Positions 1 to 64,000 are shown, counted from the first letter of the stretch. The stretch is DNA of 64,000 bases from Pseudobdellovibrionaceae bacterium (GCA_044359815.1 JBIKLL010000008.1:1-64000), one strand, 5' to 3'. Notes: generated by a model not told the origin, from the sequence alone. Made by a program: numbers and translations.

Positions 1-238
1 TAATTTGTTTTTACTGTTTTTAGACACATGCAGCGAGCGCGCGGGGCATATCTGGTGTTGAGTCATTTAGATTAATCGTAAAACTGATTAATCTAAATGA
101 CTCAATACGAGAGATGAGCCCGCGGCCGTTAGCGAGTGTCTAAAAATAGTGAAAAAAATTATCTTTGCATGCAAGCAACACCAGATATGCGGCAAAAAAT
201 TAAACGCTGCGCTCGCAAATGTATTCAAAAGGTATAAA
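1..238. repeat. Foldback element copy 1 (truncated at window start); inverted copy of the 32640-33047 element
   Basis: 1-69 is the reverse complement of 32867-32935 (1 mismatch) and 94-170 is the reverse complement of 32743-32819 (identical). A perfect 20-bp stem pairs 58-77 with 86-105. A degenerate outer arm continues to ~238. Confidence 0.9.
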
Positions 239-282
239 AATATAGAAGTGTTTTTCTAAAATTTAAAAAATCTAAGAGCAGA

Positions 283-780
283 TTAATTGATTTTTAGCAG
301 GTTGCCGACGGTGTTCCTGAGCTTATCGATATCGAAGGGCTTTTTAATGTACTCATCAGCTCCCAGTGCATAAGCTCTTTTGACGTCTTCTTCTGAAGTT
401 TGCCCAGATACAAAAACCAAAGGGATTTTCTTAAGTTCCGAATGCTCTTTCAGCAATTGAGCTAATTCAAATCCGTTGATCCACGGAAGCCCCACATCGA
501 TCAATATTAAATCCGGAGATGAATTATCTAAAATCTTGGTTAGCTCTGTCCCGTCAGCGGCCAATTCAACAACGTATCCATCGGTTTCAAAAATCCGTTT
601 CAGCGCAGCTCGCATTGTTTCGTCGTCTTCAATCACCAAAATAGTTTTTGGATCTACCTTTTTTTTAAAATCCCTGAATGAATCCAAAGGGACGACTTCC
701 TGTCCAGCGATACGAGCCTTTGTGATCTTTTCGATTTTTTTAATTAAATCTTGTGCGTTGATTTTTTTCTTGGCCATCAA
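283..780 (-). CDS. Single-domain response regulator (receiver) with basic N-terminal extension
   Basis: ILVIEDD, LILIDVGLP (phospho-Asp), FVSG and YIKKPF receiver motifs. Confidence 0.9.
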   Translation of the reverse strand: MMAKKKINAQDLIKKIEKITKARIAGQEVVPLDSFRDFKKKVDPKTILVIEDDETMRAALKRIFETDGYVVELAADGTELTKILDNSSPDLILIDVGLPWINGFELAQLLKEHSELKKIPLVFVSGQTSEEDVKRAYALGADEYIKKPFDIDKLRNTVGNLLKIN

Positions 781-1712
781 TGCCCCTGACTTTCAAGCCA
801 TCTTTCGGCATCAATAGCTGCCATACAACCCGTTCCCGCTGCAGTGATTGCCTGCCTGTAAACATGATCTTGCACATCGCCAGCTGCGAAAACACCAGGG
901 ATCTTAGTGTAGGTAGATTCTTTTTTGGTTTCTATGTAACCAACTTCATTAAGATCTAAAAATTCCTGAAATAATTTTGTGTTTGGAACGTGACCAATGG
1001 CCAAAAATAATCCCTGAATCGGCATTGTGGACTCCTGTCCGCTACCAGTGTTTTTGATTTTCAATCCTGTGATTTGTTTTTCATCACCTAACACTTCAAT
1101 CACTTCAGAATTCCAAATGGGTTGTATTTTTGGATTCTTCAAAGCCCTGTCAGCCATAATTTTTGAAGCTCTAAAACTGTCCCTACGATGAATGATATAA
1201 ACTTTGGATGCAAATCGAGTTAAAAAATTTGCTTCTTCCATAGCCGTGTCACCACCACCGACAACGGCGACTTCAACATTTTTAAAAAATGCTCCATCAC
1301 AGGTTGCGCATGCAGAGACTCCACGATTCATATATTTTTTTTCGCTAGGTATACCTAAATACTTTGCCGAAGCACCCGTACTGATAATCACGGCCTTACT
1401 TTGAAAAAGCTCATTGCCCACCCAGATTTTAAAAGGTCTTGTTTTAAAATCCACCTTAGTCACGTTCTTGGTCAAAAACCGAGTGCCGAATCTGGCAGCT
1501 TGCTTTCGCATAACTGCAATCAGCTCTGGGCCTGTAATCCCGTGCTCGAAGCCAGGATAGTTTTCAACTTCTGTCGTTATCATCAATTGACCACCGGCTT
1601 CTTCGCCCTCAATCATAAGTGGCTTCAGATTGGCTCTAGCACTGTAAACCGCAGAGGTCAGTCCGGCAGGTCCCGAACCAATAATAATTAAATTTTCAAT
1701 TGTATCTGACAT
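777..1712 (-). CDS. trxB: Thioredoxin reductase
   Basis: GSGPAG FAD motif, CATC redox motif, GGGDTAMEEA, FAAGDV. Confidence 0.97.
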   Translation of the reverse strand: MSDTIENLIIIGSGPAGLTSAVYSARANLKPLMIEGEEAGGQLMITTEVENYPGFEHGITGPELIAVMRKQAARFGTRFLTKNVTKVDFKTRPFKIWVGNELFQSKAVIISTGASAKYLGIPSEKKYMNRGVSACATCDGAFFKNVEVAVVGGGDTAMEEANFLTRFASKVYIIHRRDSFRASKIMADRALKNPKIQPIWNSEVIEVLGDEKQITGLKIKNTGSGQESTMPIQGLFLAIGHVPNTKLFQEFLDLNEVGYIETKKESTYTKIPGVFAAGDVQDHVYRQAITAAGTGCMAAIDAERWLESQGH

Positions 1713-1737
1713 TGGAACTCCAAATTTTGATCGGCCA

Positions 1738-2343
1738 TCAATCTACAACCTTATGAAAGCTTTCGTCATCAGTTTGAATCCAATCGATCAAAATTTTTGC
1801 TACAATCCCTGGAGGCTTCTGCAAACCCTGCTGACGCGGCCAAGCATGGGCAGGCAACATTCCTGTATCCATGTAACCAGGGCTAAACAATTTAATTTTT
1901 CGGTCAGGAGACTCCGCTTTAACTGATCGAATCAAACCCAAAAGGCCATGTTTTGATGCTGCATAGCTAGACGCCAAGGGATCAGGTTTTGACTCAGCAA
2001 TGGCAGAACCCACAAAAGTCATTGGAATCTTTAGCTGATGGATCATAAATGCAGGAAACAAAAAATTTAAATTAAAAGCCCACTCATGATCAGAAAATTT
2101 TTTCTGATCATAAACACCATAGGGACCGCCACCGCTACAGTAAATAATGTGATCAGGTGTAGAGTTTTGCACAAACTGGATGATCGAATCCCAATCAGAT
2201 CGCTTGGTCAGATCAAATTTTTGCCAAGCTCCAACTGCACCTTTGGTTCTTTGCACTGTGGTCACAACATGACCCAGGTCATTTAGTTGCTGACAAATAT
2301 TTAACCCTAAACCTTTGGATCCACCAAAAACCAAATAGTGCAT
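1738..2343 (-). CDS. Short-chain dehydrogenase/reductase
   Basis: GGSKGLG Rossmann motif and YAASK. Start reassigned to ATG 2343, which overlaps the upstream stop (TAATG). Confidence 0.85.
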   Translation of the reverse strand: MHYLVFGGSKGLGLNICQQLNDLGHVVTTVQRTKGAVGAWQKFDLTKRSDWDSIIQFVQNSTPDHIIYCSGGGPYGVYDQKKFSDHEWAFNLNFLFPAFMIHQLKIPMTFVGSAIAESKPDPLASSYAASKHGLLGLIRSVKAESPDRKIKLFSPGYMDTGMLPAHAWPRQQGLQKPPGIVAKILIDWIQTDDESFHKVVD

Positions 2344-2636
2344 TACCAATAACCCGTGTCGATTTTGATATCGCCCAAAACTTGGGTCTGACAACTGATG
2401 CGTTCGTCAGGCTTTAGATTATTTTGAGCTGCTAAAAAAACTTCGATTTCATTAGGGGCCGACAGATTCTCAGCACCAGAAATTATTTTGATTTTGCATT
2501 TTCCACAGACCCCTTCACCATGGCAGCTGCTGGCAACGGGTAAATCATGATCCAGCAGACTCTGCATTAAATTAGCTTCTGTTGAAACCGTAAATGACTG
2601 AATACTGGGTTTGGCAAAACTGATTTTGGCTTTCAT
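2343..2636 (-). CDS. 2Fe-2S ferredoxin
   Basis: SCHGEGVCGKC...RISCQ motif. Confidence 0.9.
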   Translation of the reverse strand: MKAKISFAKPSIQSFTVSTEANLMQSLLDHDLPVASSCHGEGVCGKCKIKIISGAENLSAPNEIEVFLAAQNNLKPDERISCQTQVLGDIKIDTGYW

Positions 2637-3355
2637 GTTTTCTGCAACAGAACATGGTTTATCTTAACACCCTGTCTGGAAAATATATTTTCAAACTGTG
2701 TTATAAAATTATTTTCCGAAAACTCTGATCGGTGCAAATCCTCGGTTAACTCGATTATTTTGTACGGAGTCGATTTGATTTCCTGCAAGGCAAACTGAAA
2801 ATATTCATAATTGTCTGTTTTCAATCTTAAAAAACTGTTTGGCCTTTGCAGTTCAAACAGTCTGTTTAAAACAGTCGATTGCATCAACCTGTTTTTAGGC
2901 TTTCTGGGACTGACCCAAGGATCCGGAAAATGCACAAATATATTGTTGATCTCTTGGTCTTCAAAAATATTTTCCAGCGCCAGTGCGTGGTATCTGATGA
3001 CCTTTGCATTACAGCAGTTTTTCCTGAGAGCTCCCCTGATTGTTTGAATCAAGGGTTTGTATTTGATTTCTACACCCAACAATCGTCGTTCGGGATTCTG
3101 ATCAGCATAGTAACCAAAAAAGGTTCCATTGCCTGTGCCGATTTCTAAATCTAAGGGCGTTGTATCTGAAACATTAAAAACAGTGTGCCGCCACAAGCCC
3201 TTGTACAACGGAGCGCGCTCTTCATCGAATGAATGTTCGTTTAAATCTTCCAGCAACGCCGTCGTGTATTGATTGGGACGCCTGAGTGACCTGGTTTTAT
3301 TTAGTCTGCCAAAGATCCTGTGGGATTCAATCATGTTGCAATCGTTGATCATCAC
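2633..3355 (-). CDS. trmB: tRNA (guanine-N7)-methyltransferase
   Basis: LEIGTGNG, GVEI, HFPDPW, LKTD, TQFE motifs. Confidence 0.93.
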   Translation of the reverse strand: MMINDCNMIESHRIFGRLNKTRSLRRPNQYTTALLEDLNEHSFDEERAPLYKGLWRHTVFNVSDTTPLDLEIGTGNGTFFGYYADQNPERRLLGVEIKYKPLIQTIRGALRKNCCNAKVIRYHALALENIFEDQEINNIFVHFPDPWVSPRKPKNRLMQSTVLNRLFELQRPNSFLRLKTDNYEYFQFALQEIKSTPYKIIELTEDLHRSEFSENNFITQFENIFSRQGVKINHVLLQKT

Positions 3356-4331
3356 CGGGCCCCCTGACTAATCTTTTTACTGAAAATGGCTTATAGCTTT
3401 TAAATGGTTTGGCTCTGATTTTACAATCAGCAATATCGCATATATCACAATATTTACGTTCGCAGGGATCAATGTGAAAGGCTATTTCACCATCATAGGG
3501 ATAAGCACTGACGACGTCTTTTTCGTACTGAGTGCATTCTGTATGTGCTTTTTCTATATCCCAATATTCTGGAACAACTAAATGAGCATCGATGTGATGA
3601 AACCTTCCTGATCTGATAATGCGCAGATTGTGAATATCGATAAATCCAGGACGTGCAGATTTTGTTATCGCTTCTGACAATAAACTGAGGGCTTCAGGTT
3701 CTGATTCATCAATCAATCCACCAATGTTGCCCCTAATGATTTTAATCCCGCTATAAATCAAATGAATGGCGACCAGAATCGCAACAAATGAATCTATCCA
3801 ATACCAGTTGGTCATTTTATAACAAAACAGCCCCACTAAAACTGCCACCGTTGTCCAAACGTCTGAAAATAAATGTTTTGCGCTGGCCTTCAAGGTTTCT
3901 GATCTGATTTTTTTACCAACACTGTGGACATAAAATCCCAAGCCAAAATTCAATACTGTAGTGGATGCCATCAGCCACAAACCATTATCAATCTGGTGCA
4001 ACGATTGACCCCTGAATACATTGGTGGCGGCTTCAATTAAAATCACCAAGGCCGCAAAAGTAACCAAGCCGCCTTCAAAAGCTGCCGAAAAATACTCAAG
4101 CTTACCATGTCCATAGGGATGTTCTTCATCCGCAGGTTCGGCAACAGCCTTCAAAACAAAAAATCCAACGATAGCAGCCACAACGTTGACGACGCTTTCC
4201 AATGCATCAGACATGACAGCGGTTGAATGAGTCATGGCAAAAGCTGTCATTTTGATCGAAAAAACAATCAGGGTTACTAATACCGTTATTTTTGAAACAC
4301 GAATTGCTGCTGCATCCATAGCATTAGTCAT
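3327..4331 (-). CDS. Cation diffusion facilitator transporter (FieF-like) with Cys-rich tail
   Basis: SDALES, PADEEHPYGHGKLEY, HLFSD; about 6 TM segments. Confidence 0.9.
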   Translation of the reverse strand: MTNAMDAAAIRVSKITVLVTLIVFSIKMTAFAMTHSTAVMSDALESVVNVVAAIVGFFVLKAVAEPADEEHPYGHGKLEYFSAAFEGGLVTFAALVILIEAATNVFRGQSLHQIDNGLWLMASTTVLNFGLGFYVHSVGKKIRSETLKASAKHLFSDVWTTVAVLVGLFCYKMTNWYWIDSFVAILVAIHLIYSGIKIIRGNIGGLIDESEPEALSLLSEAITKSARPGFIDIHNLRIIRSGRFHHIDAHLVVPEYWDIEKAHTECTQYEKDVVSAYPYDGEIAFHIDPCERKYCDICDIADCKIRAKPFKSYKPFSVKRLVRGPGDDQRLQHD

Positions 4332-4421
4332 AGGATACGGTTGTACTGGTTTAATGTTTTGCAGGTCAACAATGATCCTGATGTATCATTGGCTTTTATA
4401 ACGGCCTATATTTTCAGAACA

Positions 4422-5441
4422 TTAAGATGCTTTTAACTTAGTTTTTGGTTTTCGTTTTTCGGCGGCTAATGTGACCACAGCAGGGTCTGGCTTGATTTTA
4501 ATGGATCTAAAGCAATTTCGACCTGCATCCTTGGCCTGGTACAAAGCGTGATCAGCAGTTCTAACTAGAGTCATTGCATCAGTTGCTTTGTCCGATGGTT
4601 CTATGATCGCAAAACCCAAGCTGACAGTTTTTTTGGTTTCGTCTTTGCCATTGATAAAATGCTTTTTTTCAATGGTGGCTCTCAGTCTTTCGCAAAAATG
4701 AGTCGCACCGTTTTCATTGGTTTCAGTCAACACAATCAAAAACTCATCCCCACCATACCTAGCAGCAATGTCGATTGATCTGATTGTTGATTTAATAATT
4801 TTTCCAACTTCACTAATCACAAAACTGCCAAACAAATGATCGTGTCCATCGTTTACATTTTTAAAATTATCCATGTCCATCATAACAACACAGACAGGGC
4901 GATCAAATCTGCGGCATCTCTCGATTTCGGCCTCAAGTCGCTGATAGATTGACCTCATGTTGTAAAGACCGGTCAAATCATCAATATCCACAAGCTCTTT
5001 AAGTTTTTCGTTAGCCAATCGCAATTGATCGTTCAAATCCTTAATGCGCAGCTGTGTGCGCACTCTGGCCAATAATTCCAAAGGGTCAAATGGCTTTGGG
5101 ATGTAATCATCAGCTCCCGAATCCAAACCGATAATCACGGATTCAGTGTCAGTGTTGCCAGAAATAAACATAACCGAAACATACTGTTTTTTTGCTCGCA
5201 GATCTTTGAGCGTCTGTATGCCGCTGATTCCAGGCATATTCATGTCCAACAGCACTAAATCGGGCTCCCAGGTCTGAATCATTGTGATTGATTTTTCCCC
5301 CGAGTCGGCCTTTTGAACCTGATAGCCTTCCCAACGCAAAGCTTCGCTGATGATCTCTAAACTGTCGGGATCATCATCCACCACCAGAATCTTTCGGGTA
5401 TTGGCATCTACTGTCGACTTAACTGTCGCTTCTACTGTCAT
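4422..5441 (-). CDS. dgcA: Receiver-GGDEF dinucleotide cyclase, Hypr type (Bd0367/DgcA-like)
   Basis: N-terminal receiver; DDLTGLYN, FKNVNDGHDHLFGS (Ser where canonical DGCs have Asp), RSID I-site, intact RYGGDEF. Confidence 0.85.
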   Translation of the reverse strand: MTVEATVKSTVDANTRKILVVDDDPDSLEIISEALRWEGYQVQKADSGEKSITMIQTWEPDLVLLDMNMPGISGIQTLKDLRAKKQYVSVMFISGNTDTESVIIGLDSGADDYIPKPFDPLELLARVRTQLRIKDLNDQLRLANEKLKELVDIDDLTGLYNMRSIYQRLEAEIERCRRFDRPVCVVMMDMDNFKNVNDGHDHLFGSFVISEVGKIIKSTIRSIDIAARYGGDEFLIVLTETNENGATHFCERLRATIEKKHFINGKDETKKTVSLGFAIIEPSDKATDAMTLVRTADHALYQAKDAGRNCFRSIKIKPDPAVVTLAAEKRKPKTKLKAS

Positions 5442-5534
5442 TTAATTATTTTATGCTATAAGCTCAAGAACCCAAAAAAAAACTTCAACAAAAATAGTCC
5501 TGTGGACTATAGTCAGCTTTTTAGAGGTAAACCA

Positions 5535-7976
5535 ATGTCCTACAATCATCTTGAAATCGAGCAAAAATGGCAATCAGCTTGGGAAAAAGCAAAAATTTTC
5601 GAAGCTAAAAACGATTATACCAAACCAAAGTTTTATGCTTTGGATATGTTTCCCTACCCCTCAGCCATTGGTCTGCATGTGGGCCATCTGGCCTCTTACA
5701 CACCCAGCGAGGTCGTGGCCAGATACAAAAGAGCCAACGGATTTAATGTATTACATCCCATTGGCTACGATGCCTTTGGATTACCTGCTGAGCAGTATGC
5801 AATTCAAACCGGCATTCATCCTGCAAAAACAACCAAGGAAGCCATTGATAATTTTCGCAGACAATTGAAGTCCTTTGGTTACAGCTTTGATTGGAGCCGC
5901 GAAGTTTCAACCTGTGATCCTTCCTATTACAAATGGACCCAGTATATTTTTATCAAGCTGTTTGAAAAAGGCTTAGCCTATCAAAAGGAAGTTCCTGTTA
6001 ACTGGTGTCCTGCCTTAAAAACTGTTTTGGCCAACGAAGAAGTTATCGACGGAAAATCCGAACGTGGTGGTCACCCAGTGATCAGAATGCCCATGAAACA
6101 ATGGATGCTTAAAATCACAGATTACGCTGACCGATTGATTGATGATTTAGACAAAATCGATTGGCTAGACAGAACCAAAGAAGGTCAAAAAAATTGGATC
6201 GGCAAAAGCCAAGGCGCCGAAGTAAAATTTAATATCGAAAACAGTTCTGAATCTTTGGTGGTTTTTACCACCCGCCCTGACACTTTGTTTGGGGTTACCT
6301 TTATGGTTATTGCTCCAGAACATCCTTTGGCCGATAAATTACTGACAGCTTCACAAAAACCCATTGCACAAGAATATTTTAAAAAATCCTCTGTCAAAAG
6401 CGAGGTTGATCGCAAAGCTAACCAACAAAAAACCGGTGTTTTTACCGGAAGCTTTGCTGTTAATCCTGTGAATGGCAAAAAAATCCCAATCTGGATGGCT
6501 GACTATGTGCTGATGGATTATGGCACTGGCGCTATCATGGCCGTACCTGGACATGACGAGCGTGACTTTGAATTTGCAAAGGACGTGATTTCCGCGACAA
6601 CAAAAACATCACTGGAAACTTGGGTTGTCAGAGTCTTGCAAAACACCACTGAAAAATTATCCGGCATCGAAGGCCTGCCCTTTGAAGGCGATGGCACAAT
6701 AGTTAACAGTGATTTTTTAAATGGTATGGATAAAAGCTCTGCCATTAAAAAAATGATTCAGTTTCTTTCACAGAAAAATCTGGGCACACCCGTTGTTCAA
6801 TATAAATTTCGTGATTGGTTGTTTAGCCGCCAAAGATATTGGGGCGAACCCATTCCGGTTGTGCATTTCAAAAAATCAGGAACTAAACCCGTGGCTCATG
6901 CAGAATTGCCAGTGGTCCTTCCGGAAGTTGCTGATTACGAACCTTCTGAATCGGGTGAGGCTCCACTGGCAAAAGTAAAATCTTGGGTGGATTACAAAAC
7001 TGGCTCTGACGAGGGCCGCCGCGAAACCGACACCATGCCTGGCAGTGCGGGCTCGAGCTGGTATTTTTTAAGATACACAGATCCCAAAAATGAAAATGAA
7101 CCTTTTTCCAAAGAAGCTCAAAAATACTGGATGCCTGTGGATTTGTATGTGGGTGGAGCCGAACACACAGTTGGGCATTTGCTGTACGCCAGATTCTGGC
7201 AAAAGTTTTTGTTTGATCAGGGATTGGTGTCCCACCCAGAGCCCTTTAAAAAACTGGTACATCAGGGAATGATCTTGGGTGCCGACGGCGAAAAAATGTC
7301 TAAATCCCGAGGCAACGGAGTCAATCCCGATGAAATCCGTGAAAAATTTGGCAGTGATGCTGTTAGAACCTATATTTGTTTTTTAGGCCCTATGGAAAAG
7401 GACAAACCCTGGGCCACCAACGGTATTGATGGAGTTCGCAGATTTTTAGACCGAGTTTGGCGTTTGGTCTGCGATGACAACGGTCAATTGATAGCTAATG
7501 ATGATTTGGTTCCTCAGGAGCTCAATAGACTACTGCACAAAACTATCAAGAAAATTACAGAGGACATTGAAAAGTTAAATTTCAACACGGCTGTCAGCCA
7601 AATGATGATATTGGTTAATGAAATCTACAGGTTAAATCTAAAACCTAAGTCATTGTTGAAAACTCTTTCTCAGTTGCTGATGCCATTTGCCCCACATTTT
7701 GCCGAAGAAATTTGGCAAAAGCTGGGTGGTTCTGGTTTTGTTTCAACGGCTCCTTGGCCAAAATACGATCCAGAACTGACTAAGGACGACGTCGTCGTAT
7801 TAGCCGTGCAGGTGTCAGGAAAAATGCGAGGGACGATTGAAATCGCCGTTGATGCACCCGAGGATAAAGCTGTGGAAATGGCTCTGAAACTCAATACAGT
7901 GACCAACGCCCTGTCGGGAGCCAAACCAAAAAAAGTAATTTACAAAGCAGGTAAGATTTTAAATTTGATTTCCTGA
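5535..7976 (+). CDS. leuS: Leucine--tRNA ligase
   Basis: MFPYPS..GLHVGH, FTTRPDT editing domain, SRQRYWGEPIP, KMSKS. ATG 5535 follows a GAGG SD. Confidence 0.97.
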   Translation: MSYNHLEIEQKWQSAWEKAKIFEAKNDYTKPKFYALDMFPYPSAIGLHVGHLASYTPSEVVARYKRANGFNVLHPIGYDAFGLPAEQYAIQTGIHPAKTTKEAIDNFRRQLKSFGYSFDWSREVSTCDPSYYKWTQYIFIKLFEKGLAYQKEVPVNWCPALKTVLANEEVIDGKSERGGHPVIRMPMKQWMLKITDYADRLIDDLDKIDWLDRTKEGQKNWIGKSQGAEVKFNIENSSESLVVFTTRPDTLFGVTFMVIAPEHPLADKLLTASQKPIAQEYFKKSSVKSEVDRKANQQKTGVFTGSFAVNPVNGKKIPIWMADYVLMDYGTGAIMAVPGHDERDFEFAKDVISATTKTSLETWVVRVLQNTTEKLSGIEGLPFEGDGTIVNSDFLNGMDKSSAIKKMIQFLSQKNLGTPVVQYKFRDWLFSRQRYWGEPIPVVHFKKSGTKPVAHAELPVVLPEVADYEPSESGEAPLAKVKSWVDYKTGSDEGRRETDTMPGSAGSSWYFLRYTDPKNENEPFSKEAQKYWMPVDLYVGGAEHTVGHLLYARFWQKFLFDQGLVSHPEPFKKLVHQGMILGADGEKMSKSRGNGVNPDEIREKFGSDAVRTYICFLGPMEKDKPWATNGIDGVRRFLDRVWRLVCDDNGQLIANDDLVPQELNRLLHKTIKKITEDIEKLNFNTAVSQMMILVNEIYRLNLKPKSLLKTLSQLLMPFAPHFAEEIWQKLGGSGFVSTAPWPKYDPELTKDDVVVLAVQVSGKMRGTIEIAVDAPEDKAVEMALKLNTVTNALSGAKPKKVIYKAGKILNLIS

Positions 7977-8024
7977 GAATTTATAATAAAAAGTAGACAA
8001 AGCCATCTACAGGAGGGCCCTAAC

Positions 8025-9968
8025 TTGGATTTAGAAATTCATAAACCCAGATTAAACCCGGTCAAAGAAACTTGGACTACAGAAGACAGCGCGGATCTGT
8101 ACGGAATCAACAGTTGGGGCAACGGCTATTTTAAAATTAATAATGCAGGAAATGTCGAGGTCAAACCCAATGGCACCAAAGGTCCATCGGTAGATTTGTA
8201 TGATCTGACTCAGGATCTGTTAGACCGCGGTATCCGCGTTCCTATCATGATCAGATTTCAAGACATCATTAAAGCCCGTGTTGATTTGATCAATAATTGT
8301 TTTGCAAAAGCCATTGCTGATCACAATTACAAAGGCCAATATTGCGGGGTTTATCCAATTAAGGTGAATCAGCAAAGACACTTAGTTGAAGAGCTGATCA
8401 AGCAGGGTAGAGACAAACGATTAGGCCTTGAATGCGGCAGTAAGCCCGAGCTGTTGGTTGTATTGGCGCTGATGAACAATCCCAATGCTTTGATAATTTG
8501 CAATGGCTTTAAAGATACCGAATATATTGAAACGGCACTTTTGTCACAGAAACTGGGACGCCACACAATCATCGTGGTCGATCGGTTTGAAGAATTAAGC
8601 ATGATCATCGATGCTGCAAAAAAATTCAAAGCCCGACCTCATATCGGTTTCAGAGCAAAATTAAACACTCAAGGTGCGGGTAAATGGGTTGATAGCAGCG
8701 GTGCCAGATCAAAATTTGGATTAACCACCACTGAAATCGTTGAAGGCATTGAAATTTTAAAACGTGAAAACATGTTGGACTGTTTAGAACTATTTCATTT
8801 TCACATTGGTTCTCAGATTCCATCCATTCAGCACATTAAATCTTCGCTTAAAGAAGGGGTCAGGTTTTTTACCGAGCTTCATAAATTAGGTGCAAACGTT
8901 CGATATGTGGATGTGGGCGGCGGACTGGGAATTGACTATGACGGAACAGGATCATCTGACAGTTCTGTTAATTACAGTGAACAAGAATATGCAAATGACA
9001 TTGTTTCAGCCCTGCAAACAATGTGTGACGAACAATCAGTTCCCCATCCTGATATCGTTACTGAAAGCGGCAGGTTTTTAGTCGCTCACCATTCGATTTT
9101 GGTTTTTAATGTCATGGGGGTAAACAATTTACGCAGAGCCGAGCCTCCTCGACCTGCAACAAAATCTGACCCTGCGATAATGCGTGACCTGCAATATATT
9201 TTTGAAAAACTAAACAAAGAAAACATTAATGAATGTTTTAACGATGTGATGCAGGCAAAGAACGAAAAGCTTCAGTTGTTCACCTATGGAGTTCTGAATC
9301 TGACTCAAAGGGCTTGGTGCGAATCCATGTATTTTGCCATTGCCACCAAAATGATGAAGGTTGCTGAAGGGCTAGATGATTGCGACGATATTATTTCGAC
9401 TTTATCTCAAGAGCTGTGTGATACCTATTTCTGTAATTTTTCGGTTTTCCAATCCATCCCTGATGCTTGGGCCGTTGGGCAGTTGTTTCCTGTAATGCCT
9501 GTACACAGACTGAATGAACAACCCACTGTTGAAGCAACGCTGGCAGATTTGACCTGTGATTCTGACGGCAAGCTGGAGAAATTTATTTGCACCGAATCTG
9601 CTTCATACAAAAAAACTTTGCTGGTGCACAATACTTTACCAACGAAACAGTATTATATGGCTGTGTTTTTAACTGGCGCCTATCAAGAAATTTTGGGTGA
9701 TTTGCACAATCTGTTCGGAGACACCGATGCTGTGCACGTTTCATTGCATGAAAGTGGGTACACATTGGATCACTATGTACCTGGCGACACTGTCACCGAG
9801 GTTTTAAGCTACGTTCAGTACCGTCACTACAACATGGTTGATAACATCAGACAAGCTGCCGAAGAAAGCATTCAAAAAGGCACTATCAGTAAACAGGAAG
9901 CTAAGCTTTTGATTAAACATTATGAAGAAGGGCTTTCAGGATATACTTATCTGGAAGAAGCCGAATAA
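8025..9968 (+). CDS. speA: Biosynthetic arginine decarboxylase
   Basis: YPIKVNQ (PLP Lys), HFHIGSQI, DVGGGLG, ESGR, TCDSDG, GAYQEILG; GGAGG SD before TTG. Confidence 0.96.
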   Translation: MDLEIHKPRLNPVKETWTTEDSADLYGINSWGNGYFKINNAGNVEVKPNGTKGPSVDLYDLTQDLLDRGIRVPIMIRFQDIIKARVDLINNCFAKAIADHNYKGQYCGVYPIKVNQQRHLVEELIKQGRDKRLGLECGSKPELLVVLALMNNPNALIICNGFKDTEYIETALLSQKLGRHTIIVVDRFEELSMIIDAAKKFKARPHIGFRAKLNTQGAGKWVDSSGARSKFGLTTTEIVEGIEILKRENMLDCLELFHFHIGSQIPSIQHIKSSLKEGVRFFTELHKLGANVRYVDVGGGLGIDYDGTGSSDSSVNYSEQEYANDIVSALQTMCDEQSVPHPDIVTESGRFLVAHHSILVFNVMGVNNLRRAEPPRPATKSDPAIMRDLQYIFEKLNKENINECFNDVMQAKNEKLQLFTYGVLNLTQRAWCESMYFAIATKMMKVAEGLDDCDDIISTLSQELCDTYFCNFSVFQSIPDAWAVGQLFPVMPVHRLNEQPTVEATLADLTCDSDGKLEKFICTESASYKKTLLVHNTLPTKQYYMAVFLTGAYQEILGDLHNLFGDTDAVHVSLHESGYTLDHYVPGDTVTEVLSYVQYRHYNMVDNIRQAAEESIQKGTISKQEAKLLIKHYEEGLSGYTYLEEAE

Positions 9969-9971
9969 AAA

Positions 9972-10059
9972 GCGGCTTCCCTATTTGCACTGATGTTAGT
10001 ACCAACCTGATCATTCCCGATTCCCCTGGGAATTTAATCAATACAAATAATGAAGCCGC
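9972..10059. terminator. Imperfect long hairpin between convergent genes
   Basis: Nested pairs GCGGCTTC/GAAGCCGC, TATTTG/CAAATA, TGAT/ATCA and ATTCCC/GGGAAT. Confidence 0.45.
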
Positions 10060-10072
10060 ACCCCTCGCTAGT

Positions 10073-10495
10073 TTATCGAGTTAAAAAACAAGAATACGTA
10101 ACTGCATTGACAGGACTGTTAGGATTTCTGTTTCCCAGAACCTGAGTTACATGTCCATTTTTCATGATTTGATTAAAAATCACTTTGCGTCCTACAGGCG
10201 TCAGTTGATGAGCGAAAATTCTCATTGTGTCTTGCAATGTTGCTACGAATTTTCCATTCACTGTTCTGAGTGCAACAACGGCCTGACATGCTTTTGAACC
10301 ATCAGGTAATACCTGGAGTTGCATTGGGCCTACCCGCTTGTCCAAGATTTCAATTTGTCCATCCCTGTAATTCACAGAAGATTCACACACCAAGCTGGTG
10401 CTTTGATACAAGCAATTGTCCTCGGGCAGCTGTTGAGCCCAAGTCGTTTGCGATACCGCAATCAACGTTATTGCTGTGGTTAAAAGTGTTTTCAT
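10073..10495 (-). CDS. Hypothetical secreted protein
   Basis: Signal peptide MKTLLTTAITLIAVSQTTWA, GAGGAGG SD, 4 Cys. Confidence 0.75.
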   Translation of the reverse strand: MKTLLTTAITLIAVSQTTWAQQLPEDNCLYQSTSLVCESSVNYRDGQIEILDKRVGPMQLQVLPDGSKACQAVVALRTVNGKFVATLQDTMRIFAHQLTPVGRKVIFNQIMKNGHVTQVLGNRNPNSPVNAVTYSCFLTR

Positions 10496-10778
10496 TGTTA
10501 CCTCCTCTTTCCAGAGACTTTTGGTCTCAGTAATTTTGTGGTTGGTAACAAAATGATTATTAGCTTCTGTTTTTAAATAAAAGGCACAGACGATAGAGCA
10601 TTGACTCGGCCCAATTTAAATAAATCAAGTGATTTCAGTACGAAACAAATTTTTTCAGGGAAATTACAAATAATCATAACACAAAGAAAATTATTTTCGC
10701 CGCATTCATAAGCACAAAAATCTGAAATCGCGGACAAAAATCTTTAGAAAATCACATTTAAAAAATCTTCTGTTATTT

Positions 10779-11609
10779 TTATGTTTTTAAATTTAGGTTT
10801 TTCCGCCATTGCAGAATCAGATTCTGATTTTGAACATTCCATGGATGAAAATTCGGTTTTAACCAACCAAAATAGGGTTTCCAGTTTCTGCGCCACAAAC
10901 CCCTAGGACTTAACAAAAACCCAATATACATCTGCCAAGCACGTATCCCTCTGTATCCATCAGCTTTCAAAAGCTTAAGGGTGATCCAAGTCATATTGAC
11001 CATAAAAATATTAGAAGCGATGACAAAAGATCGTAATCGGATCAGATAGCTCAGAAAATTGTTTTTACCTTTTCTGGCTTCAAGCCAAACATCATATGCA
11101 ACTCCTTTGTGCTCAGCTTCTTCCATAGCATGCCAAAGCCATAGTTTTTTAGTGTCTTCATCAACACCATCAAACAGCTGTGGATTTTTTAAAAAATCAT
11201 CTGCCATAATGGCAGTGATGTGTTCCATCATAGCCGTTGCCATTAAACAAATATTTGGCCCGCGTGCACGAGCAATCTTTAAAACCTTCTTTATCCGATC
11301 TGCGATTTCCTTCAGTGGATAATGATTTGCATCCAGATGCTTGTTAAATCGTCCATGCTCACGCATATGATAAGATTCTTGGCCAATAAAATTTTTGATT
11401 TCTGCCCGCAGCTTTTCAGGACAAGACTTTTCAAAATTTCTGACTGACTCAATAAAAAATAATTCACCTTCAGGAAAAGTCAGCGAAAACGCATTGTAAA
11501 AATGGCTTTCTACCGGATCATTATTGAGCCAAAACTTTTTAGCTACATTTGGCTTACCTAAATTCACGTCACGCATTGGAAAGGATATTGTCTCAGGAAG
11601 ATTTGTCAT
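10779..11609 (-). CDS. Predicted metal-dependent hydrolase (ferritin-like fold)
   Basis: FPEGELFF, GQESYHMREH, MEHITA, WHAMEEAEHK motifs. Confidence 0.85.
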   Translation of the reverse strand: MTNLPETISFPMRDVNLGKPNVAKKFWLNNDPVESHFYNAFSLTFPEGELFFIESVRNFEKSCPEKLRAEIKNFIGQESYHMREHGRFNKHLDANHYPLKEIADRIKKVLKIARARGPNICLMATAMMEHITAIMADDFLKNPQLFDGVDEDTKKLWLWHAMEEAEHKGVAYDVWLEARKGKNNFLSYLIRLRSFVIASNIFMVNMTWITLKLLKADGYRGIRAWQMYIGFLLSPRGLWRRNWKPYFGWLKPNFHPWNVQNQNLILQWRKNLNLKT

Positions 11610-11612
11610 AAA

Positions 11613-12632
11613 TCACATCCTTGAATCGTAGGAATCTCGGATTGCCAGACCTATATTGATCAAAGCAATCATCGTTACTAATAGCGCAATCGCAGGGCAC
11701 CATACAAGCCATTCTGCGGTTGAAAAATATTTTTGTGCCTGTCCCATCAATTCACCCCAGCTGGGAGTAGGCGCACGTAAACCCAACCCCAGATAATCCA
11801 AAACAGCCAAGGTATACACTGAGCTGGCAATAGTGAATGGACTGAATGTAATTAATGGGGTCAGAGCATTTGGCAAAATATGTTTAAAGACCACTCTTGA
11901 ATGATTCGAACCAATGGCCTTTGCAGCTTCCACGTATTCACGTTTTCTTAGCTGAAAAAACTGCGCCCTCATTTGGTGACTGATTGCCGTCCAATCAAAC
12001 AATACGGTGAACACAATTAACAAATAAATACTGGGATCAAAAATCGCGATCAAAGTGATTAACAACAATGTTTGCGGAATCATTTCCAGTAATTCAATAA
12101 TTCTTGAGCCAAACAAATCCGTAAATCCACCCATATAACCCTGAAATGAGCCAATGGCTGTACCCAATAAATATGAAAATACCCAGACCCCAAAAGCGTA
12201 ACCCATGCTGTACCGAAAGCCATAAAGGATTCGGGCAAACACATCCCTGCCGCTTTCATCAGTTCCAAACCAGTTTTCCGAAGAAGGCGCAGAGGGGTAA
12301 GTATCCACGGTTTTGTTAGTTTCAAAAGGATCCCATTTATTTATGGGCCACAACACCCAACCGCCAGTCGAAAATTGTAACGATCTGTAATCCATTACAT
12401 AAATGTCTTCGCGGCCAAATTCTGTTGGATGATAGTTCTTTAGAACTGGAAAATAAACTTTGTTTTGATAATACAATACCAGTGGTTTTGAATTGGACCA
12501 CAATTCAGCTGTAAAACTGAAAAAACAAAAAATCATCAACACCCATAATGATAAAACTGCAATTTTGTTTTTTTTAAATCTTCTGTATCTTTTCAGAGCC
12601 AAAGAATTGGGATTAAAAAATCTTTCAATCAT
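11613..12632 (-). CDS. Peptide ABC transporter permease (OppC/YejE-like)
   Basis: WFGTDESGRD, EYVEAAKAIG EAA loop, HILPN, PSWG. Confidence 0.92.
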   Translation of the reverse strand: MIERFFNPNSLALKRYRRFKKNKIAVLSLWVLMIFCFFSFTAELWSNSKPLVLYYQNKVYFPVLKNYHPTEFGREDIYVMDYRSLQFSTGGWVLWPINKWDPFETNKTVDTYPSAPSSENWFGTDESGRDVFARILYGFRYSMGYAFGVWVFSYLLGTAIGSFQGYMGGFTDLFGSRIIELLEMIPQTLLLITLIAIFDPSIYLLIVFTVLFDWTAISHQMRAQFFQLRKREYVEAAKAIGSNHSRVVFKHILPNALTPLITFSPFTIASSVYTLAVLDYLGLGLRAPTPSWGELMGQAQKYFSTAEWLVWCPAIALLVTMIALINIGLAIRDSYDSRM

Positions 12633-13651
12633 GTAAAATCAATCCTTGGATCGACCAACACATAAACAATGTCACTGATAATTCTGCCGATCAGCAAAAA
12701 CAGTGCTGATAAAAATATTAGACCCATTATCACATTGTAATCACGGGATAGGATTGATCTGTAGCTCAGTAACCCAATCCCATCCAATTGAAAAACGGAT
12801 TCTACAATCAGTGATCCCGCTAAGAACACCCTAAAAAATCCGCCAAAACCTGAAGCAATGGGAATCAAGGCATTTCTAAGAGCATGTTTGTAGATCACGA
12901 CTTTTTCTGACAAGCCTTTGGCTCGGGCTGTGCGCACATAATCTTGTTTAATCACATCTAACATTGAGTTTCGCATCAGCATGGTTAGTTCGGTGAATCC
13001 ACCGATCATATAACAAATCAATGGCAGCACAAAATGATGAGCTCTATCCAAGAATTTTCCCCAAGTCGTCAGATCATCATAATTGTCTGATCTGAGCATC
13101 CCGATCGGGAACCATTCAAAATGCCTGCCTCCAGCGAAAAATACGATCAAAAAAATTCCAAAAATCAAAGGAGGAATGGCATATGTGAAATACAAAACCA
13201 ATCCACTGACTGTATCAAACCTGCTCCCGGCCTTGACGGCCTTAGCGATTCCAAGTGGGATACAAACTAAATAGGACAACAACAGTGAACACAATCCAAA
13301 CTGCAGCGAAATAGGAAATCTGTCGCTAATGACTTTCATGACTGGTTCTTCATAAGTAAAAGATTCGCCAAAATCCAGACGGGCCAAATTTTTTAGCCAA
13401 ATCCAATAGCGCTCGTGTACGGGTTTATCAAATCCGTATTGTTGCTTGAGAGATTCAATTACTTTTTCATTTAGAGTGGAATCCCCTCCGCGGGACATTC
13501 CACCTTCGCCGGAACTGCCAAATCGCATCGCCTGGATTTTTTGTTCAATCGGTCCACCAGGAGCTAAATTTATAATCAGAAAACTAACTAAGGTAATCCC
13601 TAGAAAGGTTGGAAACATCAAAAGAAGTCTTCTGAAAATATAAACTAACAT
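12629..13651 (-). CDS. Peptide ABC transporter permease (OppB/YejB-like)
   Basis: DFGES, DYVRTARAKGL, HALRNAL, RDY. Confidence 0.92.
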   Translation of the reverse strand: MLVYIFRRLLLMFPTFLGITLVSFLIINLAPGGPIEQKIQAMRFGSSGEGGMSRGGDSTLNEKVIESLKQQYGFDKPVHERYWIWLKNLARLDFGESFTYEEPVMKVISDRFPISLQFGLCSLLLSYLVCIPLGIAKAVKAGSRFDTVSGLVLYFTYAIPPLIFGIFLIVFFAGGRHFEWFPIGMLRSDNYDDLTTWGKFLDRAHHFVLPLICYMIGGFTELTMLMRNSMLDVIKQDYVRTARAKGLSEKVVIYKHALRNALIPIASGFGGFFRVFLAGSLIVESVFQLDGIGLLSYRSILSRDYNVIMGLIFLSALFLLIGRIISDIVYVLVDPRIDFT

Positions 13652-15267
13652 TAAGGAGACTTAGCCCACCAGTATTCTGATCCATAATCGTACTGAAAAG
13701 TCTCGGCAGGTTTTTCGACCTTATTGCTATGACCATAAAAATCAAATCTCTCGGTAAACATCCACAGATAAGGGGCATCTTCGGCAATCATCCTGTAGAT
13801 TTTGCGATTTATTGACGTTCGCTTTTTCTCATCCAATTCAGCCCGAGCTTTATCAATTAGTTTATCTACCTCAGGATTTTTGTAATGAATAAAATTTGAA
13901 CCACCAGGAACGGCACTGGTTGAATGCCAAATCTGTTTACCATCCCAATTAACTGATGTCGTCCATGCCAAATTAGCCGCATCAAATTTACCTTCATCCA
14001 AAGTTTTTAAAAATGAATTCCATTCGATGAATTTCATATCCATAACAATGCCTGCGGACTTAAGCTCTTCTTTGTACATGACTAGATAGCGTTCATATTC
14101 TTTGTTAGGGTAAATTATTGTAAAGCGAAAATCTGTTTTCTTGCCTTTGATTTGTCTGTCCAGAACTCCGTCTTTATCTGAATCTTTCCAGCCCGCTTTT
14201 GCAAATAAATCTGCTGCTTTTTTTGTATCATAGGCAATGGGTTTGATGTCTGGATCAGCGTTTTCAGATAATGGATATGCGGGGCCTGCTGCTAGTAATG
14301 ACATACTAAAACGAAATTTTTTGTTCATTTCTTCTCGGTTCATCAAATGAGCCAAAGCGATTCTCACACCTTTGTCTTTAAATATTTCGTTTTGTAGATT
14401 CCAACCAATGTATCGGTAGGGCTTGGGTCTTTTGTTTTCGGCTTTAACTTTAAATGCGGTTTTTCCCCAATTGCCACCCTCTAGTTTTTGCATAAACTGT
14501 TCAGCCGTTAAATTGTCGACTAAATCCATGTCGCCTTTGCTGATCATCTCAGAAAAAACCGTGGGATCCATAACATATCTACCAATTATGGTTTCAAAAT
14601 TATAGCTGTTGGCATACTGAGGAAGTTTGTATCCATACCATTCTTTGTATTTCTTCAAAACCAGTCGTTGGCCTTTTTCGAATTTCTCTAATTTATAAGG
14701 ACCTGCTCCAATCAGTTCTTTGGTCAGCTTTACGGATTTTTCAACATTTGAATAAATGTGTTTAGGGATGATGTACATGCCAGCTGCAGTTTCAAAATTT
14801 TGAAAATAAACTTGTTTGACGTGAAATTTCAAAGTGTGCGTGTCCACGATTTCTATTTTTTCAAAATTTTCGTAATAAGGGATTAAATTAGCAGCTTTGT
14901 ATTTAGGTTCAAAAATAGCATCGAAGCTGAACTTTACGTCCTCAGCAGTTACGGGTTTGCCGTCGTGAAAAGTCGCGTCCTTTCGCAAAAAGAAAGTAAA
15001 AACTTTGCCATCTTTTGAAATTTCCCACTTTTCAGCAAGCCTGGGTTCCCACTCCCATGAATCAATGTTTCTGGTAATCAACGAATCATTAACAATGGCA
15101 TTTACTTTTTGCGCTTCGGATGATCCGTGCATAATCGGGTGCAGATTGGGTGGTTCTGTTCGGTAATTGTAAACCAATGTTCCACCCTTTGGTGCATTGG
15201 GATTAGGAGCCGCAGCCATAGCAACAGCACCAGTAAAAATAAAATATGTTATGAACATAAAACGCAT
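13651..15267 (-). CDS. Peptide ABC transporter substrate-binding protein (family 5)
   Basis: Signal peptide, PRLAEKWEIS.DG, FHDGKPVTAEDVKFS, GAGPYKL. Confidence 0.92.
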   Translation of the reverse strand: MRFMFITYFIFTGAVAMAAAPNPNAPKGGTLVYNYRTEPPNLHPIMHGSSEAQKVNAIVNDSLITRNIDSWEWEPRLAEKWEISKDGKVFTFFLRKDATFHDGKPVTAEDVKFSFDAIFEPKYKAANLIPYYENFEKIEIVDTHTLKFHVKQVYFQNFETAAGMYIIPKHIYSNVEKSVKLTKELIGAGPYKLEKFEKGQRLVLKKYKEWYGYKLPQYANSYNFETIIGRYVMDPTVFSEMISKGDMDLVDNLTAEQFMQKLEGGNWGKTAFKVKAENKRPKPYRYIGWNLQNEIFKDKGVRIALAHLMNREEMNKKFRFSMSLLAAGPAYPLSENADPDIKPIAYDTKKAADLFAKAGWKDSDKDGVLDRQIKGKKTDFRFTIIYPNKEYERYLVMYKEELKSAGIVMDMKFIEWNSFLKTLDEGKFDAANLAWTTSVNWDGKQIWHSTSAVPGGSNFIHYKNPEVDKLIDKARAELDEKKRTSINRKIYRMIAEDAPYLWMFTERFDFYGHSNKVEKPAETFQYDYGSEYWWAKSP

Positions 15268-15340
15268 AAAAGCCTCCCCATTTAATAAACTCTCTGGTAT
15301 TCCAAACCCATTAGCAAGATGAAGTCTTTAAGTCGGGGCG

Positions 15341-16312
15341 TTGCAAAATATGGAACAAATTTTTGATGTAAAAGTAGAAGCCAGTAAAGCAGCTTTGCAC
15401 CTGTTGCCAGTGCCTTGGGATGTAACAACTTCTTATGGCAAGGGAACTTGTTTTGGTCCCGAAGTCATTTTGAAAGCCAGCTCACAGGTTGATTTATATG
15501 ACTATGAATTGGGCGATATTATTGATGCTGGATTTTATATGAATCCCATCCCCAAAAAACTGGCTGATTTAAATAAACAATCTCAAGCTTTAGCCGCTAA
15601 AAATGATGTGGTCTCTGTTAACAAAAATTGTGATGCAATGACTGAATGGGTCTATGCGGAGTCAAAAAAAATCTTAGACAGCAATAAGTTGTTGGGGATT
15701 ATTGGCGGTGACCATTCGGTACCATTGGGTGCGATAAAAGCATTATCCGAAAAGCACAAAGGTGACTTTAGTATTTTGCACATCGACGCTCATGCTGATT
15801 TAAGAATCAAATATCAGGGATTTAATCAATCCCATGCCTCTATTATGTATAATGTGATGAATGCTGATTACGCCCCTAAAAAATTAGTACAGGTTGGAAT
15901 CAGAGATTTCTGCAAAGAAGAACTGGATATAATAAATAGCGATAGGCGCATAAAGACTTATTTTGACCAACACCTTAAACAAGAATTGTTCGCTGGCGGT
16001 TCGTGGTCAAAGCAGGTTGATCAAATCATCGAAAACTTAACCAACAAAATTTATGTTTCATTTGATATTGATGGCTTGGAACCTAATTTTTGCCCCAACA
16101 CGGGGACACCTGTTGTGGGTGGAATCAGTTTTGACCAAGCCGTGTTTTTATTTTCAAAGATTTTAAAATCAGGCAAAAAAATAATTGGCTTTGATTTGGT
16201 TGAGGTTTCTTGTGGACCCATGGGAGCGCAAGCACAAACTGACTGGGACGCCAATGTCGGAGCAAGAGCTCTGTTTAAGTTGTGTGGTTACACAGTTAAA
16301 TCAAATCTTTAG
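15341..16312 (+). CDS. speB: Agmatinase (ureohydrolase family)
   Basis: GGDHS, HIDAHAD, SFDIDGL, PNTGTP, DLVEV; speA is nearby. Start may be ATG 15350. Confidence 0.85.
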   Translation: MQNMEQIFDVKVEASKAALHLLPVPWDVTTSYGKGTCFGPEVILKASSQVDLYDYELGDIIDAGFYMNPIPKKLADLNKQSQALAAKNDVVSVNKNCDAMTEWVYAESKKILDSNKLLGIIGGDHSVPLGAIKALSEKHKGDFSILHIDAHADLRIKYQGFNQSHASIMYNVMNADYAPKKLVQVGIRDFCKEELDIINSDRRIKTYFDQHLKQELFAGGSWSKQVDQIIENLTNKIYVSFDIDGLEPNFCPNTGTPVVGGISFDQAVFLFSKILKSGKKIIGFDLVEVSCGPMGAQAQTDWDANVGARALFKLCGYTVKSNL

Positions 16313-16683
16313 CCGCCCTTAGCGTATCTTTTGTTCATTGATTCTCTGATTTCAGCACCTTCAATGCTTAATCTTGTCCATGGAATCGCCAACAATCTTT
16401 CGGCTTCGATGGGCTCTTCGGTTTCTTCGCACAGGCCAAAAATCCCGGATTCGATTCTTCCCAAAGCACTTTCGATTTCAGACAACTGTTGTCTGAGTCT
16501 TTCATGACGCGATAAAAACTCAGCTTCTGCCAAGACTCTTACAGTCTGATCAGCTTCATCCCCACCCTTTTCTTCATTGTGAAGGTCGTTTCTGGACTCT
16601 CGAACCCGATTCAAGATTTCTGATTTCACTTGAATCAACTTCGCTCTGCATTCTTTGATTACTGTTGCCGGCACCATTGCCAT
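16309..16683 (-). CDS. dksA: DksA/TraR family transcription factor
   Basis: DEAD coiled-coil tip, ALGRIESG.FGLCEET.EPI..ERL.A.P; AAGGAGG SD before ATG 16683. Confidence 0.8.
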   Translation of the reverse strand: MAMVPATVIKECRAKLIQVKSEILNRVRESRNDLHNEEKGGDEADQTVRVLAEAEFLSRHERLRQQLSEIESALGRIESGIFGLCEETEEPIEAERLLAIPWTRLSIEGAEIRESMNKRYAKGG

Positions 16684-16988
16684 TTTCCCCTCCTTAGTCA
16701 TTCAGTTTGAAACCCTTCCCTCTGGTTTCAAATTGGAACTGAAACATTAGAATGATTTGAAAAAGTTTTGGCAACTAAATTCTTACAGGAACTTAAACTT
16801 TCTCAAGCAACTGTAACCTATGTTTAAATTCATTTTTGAAAGCTCTGGCACTTTTATTTTTCGCGCAATGCCATTGAGCCATCTAAAACAGAACAAAACA
16901 GTTCCAATATATTTATGTTACTCAATTGCTGAACAGGCTCGCAATATTTTGATTAAACTCTGAACTTAGGGCCTGGATAATCACCAGA

Positions 16989-17486
16989 CTATTCATCAAA
17001 GTCTATGCTGATTCTGGTTTTTGCACTGTCTGGACGCCACAGGTGATCCATGTCAATCCAGTATCTGTTTCCCTTTTCGTCTTCGACCTGAGCCCAACCG
17101 TCTTCTCCACCCAAGGCAATAAATCCCTCACCCTGTCTGGCAGGATTTGGGTAAGACTCATAATCACTACCTGGACCTGTTCTGAGCAATGACTTATCAG
17201 GCTTCACTGAAACACAGTTTAACTCTTGGGAAAACCTTCCACCACGCACCCAATAGTGCTTACCAAATTGATCTTTGATTTCGATAAACTTTTTTTGCTT
17301 TTTGCCGGTTAACACTACCGGCGTGTATTTACCCACGGCCTTTACGACTTTTGCTTTGGGATCAGGTTTGCCTCTGAGCTCAAGCACACTTGATGTTGTG
17401 CAAGCCGCCCCAGCAGAAACGGTAAAAAAAATTGAAATCAAAAATAGTCTATAGATCACAATTAGATTTTCGACGTTTCCAGGCAA
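16989..17486 (-). CDS. Secreted tandem bacterial SH3-domain protein
   Basis: Two repeats with LRGKP/LRTGPG ... WAQVED..G..YW; start codon uncertain. Confidence 0.75.
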   Translation of the reverse strand: MPGNVENLIVIYRLFLISIFFTVSAGAACTTSSVLELRGKPDPKAKVVKAVGKYTPVVLTGKKQKKFIEIKDQFGKHYWVRGGRFSQELNCVSVKPDKSLLRTGPGSDYESYPNPARQGEGFIALGGEDGWAQVEDEKGNRYWIDMDHLWRPDSAKTRISIDFDE

Positions 17487-17496
17487 AAAATCGATG

Positions 17497-17907
17497 CTAC
17501 TCCAGTCCAGTTAATGGATTTCTGGACCCTGCATTTTTAGCTACCGCATCTGGAGCCGTCAGACATGCAATCACTTGGCCCAGAAGCTCTGTAGTTAGCT
17601 TTTCATACCTGTCGATTATTTTAGACTCATTTTTATGATGGTCTCTTAGGTTATTAGCTGATCTTTTAAGCGAGCTTACCAGTTTGGCAGAATAAACTCT
17701 GTTTTTTTGAACGTTTTCAGCTTGCAAATCAAGGCTGCGAGCCAATGCAAGGTCTTTGTTTGCCATTGAAGTCAGTAAATGTGTTTGCGCTGCCTTCATG
17801 CTCTTTAAATCAGCTGCCAATTTGCTGCAGTCCTGCCCAGATTTAGCGATGGCCTGCCCGCAAAAAGCAAAAATGCAAATAAAAACCCCAATTTGATTCA
17901 TACACAC
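17497..17907 (-). CDS. Hypothetical secreted helical protein
   Basis: Signal peptide-like N-terminus, GGGG SD. Confidence 0.65.
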   Translation of the reverse strand: MCMNQIGVFICIFAFCGQAIAKSGQDCSKLAADLKSMKAAQTHLLTSMANKDLALARSLDLQAENVQKNRVYSAKLVSSLKRSANNLRDHHKNESKIIDRYEKLTTELLGQVIACLTAPDAVAKNAGSRNPLTGLE

Positions 17908-17941
17908 CCCATAGCGGAAAATAAGCTGACAGCTGAATTAT

Positions 17942-17958
17942 AGCTAAGGTTGTGCCAA
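17942..17958 (-). promoter_or_regulatory. Putative sigma54 promoter
   Basis: Minus strand TTGGCACAACCTTAGCT, with GG-N10-GC spacing. Confidence 0.6.
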
Positions 17959-18041
17959 ATTATCGCAAGCCAAAATGAATTAACTGATGATTGACTCACC
18001 GATTATCTAGTAAGACTGTAACAACTTTAGAAGTGTTAAAA

Positions 18042-20519
18042 ATGTATACAATAGGTCAATACTCAAAATTTTTTTCGTTAGCGGTATTATTTGCTTCCAC
18101 AGTGGTTGCAGGTGCCGTTATTGCCCAAAAAGGTTCTGTTAATCAAACCTCAACCAATCAACATCCTTTTGCGTTTTGGCCTTCATTCAGATTGAATTCT
18201 CAAAATCAGGGTTTTTTGAATATGAGTCTGTCATCTTTCAAACAAATTTCTGAAGTAAAGTCTTATAAAACCGATGGATTAGTTTGGAGCACTCCAGTTT
18301 TTGATTCTGAAGGCAACATTTACGTCGGCTCAGCTGATAAACACATGTATGCACTGACTCCCAATGGTCAATTAATCTGGAAATATAAAATATTTGATTT
18401 AGCGGATTCATTGATCGATTCAGCATCACTGATTACAAAACAAGGCAATGTGATCGTACCAGGCGGCGATGGCTTTTTGCATGCACTCAACAAAAAAACT
18501 GGAAAGCTTCTGTGGTCTTTCAAAGCCTTTCACGTCGATGACAAAATGCACGCCAGTGGAGTGGCTGTGAATTCATTTGAAGGCAATGTCACACAAGGCC
18601 CCTCGGGCTTGATCTATGCAGGCTCAGATAACGGTGCCATGTATGCCATCGAGGAAGATGGCAATTTAAAATGGTCTTTTCAAACTAACATGATGATTTG
18701 GTCTTCACCGGCCTTTCACCCCAAGGATAACTGGATGGTGTTTGGATCCTTGGATGGATTTATATATTTGTTAAACGCTGAAACTGGTGAGCTGCTGGAC
18801 AAGCTGAAAACCACTGGCGAGGTTAAAGCTTCGCCCGCAATTGATGATGAGGGAACCATTTATGCTGGTTCGTCAGCTGGTACAATGTATGCCCTTCAGG
18901 TTATTGAAACCAATGGCTCTAAGAAATTTCAATTAAAATGGAACCATGAACTTTATAATGAGATTTATTCGTCAGTAGCGGTCAAAGATTCGCAGATATT
19001 TTTTGGAGTGTCTGATGGCAACTTTGTGTCTTTTGATAAGACTGGAAAAAGATTATGGACCTACTTTACCAGTTCCAGAATCCTGAGTTCACCTGTTGTG
19101 ACCGCTGACAATGTTGTGATTTTTGGAGCTCGCAACGGAAAAATCTATGCTTTGAATACTGAAACAGGGCACAGAATCTGGTCTTATAAAACCACGGACA
19201 CTCGGGCAAAAAGTAATCTGGATTCCTCTGTATCAATTGGCCCCACTGGAAAGCTGGCTGTCGGTTCTTATAACGGCAATATCTTTATAATAGATGCTAA
19301 TTATTGTTTAGCACATAAAACTGATCCCAATTGCGAATTTGAAGGAACCTCGGATCATCCTGATTTTGGATCAGTGACTCCTGAAAATGGCAGTTTGATT
19401 CAGTTCGAGGACCGCAAAGGCAACTGGCTGCATGATCTGAAGGACCCAGTAGGACTTTCCAACTCAGTTAGGTTTAAACTTTTGGCTTTTGAAAAAGGCA
19501 ATTGGGTAGAAAACGCTTCAATCAATCCATTGTCTTTTCAGTTTAAAATCGAACCGAAATTTCCTGTGGACGTCAGAATTTCTGGTGATGGCCGGGTTTT
19601 TACAATTATGCCTCAGCAGCCATTTCCGCCGAATCAAAAATTTAAAATCACTGTCAAAGGAAACTATTTTCATCAGACTCATTGGTTTTTAGATCGATGG
19701 AAATGGCTGGGTTTGATTGATTTTGAGGGAAGCCTTGAGTTTGAAACCACAGGTACAGTCAAAAATCCAAAAAAACTGACCGAGAATCATGAATTTGGAA
19801 TTGATAATATGTTTTTATTCCAGCCCGAGGCTTTAGAAACATACACACCAGCTGCAATCGATGGTCAGGTTTTTTGGGTCAGAATTTTTTCAGTGAATGA
19901 AAAAAGTAACTCTTTTTTAGCGGCCATAGTTCCAGTCACCAAGTCCACAAATGAACTGAAAATACTGTATGAGCCCAGCAGATCCTTTGTGTTGAGTGGC
20001 GTTTTCATGGATCGATTTATGAAACTGAGAGGGGCATTTAAGATTGCTGCTATGGGTGGCGAAATCCCTTTTGAGAAAAGCTTTTTTCATTCTGAACTTG
20101 ATGACCAGGGCTTACCACTGAAGGGAGAATTTGTAACTGAATCACCTTGTTGGGGATTAAGGGGTAGCGGAAATTCTTTTCAGTTTCCTATGCAGCTCGC
20201 TGATTTGGTCTGCGATCATTTATTTTACATGACTACTAATGGAAAGTTCGAAAGCTTTACCGAACCAAAACCCAAAGATTCAAGATCATTGACGGTTGAA
20301 ACTTCATTTGTAAACAAACAGTATCAGTTAGTATTGAAATCAAAAAACAAAGATGAAAAATTAGTTCAGGCCGTATTGGTTGATGAAGATGGCAATCTGT
20401 TGGACCACACATCTGTCCGTATGCAGGAAAGCGAACTGATCAAATTTAATGTCCCTTACGTTAAATTTAAAACCTATGTGTTTGAAAACGCCGGCACACC
20501 CTTGGTCTTAGAAAACTAA
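18042..20519 (+). CDS. Secreted PQQ-like beta-propeller repeat protein with C-terminal beta-rich domains
   Basis: About 8 repeats of S(S/T)P...G.IY.GS.D..YAL...G.L.W; hydrophobic N-terminus; start 18042 or 17991. Confidence 0.85.
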   Translation: MYTIGQYSKFFSLAVLFASTVVAGAVIAQKGSVNQTSTNQHPFAFWPSFRLNSQNQGFLNMSLSSFKQISEVKSYKTDGLVWSTPVFDSEGNIYVGSADKHMYALTPNGQLIWKYKIFDLADSLIDSASLITKQGNVIVPGGDGFLHALNKKTGKLLWSFKAFHVDDKMHASGVAVNSFEGNVTQGPSGLIYAGSDNGAMYAIEEDGNLKWSFQTNMMIWSSPAFHPKDNWMVFGSLDGFIYLLNAETGELLDKLKTTGEVKASPAIDDEGTIYAGSSAGTMYALQVIETNGSKKFQLKWNHELYNEIYSSVAVKDSQIFFGVSDGNFVSFDKTGKRLWTYFTSSRILSSPVVTADNVVIFGARNGKIYALNTETGHRIWSYKTTDTRAKSNLDSSVSIGPTGKLAVGSYNGNIFIIDANYCLAHKTDPNCEFEGTSDHPDFGSVTPENGSLIQFEDRKGNWLHDLKDPVGLSNSVRFKLLAFEKGNWVENASINPLSFQFKIEPKFPVDVRISGDGRVFTIMPQQPFPPNQKFKITVKGNYFHQTHWFLDRWKWLGLIDFEGSLEFETTGTVKNPKKLTENHEFGIDNMFLFQPEALETYTPAAIDGQVFWVRIFSVNEKSNSFLAAIVPVTKSTNELKILYEPSRSFVLSGVFMDRFMKLRGAFKIAAMGGEIPFEKSFFHSELDDQGLPLKGEFVTESPCWGLRGSGNSFQFPMQLADLVCDHLFYMTTNGKFESFTEPKPKDSRSLTVETSFVNKQYQLVLKSKNKDEKLVQAVLVDEDGNLLDHTSVRMQESELIKFNVPYVKFKTYVFENAGTPLVLEN

Positions 20520-20521
20520 GT

Positions 20522-20866
20522 TCATAATTCAGAATTCAGGTATTTATGAAGAGCTGGAATGTCTTTTTCCAGATGAGGCATTGCCGCCATTTGTTTGGTG
20601 TTGCGCTTTGCTGTGTAACCAGACGGGTATTCGCCCTTTACAATTCTGGCTTGCAATAATTCCAGACTAGAGCCATACACGGCAGGCCCTAACGCTCCAT
20701 TAATTTTAGGATTTTGATTGTGGCAAGCCATGCAATTGGAAACGTAAGACAGCTTACCTTTGGCAATCAAATCTGATTCTGGATTTGACTGTGCAGCTGG
20801 GTCTGAGCTGCCTTTGGGATTACAGGCAGCCGCTAATATTAAAATCAAGCACAAGATTTTTTTCAT
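20522..20866 (-). CDS. Monoheme c-type cytochrome lipoprotein
   Basis: Lipobox-like LAAAC, CMACH heme motif, distal Met (MAAMP). Confidence 0.88.
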   Translation of the reverse strand: MKKILCLILILAAACNPKGSSDPAAQSNPESDLIAKGKLSYVSNCMACHNQNPKINGALGPAVYGSSLELLQARIVKGEYPSGYTAKRNTKQMAAMPHLEKDIPALHKYLNSEL

Positions 20867-20870
20867 GACC

Positions 20871-21575
20871 TTAGAGCGTGAAAGCTAAAATCAAATAAAT
20901 CACTGCCGTCAGCACAAAACCACTGGTGATAACACCTTTAACCGTTTGAATCGGACCAAGCTTGCCCTTCATTGCATTGAACTGAAGCACAGCCCAAATC
21001 AATCCTGTCAAACCAAAGGCAGCTCCTACGTTAGATTGCTCAGTAATCTGAATGGGTAAGTGTCTTGCAGCTCCCATAAAAAACAACATGGGAAGAGAAA
21101 ACATAACGTTGGTTCTTGATGCCAATAGCGCTTTTGCAGCACTGCCTGCAGCCGCTGGTAATGCAGCTCCACCCTGCGCAACCTGAGTTGCAGACTGGAT
21201 TACAACTTTCTGATTAGGCCAAATGATAAACCAAACATTGGCCCACATTGTGATTCCAAACAGAGCTCCAATCAAAATCAACACACCCCAAGATGTTGAT
21301 GTGTAAACCGCGTGTGAACCAGCTCGGTGACCATCAAGCAACAGCATTAACACTCCTGTTACAAAGGTCCACATAGCGCCCCATCTGAACCACCAAAGAG
21401 CACGAGGTAATAGTTTTGTTAAAACTCCCGCTTTAGTTTGGGCATCGGCTTCAGCCATAAATGCCCCTTGTGTGAAATTAAAATAGTACAAGTGACCAAT
21501 CCACATAATACCAAAGAAAAAGTGCAACCATCGCAGTATAAAAGACAGGCCATCCAGTCCTAATAAAGTTTCCAT
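20871..21575 (-). CDS. Membrane protein of the urate hydroxylase PuuD N-terminal family
   Basis: RWLH...MWIG.LYYFNF, WFRWGA..T, NVWFIIWPNQK, SRTN..FSLPMLFFM; multiple TM segments. Confidence 0.78.
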   Translation of the reverse strand: METLLGLDGLSFILRWLHFFFGIMWIGHLYYFNFTQGAFMAEADAQTKAGVLTKLLPRALWWFRWGAMWTFVTGVLMLLLDGHRAGSHAVYTSTSWGVLILIGALFGITMWANVWFIIWPNQKVVIQSATQVAQGGAALPAAAGSAAKALLASRTNVMFSLPMLFFMGAARHLPIQITEQSNVGAAFGLTGLIWAVLQFNAMKGKLGPIQTVKGVITSGFVLTAVIYLILAFTL

Positions 21576-21606
21576 GAAATTTCCTTTTTGAATAAGTTAA
21601 TTAGAT

Positions 21607-22233
21607 TCAATCAAATTTTAAACTGCCGTCAACAAAATGTTCGAAATCTTCCCGCATTGGGCCCACTGAATAAGGAAGCAGCAGCCGAGTTACGTACTTT
21701 TCTCCGTTAATCAAATAATCTTTTGGAGGTGATTTTTCTACGCTTTCAAAAAAATGCAAAAATGTCGATGCCGTTGAAAGCAAGATATTAACCAAAAAAT
21801 CAATTTCTTCTTTGTCCTCGATAGGCACCATCCAGCCGTTTTTCCACCACCTCTTGTAGGTCAAGGTCATTAATCGCAAAATTTTATCAATATGAGCCTT
21901 CCACATTGCATTTAAAACTGTGTCCTTGCGTCGCAGATAGTACATTTCACGGTGAAAAAATCTGTAGTTCCAATACACTTCAAAATTCTCGATGATCACT
22001 TTGATTGGGTGCTTCAAACGCTTGCCAGGTGTGGTTTTCCAGTGGAGATAGGTTTCTTGACACATTTCTTTAAAAATATGTCTGATGATCTCTTCTTTGT
22101 TCGCAAAATGAAAGTAAAGATTACCAGGACTTATGCCCATTGCTTTTGCAACATGATTCGTCGTCATAGCGACTACGCCGTTTTTATTGAACAAATCTGT
22201 TGAAACCACCAAAATTTTTTCTTTTGTCTTCAT
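21607..22233 (-). CDS. TetR/AcrR family regulator
   Basis: TTNHVAKAMGISPGNLYFHFANKEEI helix-turn-helix. Confidence 0.92.
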   Translation of the reverse strand: MKTKEKILVVSTDLFNKNGVVAMTTNHVAKAMGISPGNLYFHFANKEEIIRHIFKEMCQETYLHWKTTPGKRLKHPIKVIIENFEVYWNYRFFHREMYYLRRKDTVLNAMWKAHIDKILRLMTLTYKRWWKNGWMVPIEDKEEIDFLVNILLSTASTFLHFFESVEKSPPKDYLINGEKYVTRLLLPYSVGPMREDFEHFVDGSLKFD

Positions 22234-22254
22234 TTATAAAATTCCTACGATTTA

Positions 22255-23604
22255 ATGGTTGAAAAAATAACTGAAATTTCCTGTAATAGATATATGCGCA
22301 TAATCTCAAAACCCTGGTTAAGGCTTAGCCTTGGCCTTTTTTTTCTGTCAGCCTCAGCTTTGCTGTTTTTATGGGCGATATCTGGAGGGGAAGCTGACAA
22401 TGATTCATCAAAAATTGTCAAAATCTCGGAACTCAGACATTCGCTATCAACTCAATTAAGCAATTATTTTCTGAAAAATCAATTTCCAGTTGAAGCCGAA
22501 ATCGAGCTGGACGGTGCAAAACAGGTTTCAAATTTAATTTATACCATCGATCCTGGCCTGCAAACTCGAGCCGAAAAATTAATTAAATCATATAAACCTG
22601 ATTATGCTGCTGTCGTCATTTTGAATGCTGATACGGGTGCGGTCAAAGCGATGGTCAGTTATCAGAAAGACAATCCTGAACCACAAAATTGGGCCTTGAA
22701 TAATTCTTTCCCTGCCGCATCGATTTTTAAAATAGTCACAGCCACTGCGGCTTTGGAAAAAGGAAATCTGGATCCTGATTCGATCATCATGTTTAACGGC
22801 AATAACCACACACTGTATAAAAAAAATGTGATGTCGACCAAGGTCAACAGATGGACTCGTGAAATGACAATCAAAGAAGCATTCGCAAAATCTGTAAACA
22901 CAGTGTTTGGCAGAATTTCTTTGGAAAAAATAGATCCTACAGATATCCGCGAATACGCCATCAGATTTGGATTTAATCGAAACATAGATTCAGATTTGCC
23001 TTTTGATCCAGGCTTTGCAGAAATTCCCGACGACAAATCTTACCATTTAACTGAGTTAGCCTCTGGGTTTAATAAAGTCACTAAAATGAGTCCAATTCAA
23101 GGTGCAATGATAGCCGCCAGCGTAGCTAACGATGGAATCATGAAAGTTCCTTACGTTATTGACAGCATCACATCAAAAGAAGGCAAAATACTGTACGCTA
23201 GCGAAAATGTAACTGCAGCAATAACTATGAACAAAGAAGGCGCAGAGAAACTGAAGGAATTAATGTCAGCCACTGTGCACAAGGGGACTTCGCGCAAGTC
23301 ATTCATACCTTTTTTACGAGACAAGAAAGTCAAAGAAATTGAAGTGGGCGGCAAAACAGGTTCAATCACAGGCAATGATCCCAAAGGAAAGATAGATTGG
23401 TTTGTTGGTTATGCGATTTCTGACAGAGAAAAACTGGCCATAGCAGCGATTACTGTAAATGTAAAATATTGGACGGTTAAATCTTCCTATGTGGCTCAAC
23501 ATTTATTCAAATCATACTTTAAAGAAAACTATCCAAACACAAAAGAATTTGCCAGCAGAGATCGAGCAAAAAAATCACCCGCAAGTGAAACTCAGCCAAA
23601 ATGA
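22255..23604 (+). CDS. Penicillin-binding protein, transpeptidase domain
   Basis: N-terminal TM; SIFK (SxxK), SVN (SxN), KTG. Confidence 0.9.
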   Translation: MVEKITEISCNRYMRIISKPWLRLSLGLFFLSASALLFLWAISGGEADNDSSKIVKISELRHSLSTQLSNYFLKNQFPVEAEIELDGAKQVSNLIYTIDPGLQTRAEKLIKSYKPDYAAVVILNADTGAVKAMVSYQKDNPEPQNWALNNSFPAASIFKIVTATAALEKGNLDPDSIIMFNGNNHTLYKKNVMSTKVNRWTREMTIKEAFAKSVNTVFGRISLEKIDPTDIREYAIRFGFNRNIDSDLPFDPGFAEIPDDKSYHLTELASGFNKVTKMSPIQGAMIAASVANDGIMKVPYVIDSITSKEGKILYASENVTAAITMNKEGAEKLKELMSATVHKGTSRKSFIPFLRDKKVKEIEVGGKTGSITGNDPKGKIDWFVGYAISDREKLAIAAITVNVKYWTVKSSYVAQHLFKSYFKENYPNTKEFASRDRAKKSPASETQPK

Positions 23605-24134
23605 AATTGAGCTTTTCAAACTATCGAAAAAAAGTTTCTAAAATTCTGACAATCAATCAGCCTATAATTTTTTTGTTTGTCTTATTTTTCACAACAGTAA
23701 ACCCAGTAAAAACCTCAGGTTCCACAGATCCAAGCTGCCCCAATATTTCCGGAGTCTATCAAGAATCTTTCGCTACTTTTAAAAAAATCATCCAATCAGA
23801 CTGTGTCACATTAAAATACCAGTTTGGAATTCCAATCCCAACCAGTGGCATAAAATGGCTGGAACCCGCAATCGAACTTTATTTAGATGGAAGAACCAAA
23901 TGCCAATCGGGGACTTGCTATACTGGCAAAGCCTATCCTGACAGATTGCATTTTACTTTGGACGTTCCTGGCAGTGTGAAAACCGCTGAACACAAACGTT
24001 GCCAGTTTGTCGAACAGGATTATTTGAACCCAACTGCAGATTCTATTACCAGAATCATTCAAGCGACTTCATGTGATGATGGCTACAAAGGCCCTGTCAA
24101 AATCGTAATGAAAAAGCAAACAGAACCTAAATAA
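23601..24134 (+). CDS. Hypothetical Cys-containing exported protein
   Basis: ATGA overlap with the PBP gene, hydrophobic segment, 6 Cys. Confidence 0.6.
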   Translation: MKLSFSNYRKKVSKILTINQPIIFLFVLFFTTVNPVKTSGSTDPSCPNISGVYQESFATFKKIIQSDCVTLKYQFGIPIPTSGIKWLEPAIELYLDGRTKCQSGTCYTGKAYPDRLHFTLDVPGSVKTAEHKRCQFVEQDYLNPTADSITRIIQATSCDDGYKGPVKIVMKKQTEPK

Positions 24135-24867
24135 GGCGGCTTTTGTTGTATTCGGAAATTTTCCGTGAAATCTGCGCTGAAACATTAGCAAACAATTCGG
24201 CTTCTTTCTGAGTCGGCATTGATTCCAGAAAACATTTCCTCAATACCGAATACGCATTGATGCTTTTGTTATCGATGGAAAAACCTAAATTTCTTATCAG
24301 GCTGGAAAGATTGCGATCAGCCAAATCTATAGTTTGATTGTCAGCCAATTTTTCTGATCGGTAACCATCAGGAATATTGCATTCAGTTTCCAGCATGTCA
24401 TTCAGAGTATACAGTGACAACAAAACAGCCTGCGAAACATTTAAACTTTGGATGGGCCCGTAGGTTGGGATAAATCCAGCAAAATGGCATTGATCCAAAT
24501 CCTCATTGGTCAGCCCTGCGTCCTCTGGTCCAAAAACTAAGTAAATATTTTCCGGAACAGTCATTTGCAAAATTCTTTTCGCAACTTCCTTTATTGGCAA
24601 AATCAATCGGCCCTTTCCACCACGAGCCGTCGTTGCAATCCATAAACCCTCTGCGGTGAACTTTTTCAGCTCTTCCCAGCTTTGGTATCTGTGAAGCTGA
24701 TCCAAAAACATTTGCCCATTGGCTGCGGCCTGATAGGCCTTGGTTCCAATTGTTAATTTTGAATCGACTAAAATTAAATTCTTGGCACCCATATTGGCAC
24801 AGGCTCTTGCCGCTGAACCCACATTTTGTTCATACAATGTTCTGATTAAGACGACATGTATCTGCAT
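24127..24867 (-). CDS. SPOUT RNA methyltransferase, TrmJ/LasT family
   Basis: NVGSAARACANMG, LVFGPEDAGL, SLNVSQA. Confidence 0.9.
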   Translation of the reverse strand: MQIHVVLIRTLYEQNVGSAARACANMGAKNLILVDSKLTIGTKAYQAAANGQMFLDQLHRYQSWEELKKFTAEGLWIATTARGGKGRLILPIKEVAKRILQMTVPENIYLVFGPEDAGLTNEDLDQCHFAGFIPTYGPIQSLNVSQAVLLSLYTLNDMLETECNIPDGYRSEKLADNQTIDLADRNLSSLIRNLGFSIDNKSINAYSVLRKCFLESMPTQKEAELFANVSAQISRKISEYNKSRLI

Positions 24868-25844
24868 GACTCACCTTCCAGATAATTTTGCACATAATCC
24901 TGAATCGCAAGCTCCAAGGGCCATTCGGGTTTCGAAATTCCAGCCGAGAACAATTTGGTCATTTTTGCCTCTGTAAAATACTGATACTGGTCTTTTAGTT
25001 CGCTGGGCATATCGATGTACTGAATATTATCTTTTAGCTTCATTGAATTAAAAACTCCCTGAGCTAAATCTTTCCAAGTTCGAGCTTTGCCAAAACCCAT
25101 ATTATAAATTCCGCTCTCAGGTTTTTTAATGGCAATCTCAATCATCCACCTTGTGATATCCTTCACATACACAAAATCTCGCATTTGCCCGCCGTCTGAA
25201 TACTGTGATTTATAAGACTTAAACAGCTGAACCTTTCCAGTTTTTTTGATTTGATTAAAGGATTTAAAAATCACACTGCTCATTGAACCTTTGTGATATT
25301 CATTAGGTCCAAACACATTAAAAAACTTTAGCCCGTACCAATTTTTGGGTCTGGCCTGCTGAGTCTTGACCCATCTGTCGACGGCAACTTTTGATTCGCC
25401 GTAAAGATTTAATGGTTTTAATAGCTCACTATCTGTCGAATCATCATAACCCTTTTCACCAGCTCCGTAGGTAGCTCCACTGCTGGCATAAATCAGTCCC
25501 TTGTTATTTTGGGCACACCAATTAAACAGCTTCTGTGTGTACAGAGTGTTTAGATCCCACAGCAAAGATTTATTTGTTTCAGTAGTGCTGGAATTCGCTC
25601 CCATGTGAAAAACCCACGAAACTGAATCTTTGCGCTGATCCAGTAAATCCCAAAGCTGATCGTGTTTGATAAATTTTGTGACCTTCAATGCGGCCAAAGG
25701 AAAATCTCGAACTTCGGGACCCACCAGATCCACAGCAATAATTTCTGAATCATTAAAGGTTTTGTTCTTCGTCAGATCCGCAACTAAGCAGCTGCCAATA
25801 AAACCGTTTGCGCCCGTGACTATGATGGTGGATTTAGATTGCAA
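24846..25844 (-). CDS. hldD: ADP-L-glycero-D-manno-heptose 6-epimerase
   Basis: TGANGFIGS, HMGANSSTTE, YASSGATYG, PLNLYGESK, RDFVYV, YQYFTEA. Confidence 0.93.
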   Translation of the reverse strand: MQSKSTIIVTGANGFIGSCLVADLTKNKTFNDSEIIAVDLVGPEVRDFPLAALKVTKFIKHDQLWDLLDQRKDSVSWVFHMGANSSTTETNKSLLWDLNTLYTQKLFNWCAQNNKGLIYASSGATYGAGEKGYDDSTDSELLKPLNLYGESKVAVDRWVKTQQARPKNWYGLKFFNVFGPNEYHKGSMSSVIFKSFNQIKKTGKVQLFKSYKSQYSDGGQMRDFVYVKDITRWMIEIAIKKPESGIYNMGFGKARTWKDLAQGVFNSMKLKDNIQYIDMPSELKDQYQYFTEAKMTKLFSAGISKPEWPLELAIQDYVQNYLEGESCRYMSS

Positions 25845-25974
25845 AGCGACCCCCTAAAGAAATTCAATATAACAATCAAACCTAAAAACCAACAGTCTTG
25901 CTGTGTAGCCTTTGAACACTACTGCATTTTTTATAAAAAAACCTCATTTTTACGCATAATTTCAATGGGTTATG

Positions 25975-25991
25975 TGGGTATGCGCCTTGCT
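25975..25991 (+). promoter_or_regulatory. Putative sigma54 promoter of the S41 protease gene
   Basis: TGGGTATGCGCCTTGCT, with GG(25977)-N10-GC(25989), ~26 nt before the ATG. Confidence 0.5.
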
Positions 25992-26016
25992 AAGATAATC
26001 CCATCAAGGGAGCCCC

Positions 26017-27573
26017 ATGAAGCCTTCAAAACATCTTTTAATTTCTGCACTGCTGGTTACATTGGCTTTACCCTATTTCTTTTTAAAGAAATCTCCTACC
26101 GACAGAAAATCCAACGACAGATACTGGGCAGAGGCCGGTTTGCTGTTAACTGATGTTCAAGACTTGATTTCAAATGGAAACTGCCTGCAATCTGAAAAAC
26201 ATTATTTATCTTGCGCCAATGCTGTGAACGCCATCGCCGAGAAAAAAGATTCTCTGGTAACCGAAGACGGCGTGATCCGATTGATGAACGAGGCTGACAT
26301 TGCAAACAGATTGACCGAAAGATCCAAGCTTCAAGTCTGGAAACAAGCATTCAACGATAAAAAATTAATTTCCTTTGAAGATGTGTTTCAAAGACTGCTG
26401 GAAAATAAAATGCTGTCAGGTCGAGATTCGATAGCCATCGCTTCTGGCATCAATGCTTACCTGTCAGTGTTTCGTGATCCACACACTTACATCATTCCTT
26501 TAGCCTTGTATGAAGAAGTCATCAGTGCCAATGAAAGCAAGCATCCCACCATGGGAATTCTGTTCAGACGGGATCCAGATGCATTGTTTGTCAAAAAAGT
26601 TTTCGAAGGCTCCAGTGCCGCAATCGCTGGATTAAAAAAAGCTGACCGAATCACCGAAATAAATTCTAAGCCCGTCAGTACTTTATTGCCATCCAAAATC
26701 AATGACATCATCAGAATGAAAAACAGCGACAGGATGTTTTTGACCATTGCTCGAGCAGATCAAAAAATCAAAATTGAAGTTCGAAAAACTGACAGGATTT
26801 TCCCAAGCGTGCGTTCAAAAACCTTGAACCGTTCAAACCGAGTTGTGGGCTTAATTACAGTTAATAAATTTTCAAAAGGTGTTTGTACTGAAATGCGATC
26901 TCAGATCACCGATTTGCAACAGCAAAACATAGCTGGATTGATGCTGGATCTGCGTGACAATCCGGGGGGACAAGTCGATGAAGCAGCCTGTGTTATTAAT
27001 CTGTTTGTTAAAAAAGGCAGGCTGTTATTTGAAACCAGATACCTCGATGAAGACCGTTTTCCGGATAAATATTTTTCAGATCGCAAACCTGTTTATCAAG
27101 GCCCCTTGGCCGTTTTAATCAACAGTGGTTCTGCTTCAGCATCTGAAATCGTAGCGGGATCCCTGAGGGACAATCAACGGGCCACATTGATCGGCGAACG
27201 CACTTTTGGCAAAGGGACTTTTCAAGATGGCAGAATCTGGAAGGCCAATCCCAAAATAGCTATTTTTGAAACCGGTGGTTTTTATTATTTCCCATCTGGA
27301 TGGACACCACAATTGCTGGGGATTGAGCCTGATATTTCAGTTACCTTTACCAACACCGAATCACTGCGCGAAGAAGACCAATACCTGTACCCTGTAATTC
27401 CTATCGACATAGCTTACAAGCCAACTAACATTAGCTGGCTGATCAGCAAAAATTGCACAGCGGACATTGATTTTACCTCAGACTCTAGTTTAAGCATTGA
27501 CGACCCTCAGATAAACCAAGCCCACGACTGGCTACAATGCGGAGACGGCAATGTTCGAAACGGTTCACTTTGA
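26017..27573 (+). CDS. S41 carboxy-terminal processing protease with PDZ domain
   Basis: DPHTY, PDZ (SAAIAGL), LDLRDNPGG, SASASEI, TFGKG, GIEPD. Confidence 0.92.
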   Translation: MKPSKHLLISALLVTLALPYFFLKKSPTDRKSNDRYWAEAGLLLTDVQDLISNGNCLQSEKHYLSCANAVNAIAEKKDSLVTEDGVIRLMNEADIANRLTERSKLQVWKQAFNDKKLISFEDVFQRLLENKMLSGRDSIAIASGINAYLSVFRDPHTYIIPLALYEEVISANESKHPTMGILFRRDPDALFVKKVFEGSSAAIAGLKKADRITEINSKPVSTLLPSKINDIIRMKNSDRMFLTIARADQKIKIEVRKTDRIFPSVRSKTLNRSNRVVGLITVNKFSKGVCTEMRSQITDLQQQNIAGLMLDLRDNPGGQVDEAACVINLFVKKGRLLFETRYLDEDRFPDKYFSDRKPVYQGPLAVLINSGSASASEIVAGSLRDNQRATLIGERTFGKGTFQDGRIWKANPKIAIFETGGFYYFPSGWTPQLLGIEPDISVTFTNTESLREEDQYLYPVIPIDIAYKPTNISWLISKNCTADIDFTSDSSLSIDDPQINQAHDWLQCGDGNVRNGSL

Positions 27574-28195
27574 TTGGGAATTTATCCCAGCACAAAAAAA
27601 ATCGCCTTATTTAATGATTGTCTTGCACGGCAAAGGTGACTCATTAAGACCATTCAGAAATTTTGATGAAGAGCTAGAAATCAAAAATCTTAATTTTTTG
27701 CTGCTGAATGCTCCTAAAAAATATCTGAAGGGCTACAGCTGGTATGGCGACCCCCCCTATCAAACCAAAGGTGTTAAAAAAATCCGTGAAAAATTGTTGG
27801 ATGTTTTAAAATCTTTAGAATCACTTGGATGGGACAGCAGAAAGATTTTTATATTTGGGTTTTCACAAGGCTGTCTGGTTGGTGCGGATTTAGCATTAAA
27901 TTATGATAAGCCCTTTGCTGGTGTCATTGGGGTATCAGGCTATTTTCAGTTTTTTCCAAAATGGCGGGGCAAACTGAAAGACAATATCAAAACTCCTTGG
28001 CTGCTGACTCACGGTAAAAAAGATGACGTGTTGCCTTTTGGTAAAACAAAAAAAGGTGCACGCACATTAAAACAAGCTGGCTTCAAAATCGATTTTGTCG
28101 AATCAAACAAAAAGCATATTTTTGATGATGAGGAATACCCGCTGATTAAAAACTGGGTTTCAAATGTCATGGCTGAATTCAGCCACAAGCTCTAA
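27551..28195 (+). CDS. Alpha/beta hydrolase (phospholipase/carboxylesterase)
   Basis: LHGKGD, GFSQG, HGKKDDV, catalytic His. Confidence 0.88.
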   Translation: MFETVHFDWEFIPAQKKSPYLMIVLHGKGDSLRPFRNFDEELEIKNLNFLLLNAPKKYLKGYSWYGDPPYQTKGVKKIREKLLDVLKSLESLGWDSRKIFIFGFSQGCLVGADLALNYDKPFAGVIGVSGYFQFFPKWRGKLKDNIKTPWLLTHGKKDDVLPFGKTKKGARTLKQAGFKIDFVESNKKHIFDDEEYPLIKNWVSNVMAEFSHKL

Positions 28196-30004
28196 CAATT
28201 TTGAATACAGTTCGGGTCTGATGATTTCTCGGGGTTGGAATTTATATCCTCGCAGGTCCACTTCAGGCAGTCCGATGTATGAAAATACCAGTTGATCGAT
28301 GAGCTTTTGAACCTCTGATGGCTTCATGCCCTTTTTACGTTGTTCCAAAATTTCATCTACAATCTGAATTAGAGCATTTCCTGTGATTCTGTCCTCGCGA
28401 TTCAACAGCAATGACCTTTGGCAAATGCCTTCTAAGACTGCGGATGATTTTGCACGTAGGTGACATTTTTCAATAAGTTTCAAATAATGTTTTTGAAATC
28501 GCTCAATGTGTCTGCGAAATTTGCGCTTAAGTTTAAAATCTTTGGATTTTGCAAAGCTAGAAATTCCAGTTTTAAAAAACTCATCAGCGGTCATCAGTTT
28601 GCCATGCTTTTTTAAGTATTGTGGCAGCTCTTTGAATAAGGCTCTCATGTTAAACAATGCCGGGTGATTGATGCCGTCAGCTACTTTCTTGGTTCTTCCA
28701 CTGATTTTTGCTGACTCTAAGAAAGTAAACTCTTTATCGAACGCTTGAAACAAAAAAGGATTTTCCATTATCTGTTCCCTTTGGAGCTCATTGAATCCCA
28801 TTCGGTACAAAATCCGATCGGCACGGCACAATTCAAAACGCGCCGTAAAAGCCTTCACGGTGTCGTGATTCAGAAATCGCTTTAAAGGCTTCTTTTTACC
28901 CGTCACAATGTAATCACTGATTTGCACGAAAGTTTGCACCAATAATTTTGCTTTGTGTTTTTGTTCACCTAAAGTCGTCGAGAATCTTTCGATGTCATCA
29001 TATCTGTATTTATCATGTCTGATCCCAAATTGTCTGACGCTGCCATAGTCAATGATTCCACCAGTGGTCAGCACATTGTCTCCATCCCAATCCAGCCATG
29101 CAAAAATATAATCCACGTCAAGCTTTGCCATAAACTCAGCAAAGTCCATTGATACTTGATTCGATAATTGATCATACTGGTTTTTGAATTTAGATTGGTC
29201 TTTCCACTGACCATTTTGCTTTTGCCGCTGAATAAAATAATCTATCGAAGCCTTCAAATCAGCCAATCTGTTTTGCCTCAGATACATAAACGAATGCGCA
29301 GGCCTGAGCAGATTCTGCCCAGCACGCACGCCGATTCCATAGCCCTTACCCGTGTCAATCACACACAAAACACGCTCGGTGCCAATACCTTGAAGGTGAA
29401 TAATTTCCGCTAAAATGGCTGCTCCTAAAAGCTCGTCCATTTCGGCTTGTCCGCAGCCATAGCTGAATTCGCCCCCACCCGTCTTAAGCGGCTTGCTGGC
29501 AGCCACCGAACCTGGAGCCAAACAGGTAACTCCGGTTCCCCTGGAGCTTATATCCCAAACCTTGCCCTTGCCTAAAAAGACTCCGTTCCAAATACCACGG
29601 CCATCCCCTGAAGTTCTGCCAGCTTTGTCTTTGTGCTGTAGCTGCAGGTATCTGGTAGCCATGTATTTATTTTTCTTGAGAGTGGTGGAATCAAACTTTC
29701 TGTGAGTCAATACATCGTATTCATTGATAATTTGCAGACAGAAAGATTCTAAAAGCTTTCTTTCTAACTGGGGATTGAGGGCCTCAGGATGGCTTGCCGA
29801 GATAATCCCCATCTCCTTGGCTAATGGGAAATTGAAATAAACTACATGACCGCCACTTAATGTTCTGACCGGGTATTCAACAAAGCCCTCGGGTATACAG
29901 TTTTTAAACGGATGGTTGCCATCAAGCTGATCAAAGCCTGTGTATTCAAAGTCGTGAAAGGACTTTTGATTTTCCTTTATTCTTCTGGCGGTTCGAACTC
30001 CCAT
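28160..30004 (-). CDS. Divergent SelO/YdiU-like pseudokinase (putative AMPylase)
   Basis: SGDGRG, WDISSRGTG, E..H..GI.T.R.L, DGDNV, IIDYG in SelO order. Confidence 0.7.
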   Translation of the reverse strand: MGVRTARRIKENQKSFHDFEYTGFDQLDGNHPFKNCIPEGFVEYPVRTLSGGHVVYFNFPLAKEMGIISASHPEALNPQLERKLLESFCLQIINEYDVLTHRKFDSTTLKKNKYMATRYLQLQHKDKAGRTSGDGRGIWNGVFLGKGKVWDISSRGTGVTCLAPGSVAASKPLKTGGGEFSYGCGQAEMDELLGAAILAEIIHLQGIGTERVLCVIDTGKGYGIGVRAGQNLLRPAHSFMYLRQNRLADLKASIDYFIQRQKQNGQWKDQSKFKNQYDQLSNQVSMDFAEFMAKLDVDYIFAWLDWDGDNVLTTGGIIDYGSVRQFGIRHDKYRYDDIERFSTTLGEQKHKAKLLVQTFVQISDYIVTGKKKPLKRFLNHDTVKAFTARFELCRADRILYRMGFNELQREQIMENPFLFQAFDKEFTFLESAKISGRTKKVADGINHPALFNMRALFKELPQYLKKHGKLMTADEFFKTGISSFAKSKDFKLKRKFRRHIERFQKHYLKLIEKCHLRAKSSAVLEGICQRSLLLNREDRITGNALIQIVDEILEQRKKGMKPSEVQKLIDQLVFSYIGLPEVDLRGYKFQPREIIRPELYSKLLELVAEFSHDI

Positions 30005-30029
30005 TGATCTTTAACTTCCTCAGGTTTAA

Positions 30030-30056
30030 TTGTCGGCCCGAACTGGGCTTTTCTTA
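30030..30056 (-). promoter_or_regulatory. Putative sigma28 (FliA) promoter
   Basis: Minus strand TAAG-N15-GCCGACAA, ~25 nt upstream of the ATG, followed by a GAGG SD. Confidence 0.65.
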
Positions 30057-30208
30057 AACCAAATCGACACAGTTCTGGACTTTCGACCTATCATTTTTCG
30101 CAGAAATAATTTCAGATTTTTACAGGGCCGGTGACTTTTTTTGGTTTCTATGCAAAAAGCATCTCAACTATTTCCGAACTTTCCATTAAATTTTGGGGGA
30201 ACTATCTA

Positions 30209-31876
30209 ATGACAAATATTCTAATGAATAAATTTGCCAAACTATTGCCTTTAATACTGATGAGCTTGATTTCTGCGACAGCAGCGGCCCAGAGCCAGAG
30301 CGACTGCAAAATATTTAAAACTCATTGGTCAGCCCAGGACGAAGCAGAATACGAAAACTTTGTTACGGGTATTGGCCGAGCTGTTGAATCACGAATATGC
30401 AATACAGTAGACAAATGCATGAAAAGCGAAGCTAACCCCTTCAGAAAATCAGATCCTGCGGGAATCAGATTTGACAATGATTGCGGTAAACTGTCCCCAT
30501 TATTAAGATCCTATTTCGCATGTAAAAAAGGTTTACCGATTTCATTGACCATGGCTGTTTCCCCGCGTCCCGTGGCTGGAAATGCTGCACGACCTATTAG
30601 ATACAATCCCTATGGCAACAAAATAGTTAGCAGAAAAGACTATGTGACTTCTGCCTCTGGCAAAGCCCCCAGCTTAACCTCTGTAGTTTATGGTGGAGTG
30701 GCTTCCTATTTCACAGCATTTTACAGATTCCTGGAATCTGAAGCAGATCAGTCTCCTAATTTTGCTGATTTTTATTCTCCCAGAATCGATCGCGATTCAA
30801 TCAGACCAGGCACAACTGTTTATGATCCAAATGGACACGTAGTGACTGTTTACAAAGTCGAAAACGACGGCAAAATTTTCTTTATTGATTCTCATCCGGA
30901 TTCATCGTTAACCCGAGGTAGCTACGGACCACAGATTTTACGAAGCCATCCTGGCCAAGGTGCTGGTTTTAAAAACTGGAGACCTATTAAATTGGTTGAT
31001 GCCGTAAAAGGCCCACAGGGCAACTATTTGGGCGGCAGGATTGTCACTGTCCCCAATTCTGAAATTCCGAACTATTCAAACGAACAGTATTATGGAAACA
31101 CCAATTTAAACTTGAGCGAAAATGAATGGAAAAAGGGCAAGTTTGAATTTGATGGTAAGACAGTGGATTTTTATGAATACGTCAGAAACAAAATGTCTGT
31201 TGGTGATCTGAGACTGGATCCCATCAAGGAAATTGTCGACGGTACCAATGAAATCTGCGAAGCTCTGAAAGACCGTGTGGATGCAGTTAATACCGCTTTA
31301 GCATCTGGGATTCAAAATCAAGAGCATCCCTTCAGACTGCCTGACAATATCTATGGAACTGACGGTGACTGGGAAACTTATTCGACGCCTTCTCGGGACG
31401 CCCGCTTAAAGGTTCAGTACATTGAACTGCTAAATCACGCAAAACACTTGGTACAATTGCACCAAACCAATGACCCCCAGTTGGTTTATCAAGGCAATGA
31501 TCTGACAGGTGAAATGTTAAATGCTTATCAGCAAGCCAGCCAGTCTTGTGTTATCAACTACACCAATTCAGCAGGGGCCCAGGTTCCATTGAATATCGAA
31601 CAAGTCAGACAGAGACTTTTTGATCTGTCGTTTGATCCTTATCACTGTGTGGAGCTCAGATGGGGAGCCAAAGGCTCGGAAGCCAGTACTTGTGGTGATA
31701 ACTCGATCAAAAAGCTGTGGTACGTCAGGGAACAAACACTTAGAAACCAACACGAAAGAAAATACGACATCACCATGGGTTTTACCTTGGACGAACTGGC
31801 CGTTTTTGGACCAGGTAAAGGAAGTTTGACACCTGCTGAGACAGATTTGGTCGGCTATTTGTCAAATAATCCCTAA
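30209..31876 (+). CDS. Secreted protein with possible NlpC/P60 (papain-like) Cys-His core
   Basis: Signal peptide; DNDCGKL and RPGTTVYDPNGHVVTVY...GKIFFIDSH; GGGGGA SD before ATG 30209. Confidence 0.6.
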   Translation: MTNILMNKFAKLLPLILMSLISATAAAQSQSDCKIFKTHWSAQDEAEYENFVTGIGRAVESRICNTVDKCMKSEANPFRKSDPAGIRFDNDCGKLSPLLRSYFACKKGLPISLTMAVSPRPVAGNAARPIRYNPYGNKIVSRKDYVTSASGKAPSLTSVVYGGVASYFTAFYRFLESEADQSPNFADFYSPRIDRDSIRPGTTVYDPNGHVVTVYKVENDGKIFFIDSHPDSSLTRGSYGPQILRSHPGQGAGFKNWRPIKLVDAVKGPQGNYLGGRIVTVPNSEIPNYSNEQYYGNTNLNLSENEWKKGKFEFDGKTVDFYEYVRNKMSVGDLRLDPIKEIVDGTNEICEALKDRVDAVNTALASGIQNQEHPFRLPDNIYGTDGDWETYSTPSRDARLKVQYIELLNHAKHLVQLHQTNDPQLVYQGNDLTGEMLNAYQQASQSCVINYTNSAGAQVPLNIEQVRQRLFDLSFDPYHCVELRWGAKGSEASTCGDNSIKKLWYVREQTLRNQHERKYDITMGFTLDELAVFGPGKGSLTPAETDLVGYLSNNP

Positions 31877-31992
31877 GAAATGCTAGCCATTTCAAACATT
31901 TAATTGATACATCCTGTATTTAAAGGGCCTCGACATTTGGCCCTTTAATTGCTTTTTGGATTTACTGAAAGGCACCAAGGGTGTTTGATTAA

Positions 31993-32631
31993 ATGATGAC
32001 AAAATTAACCATCGCAATTTTAACTTTGTTAGGCCAACTGACTTTTGCCAACGCCGAAGACACAATCCACAGATTTCCGGCCAATTCAGAAAACATTCCA
32101 GCATGCCACCAACAAATATTGGTTCAGCAAAAGCTAAAGCCACTGCGCAAAATTGATTACAAAGAAATTCCCAAATCCTATTTGGTAGCGGTGAAAGCCA
32201 CTTACCAAGTTGATTCTGATTCTATCTTTGCACAAACCACACAAGACTTTACAAAACGCAAACAAGCTTTCGAATGTGCCCAGGTTAAATCCGATATCAA
32301 TAGCATCAATTCGATGTATGCTCCTGTATTGATTGCTGTTAATGGATCCGCAGAACCAAACGTTATTGGGTTTAAAAAAATCTGGCAGTTTAGTATTTTA
32401 TCAAAGCCTTCCGAAAATCTGATTGGTCTTTGGAATGCCTCAAGCCGATTAAGCCAAAACCAACGATTGGTTGGGAAATCTTTTTTTGGCAGATTTGCTG
32501 AAGTTTCTTTTTATGAATCTGACAGTGAACATTTTTATATGTTGATTCAAAAAACCGAAGCCAACGCCAAATCAACGTTGCTGATCGAGTTTGAATCACA
32601 CAAAAAGCTTCCTAAAAAATATTCGATCTAA
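31993..32631 (+). CDS. Hypothetical secreted protein
   Basis: Signal peptide ending FANA; 212 aa ORF. Confidence 0.7.
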   Translation: MMTKLTIAILTLLGQLTFANAEDTIHRFPANSENIPACHQQILVQQKLKPLRKIDYKEIPKSYLVAVKATYQVDSDSIFAQTTQDFTKRKQAFECAQVKSDINSINSMYAPVLIAVNGSAEPNVIGFKKIWQFSILSKPSENLIGLWNASSRLSQNQRLVGKSFFGRFAEVSFYESDSEHFYMLIQKTEANAKSTLLIEFESHKKLPKKYSI

Positions 32632-32639
32632 TACTGAAT

Positions 32640-33047
32640 AGCTGGGACGAATGCCGGCGGTTAATTTTTAAAAACATTTCTTTGAATTTACACCTTGTGA
32701 ATACATCCAGCGAGCGCGCATGGCATATCTCGTGTTGCGTAAATGCAAAGATAATTTTTTTCACTATTTTTAGACACTCGCTAACGGCCGCGGGCTCATC
32801 TCTCGTATTGAGTCATTTATTCTAACTAAGTAAATGATAATTTATTGATCATATACTTAGTTAGAATAAATGACTCAACACCAGATATACCCCGCGCGCT
32901 CGCTGCATGTGTCTAAAAACAGTAAAAACAAATTACCTTTGCATTTACGCAATACGAGAGATGAGCTTGCGGCCGTTAGCGGGTATTCACAAGGTGTGAA
33001 TTCAAAGAAATGTTTTTAAAAATTAACCGCTGGCATTCGTCCCAGCT
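32640..33047. repeat. 408-bp nested foldback element (REPIN/MITE-like) between convergent genes
   Basis: End-to-end inverted symmetry: three AT-rich near-perfect stems separated by two imperfect GC-rich A/B motif pairs. A second copy is at the window start. Confidence 0.93.
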
Positions 33048-33055
33048 GAAGATAT

Positions 33056-34177
33056 TCAATTAAACTGAACGCAGGCAAATCCGCCTAAAGGTGTTTGCGA
33101 ATTTGTGACTTGGCCCTGATATAATCGGGCCATCACCATCTGGATTCGGTCTTGGTAAGCATAAAATCGCAGATCGTATTTAAACTGGTGCTCCTGATTG
33201 CCCAGCTTAAATTCAGCAATGCCAGGTGCAACAAATTCCTGGGCAATAAATCGACCGTCACACAAAGTATCAAACATTTTTCGTGATACCGAGGCCCCTT
33301 TGTAGCTTTGCTTTGATCCAAAGGAACTGGAGGGTTTAAAAAAGAAAGACTTTCTGGCAGTCCAAATATCGTTCTGATTTTCTGCCGTGATGACTTCTGT
33401 CCTGGGCACAAATTTTTGGATGTCAGGTGATTCATAAAAATCCATAAATCGCCGCTTGTCAGCTAACAGCAAATATTCATATGGATTTGGCGAAAAACAA
33501 ACTTCCTTGCTATGGAACTGATTCAGAAGAGGCCTTGAGTCAGTATTTTCCAAATAAAAATCTGTCCATCGATTGTAACAAAAACTACTGCCTGGGATTG
33601 CCTGTCTGAAATCCTGAATCTTAACCTGAAAGCCGGCTCTTTCAAATAGATCCTGATAGCATAGAAACTCTGGATACAATTTTTGTGACTGAGGTTGATC
33701 GTCTATAATCACAATCTGCTGGGATTTTAATCCACAAAGATCCATTTCAGTTTTGATATTAGACACTATTTCAACATCGTCAAAATCAGGGATTGGCAAT
33801 TGTTGATTCTTGGTTCTGTACAGATTTAAGCCCAACAGCAAAAACGAAGCATTGGTGTTGATTTCGATCAGTTTCAGTCCTGAGTCTTTAGAGTAGTGAA
33901 AATCGTAGCACATTAATATTGATTTATTGCCTGGATCATTAATTTGTTGATCTGCATGCTTTGATTTTATTTTTGCCTGGTATTCTGCAGACTGCCTGAG
34001 CTTAAAAACATTTTTCACAAAGCTCTGCGCATCGGCTAATACTTGTTTTGGCAAAGATAGCACAAAATCAGAAATCAGATTGGGATTAAAATCCTTGACC
34101 CCATCCATGCTCAATCTGTTGGAATAAGACTGAGTTAGTTTTTTTAAATAAGATTCCGTCAGTTCCTGTGGTTGCAA
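33056..34177 (-). CDS. Stand-alone ATP-grasp ligase (glutathione/glutathionylspermidine synthetase-like)
   Basis: YDFH...LKLIEINTNAS, LADK, FFKPSSSFGSK, IAQEF, DLRFY, ARLYQGQVTN. Confidence 0.7.
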   Translation of the reverse strand: MQPQELTESYLKKLTQSYSNRLSMDGVKDFNPNLISDFVLSLPKQVLADAQSFVKNVFKLRQSAEYQAKIKSKHADQQINDPGNKSILMCYDFHYSKDSGLKLIEINTNASFLLLGLNLYRTKNQQLPIPDFDDVEIVSNIKTEMDLCGLKSQQIVIIDDQPQSQKLYPEFLCYQDLFERAGFQVKIQDFRQAIPGSSFCYNRWTDFYLENTDSRPLLNQFHSKEVCFSPNPYEYLLLADKRRFMDFYESPDIQKFVPRTEVITAENQNDIWTARKSFFFKPSSSFGSKQSYKGASVSRKMFDTLCDGRFIAQEFVAPGIAEFKLGNQEHQFKYDLRFYAYQDRIQMVMARLYQGQVTNSQTPLGGFACVQFN

Positions 34178-34222
34178 GCGTTAATTGTTGCCACACAAAT
34201 CCAGGTAAGCCAAGACTTTGCC

Positions 34223-34990
34223 ATGAAAATAATTTCGTGGAACGTTAATGGTATCAGAGCTTGCAGCAAAAAAGGTCTGCAGGATTTTATAAATGAACAT
34301 AAGCCAGATATTTTTTGTGTGCAGGAAACCAAAGCCCACATTGATCAGGTCGAACAGAATATCAAAGACTTGGGATATAAATTCAGTCACTGGTCCAGCG
34401 CAGTAAAAAAGGGTTACTCAGGCGTTGCTGTATTTACTCATCAACAGTTTCTGTCGGTCGACATCGGTTTTGGGATGAAAGAATATGATTCTGAAGGTCG
34501 CATCAATCTGTGCAGTCACAAACATTTTGACCTGTATAATATTTATTTTCCCAATGGAAATTCGCGGGAAGAACGACATGACTACAAACAAAGGTTTTTG
34601 AAGGATTTAAATATTCATCTGAAAAACCAAATTAAGGCCGGTAAATCCATTATTGTTGTTGGCGATTACAATATTGCTCATACCGAGGTCGATTTGTTTG
34701 ATCCGGTAAAATACGCCAACGACAGCGGATTTTTACCCGAGGAAAGAGAATGGTTTGATGATTTTTTGTCTCTGGGTTTTGTTGATACCTTCAGAAAACT
34801 AAATCCAAACGCAAAGGATCGATATTCGTGGTGGTCTTACCGTGAATTGGCCAGAATTTCTAATCGCGGATGGAGGATTGATTACATCTGCATCACCAAG
34901 GATCTGGCGGCTAAATTAAAATCTGCGGATATTTTGGATTCGGTTCAGGGCTCAGACCATGCACCTGTCGTGGCTGAACTGGATTTTTAA
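34223..34990 (+). CDS. xth: Exodeoxyribonuclease III
   Basis: SWNVNGIRA, QETK, YFPNG, GDYNIAH, GWRIDY, SDHAPV. Confidence 0.96.
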   Translation: MKIISWNVNGIRACSKKGLQDFINEHKPDIFCVQETKAHIDQVEQNIKDLGYKFSHWSSAVKKGYSGVAVFTHQQFLSVDIGFGMKEYDSEGRINLCSHKHFDLYNIYFPNGNSREERHDYKQRFLKDLNIHLKNQIKAGKSIIVVGDYNIAHTEVDLFDPVKYANDSGFLPEEREWFDDFLSLGFVDTFRKLNPNAKDRYSWWSYRELARISNRGWRIDYICITKDLAAKLKSADILDSVQGSDHAPVVAELDF

Positions 34991-34991
34991 T

Positions 34992-35414
34992 TTATTCTTT
35001 GGCAGCTTCAAATGGCAAGGATCTGACTAATCTGAGTCGATCATCAATTCTGGCCAATTTATCCGAGATGATTTCACCCAGATTATATAGCTCTTGGATT
35101 TCTGATTCTAATTCCGTTGTGTCAGAGCCAACTAATTTTAAGTTATCTTGTTTTTCCATAGCGTAATCTAAATCAGACTTAATTTCCTCAAGCTCTCTGT
35201 TTAGGTTTTGTCGCGATTGACTGAGTTCTTTGATCAAATGTTTGATTTGGACTGAATTAAGCTCTTGGATGCGCTCTTCGGGAAAATTCTCCTTTTCATC
35301 CAGATCTTCTTCGCCGACCAATGAATGCCAAAAAAGCTTCCATTCCTTGACCAATTGACCAAGGAATTCCTGTCTTTCACTGGGGTTCTTTTTGAATTGT
35401 TTATCGTCGCTCAT
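34992..35414 (-). CDS. Hypothetical acidic coiled-coil protein
   Basis: Glu/Leu heptad-rich; overlaps the end of ribD. Confidence 0.65.
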   Translation of the reverse strand: MSDDKQFKKNPSERQEFLGQLVKEWKLFWHSLVGEEDLDEKENFPEERIQELNSVQIKHLIKELSQSRQNLNRELEEIKSDLDYAMEKQDNLKLVGSDTTELESEIQELYNLGEIISDKLARIDDRLRLVRSLPFEAAKE

Positions 35415-36530
35415 TTAGCCTTGCGGTGATTAATAAATCACCCTCCAATGGCTTGATTTTAACATGATCCAGGGTCAATTTGTTATTAAGATTCCGTATA
35501 TCCAAATCCTCTGTCCATCCCCGACCCTGAATGGATCCAATCAAAGATGGGGCCTGAAAAATATACACCCTGTCAGAAAACTTACAGTTTAAACAATAAC
35601 TTATAAGCTTTGGGCCACCTTCAATAAACAGGCTATTTACCCCTAATCCATACAGTTCTTTGCGCCAATCGACGCTCCCGTTCAAGACCTTAAATCCAGG
35701 GACAGGATTATGATCAGGCTTTCTTGAAACCAAGATCAGATCATCAGGTGAATAGTGCTTAGATATATTCAATTTGCTGAAATTTTGAGCCGTCCAATGA
35801 TGATCATCAAAGACTACAAGCTTTTTGGGCCGATGCTCATATCCCCGAACGTTTAAATTGGGATTGTCTTGTTTGATTGTTCCTACTCCAACGCCAATGG
35901 CATCGTGGCTGGCTCTAAATTGATGGGAAAGGTTTCGCGAAACTTCGTTGGTTATCCATTTGCTCTCGCCAGACTTTAGCCCAGACATTCCATCAATCGA
36001 AGCCGCAATCTTAAGCGACACAAAAGTTTTTTGAGTATTCTGATTAATCAAAAAGTGCTCACAAACCTGTTTTAGTTCGTCTTTGAGTATCCCCGATTCA
36101 GAAACCACAATGCCTGCAGCTTTTAGTTTTGAATTCCTTGCCCTGAAACCTTGGGATTTGGATCGGCCAATCCATACACAACTGTGCCGACTTTTTTTTG
36201 TATCAATAAATCAGCACAAGGCGGAGTTTTGCCAAAATGTGAGCAAGGCTCTAAGGTCACAAAAACTTTTGAACCCTTGGCTTGCACTTCAGACAATTTT
36301 GCAAAGGCTTCGACTTCGGCATGAGCTCCACCAAATTTTTTATGATACCCAGCTGACAGAAATTTATTTTCAGAATCCAACACCACACAACCAACCAAGG
36401 GATTGGGACTTACCCAGCCTGATCCTTTAAAGCTTTCTTGAATGGCATAAGCCATGGCTTCGGTATCAGTCAGCTTCTGACCGACTTTATAATCAGGCAA
36501 TATTTTGCCCAACAAAATTTCAGAATTCAT
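35401..36530 (-). pseudogene. ribD: Bifunctional riboflavin deaminase/reductase split by a 1-nt frameshift (real lesion or sequencing error)
   Basis: Deaminase part (PNPLVG, HAEV, TLEPCSH.GKTPPC) at 36123-36530; reductase part (K.A.S.DG, SKWIT, GVGT...DNP.L, EGG) at 35401-36108. One extra A at 36127-36130 restores GIQKLKAAGIVV. Confidence 0.88.
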
Positions 36531-37636
36531 TATTTCATCCAGGACTTCCAGTAGTCTTTGACTTCAACTTTCAAAAACTCGGGATCGACATGCAGATTGG
36601 ACCAGGCATCCACCATAACCGCAAATTCATCTGTGTGTGTTTTTCCCGCAATGTTTTTCACAGCTTTTGGATGAGGACCATGAGGAAAACCAGCCGGATG
36701 AAAGCTCAACATCCCAGCATGCAAATTATCTCGACTAAAGAAATTTCCATCGTGATAAAAAAGCACTTCATCGTAATCAATGTTCTGATGATAAAATGGA
36801 ACCTTCAATGCATCGGCATCAGATTCCAATGGTCTGGGCAAAAAGGTACACACAACAAATCCTGGTGCTACAAAGGTTGTGTGAGCACTGGGTGGCAAGT
36901 GAACCCTGGCGCTAATCATGGGCATTAGGTCCTCAGCGTGCAAAGTTAACGGAAAAAAATCACCTTTCCAGCCAACCGTATCGTAAACACAGCTGCTGTA
37001 GGAAAATTTTGTCATTTGCTGTTCACGTTTTACCAAAATCTGTAGCGAATTAATTCCTGACTTGGATTTATATTCTGTTTGTTTTTCCAGATCAGGCTTT
37101 CCAAAACTGGTTGGATCATAAAATGCGTTTCTGCCAACCATTCCGCGATCAGGTTCGCGGTAAGCGCCTGTCAGTGACTCAATCACTAAAAACGAACAAT
37201 CGCTTTCGCAAACAAAAGTATGGGTCACACATTTTGGGATCAAAACGTAAGAGCCACTTTTGAATTCCAGCAAGCCATATTCAGTCAGAACCTTACCATT
37301 GCCAGAATGGCAAAAATAAATTGTATCAGCATCAGCGTTTCTGAAAGCCGAAGGGTTTTGTACAGAAATTTTGTTAACTTTTAAATAATACATTCCTACG
37401 TCACGATTGTACAAAAGCCTTTGCCATCTGTTTGGATGGTTCTCAGTTTTTACCAAATCAAACATCATGGGCTTCAGCGGACCTTCAATGTCGGTCCATC
37501 GGGTTGAGGGCTGTGGTTTAATCAAGTGTGATACGGGACCAAAAAATCCCTTTCGCCCCTGCTCTTCCTCGAAATGCCCTTCGGGAATACCTTTGTGTGC
37601 CTGTTTAGTAAATTTACCCTGAAAAAACTGATGCAT
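36530..37636 (-). CDS. hmgA: Homogentisate 1,2-dioxygenase
   Basis: EEQGRKGFFGP, FRNAD, HLPPSAHTTF, PFYHQNIDYDE, HGPHP. Confidence 0.92.
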   Translation of the reverse strand: MHQFFQGKFTKQAHKGIPEGHFEEEQGRKGFFGPVSHLIKPQPSTRWTDIEGPLKPMMFDLVKTENHPNRWQRLLYNRDVGMYYLKVNKISVQNPSAFRNADADTIYFCHSGNGKVLTEYGLLEFKSGSYVLIPKCVTHTFVCESDCSFLVIESLTGAYREPDRGMVGRNAFYDPTSFGKPDLEKQTEYKSKSGINSLQILVKREQQMTKFSYSSCVYDTVGWKGDFFPLTLHAEDLMPMISARVHLPPSAHTTFVAPGFVVCTFLPRPLESDADALKVPFYHQNIDYDEVLFYHDGNFFSRDNLHAGMLSFHPAGFPHGPHPKAVKNIAGKTHTDEFAVMVDAWSNLHVDPEFLKVEVKDYWKSWMK

Positions 37637-38679
37637 TACAGATACCCTCTTTCCTTTTGATCGCGCTCGATAGAATCAAACAAAGCCTGAAAATTGCCTT
37701 CGCCAAAACCAAAATGGTTTTTCCTTTGGATGACTTCGAAAAAGATTGGCCCAATTATGTTTTTTGAAAATATCTGCAGTAAATACCCCTTATCGTCTCC
37801 ATCCACCAAAATTGCATTTTTTTGCAGTTCAGGTATATGTTCAGTGACGTTGGGGACTCTTTCGCTGAGCATTTTGTAGTAAGCGTCTGGTGGAGGTGTC
37901 AAAAATTCTAACTGACTATTTTTTAAATTATGAAGCGATTGTACAATGTTTGAAGTCAACAGCGCTAAATGCTGAATTCCTGAACCCTTGTATTCGTCCA
38001 AATATTCCTGAATTTGCGATTTACCATCGGCAGGCTCATTGATTGGAACAGCAAATTTATTGCAGGGCGACCGCATAACCTTTGAAAGCAATCCGGTCTC
38101 AGCACCTTGAATGTTGAAATATCTAGTTTCGCGAAAATTAAAAATATTGATATAAAAATCACACCATTTTTGCATTTCGCCTTTGGGAACATTGTTCGTA
38201 AAATGATCGACAATTTCAAAACCCACACCCTTCACCGGTGTCTTGGCGGGATTAAAACCAAAAGTTTGTTCCAACATATGACGTTCAGAATTTGAATCCA
38301 TAAAGTAAATCAGCGAATCACCAATCCCATAGATCGCAGGCTCATTGATAACACCCTTAGAAGCTGCGCTTCCCTGGTATTCTTTGCCCCCCCTTTGGGT
38401 GGATACTTTCATGGCTTGTTGGGCATTCAAGGTTCGGAATCCCGTCGAGCTAACTGACGGCCCATGTTTTTTTGCAAAATCATAAGCAAAGGTTCCGGGC
38501 TCTGAATTAACGATAAAATTAATGTCGTTTTGTTTAAATAATTTAATATTTTTCGTAGGATGTTTTGAGATTTCCAGAAATCCCCATTTTAAAAACAGAT
38601 TTTCAAAAAACATCGAATCAGTTCCTGCAAATTCAACAAAACTGACTCCGTCTAAGCCGACTGGATTATTTGTGTCCAT
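37636..38679 (-). CDS. hppD: 4-hydroxyphenylpyruvate dioxygenase
   Basis: VDHFTNNV, SQIQEYL, GIQHLAL, LLQIF, FFEVIQRK..GFGEGNF; GGAGG SD before ATG 38679. Confidence 0.96.
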   Translation of the reverse strand: MDTNNPVGLDGVSFVEFAGTDSMFFENLFLKWGFLEISKHPTKNIKLFKQNDINFIVNSEPGTFAYDFAKKHGPSVSSTGFRTLNAQQAMKVSTQRGGKEYQGSAASKGVINEPAIYGIGDSLIYFMDSNSERHMLEQTFGFNPAKTPVKGVGFEIVDHFTNNVPKGEMQKWCDFYINIFNFRETRYFNIQGAETGLLSKVMRSPCNKFAVPINEPADGKSQIQEYLDEYKGSGIQHLALLTSNIVQSLHNLKNSQLEFLTPPPDAYYKMLSERVPNVTEHIPELQKNAILVDGDDKGYLLQIFSKNIIGPIFFEVIQRKNHFGFGEGNFQALFDSIERDQKERGYL

Positions 38680-38729
38680 AGAACCTCCCAAGTTCGCCAA
38701 TGTTGTAGAAATTTACAGAAGCGGTGGCC

Positions 38730-40064
38730 TCAGTCAATAGCTTGTATGTCCCTGTAAAATTGGGTAACCAAAGAATCAGTCCTAAAGCTTTTTGGCTGCC
38801 AACCCAGAATCGATAAATCTTGTTCTGTTCGAAACCTGCTTAGCCCCACATAGGCGTGTCCTGGCTCCCATAAATTGGACAAATCGACCCAAGCTTGATC
38901 CAAGGTTGCTCCTTGGGATCTGTGAATCGTGATAGCGTAAGCCAGAATAAGCGGAAAATTAATAATCGAGGCTATAGTGTTACCATCAGCGTCCTGCAGG
39001 GAAAACTGTGATTTTTCGACTGTGACTTCGCGGCCAAAATCCTTTTTTACAGTGATTTTGTCTTCAGAAATATTTTTAATCGTTCCCCTAGTTCCATTGA
39101 TCCATCTGTAGCCTGGGTCGTTTTTTACAAACAAGACTTTGCAGCCAACTTTGAGCTTGAGTTCGCTGGGAACTGGCGAGGCCTTCATCATAGCTTCGTA
39201 GTGCTGCTGTTCCCCTAAATAAATGGATGGAATTGAAACGGTTTCTTCTGAAATTCTGGAAAGCTCTTTTGTGTTTTTATCATCGACTTTTTGTCTGAGG
39301 GAAAACAAACAGAGCTTGGTTTCTTCCTCATCATACTGACATGTTTTAGATTGCAAAAAATCTTTGACCTGATCATCCAGATTACCAATTCTGATTGAAT
39401 TCAAAATTTTTAAAAACTGATAGTCCCCAACCCTTTGATTTTGCTTAAGCACCACGTTTTTAAACTGCGATTGGCTCCAAGTTTCAGTTTTAAAACACCA
39501 GTCCTTAAAAGGCAGTCTGCTGATTGGTGGCAATTGTGCAAAATCGCCTACCGCAATGATTCGCAACCCACCCCAGGGCATAGTGGATTTTCGAAGCTCT
39601 TTGGCAATAGTTTCTGCCACTGTAAAAGCCTCGCCACTGATCATAGAAATTTCGTCCAGAATAATGCCTTTAATTGAATTCAGACGTTTTTTCAGTTTGC
39701 CGTTTCTGATTGCGCGATCAAAAGTTTTTGCCGGTCCGCCTTCCATAATCCCTAAACCAAAAAAACTATGGAAAGTCCGTCCTCCAATTAATACAGCAGC
39801 TGCCCCTGTGCTGGCTAAAATTGGAAATTCTTCGCTATCCAAAAAGCTGCGGCAATGATTGATTAAAAAGCTTTTTCCGCAGCCGGCTCCGCCTGTTACA
39901 AAAACATTGTCTGCCGATTGCAGCACTGGCAGCGCAAGCTTTTGTTCTGCGGATAATTCTGAGGTGTTAGAATCTGTATGAGACACAATTTTGTTTTGCC
40001 TTATTGATCTGAAATTACAAGCCGCACCACTGATCAGATACAGCAATCTGCCATAATGTCGCAC
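38730..40064 (-). CDS. Pif1-family SF1B DNA helicase
   Basis: TGGAGCGKS, GRTFHSFFG, DEISM, GDFAQLPP, NGTRG, AYAITIHRSQG, YVGLSR. True start possibly GTG 39986. Confidence 0.9.
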   Translation of the reverse strand: MRHYGRLLYLISGAACNFRSIRQNKIVSHTDSNTSELSAEQKLALPVLQSADNVFVTGGAGCGKSFLINHCRSFLDSEEFPILASTGAAAVLIGGRTFHSFFGLGIMEGGPAKTFDRAIRNGKLKKRLNSIKGIILDEISMISGEAFTVAETIAKELRKSTMPWGGLRIIAVGDFAQLPPISRLPFKDWCFKTETWSQSQFKNVVLKQNQRVGDYQFLKILNSIRIGNLDDQVKDFLQSKTCQYDEEETKLCLFSLRQKVDDKNTKELSRISEETVSIPSIYLGEQQHYEAMMKASPVPSELKLKVGCKVLFVKNDPGYRWINGTRGTIKNISEDKITVKKDFGREVTVEKSQFSLQDADGNTIASIINFPLILAYAITIHRSQGATLDQAWVDLSNLWEPGHAYVGLSRFRTEQDLSILGWQPKSFRTDSLVTQFYRDIQAID

Positions 40065-40136
40065 GTAGTCAGCTAGAGGGGGTTTCTTTGAATATCAAAA
40101 TAGATTAAGACTCTTAACCAGAACACTGGAGAATCA

Positions 40137-40499
40137 ATGGAGCTCACAATGGAATTTGAAACCGTAGAAGACAATATTCATTACGACGGGGTTAAAGACA
40201 TCAATGTCTTAGAAGTCAGCAAAAAGCTAAGTGAGCTTTTTTTGGTCGATGTTAGGCAGCCTGAAGAATTCACCGGGGATCTAGGACATATCCCAGGAGC
40301 TCAATTAATCGTTTTGGATACACTGGAAGACAATTTCGATAAAATTCCAAAGGATAAAACTGTGGTTTTTGTCTGCAGATCAGGGGGCCGATCAGCCAAA
40401 GCATCCGCCTTAGCCTTGAGCAAAGGGTATTCAAAAATTTATAACTTAAAAGGTGGCATGATTTTGTGGAATGAAATGCACCTGAAAACAGAAGTCTAA
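40137..40499 (+). CDS. Rhodanese-domain protein
   Basis: DVRQPEEF..GHIPGA, CRSGGRS, LKGGM..W. Confidence 0.92.
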   Translation: MELTMEFETVEDNIHYDGVKDINVLEVSKKLSELFLVDVRQPEEFTGDLGHIPGAQLIVLDTLEDNFDKIPKDKTVVFVCRSGGRSAKASALALSKGYSKIYNLKGGMILWNEMHLKTEV

Positions 40500-40500
40500 T

Positions 40501-41874
40501 ATGGTCGGCAAAGTTTACGTCAACAGAACAATAAATTTAAAACGAATCAGGCGCATTGGACTGGATATGGATCACACTTTGATCCGTTATCACACAGAGG
40601 AATTTGAACGGCTTTCCCATTCAATCATGAAGGAAAAGCTGGTCAAAAATAAAAATTACCCTGAAGCTGTCAAAAAAATTGCATTTGATTACAGTGTTGT
40701 GGTTCGCGGACTAGTGATTGATAAAAAACGTGGAAATTTGCTGAAACTGAACAGGCATTCAGCCATCAGAAACAGCTACCATGGATTAACACCTGTTGAC
40801 TTTAAGACTCAGCAAAAAACTTATAAAAGCACTTACATTGATTTGAGCGATGGCGAGTATCTGGCAGTGGATACGGCTTTTTCCCTGTCCAATGCCATGC
40901 TGTTTGCACAAATCGTTGAATTGAAAAAATCTAACCCCACAGCCTATCCCGATTTCACAGTTATTGCTGACGATGTTTTGTATGTTTTGGACGAAGCTCA
41001 TCGAGATGATTCATTAAAATCCATGGTTAAAAAAGATCTGGCAAAATATATCATTAAAGATCCCGAGGTTGTTAAGGGACTTGAAACTTATGTGCGACAC
41101 GGGAAAAAGGTTTTTATTTTAACCAATTCAGATTTTGCCTACACAAAATTGCTATTAGATTATGCGATCAATCCTTACTTGCAAGAGCATAAAAGCTGGC
41201 AGGATTTGTTTGAGTTCGTTATTACCTCGGCTCAGAAGCCCAGATTTTTTTATGACAATTTAAAATTTCTGCGGGTCAATCCTGACAATGGCACCATGGT
41301 TAATCAGGAAGATAAGCTGACACCAGGTGTTTATCAGGGTGGATGTGCCAGCACTTACACAAAAGATTTGGATTTAGATGCCGACGAAATTTTGTATATC
41401 GGCGATCATATTTACGGGGACATTCTGCGATTAAAGAAAGACTGTGGATGGCGAACCGCTATGGTTATTGAAGAGCTTGAAAATGAGGTTAACGCCAATA
41501 TCAAAACCGAACCCATAGATTTGGAAATTGATCAGCTGATGCAAAAGAAAGAGCCCATGGAGAGTAAGCTCACCGATCTGATGACTTTGAAAATAGAAAA
41601 TCCATCAGCCGTAAAAGAAAATCAGATTGATGAATTGCAAAAACAGATTGGCGAAATCGACGGTCAAATCAGCGTGTTGATCAAAAAGCAGCAAAGCCTG
41701 CATAACGAACGCTGGGGTGCCCTGATGCGAGCTGGGAATGAAGAAAGCTATTTTGCACACCAGGTAGATCGTTATGCTTGCGTCTATATGCCCAAGCTGA
41801 CTGATTTATTAAAATTTTCTCCAAGGTCATACTTCAGATCTCCGCGCCGCCCACTAGCCCACGAGATTAAATAA
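40501..41874 (+). CDS. HAD-IG 5'-nucleotidase (cN-II-like)
   Basis: DMDHTL, LTNS, AQKPRFF, YIGDHIYGDI. Confidence 0.9.
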   Translation: MVGKVYVNRTINLKRIRRIGLDMDHTLIRYHTEEFERLSHSIMKEKLVKNKNYPEAVKKIAFDYSVVVRGLVIDKKRGNLLKLNRHSAIRNSYHGLTPVDFKTQQKTYKSTYIDLSDGEYLAVDTAFSLSNAMLFAQIVELKKSNPTAYPDFTVIADDVLYVLDEAHRDDSLKSMVKKDLAKYIIKDPEVVKGLETYVRHGKKVFILTNSDFAYTKLLLDYAINPYLQEHKSWQDLFEFVITSAQKPRFFYDNLKFLRVNPDNGTMVNQEDKLTPGVYQGGCASTYTKDLDLDADEILYIGDHIYGDILRLKKDCGWRTAMVIEELENEVNANIKTEPIDLEIDQLMQKKEPMESKLTDLMTLKIENPSAVKENQIDELQKQIGEIDGQISVLIKKQQSLHNERWGALMRAGNEESYFAHQVDRYACVYMPKLTDLLKFSPRSYFRSPRRPLAHEIK

Positions 41875-41876
41875 CT

Positions 41877-41920
41877 GCTAAATCAGCGGAATTTTGATTT
41901 TTAAATTTTGCTGATTTAGC
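41877..41920. terminator. Hairpin between convergent genes, probable bidirectional terminator
   Basis: GCTAAATCAGC...GCTGATTTAGC inverted repeat. Confidence 0.6.
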
Positions 41921-41926
41921 GAAAAG

Positions 41927-42724
41927 CTATTTCCAGTCCTTCATTTGGTATTTATCAAGAAGCTTTTTGAGCTTGCCAGATTTTCTGAGGCTTTTGACTT
42001 CATCAGAAACTGCCTTTGCCAAGTCCTTGGCATCTTTCTGTTTTGGGCCAAAAGCTATAAACAGTTTTTGATGCTTTTTATCAGCCTGACCAGCTGAACG
42101 ATAGTTTGAAAAATTCAGACCCTTGCTGACCAGGAAATTTTTAAACACTCCAGGTGATTCAATCAATGCATCAATGCGTTTTTCATCCATCATCTTGATC
42201 AATTGATCCAGACCGATTTCTCCGCTGACGACAACAATCGATGGATTTTTTTTATTCACTATTTCCATAAATTTGTCGTCATAGGTGTAGCCATTAATAA
42301 CACCTAATTTTATGCCTTTTAATGAGTCCTCGTTTTTAAAAGTCCACTTTGAATCTTTCAGAGTGTAAATTTCGTAATTAGTCACGGCCTGAGCTTCCTG
42401 TGGGAAAATAAAGTCAGGCGCATCGCCTGTTGAAGCTCCAGCGATGGCTTCAAAATTTCCATTGCGAGTTTCTTCGATAGCTCGAGCCCAATTTATTGTC
42501 TGATAATCAAGGGTGTAGCCTTTTTTTGCCAATGCGCTTTTTGCGATTTCAATTATAATACCTTCTTTATCTGTACCTGGGTCGCAGTTAAAGGGACACC
42601 AAGTATCAGCGCGAACGCGAATGACCTTTGCCGCCCCCGCCGTGTTTGTAGTTGTCGAAGCTGTTTCAGCAGCAAATAAATTTATTGAAACAAGCAGAAT
42701 TATTAAACTGGCAATTGAATTCAA
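41927..42724 (-). CDS. Periplasmic solute-binding protein, family 3
   Basis: Signal peptide, DTWCPFNC, WARAI, LGVINGYTY, RIDA, SGKL..LLDKY. Confidence 0.85.
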   Translation of the reverse strand: MNSIASLIILLVSINLFAAETASTTTNTAGAAKVIRVRADTWCPFNCDPGTDKEGIIIEIAKSALAKKGYTLDYQTINWARAIEETRNGNFEAIAGASTGDAPDFIFPQEAQAVTNYEIYTLKDSKWTFKNEDSLKGIKLGVINGYTYDDKFMEIVNKKNPSIVVVSGEIGLDQLIKMMDEKRIDALIESPGVFKNFLVSKGLNFSNYRSAGQADKKHQKLFIAFGPKQKDAKDLAKAVSDEVKSLRKSGKLKKLLDKYQMKDWK

Positions 42725-42727
42725 TTT

Positions 42728-44224
42728 TTACCCCACTTTTGATGTAGGACTATTTTGATCCATTTTTTCTTTGAAAGGAATGAAAAATTCAAACTTTGTG
42801 TGCGGATTCCCATTGCAATAATACAGATCGCCACCATGGGACTTTATTATCCCATGCGAAATCGACAATCCCAATCCGGTGCCTTTACCAATTTCTTTTG
42901 TCGTAAAAAATGGCTGCATTAATTTTGTCAGATTTTCCCTGGGGATACCGCCACCGCTGTCCTCGACGGTAAAATAGACTTTTCCAGCTTTTTTAATGAT
43001 TTCTACTTTGATCCATTTCTCGTTCAGATTACTGACAGCATCCACAGCATTGTTGATCAAATTGATTAGAACTTGGGACAATTCAACCTCACGACCATAC
43101 ATATAATCTTCCAGCAGCGTATTATTAATTGTGAAATCCACATCGCCTTTTAGAATTTTTGAAAAAACCAGTTCATTAATGTCCCCTAAAAATTTACTGA
43201 TCTGGAAAAAGCTCATGGGATCGTTTGACCCATCTCGCGAAAATGTCCTCAGTCCCCTAACAATTCGGGTGATTCTTTGCACCATCGATTCAATTTTTTG
43301 CACTGAATCTTCGATTTGATTTTTTTCAATAATATCGGCTTGAATCAGATTTCTGATTTTGCGAGCTTTTCCATCAATGACAGTCAGCGGATTATTAATT
43401 TCATGCGCCACTCCTGCAGACAACTGACCCACTGCTGCCATTCTGCTGGCTTGCATAGTAATGGATTTTTGTGTCTCTAACTCGGCAGTTCTTTTGTCAA
43501 CCATCTGCTCCAGTGAATCTGCATAGTCCATTAATTTTTGGTCTCTTCTGAGAATTTCTTTTAAAGCGCTGTTATAAACCGTCGCAATTTTTTGCAGCTC
43601 AATCGAATCAAAACTGGGAGCAAAGATCGAATAATCCCCTTGCTGAGCCTTTTCCATAGAAGAAATTAAAGACTTAACTGGAGTTTCCAGATTGTGTTTT
43701 AGAATCAACGAAATTACTTTTGATAAAACGAACGATAGCGCCACAGCCACGCTGATTGTAATTGCAAAAATCTTTAAAAATTGTGACCAGAAATTCTGCT
43801 TTATTCCTGTGATTTGAAAAGTACCAATTGTTTTACCCTCGTAAACGATTGGACCTTCCTTGTTAAAATATCTGTGTTTAGGAACAGAATAATCCATCAT
43901 GTTTTTTTCGTACACCAAGCGCCCATCAGGCTGAATGACTTTGGCGGAAACAATGTGGTCATTCACATGAACAACCATGTTATCAACCATGAGTTTGATG
44001 GCTTTATTATTAAATGTCCAAAGGGGTTCAGAAACAGTGGTCGTTCCAATGTTGACGACTCTTTCGACTTCGGATTCCAAATAATCTTTACTGTCCAGGT
44101 ATTCGCCAGTCAAAAATACTACTGCAATAACTATTGCCGCTACCAAGGATAGCCCTGCTAACAAAAGGTTAATTTTGTATGAAATAGATTTATGCTTGCG
44201 CGATTCCTGAGGGGTTGCTTCCAT
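42728..44224 (-). CDS. Membrane sensor histidine kinase (2TM, HAMP, HisKA, HATPase)
   Basis: AGVAHEINNPL, NLINNAVDA, DSGGGI, FFTTKEIGKGTGLGL. Confidence 0.94.
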   Translation of the reverse strand: MEATPQESRKHKSISYKINLLLAGLSLVAAIVIAVVFLTGEYLDSKDYLESEVERVVNIGTTTVSEPLWTFNNKAIKLMVDNMVVHVNDHIVSAKVIQPDGRLVYEKNMMDYSVPKHRYFNKEGPIVYEGKTIGTFQITGIKQNFWSQFLKIFAITISVAVALSFVLSKVISLILKHNLETPVKSLISSMEKAQQGDYSIFAPSFDSIELQKIATVYNSALKEILRRDQKLMDYADSLEQMVDKRTAELETQKSITMQASRMAAVGQLSAGVAHEINNPLTVIDGKARKIRNLIQADIIEKNQIEDSVQKIESMVQRITRIVRGLRTFSRDGSNDPMSFFQISKFLGDINELVFSKILKGDVDFTINNTLLEDYMYGREVELSQVLINLINNAVDAVSNLNEKWIKVEIIKKAGKVYFTVEDSGGGIPRENLTKLMQPFFTTKEIGKGTGLGLSISHGIIKSHGGDLYYCNGNPHTKFEFFIPFKEKMDQNSPTSKVG

Positions 44225-44266
44225 TCAATAACTTTTCGAAATAAATGGGGTTTTTCTGAAGTCCTG

Positions 44267-44968
44267 CTAGGGGACTAGGGTGTTTTGCAAAATCAAATAT
44301 TGATTGTCATTTATTTTTTCAACCAGACCAACGACTGGGCCTGAAATCTTTAAAGCCTTACGATATTGCTTCCTGGAAATTTGTAGTATGCTACAACCTA
44401 AATCCATACCTTGGCCTAGATGCTGTTCAGACGTCCTGCACTTCCAAATCAAACGGTCTTCCATTTCTTTGACCGTTGAAAACCCCGTTTGAATAAAGCT
44501 CGCAAAGGGTACCTTCAATTGGGAAATCAGAGTCTCAGGTTTACCCAAAAAACCTTCGTGGCTGGGAATAAACATTAAAACCTTTTCCTTAATGGGTACC
44601 TGAAATTTGGCAATAATCTGATTGCGATCTGCGTACTCCGCCCCTTCAAATTGTCCAAAACTGGGTTCAACAACTAAATGATCAAAGGCGAAAGCCTCGG
44701 GGTGCAGCTTCACCACTCTGAGCCAAGAGTTAATCACTGCCGAGCTTTCAGTCCCAACAATGATTAAATTGTTTTCCCTAAATTCACTCAGCAATCTGAC
44801 TTGCGTGGCGTATATAATCTCCTCTGTATTGCTAAAAGCACTGAGCTTTATCACTCTTTCGGTACTGTAGTTATTGCCAGATACCACGACCAAAGCTAGG
44901 CCCAACAAAATCATGGCTGCCAATCCCAACAGATAGAAATACTTGCTTATGCTCACGGCTGACTCCAA
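44267..44968 (-). CDS. Hypothetical membrane-anchored protein
   Basis: N-terminal TM segment; 233 aa ORF. Confidence 0.6.
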   Translation of the reverse strand: MESAVSISKYFYLLGLAAMILLGLALVVVSGNNYSTERVIKLSAFSNTEEIIYATQVRLLSEFRENNLIIVGTESSAVINSWLRVVKLHPEAFAFDHLVVEPSFGQFEGAEYADRNQIIAKFQVPIKEKVLMFIPSHEGFLGKPETLISQLKVPFASFIQTGFSTVKEMEDRLIWKCRTSEQHLGQGMDLGCSILQISRKQYRKALKISGPVVGLVEKINDNQYLILQNTLVP

Positions 44969-45139
44969 AAACAGATAATTGTTTGCTCGAAGCTGAAAAA
45001 TGTTTTATTACTCTTAATGAAAGCTTTGATGTTTGTCACAAAGACTTTCAGTTTTGCGCGATTATATTATTTAAGTGTTTGTTAAAAATAATTAATCAGA
45101 CCAGATCCTACTAATTGTAAAGGAACAAGGGACAGGTAC

Positions 45140-45868
45140 TTGATGGCTATGAATCCTAAACTTAATTCTTCTTATTCATTTTCTTCAAAACCCTGTTTGT
45201 TCATTGGTAACGGCAAGCTTTCAAAACATTTTCAGCTTTTATTTAGCCAATTAAATCTGCCCTTTCGGGTTTGGAGTCATAAAAATTCTTTCGATGAGCT
45301 GCAGGCCATGGCGCCAGATTGTGAATGTGTTTTTATTTTGCTGAAGGATTCGATGATAGAGTCTTTTTATCAGCAGAATCTTAAAAGCCTTAATTTAAAG
45401 TGTTATCACTTTTCAGGATCTTTGAATATTGCGGATGTGATTGATTTTCATCCATTGATGACTTTTGGTGAAAACACCTATGAGCTCGATCAATATTTAA
45501 AAATTCCTTTTATCACTTCTAACGAATCAGAGAACTTGCCCTTTTTGCCCAATCGAATCATCCGTATTAAGCCCGAACAAAAAAGTCTGTACCATGCTAT
45601 GTGCGTTTTATCAGGAAATTTTTCGCAAATGCTTTTTACCCTAGCCGCAAGCAGACTGAATAAATTGGGAATCAATAATAACGATCTTAAAAATTATGTT
45701 TTTCAAAGTATTTCCAATGTTGAAAGCAATCCTTTACAGAATCTGACGGGACCTATTGTCAGAAAAGATCATCAGACAATACAAAAAAACATTTCAGCCC
45801 TTGAAAATCCAGAACATCAAAAACTGTACAAAACTTTTGTGGAGATTTATGAGCATTCAGCTTTTTAA
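45140..45868 (+). CDS. Rossmann-like/DUF2520 protein, probable PanG-type ketopantoate reductase
   Basis: IGNGKL, HFSGS, FHPLMTF, LYHA....GNF, LTGPIVR.D; first gene of the pan operon. Confidence 0.75.
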   Translation: MMAMNPKLNSSYSFSSKPCLFIGNGKLSKHFQLLFSQLNLPFRVWSHKNSFDELQAMAPDCECVFILLKDSMIESFYQQNLKSLNLKCYHFSGSLNIADVIDFHPLMTFGENTYELDQYLKIPFITSNESENLPFLPNRIIRIKPEQKSLYHAMCVLSGNFSQMLFTLAASRLNKLGINNNDLKNYVFQSISNVESNPLQNLTGPIVRKDHQTIQKNISALENPEHQKLYKTFVEIYEHSAF

Positions 45869-46634
45869 GAATAAAAAAATCGAAAAACAGAAAATTTCAA
45901 TGGTGACTTGCTATGATTATTCTTTTGCCGGAATCTTGAGCCAAACCAACATTGATTGCGTGCTGGTCGGAGATTCATTGGCCAATGTGATTCATGGGTT
46001 TGACCACACAACCCACGCAACAATGGAAATGATGGAATTGCACACTGCCGCAGTTAAAAGAGGAATTGGGTCAAAGTTTATAGTTTCAGATATGCCCTTT
46101 TTATCCAACCGCCTGGGTTTGGCCGAAGGGACCAAAAACGCTGGTCGGTTGATTAATGCTGGAGCCTCTTCTGTGAAAATCGAATGTGCGGATGGAAATT
46201 TGGATCTCATAAAACATTTGGTGGATTCAGGCATTCCCGTCATGGGGCATTTAGGATTAACACCTCAATCTGTACACCAATTGGGTGGATACAAAGTGCA
46301 GGGAAAAAGCAGTGCAGAATTCGAAAAAATTAAAAATGATTCATTACAATTGCAACAAGCAGGTTGTTTTGCACTGGTTCTGGAATGCGTTCCTGAAAAA
46401 TTGGCAGCCGACATAACTCAGTCTCTGCAAATCCCTACCATAGGCATTGGCGCTGGCAATGTGACCGACGGTCAGGTTTTAGTGTTACAGGATTTGCTTG
46501 GAATGGATGGTACTAAAAAAATGAAGTTTGTACGCAGGTTTGCCAATCTGGAACAGGAAATTTCTAAGGCTATAAATTTATTTGCACAAGAAACTTCTGA
46601 AAAGTCATTTCCAAACCAACAGGAGACTTTTTGA
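45849..46634 (+). CDS. panB: 3-methyl-2-oxobutanoate hydroxymethyltransferase
   Basis: TCYD, LVGDS, DMPF, GHLGLTPQS, IGIGAG, DGQVLV. Confidence 0.96.
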   Translation: MSIQLFKNKKIEKQKISMVTCYDYSFAGILSQTNIDCVLVGDSLANVIHGFDHTTHATMEMMELHTAAVKRGIGSKFIVSDMPFLSNRLGLAEGTKNAGRLINAGASSVKIECADGNLDLIKHLVDSGIPVMGHLGLTPQSVHQLGGYKVQGKSSAEFEKIKNDSLQLQQAGCFALVLECVPEKLAADITQSLQIPTIGIGAGNVTDGQVLVLQDLLGMDGTKKMKFVRRFANLEQEISKAINLFAQETSEKSFPNQQETF

Positions 46635-47390
46635 ATGACTGTTATTGATAGCGTTCAAAAGATGCAGCAAATATCAGCTGGATGGTCGCAGCACAAAGTT
46701 GGATTTGTTCCAACAATGGGAGCTCTGCACCAAGGACATAGGGCTTTGTTGGACAGAGCCAGATCAGAAAATGAAATCGTGGTCTTAAGTATTTTTGTAA
46801 ATCCAACTCAGTTTAATGATACTAAGGATTTCGAAAAATATCCTAAGACTTTGACCGCTGATCTGGAAATAGCAGCAGCTTCAAAAATTGATTTGGTGTT
46901 TTTACCGAACTCAATTCAGATGTATCCGGATCAATATCAATACAAAGTTTTAGAAAATAATCTAAGTCAGAAATTCTGTGGCGCCTTCAGGCCCGGTCAT
47001 TTTGAAGGGATGTTAACAGTTGTTATGAAATTGTTTAACATCGTCAGGCCCACCAGTGCGTATTTTGGCGAAAAAGATTTTCAACAATTGCTGTTAGTTA
47101 AAAAAATGACTGAAGCTTTTTTCATGCCCATAAATATTATCCCAGTGAAAACTGTCAGAGCAGAAAATGGATTGGCATTAAGTTCACGAAATTCACGCTT
47201 GACCGATGAAGGCTTAATACGTGCGGGCCAACTGAATCTGATCCTTAGGTCTGAAAATGATCTCAGAAAAATAAAATATCATCTTGCAAAACTGGGATTT
47301 GAGGTTGAGTACGTTCAAGATCTGGAAAATCGCAGACTAGCAGCAGTCTGGATTGATGGAGTGAGGTTGATTGACAATGTCGAAATCTAA
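46635..47390 (+). CDS. panC: Pantoate--beta-alanine ligase
   Basis: VPTMGALHQGH, FVNPTQF, RPGHF, FGEKD, LALSSRN, RLIDN. Confidence 0.96.
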   Translation: MTVIDSVQKMQQISAGWSQHKVGFVPTMGALHQGHRALLDRARSENEIVVLSIFVNPTQFNDTKDFEKYPKTLTADLEIAAASKIDLVFLPNSIQMYPDQYQYKVLENNLSQKFCGAFRPGHFEGMLTVVMKLFNIVRPTSAYFGEKDFQQLLLVKKMTEAFFMPINIIPVKTVRAENGLALSSRNSRLTDEGLIRAGQLNLILRSENDLRKIKYHLAKLGFEVEYVQDLENRRLAAVWIDGVRLIDNVEI

Positions 47391-48588
47391 AATCCTGATA
47401 GGCATGACGGGCTCAATTGCCTGTTATAAAATTTGTGAAGTTATTTCGGCTCTGGTTAAGGCCGGTCACCAGGTTAAAGTGGTCGCTACAAAGAGTACTT
47501 TAAACTTTGTTGGTGAAGCTACTTTGGAGGGTCTAACAGGGAATCCTGTGTTAACTGACACCTATCAATCAGGCAATATGATGGATCACATCCATGTTGT
47601 CAGATGGGCAGATTTGATTTTGGTAGCTCCGGCTACGGCAAATACGATTAATAAATTCAGTGCAGGTATTGGTGATGATTTGCTGTCGACTTGTTTTTTG
47701 GCTCACGATTTCAAGAAACCTTTTTTAATAGCACCTGCAATGAATCATCATATGTTTCACCACCCAACCACTCAGAAATCAATGCAGCAACTGGCAGGTA
47801 TGGGAATAACCGTATTGCCAGTTGATAACGGAAATTTAGCCTGCAATGAAATTGGAGATGGCAGATTGCTGGAGCCACAGTTGATCTTAAATTCAATCAA
47901 TCAAAGTCTTGGTGACAGTATTAGGACAATTGCATCTGACCGGATTCCGATTCTAATTACAGGTGGTGGCACCAGGGAACCTGTTGATGCCGTCAGATTT
48001 ATTGGCAATGTTTCAACAGGCAAGACCGCGGCCCAGCTGTCTGACAGTTTGGCTCAATTGGGATTTGATGTGACAGGCTTATTTTCAAAACATGCCGAGT
48101 TGCCAAAATCAGTTGAGAAAATAAATTATTTCGAAAGCCACCAGGATCTGAGCTCTCAGTTAAAAACTATTTTAGCGACCCAACATTTTGCAGCTGTGGT
48201 TCACATGGCAGCTGTCAGCGATTTTACTCTGGATCCTGCCCAGGGCAAATTAAGCTCTGGTAAAGATTTAAATCTGTCGCTGCGAAAGACCGAAAAAATA
48301 ATTGATCAGATAAAATCCTGGTCTCTGAATCCCAAAATTAAATTGATTGGTTTTAAACTAACAGCTGGTGCTGATGACCAAGCCATTTCTAAAAAAGTCA
48401 CTGACCTGTTTGCGCATTCAAAAGCTGACTTGATTATTCACAATGATTTGGATTTTATTTCGGACCAGAATCACAATTTTTTAGCATTGGATTCAGGTCT
48501 TAAACCCGCTTTCAAGGGTAACAGCAAACAGCAGCTGGGTGAGAAGCTGTCAGAATGGATACAAAAAAATACCGAGGTAATGATATGA
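47377..48588 (+). CDS. coaBC: Phosphopantothenoylcysteine decarboxylase/ligase
   Basis: [22 protein letters not shown]...[26 protein letters not shown]. Confidence 0.95.
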
Positions 48589-49391
48589 TACTGACACTTG
48601 ATGTTGGAAACAGCCAGATTTTTGGAGGCGTTTTTGACAAAGACAAATTAAAGCTCAAGTTCAGAAGGACTTCAAAACACGGAGCCTCATCTGACGAAAT
48701 TGGAATTTTTTTAAGATCTGTTTTGAAAGAAAACAATATCGAACCAACCAAGATTGAAAAAATCGCTGTTTGTTCTGTAGTTCCCGATGTGGTTCACTCG
48801 CTCAGAAATGCTTGCAAAAAATATTTTTCATTAAATCCATTTGTCCTGCAGGCCGGAGTCAAAACGGGGTTAAAAATTAATTACAGAAACCCTCTGGAGC
48901 TTGGTTCGGATCGTATTGCCAATTCAATGGCTGCATTGAATCTGTTTCCTAATCGAAATTTAATTATTGTGGATCTGGGCACGGCAACGACCTTTTGTGC
49001 TATTTCCAGTGATAAATCTTATTTGGGTGGTTCGATATTAGCTGGCCTGCGATTAAGTATGGAATCACTAGAGCGGGAGACTGCCAGACTGCCATCGGTG
49101 GAAATAATATCCCCAGATACAGCCTTAGGCAGATCGACAGTTGAAAACATTCAGTCGGGTTTATTTTTTGGACACGTAGGAGCTATCAGGGAACTGTCCG
49201 AAAGATTAGCCGCAGAATGCTTTCCCAAGGAAGAATACATCGTAATTGGTACTGGTGGATTTTCATCACTATTTGAATCTTACGAATTATTTGATGTTGT
49301 CGAACCTGATTTGATTTTAATCGGAATTTTGTATGCACATAAAATGAATGCTCAACCACAAAGGGAAAAATATGACGCTCACCTTGCTTAA
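48585..49391 (+). CDS. coaX: Type III pantothenate kinase
   Basis: LDVGNS, SVVP, LGSDR, DLGTATT, GG.I..G, TGG. Confidence 0.95.
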
Positions 49392-49788
49392 ATCGAAAAT
49401 TCATAGAGCCACGGTCACAGAAGCTGATTTAAATTATGAGGGGTCCATTTCAATTTGCCCCGAACTGATCAAGGCAGCAAATCTAATCCCCTTCGAAAAG
49501 GTCGACATTTACAACTGCAATAATGGTGAACGATTTCACACTTATGTGATCAAAGGCAAACCAGGGCAAATTGGCTTAAACGGAGCTGCCGCTCGCAAGG
49601 TTATGCCTGGGGATTTAATAATTATTGTTTGTTATGCTGCCATGTCAGAGTCAGAAGCCAAAGTTTTCAAACCAAAGGTTGTTTTTGTAAACCAAGACAA
49701 TTCGATTAAAAATTTTGAAATCAAAGATCCAGACGCTAAGCCACTGGATTATTTTAAAACTGACAGAACTGATTCGCCAGAGCTGTAA
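49372..49788 (+). CDS. panD: Aspartate 1-decarboxylase
   Basis: [14 protein letters not shown] self-cleavage site, NGERF.TY, LNGAAAR. Confidence 0.96.
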
Positions 49789-50147
49789 TACCTTACAGTC
49801 AAAATATCTGATCCTGTGCCCTTAAGCTCAATCAGGACCTTACTCAGTTCCTGCTGGCAATCCTGCAGGGATGGTTTCAAGGTTCGCCTTAGAAATTTAT
49901 TGGGATAATCAAAATTAATTAACACTGTCATATAGTGCTTCCACATAAAATCCTCACAACGGATTAATCCTGATTCTCCGGCCACGGTTTCAAAGCGAAA
50001 GGTTTCGCCATTTAAAATTTCAGACGGCTGAACCAGAGAAGCCGTGTCCTTTTTTAATTGGAATTCTAATTTTAAATAGTGGTTATCCCGCGCAGTTACG
50101 TTAACCGATAAAAACATGATCATTGACGCCAGAATAAAATTTTTCAT
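49749..50147 (-). CDS. Hypothetical secreted protein
   Basis: Signal peptide, GGGGGA SD; 40-bp convergent overlap with panD. Confidence 0.65.
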
Positions 50148-50165
50148 AAATCCCCCGATTTTTTT

Positions 50166-50201
50166 AGCTTCATAAGCTTCATAAGCTTCATAAGCTTCTT
50201 T
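50166..50201. repeat. 9-bp tandem repeat (AGCTTCATA x3 plus degenerate copy)
   Basis: AGCTTCATA AGCTTCATA AGCTTCATA AGCTTCTTT read directly. Confidence 0.85.
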
Positions 50202-50239
50202 AGCTTTTTAGCCGCATCACCTTTATCAGCCAAATTAAA

Positions 50240-51784
50240 TTATTTAGCCTTATTAGTTGTCGATTCCCCTCGAAAGTAATCGACAGCATTGATTTCGCTT
50301 AAAATCTTAAAGGCCCCAAGTTTCTCATCAAAAACTGGTCGCTTCCAAGACAAGTTATTGATCTGAAGGCCCTTCCAAAGGTTACCCGCGATCAATTCAA
50401 TGGGTGATTGTTTACTGTGGTTCAAAGCCAACTGCAAGCTTGGAATGTGTAAGCTCATAAATGCAGCTGCGCTGTTGGACAGTGCAAAATCCTCAGCACC
50501 TTTGCTTAGGTAGCTGACCAGATTCAGTTGCTGATCATTGCACTGATTAACGATTAGTAACTTTTCAACATTATGGGCATTTTCCAGAACTTGTTTTGTT
50601 GATGGCATTTGGCATCTTACCCAAATCTTTTTATTGGATTCAAATTTTCCCACCAATGAAACAGAAACTAAATCTTGATTTGGCAATATCATCAATTGCC
50701 CCTGGCTAACCAAGGCCACTGTCAATTCGGGATGTTTCATCGAATAGTTTTTTATCTCTTGCGCCAGGGCATCAGTGATCAAAGGAACTTCAATTAACTG
50801 ATCTATTTTAAGTGACTTGTCTGGTCCAACAAATCCATTGTTGGCCAGTTGCAGTTCAAATTGTTTTGCAAATTTCTGATTTTCAACCAGTTTGTAATCT
50901 GCGTTTCTGATCGAGTTTTTTATTTGCTCCAGCATGCCCGCCAAATCCTGGGCTGACAATGGCCCCTGAAGGTTGACTCCCACCAGATTGGAAGGAGGCC
51001 TTTGGGCTTTAACAAAATCGGGAAGTCTGTGGTAGAAATTTACCTTTTCAGAAATCGTCATCTCATCCAATGATTGAATCAGCGACATTGTTATGATGGG
51101 TCGCAAGCTTTGCAACACAAAGCCAAGGCTTTCCTGGTCAGACTTGCAAAATGTAATATCGCCTTCAAATCTCCAGCGGCTTTTGCAGTAGGTTTGCTTT
51201 CCCAGCAACAGCCGTGGCCAGCGTGATGCAAACAATGCGTCGATGATTTTATCCCTGGGCTGAAATGATTTACTGAAGTTTTTGTTCAGGTGCAGGGAAC
51301 CAGAAACCTGGTACGAAATAAAATCAGCAATACTTTCATTCAACAGACTGCCAATCGGTAAACGGCCTTCGGTCAAATTTTGAATCCATAATTTTATCAA
51401 AGCCCCAGAAACCAATTGCCTGTTTTCAAACAAAGACTGACTGACAAATAATTGGTTTCCCTGTAATCGAAAAATATCTTGTTGGTATTCCAAAACGTTA
51501 ATCTGCAGTGTGGGAAATGATCCGCCCACCCAGTTATAAAATGATTCTAAACTGCGAAGTTCTGATTCAACTGAATCACGGTAATTCTTTAGGTTCTCAT
51601 CAAAATCAGAGCGAATCCCCAGATTGCATTGAAACAAGGTTTTTGTGCCGGTTTTATCAACCCTGTCGATCCTTTGAACAAGCTTAGAAGAAATACAAAA
51701 AGGCTTCCTGGACAGAAAGCTAAGTGCCACTAATGACAGGCAAAATACCGTAAAACTGATCCCGTAAACTAAGCGGTTTGGCAT
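50240..51784 (-). CDS. Hypothetical membrane-anchored/exported protein
   Basis: 514 aa ORF, N-terminal TM, no recognisable motif. Confidence 0.7.
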   Translation of the reverse strand: MPNRLVYGISFTVFCLSLVALSFLSRKPFCISSKLVQRIDRVDKTGTKTLFQCNLGIRSDFDENLKNYRDSVESELRSLESFYNWVGGSFPTLQINVLEYQQDIFRLQGNQLFVSQSLFENRQLVSGALIKLWIQNLTEGRLPIGSLLNESIADFISYQVSGSLHLNKNFSKSFQPRDKIIDALFASRWPRLLLGKQTYCKSRWRFEGDITFCKSDQESLGFVLQSLRPIITMSLIQSLDEMTISEKVNFYHRLPDFVKAQRPPSNLVGVNLQGPLSAQDLAGMLEQIKNSIRNADYKLVENQKFAKQFELQLANNGFVGPDKSLKIDQLIEVPLITDALAQEIKNYSMKHPELTVALVSQGQLMILPNQDLVSVSLVGKFESNKKIWVRCQMPSTKQVLENAHNVEKLLIVNQCNDQQLNLVSYLSKGAEDFALSNSAAAFMSLHIPSLQLALNHSKQSPIELIAGNLWKGLQINNLSWKRPVFDEKLGAFKILSEINAVDYFRGESTTNKAK

Positions 51785-51796
51785 AGCTGATTACAA

Positions 51797-51812
51797 AGCA
51801 ATCTTTGGACCA
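51797..51812 (-). promoter_or_regulatory. Putative sigma54 promoter (leaderless mRNA)
   Basis: Minus strand TGGTCCAAAGATTGCT, GG-N10-GC, ending 12 nt before ATG 51784. Confidence 0.5.
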
Positions 51813-51827
51813 TATTCGACTAGCATA

Positions 51828-52009
51828 CCTGCCGCAAATTGCAGAAAATAATTTTTCAAAATTTAAATAGATGATTTTATTAAAAAAGGTCCTCTGCGGA
51901 GCCGGGATGGCGGGGGCCCTGCCCGAGCAGAGAAGCAGGAGCTGTGACCTTTTTTAATAAAATCATCTATTTAAATTTTGAAAAATTATTTTCTGCAATT
52001 TGCGGCAGG
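51828..52009. repeat. Perfect 64-bp inverted repeat around a 54-nt GC-rich core
   Basis: 51828-51891 is the exact reverse complement of 51946-52009. Confidence 0.95.
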
Positions 52010-52023
52010 GTCAGCTTTAAGAT

Positions 52024-52911
52024 TTAAAGACCGGCTTTTGAGACTTTTGAGTGCAATGGTTTATTCATCAAGCCTGAAAGCCAATGATTACACGAAATTA
52101 ATTTTTGTAGATTCAATCCAGATTTAACACCCATTTTTTCAAACATATAAACGACGTCTTCTGTGGCCACATTGCCTGTGGCGCCAGGAGCATAAGGACA
52201 ACCACCCAACGCACCGATGCTGGAATCAAAAACCCGCACACCGATTTTGTAAGCAGCAAAAATATTAGCTAAAGCCGTGCCTCTGGTGTCATGAAAGTGC
52301 CCAGCTAATTTGCTGACGGGAATATTCTTTTTAAGTTTTTTAAAAAGCTCTTCAACCGAACTGGGATCTGCCACGCCGATGGTATCGCCAACAGAAATTT
52401 CATAACAACCTAATCGGTACAGCCTGGTCGCCACCTCAGTGGCTTTTTTAGTGGAAATGGCGCCTTCGAAGGGACAGGCAAAAGCAGTTGATAAATACCC
52501 TCTGATTTTAATTTTGTGTTTTTTGGCCAGTTTGATAACAGGTTTAAATCGTTCGAAACTGTCATCAATCGAACAGTTAATATTTTTCTGACAAAAGGTT
52601 TCGCTGGCAGCTGTGAAAATGGCTATCTCATCCACGCCGGATTGTATGGCATCCATCATGCCTTTTTCATTCGGAACCAAAGCCGCGATTCGGGTTTTAC
52701 CTGATTGTTTTTTGATAACCTCAATCAATTTTCCGGATTCATTCATCTGGGGAACCTTTTCAGACCTCACAAAGGCCCCAACTTCGATCAGCTTAAATCC
52801 ACAATCAGAAAGTTTTTTAAAAAATTCAAACTTTTGATCAATCGAAAAGATCATAGTCTCATTCTGCAATCCGTCCCGCATTCCGACTTCAACAATTCGG
52901 ACTGATTTCAT
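52024..52911 (-). CDS. liuE: Hydroxymethylglutaryl-CoA lyase
   Basis: EVG.RDGLQNE, GDTIG, HFHDTRG, GGCPYAPGATGN. Confidence 0.93.
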   Translation of the reverse strand: MKSVRIVEVGMRDGLQNETMIFSIDQKFEFFKKLSDCGFKLIEVGAFVRSEKVPQMNESGKLIEVIKKQSGKTRIAALVPNEKGMMDAIQSGVDEIAIFTAASETFCQKNINCSIDDSFERFKPVIKLAKKHKIKIRGYLSTAFACPFEGAISTKKATEVATRLYRLGCYEISVGDTIGVADPSSVEELFKKLKKNIPVSKLAGHFHDTRGTALANIFAAYKIGVRVFDSSIGALGGCPYAPGATGNVATEDVVYMFEKMGVKSGLNLQKLISCNHWLSGLMNKPLHSKVSKAGL

Positions 52912-53276
52912 TTAGATTCCTTTATCTGTGCCAACAATTGGCCTTCTTTAATCTGATCAGATTCCTGCACAGTTATTTCTACGATTTGGCCTTTGACCTC
53001 TGAATTCAGAATGTATTCCATCTTCATGGCCTCGATCGCTATGACAGCCTGTCCAACGTCGACTGCCTGACCTGCTTTTTTAAATATCTTGGTAACCTTG
53101 CCAGGCATCGGTGAAACAATTTGGTCAGATTTTTTGGCAACACCTTTTGATCTGGATTTTCTGGATGTTTCACCCAGGCATTTTGTTTCACCATTGAGGT
53201 GAATCCAGATTTTACCCTCGAGCTCTTGCACATATCCTGAATAGTCTTGTCCCTGATGCTGAAAACGGATTTTCAT
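52908..53276 (-). CDS. Biotin carboxyl carrier subunit
   Basis: SPMPGKV, EAMKME. Confidence 0.92.
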   Translation of the reverse strand: MKIRFQHQGQDYSGYVQELEGKIWIHLNGETKCLGETSRKSRSKGVAKKSDQIVSPMPGKVTKIFKKAGQAVDVGQAVIAIEAMKMEYILNSEVKGQIVEITVQESDQIKEGQLLAQIKESK

Positions 53277-54736
53277 ACTATCCTCCATCCGCTTTCAAAA
53301 GGCGAACTGGTTGTGATTCCAGCAGAGGTAGTAGTTGAAGCTAATTTTGCCAAATGCTTTTCTGCCTCAGACAACTCAGGAGCAACAAGAGGTTTTGAAA
53401 AATGTTGATTAATAAACTGTGTAGTCATCGTTCCATTTACAAATTCTGGATGAGACAAAATTTTTATCAAATAGGGAATATTAGTTTTCACTCCAAAAAT
53501 AACAGTGTCCTTCAAGGTTCTGATGATTTTCTGTATGGCTCGGGGTCTGGTTTCATCCCAAACAATAATTTTGGCTATCATTGGATCATAAAAGGGCGTG
53601 ATGGTGTCGTGTGACTCAAATCCAATCTCGAACCTTCTGCCGGCTCCTGCAGGAAAATGACAAAATCCCAACTTACCAGTGCTGGGGACTCCACCCAGAT
53701 AGGGATCCTCAGCATATATTCTGCATTCGATGGCGTGGCCTTTATAGGCAAATAAATTTTTATCACTAAAAACCGCACGACCCTGAGCCGTCAAAATCTG
53801 AGCTTTAACCAGGTCCATTCCCACAACCATTTCAGTCACAGGGTGTTCAACCTGCAACCGAGTGTTGACCTCTAGAAAATAAAACTTTCCGTCTTGTAAT
53901 AAAAATTCCACGGTTCCAGCGTTTTGATAATGGGCAGCCTCTGCCAGCAAAACCGACGTTTCACCCATTTGTTTTCGTAAATCGATTGTTAAATTTTTTG
54001 TTACAGCTTCTTCAATAATTTTCTGATGTTTTCGCTGCACTGAACATTCACGATCAAACAAATGAAACACATGACCTGTGCAATCTCCAAAGATTTGAAA
54101 CTCAATGTGCTTGGCCCGTTCAAAATATTTTTCTAAAAAAACTTTATCACTACCAAAAGCACTTAAGGCTTCACGTTTTGCTGATCCAATCAGCTCGGCA
54201 GCAGCACCTGAATCACGCAAGACCTTCATGCCTCTGCCACCACCGCCAGCTGCGGCTTTGACCACTACTGGAAATCCAATCTCAGAAGCCTTTGTCACCA
54301 ATGTTTCAATGGTTTGATCATCGCCATCATAGCCAGGGATTAAGGGAACTCCCAGTTTTTTAGCTAAAACTTTTGCCCGCATTTTATCGCCCAATTGCCT
54401 CATGGCTTCGGGACTGGGGCCAATAAATATCATGCCGTTGTCTAAAACTGCCTGAGCAAAATCAGGATTTTCGGACAAAAATCCAAACCCAGGATGAACG
54501 GCATCTGCCTGTCCTGCGATAGCACCATTAATCACATTCTCGATTTTCAAATAGCTTTCGCTGACAGGAGCCGGACCAATGCAGATACGTTTATCCGCCA
54601 GTCGGTATGCCATACTGTTGGTGTCAGCCTCCGAATGCAACAGCACAGTCTCAATATCTAGCTCTTGGCAAGCATTGATAATTCTGACGGCAACTTCGCC
54701 ACGATTGGCAATCGCTACACGTTTGATGGTCTTCAA
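53273..54736 (-). CDS. Biotin carboxylase subunit (methylcrotonyl-CoA carboxylase alpha, BCCP split off)
   Basis: ANRGEVA, HPGFGFLSEN, GGGGRGM, RECSVQR, EVNTRLQVEHPVTE, YDPMIAK. Confidence 0.93.
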   Translation of the reverse strand: MKTIKRVAIANRGEVAVRIINACQELDIETVLLHSEADTNSMAYRLADKRICIGPAPVSESYLKIENVINGAIAGQADAVHPGFGFLSENPDFAQAVLDNGMIFIGPSPEAMRQLGDKMRAKVLAKKLGVPLIPGYDGDDQTIETLVTKASEIGFPVVVKAAAGGGGRGMKVLRDSGAAAELIGSAKREALSAFGSDKVFLEKYFERAKHIEFQIFGDCTGHVFHLFDRECSVQRKHQKIIEEAVTKNLTIDLRKQMGETSVLLAEAAHYQNAGTVEFLLQDGKFYFLEVNTRLQVEHPVTEMVVGMDLVKAQILTAQGRAVFSDKNLFAYKGHAIECRIYAEDPYLGGVPSTGKLGFCHFPAGAGRRFEIGFESHDTITPFYDPMIAKIIVWDETRPRAIQKIIRTLKDTVIFGVKTNIPYLIKILSHPEFVNGTMTTQFINQHFSKPLVAPELSEAEKHLAKLASTTTSAGITTSSPFESGWRIV

Positions 54737-55494
54737 CTGTCACTCCAGTTGGGTTTGCGTTTTTCTAAAAATGCTCGTAGGCCTTCTTGACCCTCGTCAC
54801 TGACTCTGACTTTTGATATTAAATCAATTGTTGATTTCTTGGTGCCGGCCAATGATTTTCCTGCCACTGATCTGATAAGTTTTTTTGAAATGGCCGGAGC
54901 ATTGGGCGAACATTGCTGAAATGTTGCTTTTATTTGATCCAATTCGTTCAGTTCGCCGATCTGATGGATCATCCCAATTCGATAGGCCTCAGCACTATCA
55001 AAAACTTTACCTGACATCATCAGTGGCTGAATCATTCCAACCGGAATCTTTTGCAATACAAAGCCAGAAATCACAGCTGGAACAATGCCTAGCTTAACTT
55101 CGCTAAAACAAAATTGAGTCTTGGGATGGGCAATAACAAAATCACTGCATGCAATCAGTCCCAGGGCACCCCCAAAGGCTGAACCCTGAACGTAACTGAC
55201 GATAGGTTTTGGAAATTGCCAAAGGGCCTCAAACATCGAATACAGATTCTTAGAGTCATTTTTGTTTTGTGCCAGAGAATAATCGACCATGGATTTCATC
55301 CACTGCAGATCAGCCCCAGCACAAAAAACTGGATCGGCTCCGGTCAGTTGGCAGCCGATGATATTTTTATTTTTAGCTTCTGTTTTAAAAATCCGCGTGA
55401 GTTCTTTGATTAATTGGACGTTAAAGGCATTGCGAACCTCTGGGCGATTTAATTTTACACTTAGCCATTTTCCCGTGGTGGTAACTTCAATCAT
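54733..55494 (-). CDS. liuC: Enoyl-CoA hydratase, probable methylglutaconyl-CoA hydratase
   Basis: NRPEVRNAF, FCAGADL, FGGALGL, SEVKLG, EGQEG..AFLEKR.P; operon context. Confidence 0.85.
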   Translation of the reverse strand: MIEVTTTGKWLSVKLNRPEVRNAFNVQLIKELTRIFKTEAKNKNIIGCQLTGADPVFCAGADLQWMKSMVDYSLAQNKNDSKNLYSMFEALWQFPKPIVSYVQGSAFGGALGLIACSDFVIAHPKTQFCFSEVKLGIVPAVISGFVLQKIPVGMIQPLMMSGKVFDSAEAYRIGMIHQIGELNELDQIKATFQQCSPNAPAISKKLIRSVAGKSLAGTKKSTIDLISKVRVSDEGQEGLRAFLEKRKPNWSDS

Positions 55495-55495
55495 T

Positions 55496-57103
55496 TTACA
55501 TCCTAAAAACACCGCTGGACGGTGTTGGCCATTCGCGATTTAAGCTGGCAGAAATCCCCAGAGCCAAAACTTTGCGAGTCATCGCTGGATCAATGATTCC
55601 GTCATCCCAAATTCTGGAAGTCGAATAATACGCAGAGCCTTCGGTTTCATACTTTTGTAAAATTGGATTTTTAAATTCAGTTTGCTGATCAACACTGAGG
55701 GCTTGATTTTTAGATTTTAATTGATCCATTTTTACTGTCAGCAATACGTTGGCAGCCTGTTCACCGCCCATAACTGAAATTTTAGAATTTGGCCACATCC
55801 ACAGTTGTCTGGGTTGAAAGGCCCTTCCGCACATTCCGTAATTACCAGCTCCGTAGGAATTTCCGATGACAACAGTAAATTTGGGTACGGTGGCATTACT
55901 GACTGCCATAACCATTTTGGCCCCGTGTTTGGCAATGCCTTCGTTTTCGTATTTCCGACCCACCATAAACCCGGTGATATTTTGCAAAAACACCAGAGGT
56001 ATCCGGCGCTGTTCGCAAAGCTGGATAAAATGAGTGGCCTTTAAGGCGCTTTCACTAAACAACACTCCGTTGTTAGCAATGATTCCCACTGGGTATCCCC
56101 AAATTTTGGCAAAGCCACAGACGATCGTTTTTCCGTAACCAGATTTGAACTCATGCATTTCGCTGCCGTCCACAATCCTGGCGATGATTTCTTTGACGTC
56201 GTAGGGGACTTTGGGATTGTGACTGATAATCCCATAAATTTCTTTGGGATCATAGATAGGTTCTTTGACCGCAGTTTGTTTTAAACAAACTGATTTTTGG
56301 TGATTAAGATTTTTAATAATGTCTCGGGCAATCTCGATCGCATGCTGATCGTCTTCGGCAAAATGGTCAGTCACACCCGATGTAAAACAATGAACTTCGG
56401 CTCCGCCTAAATCCTGTGCTGTGACTTCCTCACCTGTAGCCGCTTTGACTAATGGGGGGCCTCCTAAAAAAATCGTGCCGTTGTCTTTGACGATAATGTT
56501 TTCGTCACTCATGGCGGGAACATAAGCTCCACCAGCAGTACAGGATCCCATCACCACTGAAATCTGGGCAATGCCCTTTGCCGACATCCGTGCCTGGTTA
56601 TAAAAAATTCTGCCAAAATGATTTTTGTCTGGAAAGACCTCATCCTGCATTGGCAAAAAGGCGCCACCACTGTCGACCAGGTAAATACAAGGTAATCCAT
56701 TTTCAAAAGCGATTTCCTGCGCGCGAATGTGTTTTTTAACAGTCATCGGAAAATATGTGCCGCCTTTAACAGTGGCATCATTAGCTACAATCACACATTC
56801 TGTGTTTTCAATTTTGCCAATACCCGTGATCACTCCTGCAGTGGGTGCCTGATCTTCATATTGTCCGACGGCAGCCAAAGTAGAAAATTCTAAAAATGAA
56901 GCATCTTTGTCCAACAAAGCCTCTACCCGTTCGCGGGCTGTGAGCTTGCCACGGGATTTATGTTTTTCCAGTGCGGCCTTGCCGCCACCCATTTTTGCTG
57001 TTTCCAGTTTTTTATTAAAATCTTTTAAAATCTCCAGCATTGCTTGCTGGTTTTTTTTAAAGTCCTCGGATTGTGTGTTTATTTTGGATTCTAGGGTTTG
57101 CAT
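55496..57103 (-). CDS. liuB: Methylcrotonyl-CoA carboxylase beta (carboxyltransferase) subunit
   Basis: [49 protein letters not shown]; start 57103 (TAATG) or 57112. Confidence 0.92.
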
Positions 57104-57648
57104 TATTTCCACTCAAGTAATTGACTGACCTGAAAATCAGCTTGCACATGCAGCTGGCCGATCATGATGTCTTCTTGGTCAAAAAAACTAATCTGAATAT
57201 CATGAGCTGCTTTTTGATTTTTGGTCATCTCGGCCAACACACCTTCTCGGGATACCGTTGGCAGCTCTGCTCGAATCCGCACATCGCTTTTGGTTGGTCT
57301 GATTTGATGCCAATCCATGGTTTGAAAGGTGATCTGTACATTTTGATTTTCAAAAAAATTACGTTTCCATAAAAGCTTATAGGACTCAAGACCAGCAGAC
57401 ACCATCACCCCCGTCAGCATAAAACCATCGGCCCCCAGATTTCGAAGCTTTGAGGGAATCATCATTTCGATTTGGTTAGAGTTTAGCTTTACCAGTCGCA
57501 AACCCAAACTTCTGTAATGAGGCTTCAGCGAATCTAACGCATAGCTTATGATTGCCTGAGTTTGGGGATGTTTGATTTGATCGATGAACTCTTCGAAAAT
57601 GGATGAAATTGTTTGAAATTTTTTGGTAAGATACACGGGAGTTATCAT
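57103..57648 (-). CDS. Hotdog-fold/thioesterase-like protein
   Basis: Pattern P.Y.SLG.R......IEM.IP...RN..G followed by alternating beta strands; first gene of the liu operon. Confidence 0.5.
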
Positions 57649-57702
57649 TCAGTAAAATAAAGCTAAAATTGATCAAACGATCAAGAGGAATATGAGGATT
57701 CG

Positions 57703-58176
57703 ATGATTAAATATGTAAGCATGATTTTTTTTATGACATTATTGGGTTGGAGCTGGGGCATTGTACACAGTTCCCCAAAGATCAGTTTCGAGACGCATGC
57801 TGGCATCCAGGAAAAGCTTGCTGATCTGATTAAAAAAGCTGTGCAGGAAAGAAAGCCTGACGCTACTGAATTATCTATCGACCAACTGTGGACCGAGATT
57901 ATATCCGAGACTTCACTCAAAGCACATTTTAGTTATTCATACAAAAATGCTTCCGAAGACGGCCGAGTTAATTCAAGCATTCGTGGTTTTGTACTTTTAA
58001 ACAAAGTTTTGGAACCCACTGAAACTGAAGAAAACGAAACATGGAAAGTTGCCGAAGTTAAAACAACCAACAATGCCTTGGTGTTCGAAGAAGGCTTGTT
58101 AATCAATGCGGGCGATACTCCAGAATCAGAGACCCCAGCAGTTGATAAGCCCACTGAAACCAAATCAGAACCCTAG
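57703..58176 (+). CDS. Hypothetical membrane-anchored protein
   Basis: GAGG SD, N-terminal TM, acidic Pro/Thr/Glu tail. Confidence 0.65.
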   Translation: MIKYVSMIFFMTLLGWSWGIVHSSPKISFETHAGIQEKLADLIKKAVQERKPDATELSIDQLWTEIISETSLKAHFSYSYKNASEDGRVNSSIRGFVLLNKVLEPTETEENETWKVAEVKTTNNALVFEEGLLINAGDTPESETPAVDKPTETKSEP

Positions 58177-58520
58177 GATCATACTAAGTAGCCCCGGGTA
58201 CTTTTTATTTGGGCCAATATGGCCGAAACTTTTTTCTTATCGAAGACATTAGAATTTCATACTCAGAGTGAAAACTGACTGTCAAAAGTTCCATCAAAAT
58301 GTGAAAATGAAATTTTATTTTTCATAGGGAAAATCCAATAAAATTCCCGCTTTGGGACGACAGAATTTTTGCAAAAAACTTGTACATCTCAGTGTGAGAC
58401 GCGATTTTTTTCGCTGACCGCCTGTATTCCAGTTGAATCGTCGATGTTTTCTGCAGTTTCGATTTTTAAAGAAATATAACCCCTGTTCGCTCATCCTAAT
58501 TCTATAACAAGGGGTAAACC

Positions 58521-61500
58521 ATGTTTTCTAACGCCATTTTGACGGTATGGACGCTGACTCTGTTGCTCACAATGCCTGCTCTGGCTCAGTTTGGCAGCCA
58601 AGGTTTAGTTTTTCATGGTGTGGTCACTAATCCAGATGGATCTGCGATGACTGAACCGACTTCAAATTTCGTAATCGAAATTATTGGTAAATCTAGCTTG
58701 CGCGGCGATGGTACCCCTGGTGCAGATTCCTGCGTGTTGTATACAGAATCACAAGTCGGCGTTCCGCTGAATCAAGGTCGTTTTGCTGTTACAGTTGGTG
58801 ATGGTACAGGCGTGACCTTTGGAACTGGAGTTTCTAAGCTTGAAAAATTATTTGTAAACCCACCTACTACATTGTCTGGTGGAACTTCACATTCAATGGG
58901 AGCTATTAATTGTTCCAGCGGTCAATCAGCATTCCAACCTGATCAACCCAATTCATTAAGATACCTCAGAGTCGTGATCAACACTCCGACAGCTTCCATT
59001 GATTTGTTAGAAATGCCTATCCGATCTGCGCCTTTTGCTCATCAGGCTAAAGAAATCGACGGATATGATTCAATGAACATCGTCAAAATCGGTTCCAGTA
59101 ATAATAAGACCTACAGAACAATGACTGGTGGTCATTTTAATTTTCTGGTCGATTTATTTGATGGCACTTCAATCGATGCTCAAAATAGAGAACTGAAAAA
59201 CATCAGCACAACCGGTACTGATCCAAATGCTGCTGCAAACGTAAACTATGTTAATACTCATCCAATCAATCCATCTCAGTTACCTGACGTAGTAACTCCA
59301 GGAACAGTAGGAACGGCAAACTCGGCGACTCAAGTCACTGTTGACAGCAAAGGCCGTGTGACTGCTTTGGTAACAACACCTATTGCTATTGATTCAACTC
59401 AACTCATCTCAACACCTGCTGATAACGGTAAGGTTTTAGTTTCTACGGGATCTACTTGGACACCACAAACATTAACAGGCTCTATGATTTCAGGAGTTGT
59501 TACCAGCATCACTGGTACAACGGGAATCACTGTGACTGGTGGAACCACAGCTGCACCTTCTGTTGGATTAACAGCTACTGGTGTGACTGCTGGTACTTAC
59601 ACTCAGGTAACTGTTGATATGTTTGGCCGAGTCACTGCGGCTTCAAGCCCGACTTCGTTGGCTGGTTACGGAATCACTGATGCCGTTCAAAATGCGGGCG
59701 GAACTCCTAGCATTCAATCTGGAACTTTTGCTGCCAGACCGGCCACTGCAACAACAGGTGCTTTATACGTATCAACAGACACAGGCAGTATTTATTCATA
59801 TAATGGCGGCTGGACATTGATAGCTGCAGCTGCCAATGGGATTCAGACAATTAATGGTGCTGGTGGTTTGGCTCACACAATTGCAATCACCAATGCCCCT
59901 GGAGCTTTAGCCGTAAATACTTTGGCTGGTGCTCACACTATCAATATCCCAACTGCAAATGGTGCAACTACGGGATTGTTGTCATCAGCTGATTGGACAA
60001 CATTTAACAATAAATTTGATGCAACCATCACAGCTCCGGTTGCCAATCATGTTGTGTTTTTTAACGGAACACAGTGGGTGAATGGACCAATCCCAGCTGC
60101 AGCTCTGCCAAATTTAGCTGGCGATGTGGCTGGCCCCATTGGCGCAACTGTGATTCAACCAAATGCAGTTACTACGTTAAAAATCGCTGACAGTGCAGTG
60201 ACGACTGCTAAAATTGCTGACGATGCTGTCACCACAGTGAAAATCGCTGACAACAATGTGACCTTTGCAAAAACTCAAGACATCCAATCAGGAAAAATCT
60301 TAGGCAGAACAGCTGCTGGTCCTGGCGATATCCAAGAAATGGATTTAATCAGCGGTACTGGCGTGACAGTCACTCCGGGTCCTACTGGATTTACCATCAA
60401 TGCAACTGCTACTGGTTTATCAAACATCAACAACAATGAATTTCTGGCCAATACTTCCGGCGCTTCTAATCTGCCAGTAGGTACGACATTCACAGGATTT
60501 ATGGATTCTGCTATCAGCAATGCTCCTGGATCCATCATTTACCGAAGTGGCGCTGGATGGGTTGCATTGCCTCCAGGCACTAACAGTCAAATTTTATCTT
60601 TAACTGCAGGAATGCCTGCTTGGACTAACAATTCAGCGGTCAGTGCTGTTACCGGATCAAACGGAATTGCCTCCTCTGGTGGAGCAACTCCTGATATTAC
60701 AATGGCTCCGTGTCCTATCGACGGCCAAGTCAGAAAATACACTTTGGCTACAGGCACATGGGATTGTGCGAGCTCTGTCGGTGCTGAAACTGATCCTGTT
60801 TTTACATCTTTTGCAACAACACCTCGAACAGCAAATTTAGTTTATGCTGGTCCAACAACAGGTTCAGCAGCAGCTAGCTTTAGAACTCTTGATATCAACG
60901 ACATCAGAAGCTCAATCGGTGGTGGCACATTTTTAACTGGTGCTGCTTGCGGCGCTGGTCAAGCACTGACTTACGATTCAGTCACCGACACTATCAGTTG
61001 CAATACTATTTCTGTAGCAGCCACAGCGATCACTGGTATTTTGCCCATCGCTAATGGTGGTACAAATTCTGGTACAGCTTTAAACAACAACAGAATCATG
61101 GTGTCCAACGGTGGCGCTATTGTTGAAGCGGCTGCTTTGACTGATGGTCAATTACTGATTGGTTCAACTGGAGCTGCACCCGTTGCTGCAAATTTACTTG
61201 CGGGCCCTGGTGTTGCGATTGCTAATGGCGCTGGCAGCATCACTATTTCTGCTACCGGCACTGGCATCCAATCACTAAATGGTGATGGAACTCCCATTCA
61301 GACTTTTGCAAACGGAACTGCAGGAACAGCTCCGGCTTTTGCAACAGCAGCTGGTGTGCATACATTAAATATCCCAATGGCCGCAACCGCTGGTGTGACT
61401 GCAGGATTGATCTCAAATGCTGATTACACTAATTTTAATACCAAAGTTACCAGTGTTGATGCGGCTTCTACAAACACTGCATTCACAATAACAGGCGGAC

Positions 61501-64000
61501 CTATCACAACATCTGGAACACTGACATTGAACACTCCGGTACAAGCTGCGGGAACTGTGTTTGCAGCTCCTGTTGGTGGTGGTGCTCCGATTTTTAGAGC
61601 ACTGACTGCTGCTGATCTTCCAGCTATCACTTTAGCTGGTGATGTGGCTGGCCCTGTCGGAGCTACATTGATTCAACCAAACGCTGTGACGACTGGTAAA
61701 ATTGCTGACGGCAATGTGACTTATGCAAAAATCCAAAATATTTCAGGCAGCAGAATTTTAGGTCGCTATGATTTGGCTGCTGGAGCGGCTCAAGAAATTT
61801 CATTGGGCGCTGGTTTGAATCTGGATTCAGTTACAGGAGTGCTTTCAGCTTCGGGAACTGGTCTGCAAAGCCTTAATGGTTTGTCAGGTGCTACTCAGAC
61901 TTTTGCCACAGGAACTGTAGGAACTGATTTTGCGATCAGCTCTGCGGGCTCTGTACACACATTTAATTTACCAACGGCTTCTGCAACCAATCGTGGTGCT
62001 TTAAGCTCTGCTGATTGGACAACATTTAATAATAAAGTTACCAGCGTTTCTGGCTCAGGCATTGTCAATGTTACTGCAGGTACTACACCTGTTGTGTCAC
62101 TGAACGGCATTGCTGACGGAAGCATCCTGGCCAATACATCTGGTGGTTCAGCTGCTCCGACTGCAGCAACACTGACTGCGGGTGCTGGTGTTACAATTTC
62201 TAAATCTCCGGGCGCAATCACGATTGCTGCTACTGGCTTGTCACCACTGACTACCAAGGGTGATATCTATACTCACGACGGAACTGCAGCTGCCAGACAA
62301 GCAGTTGGTACTGACGGCCAATTGTTAGTTGCAAACTCTGCAACAGCTACTGGATTGGGATGGAGAAATTTAAATATTTCTGATGTTAAATCCTCTGTTG
62401 CTGGTAACTGGTTTGCGGCATCAGGCGCTTGCCCTGCTGGTCAAACACTGAGCTATTCTTCAGTTTCTGATTCAGTAACTTGCGCGGCTTTTACTGCCAC
62501 TGCATTTTCTGGAGTATTACCAATCGCCAATGGTGGTACAAACTCTAGCGCTGCATTGAACAACAACAGAATTATGGTATCCAGCGGTGGTTCAATTGTT
62601 GAAGCCCCTGCTCTGGCCAACGGTCAATTACTGATCGGATCAACTGGTGCTGCACCCGTTGCTGCAAACATCACTGCTGGCACTGGCGTTACAATTACAA
62701 ATGCTGCTGGCAGTATCACGATTGCTGCCACTGGTACTGGCATCCAATCACTAAATGGTGATGGAACTCCTATTCAAACTTTTGCTAACGGAACCGCAGG
62801 AACAGCTCCGGCATTTGCAACAGCTGGCGGAGTGCACACACTAAATATCCCAATGGCAACTACAGCCGGTGTGACTGCGGGATTAATTTCAAATGCTGAT
62901 TACGCAAATTTTAACAGCAAAGTTTCTAGTGTAACTGTCACAGCTCCAATCACAAACACAGGAACTGCAGCTGCACCCATTATTGGATTATCTGGTGACT
63001 TTGCAGCTATGGATATTACCAATATCGGATCTATCAGCATGAACTCTAACGAAAACATCAGATTGGGTAACTATGCTACTGATCCAACAGGTCTGACTGC
63101 TGCTGACAAAGGACGTACATGGTTTAACTCGACCACTAACCAAATCAAATACTGGGACGGATCAGCGGTTGTTGTCGTTGGTGTTTCAGGTGCTGGTTTA
63201 ACCAACCTAAATGGTTTGACAATTGGTTCACAAACTTTTGCAACAGGAACTGCAGGAACTGATTTTGCGATCAGCTCTGCTGGATCTGTGCACACATTCA
63301 ATTTACCAACAGCTTCTGCTGCTAATCGTGGCGCTTTAAGCTCTGCTGACTGGACTGCTTTCAACAATAAATTTGATGCTACGATCACAACACCTGCACT
63401 TAATCAGGTTGTTTACTACAACGGAACTCAGTGGGTGAATGGTTCTATTCCTGCAGCTGCATTACCAAATTTAGCTGGCGATGTGGCAGGTCCTATTGGC
63501 GCAACAGTGATTCAACCAAATGCTGTTACGACTGGAAAAATTGCTGATACCAATGTGACCTATGCAAAAATCCAAAATATTTCTGGCAGCAGAATTTTAG
63601 GCCGCTACAATGCTGCAGCTGGTGTGGCTCAAGAAATTTCTTTGGGTGCAGGTCTTAGCCTGGATTCAGGTACTGGAGTGCTTTCAGCTTCTGGCACTGG
63701 CATCCAAAGCTTGAATGGCGCTACTAACGCTACCCAATCTTTCGGCCCTGTGGGCACTGTGGGCGTTGCTCCAGCATTTTCTACTGACACTGGAACTGGA
63801 GTTCACACACTAAATGTTCCATTGGCTTCTACATTGGGTGTAACTGCTGGATTGATTTCAAACACTGACTACTTAAATTTTAGCGGCAAAGTTTCTAGCG
63901 TTGCAGCAGCTTCAAACAACACAGCATTTACGATCACTGGTGGACCAATCACTTCATCAGGAACATTGACATTGAACACTCCTCCACAAGCTGCAGGAAC
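58521..64000 (+). CDS. Giant mosaic phage-tail-fibre-like adhesin (Bdellovibrio MAT-type), 3'-truncated by the window edge
   Basis: ATG after AAGGGG, open to the window end (>1820 codons, so absent from the ORF track). Signal peptide; N-domain FHG.VTNPDG...CVLYTE...G.F.V.VG.G...RYLRV...IRSAPFA; fibre motifs VTVDSKGRVT, LAGYGITDA, AVTT.KIAD, LPIANGGT. Confidence 0.88.
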   Translation, partial: MFSNAILTVWTLTLLLTMPALAQFGSQGLVFHGVVTNPDGSAMTEPTSNFVIEIIGKSSLRGDGTPGADSCVLYTESQVGVPLNQGRFAVTVGDGTGVTFGTGVSKLEKLFVNPPTTLSGGTSHSMGAINCSSGQSAFQPDQPNSLRYLRVVINTPTASIDLLEMPIRSAPFAHQAKEIDGYDSMNIVKIGSSNNKTYRTMTGGHFNFLVDLFDGTSIDAQNRELKNISTTGTDPNAAANVNYVNTHPINPSQLPDVVTPGTVGTANSATQVTVDSKGRVTALVTTPIAIDSTQLISTPADNGKVLVSTGSTWTPQTLTGSMISGVVTSITGTTGITVTGGTTAAPSVGLTATGVTAGTYTQVTVDMFGRVTAASSPTSLAGYGITDAVQNAGGTPSIQSGTFAARPATATTGALYVSTDTGSIYSYNGGWTLIAAAANGIQTINGAGGLAHTIAITNAPGALAVNTLAGAHTINIPTANGATTGLLSSADWTTFNNKFDATITAPVANHVVFFNGTQWVNGPIPAAALPNLAGDVAGPIGATVIQPNAVTTLKIADSAVTTAKIADDAVTTVKIADNNVTFAKTQDIQSGKILGRTAAGPGDIQEMDLISGTGVTVTPGPTGFTINATATGLSNINNNEFLANTSGASNLPVGTTFTGFMDSAISNAPGSIIYRSGAGWVALPPGTNSQILSLTAGMPAWTNNSAVSAVTGSNGIASSGGATPDITMAPCPIDGQVRKYTLATGTWDCASSVGAETDPVFTSFATTPRTANLVYAGPTTGSAAASFRTLDINDIRSSIGGGTFLTGAACGAGQALTYDSVTDTISCNTISVAATAITGILPIANGGTNSGTALNNNRIMVSNGGAIVEAAALTDGQLLIGSTGAAPVAANLLAGPGVAIANGAGSITISATGTGIQSLNGDGTPIQTFANGTAGTAPAFATAAGVHTLNIPMAATAGVTAGLISNADYTNFNTKVTSVDAASTNTAFTITGGPITTSGTLTLNTPVQAAGTVFAAPVGGGAPIFRALTAADLPAITLAGDVAGPVGATLIQPNAVTTGKIADGNVTYAKIQNISGSRILGRYDLAAGAAQEISLGAGLNLDSVTGVLSASGTGLQSLNGLSGATQTFATGTVGTDFAISSAGSVHTFNLPTASATNRGALSSADWTTFNNKVTSVSGSGIVNVTAGTTPVVSLNGIADGSILANTSGGSAAPTAATLTAGAGVTISKSPGAITIAATGLSPLTTKGDIYTHDGTAAARQAVGTDGQLLVANSATATGLGWRNLNISDVKSSVAGNWFAASGACPAGQTLSYSSVSDSVTCAAFTATAFSGVLPIANGGTNSSAALNNNRIMVSSGGSIVEAPALANGQLLIGSTGAAPVAANITAGTGVTITNAAGSITIAATGTGIQSLNGDGTPIQTFANGTAGTAPAFATAGGVHTLNIPMATTAGVTAGLISNADYANFNSKVSSVTVTAPITNTGTAAAPIIGLSGDFAAMDITNIGSISMNSNENIRLGNYATDPTGLTAADKGRTWFNSTTNQIKYWDGSAVVVVGVSGAGLTNLNGLTIGSQTFATGTAGTDFAISSAGSVHTFNLPTASAANRGALSSADWTAFNNKFDATITTPALNQVVYYNGTQWVNGSIPAAALPNLAGDVAGPIGATVIQPNAVTTGKIADTNVTYAKIQNISGSRILGRYNAAAGVAQEISLGAGLSLDSGTGVLSASGTGIQSLNGATNATQSFGPVGTVGVAPAFSTDTGTGVHTLNVPLASTLGVTAGLISNTDYLNFSGKVSSVAAASNNTAFTITGGPITSSGTLTLNTPPQAAG

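Follow-up and report, generated by a model that had tools for sequence, protein, structure and literature searches.

In bacteria, a palindromic repeat family is usually defined by the conservation of its ends. The ERIC/IRU, Correia/NEMIS, RUP, and Rickettsia RPE elements have conserved termini, which are transposase-binding inverted repeats, and target duplications are seen. attC sites carry the boxes RYYYAAC and GTTRRRY and occur with an integron integrase and cassette arrays, and REPs are biased in position toward gene 3' ends. The REP/BIME and REPIN repeats of Enterobacteria and Pseudomonas go with RAYT transposases (PMC3116915, PMC3337134). The arms of inverted repeats are reportedly homogenized and expanded by template switching (PMC8604942, PMC13100816). 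Here, we compare these systems with a nested foldback from a Pseudobdellovibrionaceae bacterium.

The source genome (GCA_044359815.1, here G000) is an assembly of 2,949,856 bases in 125 contigs with 41% G+C. Positions 1 to 64000 of contig C13 (JBIKLL010000008.1) form the window, that is, the whole 64,000-nucleotide stretch analyzed, and a 408-bp noncoding nested foldback occupies positions 32640 to 33047. It fills the gap between convergent ORFs, as a first-pass annotation of this DNA had stated (Table 1). A repeat search recovered the nested layout that the annotation described, with 65-nt outer arms (32640-32704 and 32983-33047, 97% complementary), middle stems (I5 and I6), and a 41-nt apical stem (32798-32838 and 32848-32888, 90% complementary, 9-nt loop). 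From outside to inside, the layers are L0, L1, the outer core (A...B), L2, the inverted inner core, L3, and the loop, making the window copy a composite in which a second unit sits inverted in the apex of the outer core unit. Weaker cross-pairings (I2, 75%; I3, 80%) bear out the suggested alternative fold of A with the reverse complement of A and of the reverse complement of B with B. The A and B motifs and their reverse complements were located as claimed, with coordinates 1 to 3 nt different from the annotated ones. The window contains three occurrences of each of the A and B 12/13-mers, where shuffled sequence would give 0.04 and 0.00, and these form the three A/B pairs that had been counted; the third, spanning 31-134, is the inner unit of a second composite copy (A at 31, B at 122, plus-strand reading). 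Among copies of the family, L0 is loosely conserved, with a consensus like TGGCCCACTTGTCTGCG, and the loop is flipped in some. Each L0 arm contains a small terminator-like hairpin and a T-rich tail.

Table 1. Positions of the foldback, its neighbors, and the HUH-like paralogs (window coordinates unless a contig is named)
Feature	Position	Strand	Remarks
L0 left, outermost GC-rich arm	32640-32662		Pairs with 33025-33047; most variable layer
L1 left, AT-rich arm	32663-32704		Pairs with 32983-33024
Outer core, A half	32708-32737	+	CAGCGAGCGCGC..CATATCTCGTGTTG; CAGCGAGCGCGC...GTGTTG
L2 left, imperfect stem joining outer and inner cores	32738-32778		Pairs with 32906-32949 (I5, I6)
Inner core unit, B half	32779-32810	-	Minus-strand reading
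L3, variable apical hairpin	32811-32875		9-nt loop at 32839-32847 (I4)
Inner core unit, A half	32876-32905	-	Minus-strand reading
L2 right arm	32906-32949		Partner of L2 left
Outer core, B half	32950-32981	+	CAATACGAGAGATGAGCTTGCGGCCGTTAGCG; CAATAC...GCGGCCGTTAGCG
L1 and L0 right arms	32983-33047		Inverted repeat I1
Second composite copy, opposite orientation, cut by contig start	1-266	-	Motif matches and blastn
Left flanking ORF, 212 aa	31993-32631	+	Stop 9 nt ahead of the element; no Pfam match
Right flanking ORF, 373 aa	33056-34177	-	Stop 9 nt past the element; no Pfam match
HUH-like paralogs	C23:186-818, C48:48162-48794, C56:2966-3613, C47:11949-12581, C49:93316-93948, C100:636-1268, C125:2381-3013, C8:23376-24140

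The foldback is not alone of its kind in the window: a second, unrelated palindromic family is represented at 51833-52010, where 63-bp near-perfect AT-rich arms enclose a 54-nt GC-rich asymmetric core (CTCTGCGGAGCCGGGATGGCGGGGGCCC...). This second family matches no Rfam family at threshold, and blastn with a related copy (C101:4308-4537) finds it in more than 40 contigs, often near A/B units. Farther along, at 58521-63998, an ORF that runs off the end of the window encodes more than 1826 aa; it has long internal repeats and looks like a giant repetitive surface protein. Surface-protein repeats, which are not IS, account for most repeats of at least 1 kb in this genome.

The annotation had proposed that the foldback belongs to a dispersed, noncoding repeat family. 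Indeed, a degenerate B pattern occurs 130 times in G000 (67 forward and 63 reverse), with no occurrence of the reversed control pattern. Blastn with the 408 bp finds 125 nonoverlapping loci, 29 of which cover nearly the whole element at 75-91% identity. Bracket-matching of the A and B motifs yields 106 pairs, of which 102 are no longer than 600 bp, in size classes of 71-88, 101-102, 124, and 231-299 nt, the last of which encloses an inverted inner unit; 97 orphan motifs are left over, many at contig ends. No A..B pair encloses an ORF of its own, in agreement with the claim that the element carries no enzyme gene. Four long-range A..B pairs (1.9-19 kb) were rejected as chance pairings, and in the two examined for ORFs (1.9 and 4.0 kb) nothing transposase-like was found. 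Simple units with one core, L1-type arms, and an L3 hairpin also exist, as do shorter "S" type units (for example, C10:1026, C26:9788, and C33:133506). In a second kind of nest, a simple unit lies within the apex of another simple unit (C106:57190, C83:620, and C6:21000); the inner unit is inverted in both nest kinds, although two kinds do not suffice to establish a rule. The elements fragment the assemblies of these genomes, with 39 of 95 merged loci lying within 400 bp of a contig end. One full-length copy, at C48:28187-28260, directly follows a putative tRNA-gene 3' end, whose sequence in the left flank is GGTTCAAATCC....

We sought support for the junctions in contigs from four lake-water metagenome runs. 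In all four, contigs run without a single difference from the left gene to position 32686 and from position 33001 into the right gene, and the depth of the interior is about 30 to 100 times that of the flanks. With both junctions confirmed and the interior repeated, the foldback is therefore real and repeated. No contig spanning the interior and no empty form of the locus was seen in these four runs.

The conserved part of the element is a core of about 75 to 105 nt. Its lower half consists of GCGAGCGCGC and GCGGCCGTTAGC, its mid stem of GC(G/A)TATC and GAGA(C/T)G, in which an A.G mismatch is invariant and G.T wobbles are conserved, and an apical hairpin with a loop of the GNA or GNNA type sits on top. 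As had been predicted from the three pairs in the window, the A/B mismatches are kept genome-wide: exactly GTGTTG facing CAATAC (the G.T wobble) together with CATATCT facing GAGATG (the A.G mismatch) is found in 63 of 102 paired units, in a tally whose pattern left the A half unparsed in 23 units and the B half in 7. The wobble is "corrected" to CAACAC with that A half in 4 of the 102, and 2 are of the short type CGTATCT/CAACAC/GAGACG. We trained a covariance model of the core (R1) on 14 units, in whose alignment both partners vary in 19 of the 33 predicted pairs. Among 27 sense copies, aligned by fitting to the model and with related rows, 24 of the 33 core pairs change on both sides, and 95.6% of 887 cells pair, compared with 71.5 ± 1.0% after shuffling (reached by none of 500 shuffles) and 33 to 47% in controls with slid partners.

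Conservation is highest at GCGTATC ... GAGACG. Two U:A pairs flanking the unpaired A that faces a G are invariant in all 27 copies, confirming that the nonpaired bases are conserved, and G.U pairs are frequent at two other positions (19/27 and 22/27). The two strands of the core are not equivalent. At C33:133490-133600, the A-to-B strand is predicted to fold better than its complement, both as RNA (-55.7 versus -39.8 kcal/mol) and as DNA (-31.2 versus -24.2 kcal/mol). The model scores 110 bits in sense versus 33 in antisense. The conserved mismatches suggest that the core is read as a folded single strand, and we propose that it keeps these mismatches because it is read in this form.

The arms vary from copy to copy. 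Across the 29 full copies, 96.1% of 1184 L1 cells are Watson-Crick paired, versus 83.3% identity between copies; L3 arms are 89% complementary on average (median, 93%), versus 76% identity between copies. When pairing is extended outwards, whole palindromes measure 97 to 559 bp, and 18 of 60 extend over an ORF 3' end (crudely called ORFs, at least 100 aa). At C33:15414-15845, the final 9 codons and the stop of a 287-aa ORF lie in one arm, of which the other arm is a slightly diverged inverted copy. The C-terminal tail of this ORF, which might have pointed to the original arm, aligns in none of 39 relatives, and among the matches listed, alignments to other genomes end at residues 68 to 272 of 282. 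The arms at two further loci (C24:5445-5910 and C33:133413-133677) contain the ends of both convergent ORFs, and their turnover has probably changed the final codons and the stop in one or both ORFs of each pair.

Because the arms reach into ORF ends, the near-perfect long stems that the annotation had described are best accounted for by copy-back at the DNA level and not by selection on a fold. Matched changes in the two arms, flipped loops, and host sequence within arms all fit template switching. Quasipalindrome template-switch mutagenesis and inverted-repeat expansion (PMC7202029, PMC8604942, PMC13100816) would explain the complementary changes of the arms here, the flipped loops, and growth into flanks; this is a mutational process rather than an element family, and it leaves the kept mismatches of the core unexplained. 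The SbcD model TIGR00619 has no match over its cut-off in any of five Bdellovibrionales genomes (G000, G110, G093, G043, and G008), one of them element-free, whereas it matched 13 of 14 controls, of which 8 passed the cut-off. Palindromes of 400 to 560 bp might be tolerated because the SbcCD hairpin nuclease is missing, a condition that is not specific to carriers.

Outside this genome, the family is patchily distributed. The B pattern has no match in 40 relatives, of which 24 belong to its own family and 16 to the order. When one genome per species was scanned with the exact pattern, two "Bdellovibrionales bacterium" MAGs contributed three true copies, alongside four chance matches. Of 150 other genomes in the order, 16 have covariance-model matches: 0 of 31 in the same family and 8 of 26, 7 of 31, and 1 of 3 in three other families (f2, f6, and f9), with from 1 to at least 25 matches per positive genome. 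The one-contig genome G110 has 48 copies of the pattern versus 1 of a control pattern; like G000, it is element-rich, as are G043, G093, G150, and G172. By these comparisons, the core is an older structured hairpin common to other families of the order, and its expansion here is lineage-specific. Viral and metagenome pattern matches (7 of 7 viral and 80 of 120 metagenome loci inspected) were rejected, nearly all being chance matches in GC-rich coding DNA or in a tRNA-like-adjacent stretch; a single locus, L148, is the sole likely true copy among those inspected. Since they return mostly chance matches, these scans are uninformative on habitat or phage carriage.

Two species of another genus (G129 and G121) carry a single copy just after dapB. 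Their cores are identical at 77 of 77 positions, compared with 535 of 723 (74%) in dapB and 203 of 298 in the downstream region. The inner 60 nt of the arms are close to unrelated between the two species (28/60 and 30/60 identical), yet within each species the arms pair almost perfectly. Homology is retained in the outermost arm segments, where the two species differ by a matched pair of changes. A core identical throughout, with arms at about 50%, indicates that the core has been held fixed while the arms were replaced. The annotation had recommended looking for empty sites at orthologous loci; as in the four metagenome runs, none was seen after dapB, where five of the six other species of this genus examined carry a different gene.

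On balance, we think it probable that the family is a noncoding, nonautonomous, mobile palindromic repeat of the MITE/REPIN type, with a core read as a folded single strand and arms made by copy-back. The core would be read, more likely as DNA than as RNA, by a factor encoded elsewhere. The long arms would be unselected, kept complementary, replaced, and lengthened by template switching during replication, and this copy-back would sometimes copy the end of an ORF into the opposite arm. Copies would survive mainly between gene 3' ends. As no transposase, parent IS, target-site duplication, or empty site was found, we infer mobility from copy number and distribution, and the single-stranded reading of the core and the copy-back origin of the arms are inferred as well. 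What the data show directly are copy number, distribution, conservation of structure, the bias in position, and the overlap of arms with ORFs. Two observations count against parts of this reading: a core kept perfectly at a single-copy orthologous locus resembles a case of host-level purifying selection more than one of selfish DNA, and the GNNA/GNA loops and conserved G.U pairs would fit RNA as well as DNA.

These same observations point to a host-serving RNA element in 3' untranslated regions, one that would bind protein, stabilize, or terminate, and whose inverted nesting would give each convergent transcript a sense copy. The position of the elements, which supports the mobile-repeat reading as well, also fits: with ORFs of at least 120 aa from a crude ORF calling, 35 of 55 evaluable loci lie between convergent ORFs, 17 are tandem, 3 are divergent, and none is inside an ORF, compared with 392 convergent among 2393 junctions at baseline (binomial P = 5e-15). 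However, orientation relative to the upstream gene is random in tandem contexts (8 sense versus 6 antisense), and the gaps between convergent ORFs hold simple and nested units equally often (19 versus 18). The invariant A.G mismatch, the 16-kcal/mol folding advantage of the A-to-B strand as RNA, and the terminator-like hairpin in each L0 arm would suit an RNA, yet a promoter-like site was looked for and none was found, the arms overlap coding sequence, and 134 of the 150 genomes of the order have no model match. The 130 copies, the contig breaks, and the nesting likewise speak against it, and we judge this explanation unlikely. Among the copies of G110, a replication-strand bias that seemed apparent in the first 24 matches failed on all 48 (15 plus and 19 minus versus 8:6 on the two replichores, with dnaA at 2.56 Mb and the terminus assumed to lie opposite dnaA).

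Another alternative is a REPIN-like population moved by a RAYT-like Y1/HUH transposase. G000 encodes one RAYT-like protein, at C8:9504-10160, which scores 72.5 bits against NF047646, below the cut-off of 80, and matches PF01797 at E = 3.6e-8. The position bias matches that of REPs, and a homolog is present in 16 of 17 element-positive genomes versus 87 of 134 element-negative ones. The family is nonetheless found in 103 of 151 genomes regardless of the element, and G043, which is 99% complete, has 23 model matches and no RAYT-like homolog. In G110, among the matches listed, the nearest elements are 13 to 42 kb from three of the four RAYT-like genes. No A/B motif lies within 3 kb of any Y1-like gene of G000, and no R1 match was found in the eight Y1-like loci searched, which comprise five in other genomes and include the C8 locus, where the sole inverted repeat found lies inside the gene. 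The annotation's search for a RAYT or TnpA-Y1 (HUH) gene flanked by A/B motifs thus yields none in G000. We consider movement by this transposase quite improbable.

G000 also encodes eight HUH-like paralogs of about 203 aa (motif GNHLHLK; Table 1), which are 87-93% identical and have weak PF01797 matches and no NCBIfam match. Their conservation is limited to the ORF and about 80 bp upstream, and each lies amid different short tandem-repeat or microsatellite arrays. Homologs, often in multiple copies, occur in 84 of 151 genomes of the order. We rejected this family as the mobilizer, as homologs are present in 9 of 17 element-positive genomes versus those 84 of 151 overall and no R1 match was found in the four loci searched. 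The link to REP/RAYT or IS200/605 that the annotation had drawn is thus not upheld: the RAYT-like and HUH genes have no nearby A/B motif and no core-model match in their flanks, neither gene family shows a clear specific co-occurrence with the element, and no TnpB was found. IS110 and TnpB domains were both absent from G000, and one rve domain was found.

A folded-DNA recombination site for a tyrosine recombinase, either attC-like or hijacking Xer, is very unlikely, despite a likeness in form. As in attC sites, the core has a conserved hairpin base, extrahelical bases that mark one strand, and a variable terminal structure above the base, and is presumably recognized as folded single-stranded DNA; it is a bulged hairpin with single extrahelical bases on one strand, and the GTTAGCG that terminates B resembles the R' consensus of attC, GTTRRRY. 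Against this, A has no AAC-containing partner box, R''/R' are unmatched, and the units lie between ordinary genes, nested and in both orientations, with no cassette arrays. The only two tyrosine recombinases found in G000 are both best matched by XerC/XerD, and neither reaches the cut-off of the integron-integrase model, so that attC-type recombination, which the annotation had raised, is unlikely. A foldback assembly artefact can be dismissed: short-read assemblers can create hairpin chimeras and no contig spanned the interior in four runs, but both junctions were reproduced without differences in 4/4 runs, 29 full-length copies lie inside contigs, and the same family is present 48 times in the one-contig G110.

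The mobile palindromic repeat that we favor is of a familiar class but set apart from its described members, and it lacks defining features of both REP/REPIN and IS-derived MITEs. It resembles the ERIC/IRU, Correia/NEMIS, RUP, and Rickettsia RPE elements in being a noncoding, intergenic, multicopy, lineage-specific long hairpin of 100 to 400 bp. Unlike in these MITE-like palindromes, conservation is lowest in the outermost layers and highest in the interior core, and neither a target duplication nor a parent IS was found. Among repeats of at least 450 bp, which are surface-protein repeats and HUH paralogs, there is no IS with A/B ends, in an assembly that is 91% complete and from which an IS could be missing; no direct repeat shared at the aligned ends of the 29 copies was seen. 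The repeated unit is the A..B core of 71 to 124 nt or more rather than a short REP doublet, and inverted pairs are nested one in the other rather than side by side.

With REP/BIME elements and REPINs, the family shares dozens to hundreds of extragenic imperfect palindromes in mosaic or inverted arrangements with a preference for gene 3' ends, conserved mismatches suggesting reading of a folded single strand, and a RAYT-like gene in the genome. REPs measure 20 to 40 nt, whereas the conserved part here is an asymmetric core of 75 to 105 nt. Compared with those of REPINs, the arms here are copy-specific and reach 150 nt, the RAYT-like gene has no flanking repeat, and units nest at the apex instead of forming doublets.

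No Rfam family matches at the gathering threshold, as a check proposed in the annotation showed, the best scores coming from long-hairpin microRNA-precursor models (57.1 versus 96.2 bits), and the 408 bp matches nothing in plasmid and phage collections. Full-text literature searches found no published description of such repeats in Bdellovibrio, and the passages of PMC3526173 examined are not relevant to them. All three outcomes that the first-pass annotation had named as counting against it were tested, and we found no known family, no loss of the mismatches across copies, and no artefact. Its phrase "novel system" is overstated, since palindromic intergenic repeats are a familiar kind. What is unusual about the family is the combination of a conserved asymmetric interior core, disposable copy-specific arms that extend into genes, and nesting at hairpin tips.

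A bolder version of the mobile-repeat reading, which we put forward tentatively as possible rather than likely, is that the core acts as a "palindrome seed." It would be read as folded single-stranded DNA by a Bdellovibrionales protein, land preferentially at the tips of hairpins already present, giving rise to the nested, inverted units, and induce the replication machinery to copy one flank onto the other, thereby growing arms from host DNA and rewriting the 3' ends of neighboring genes. If true, this would be a mode of propagation and gene-end turnover distinct from that of transposase-bound terminal repeats.

Whereas bacterial palindromic repeats usually keep their ends, this family keeps an interior, asymmetric, structured core; its long perfect arms are disposable, and part of their sequence comes from host DNA, gene ends included. 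The elements can thereby change the C termini of proteins. They also offer a natural system for palindrome growth by template switching, in a group where five tested genomes lacked an SbcD match over the cut-off. Reading of the core as folded single-stranded DNA, if it occurs, would point to an undescribed activity of repeat propagation in the predatory Bdellovibrionales.
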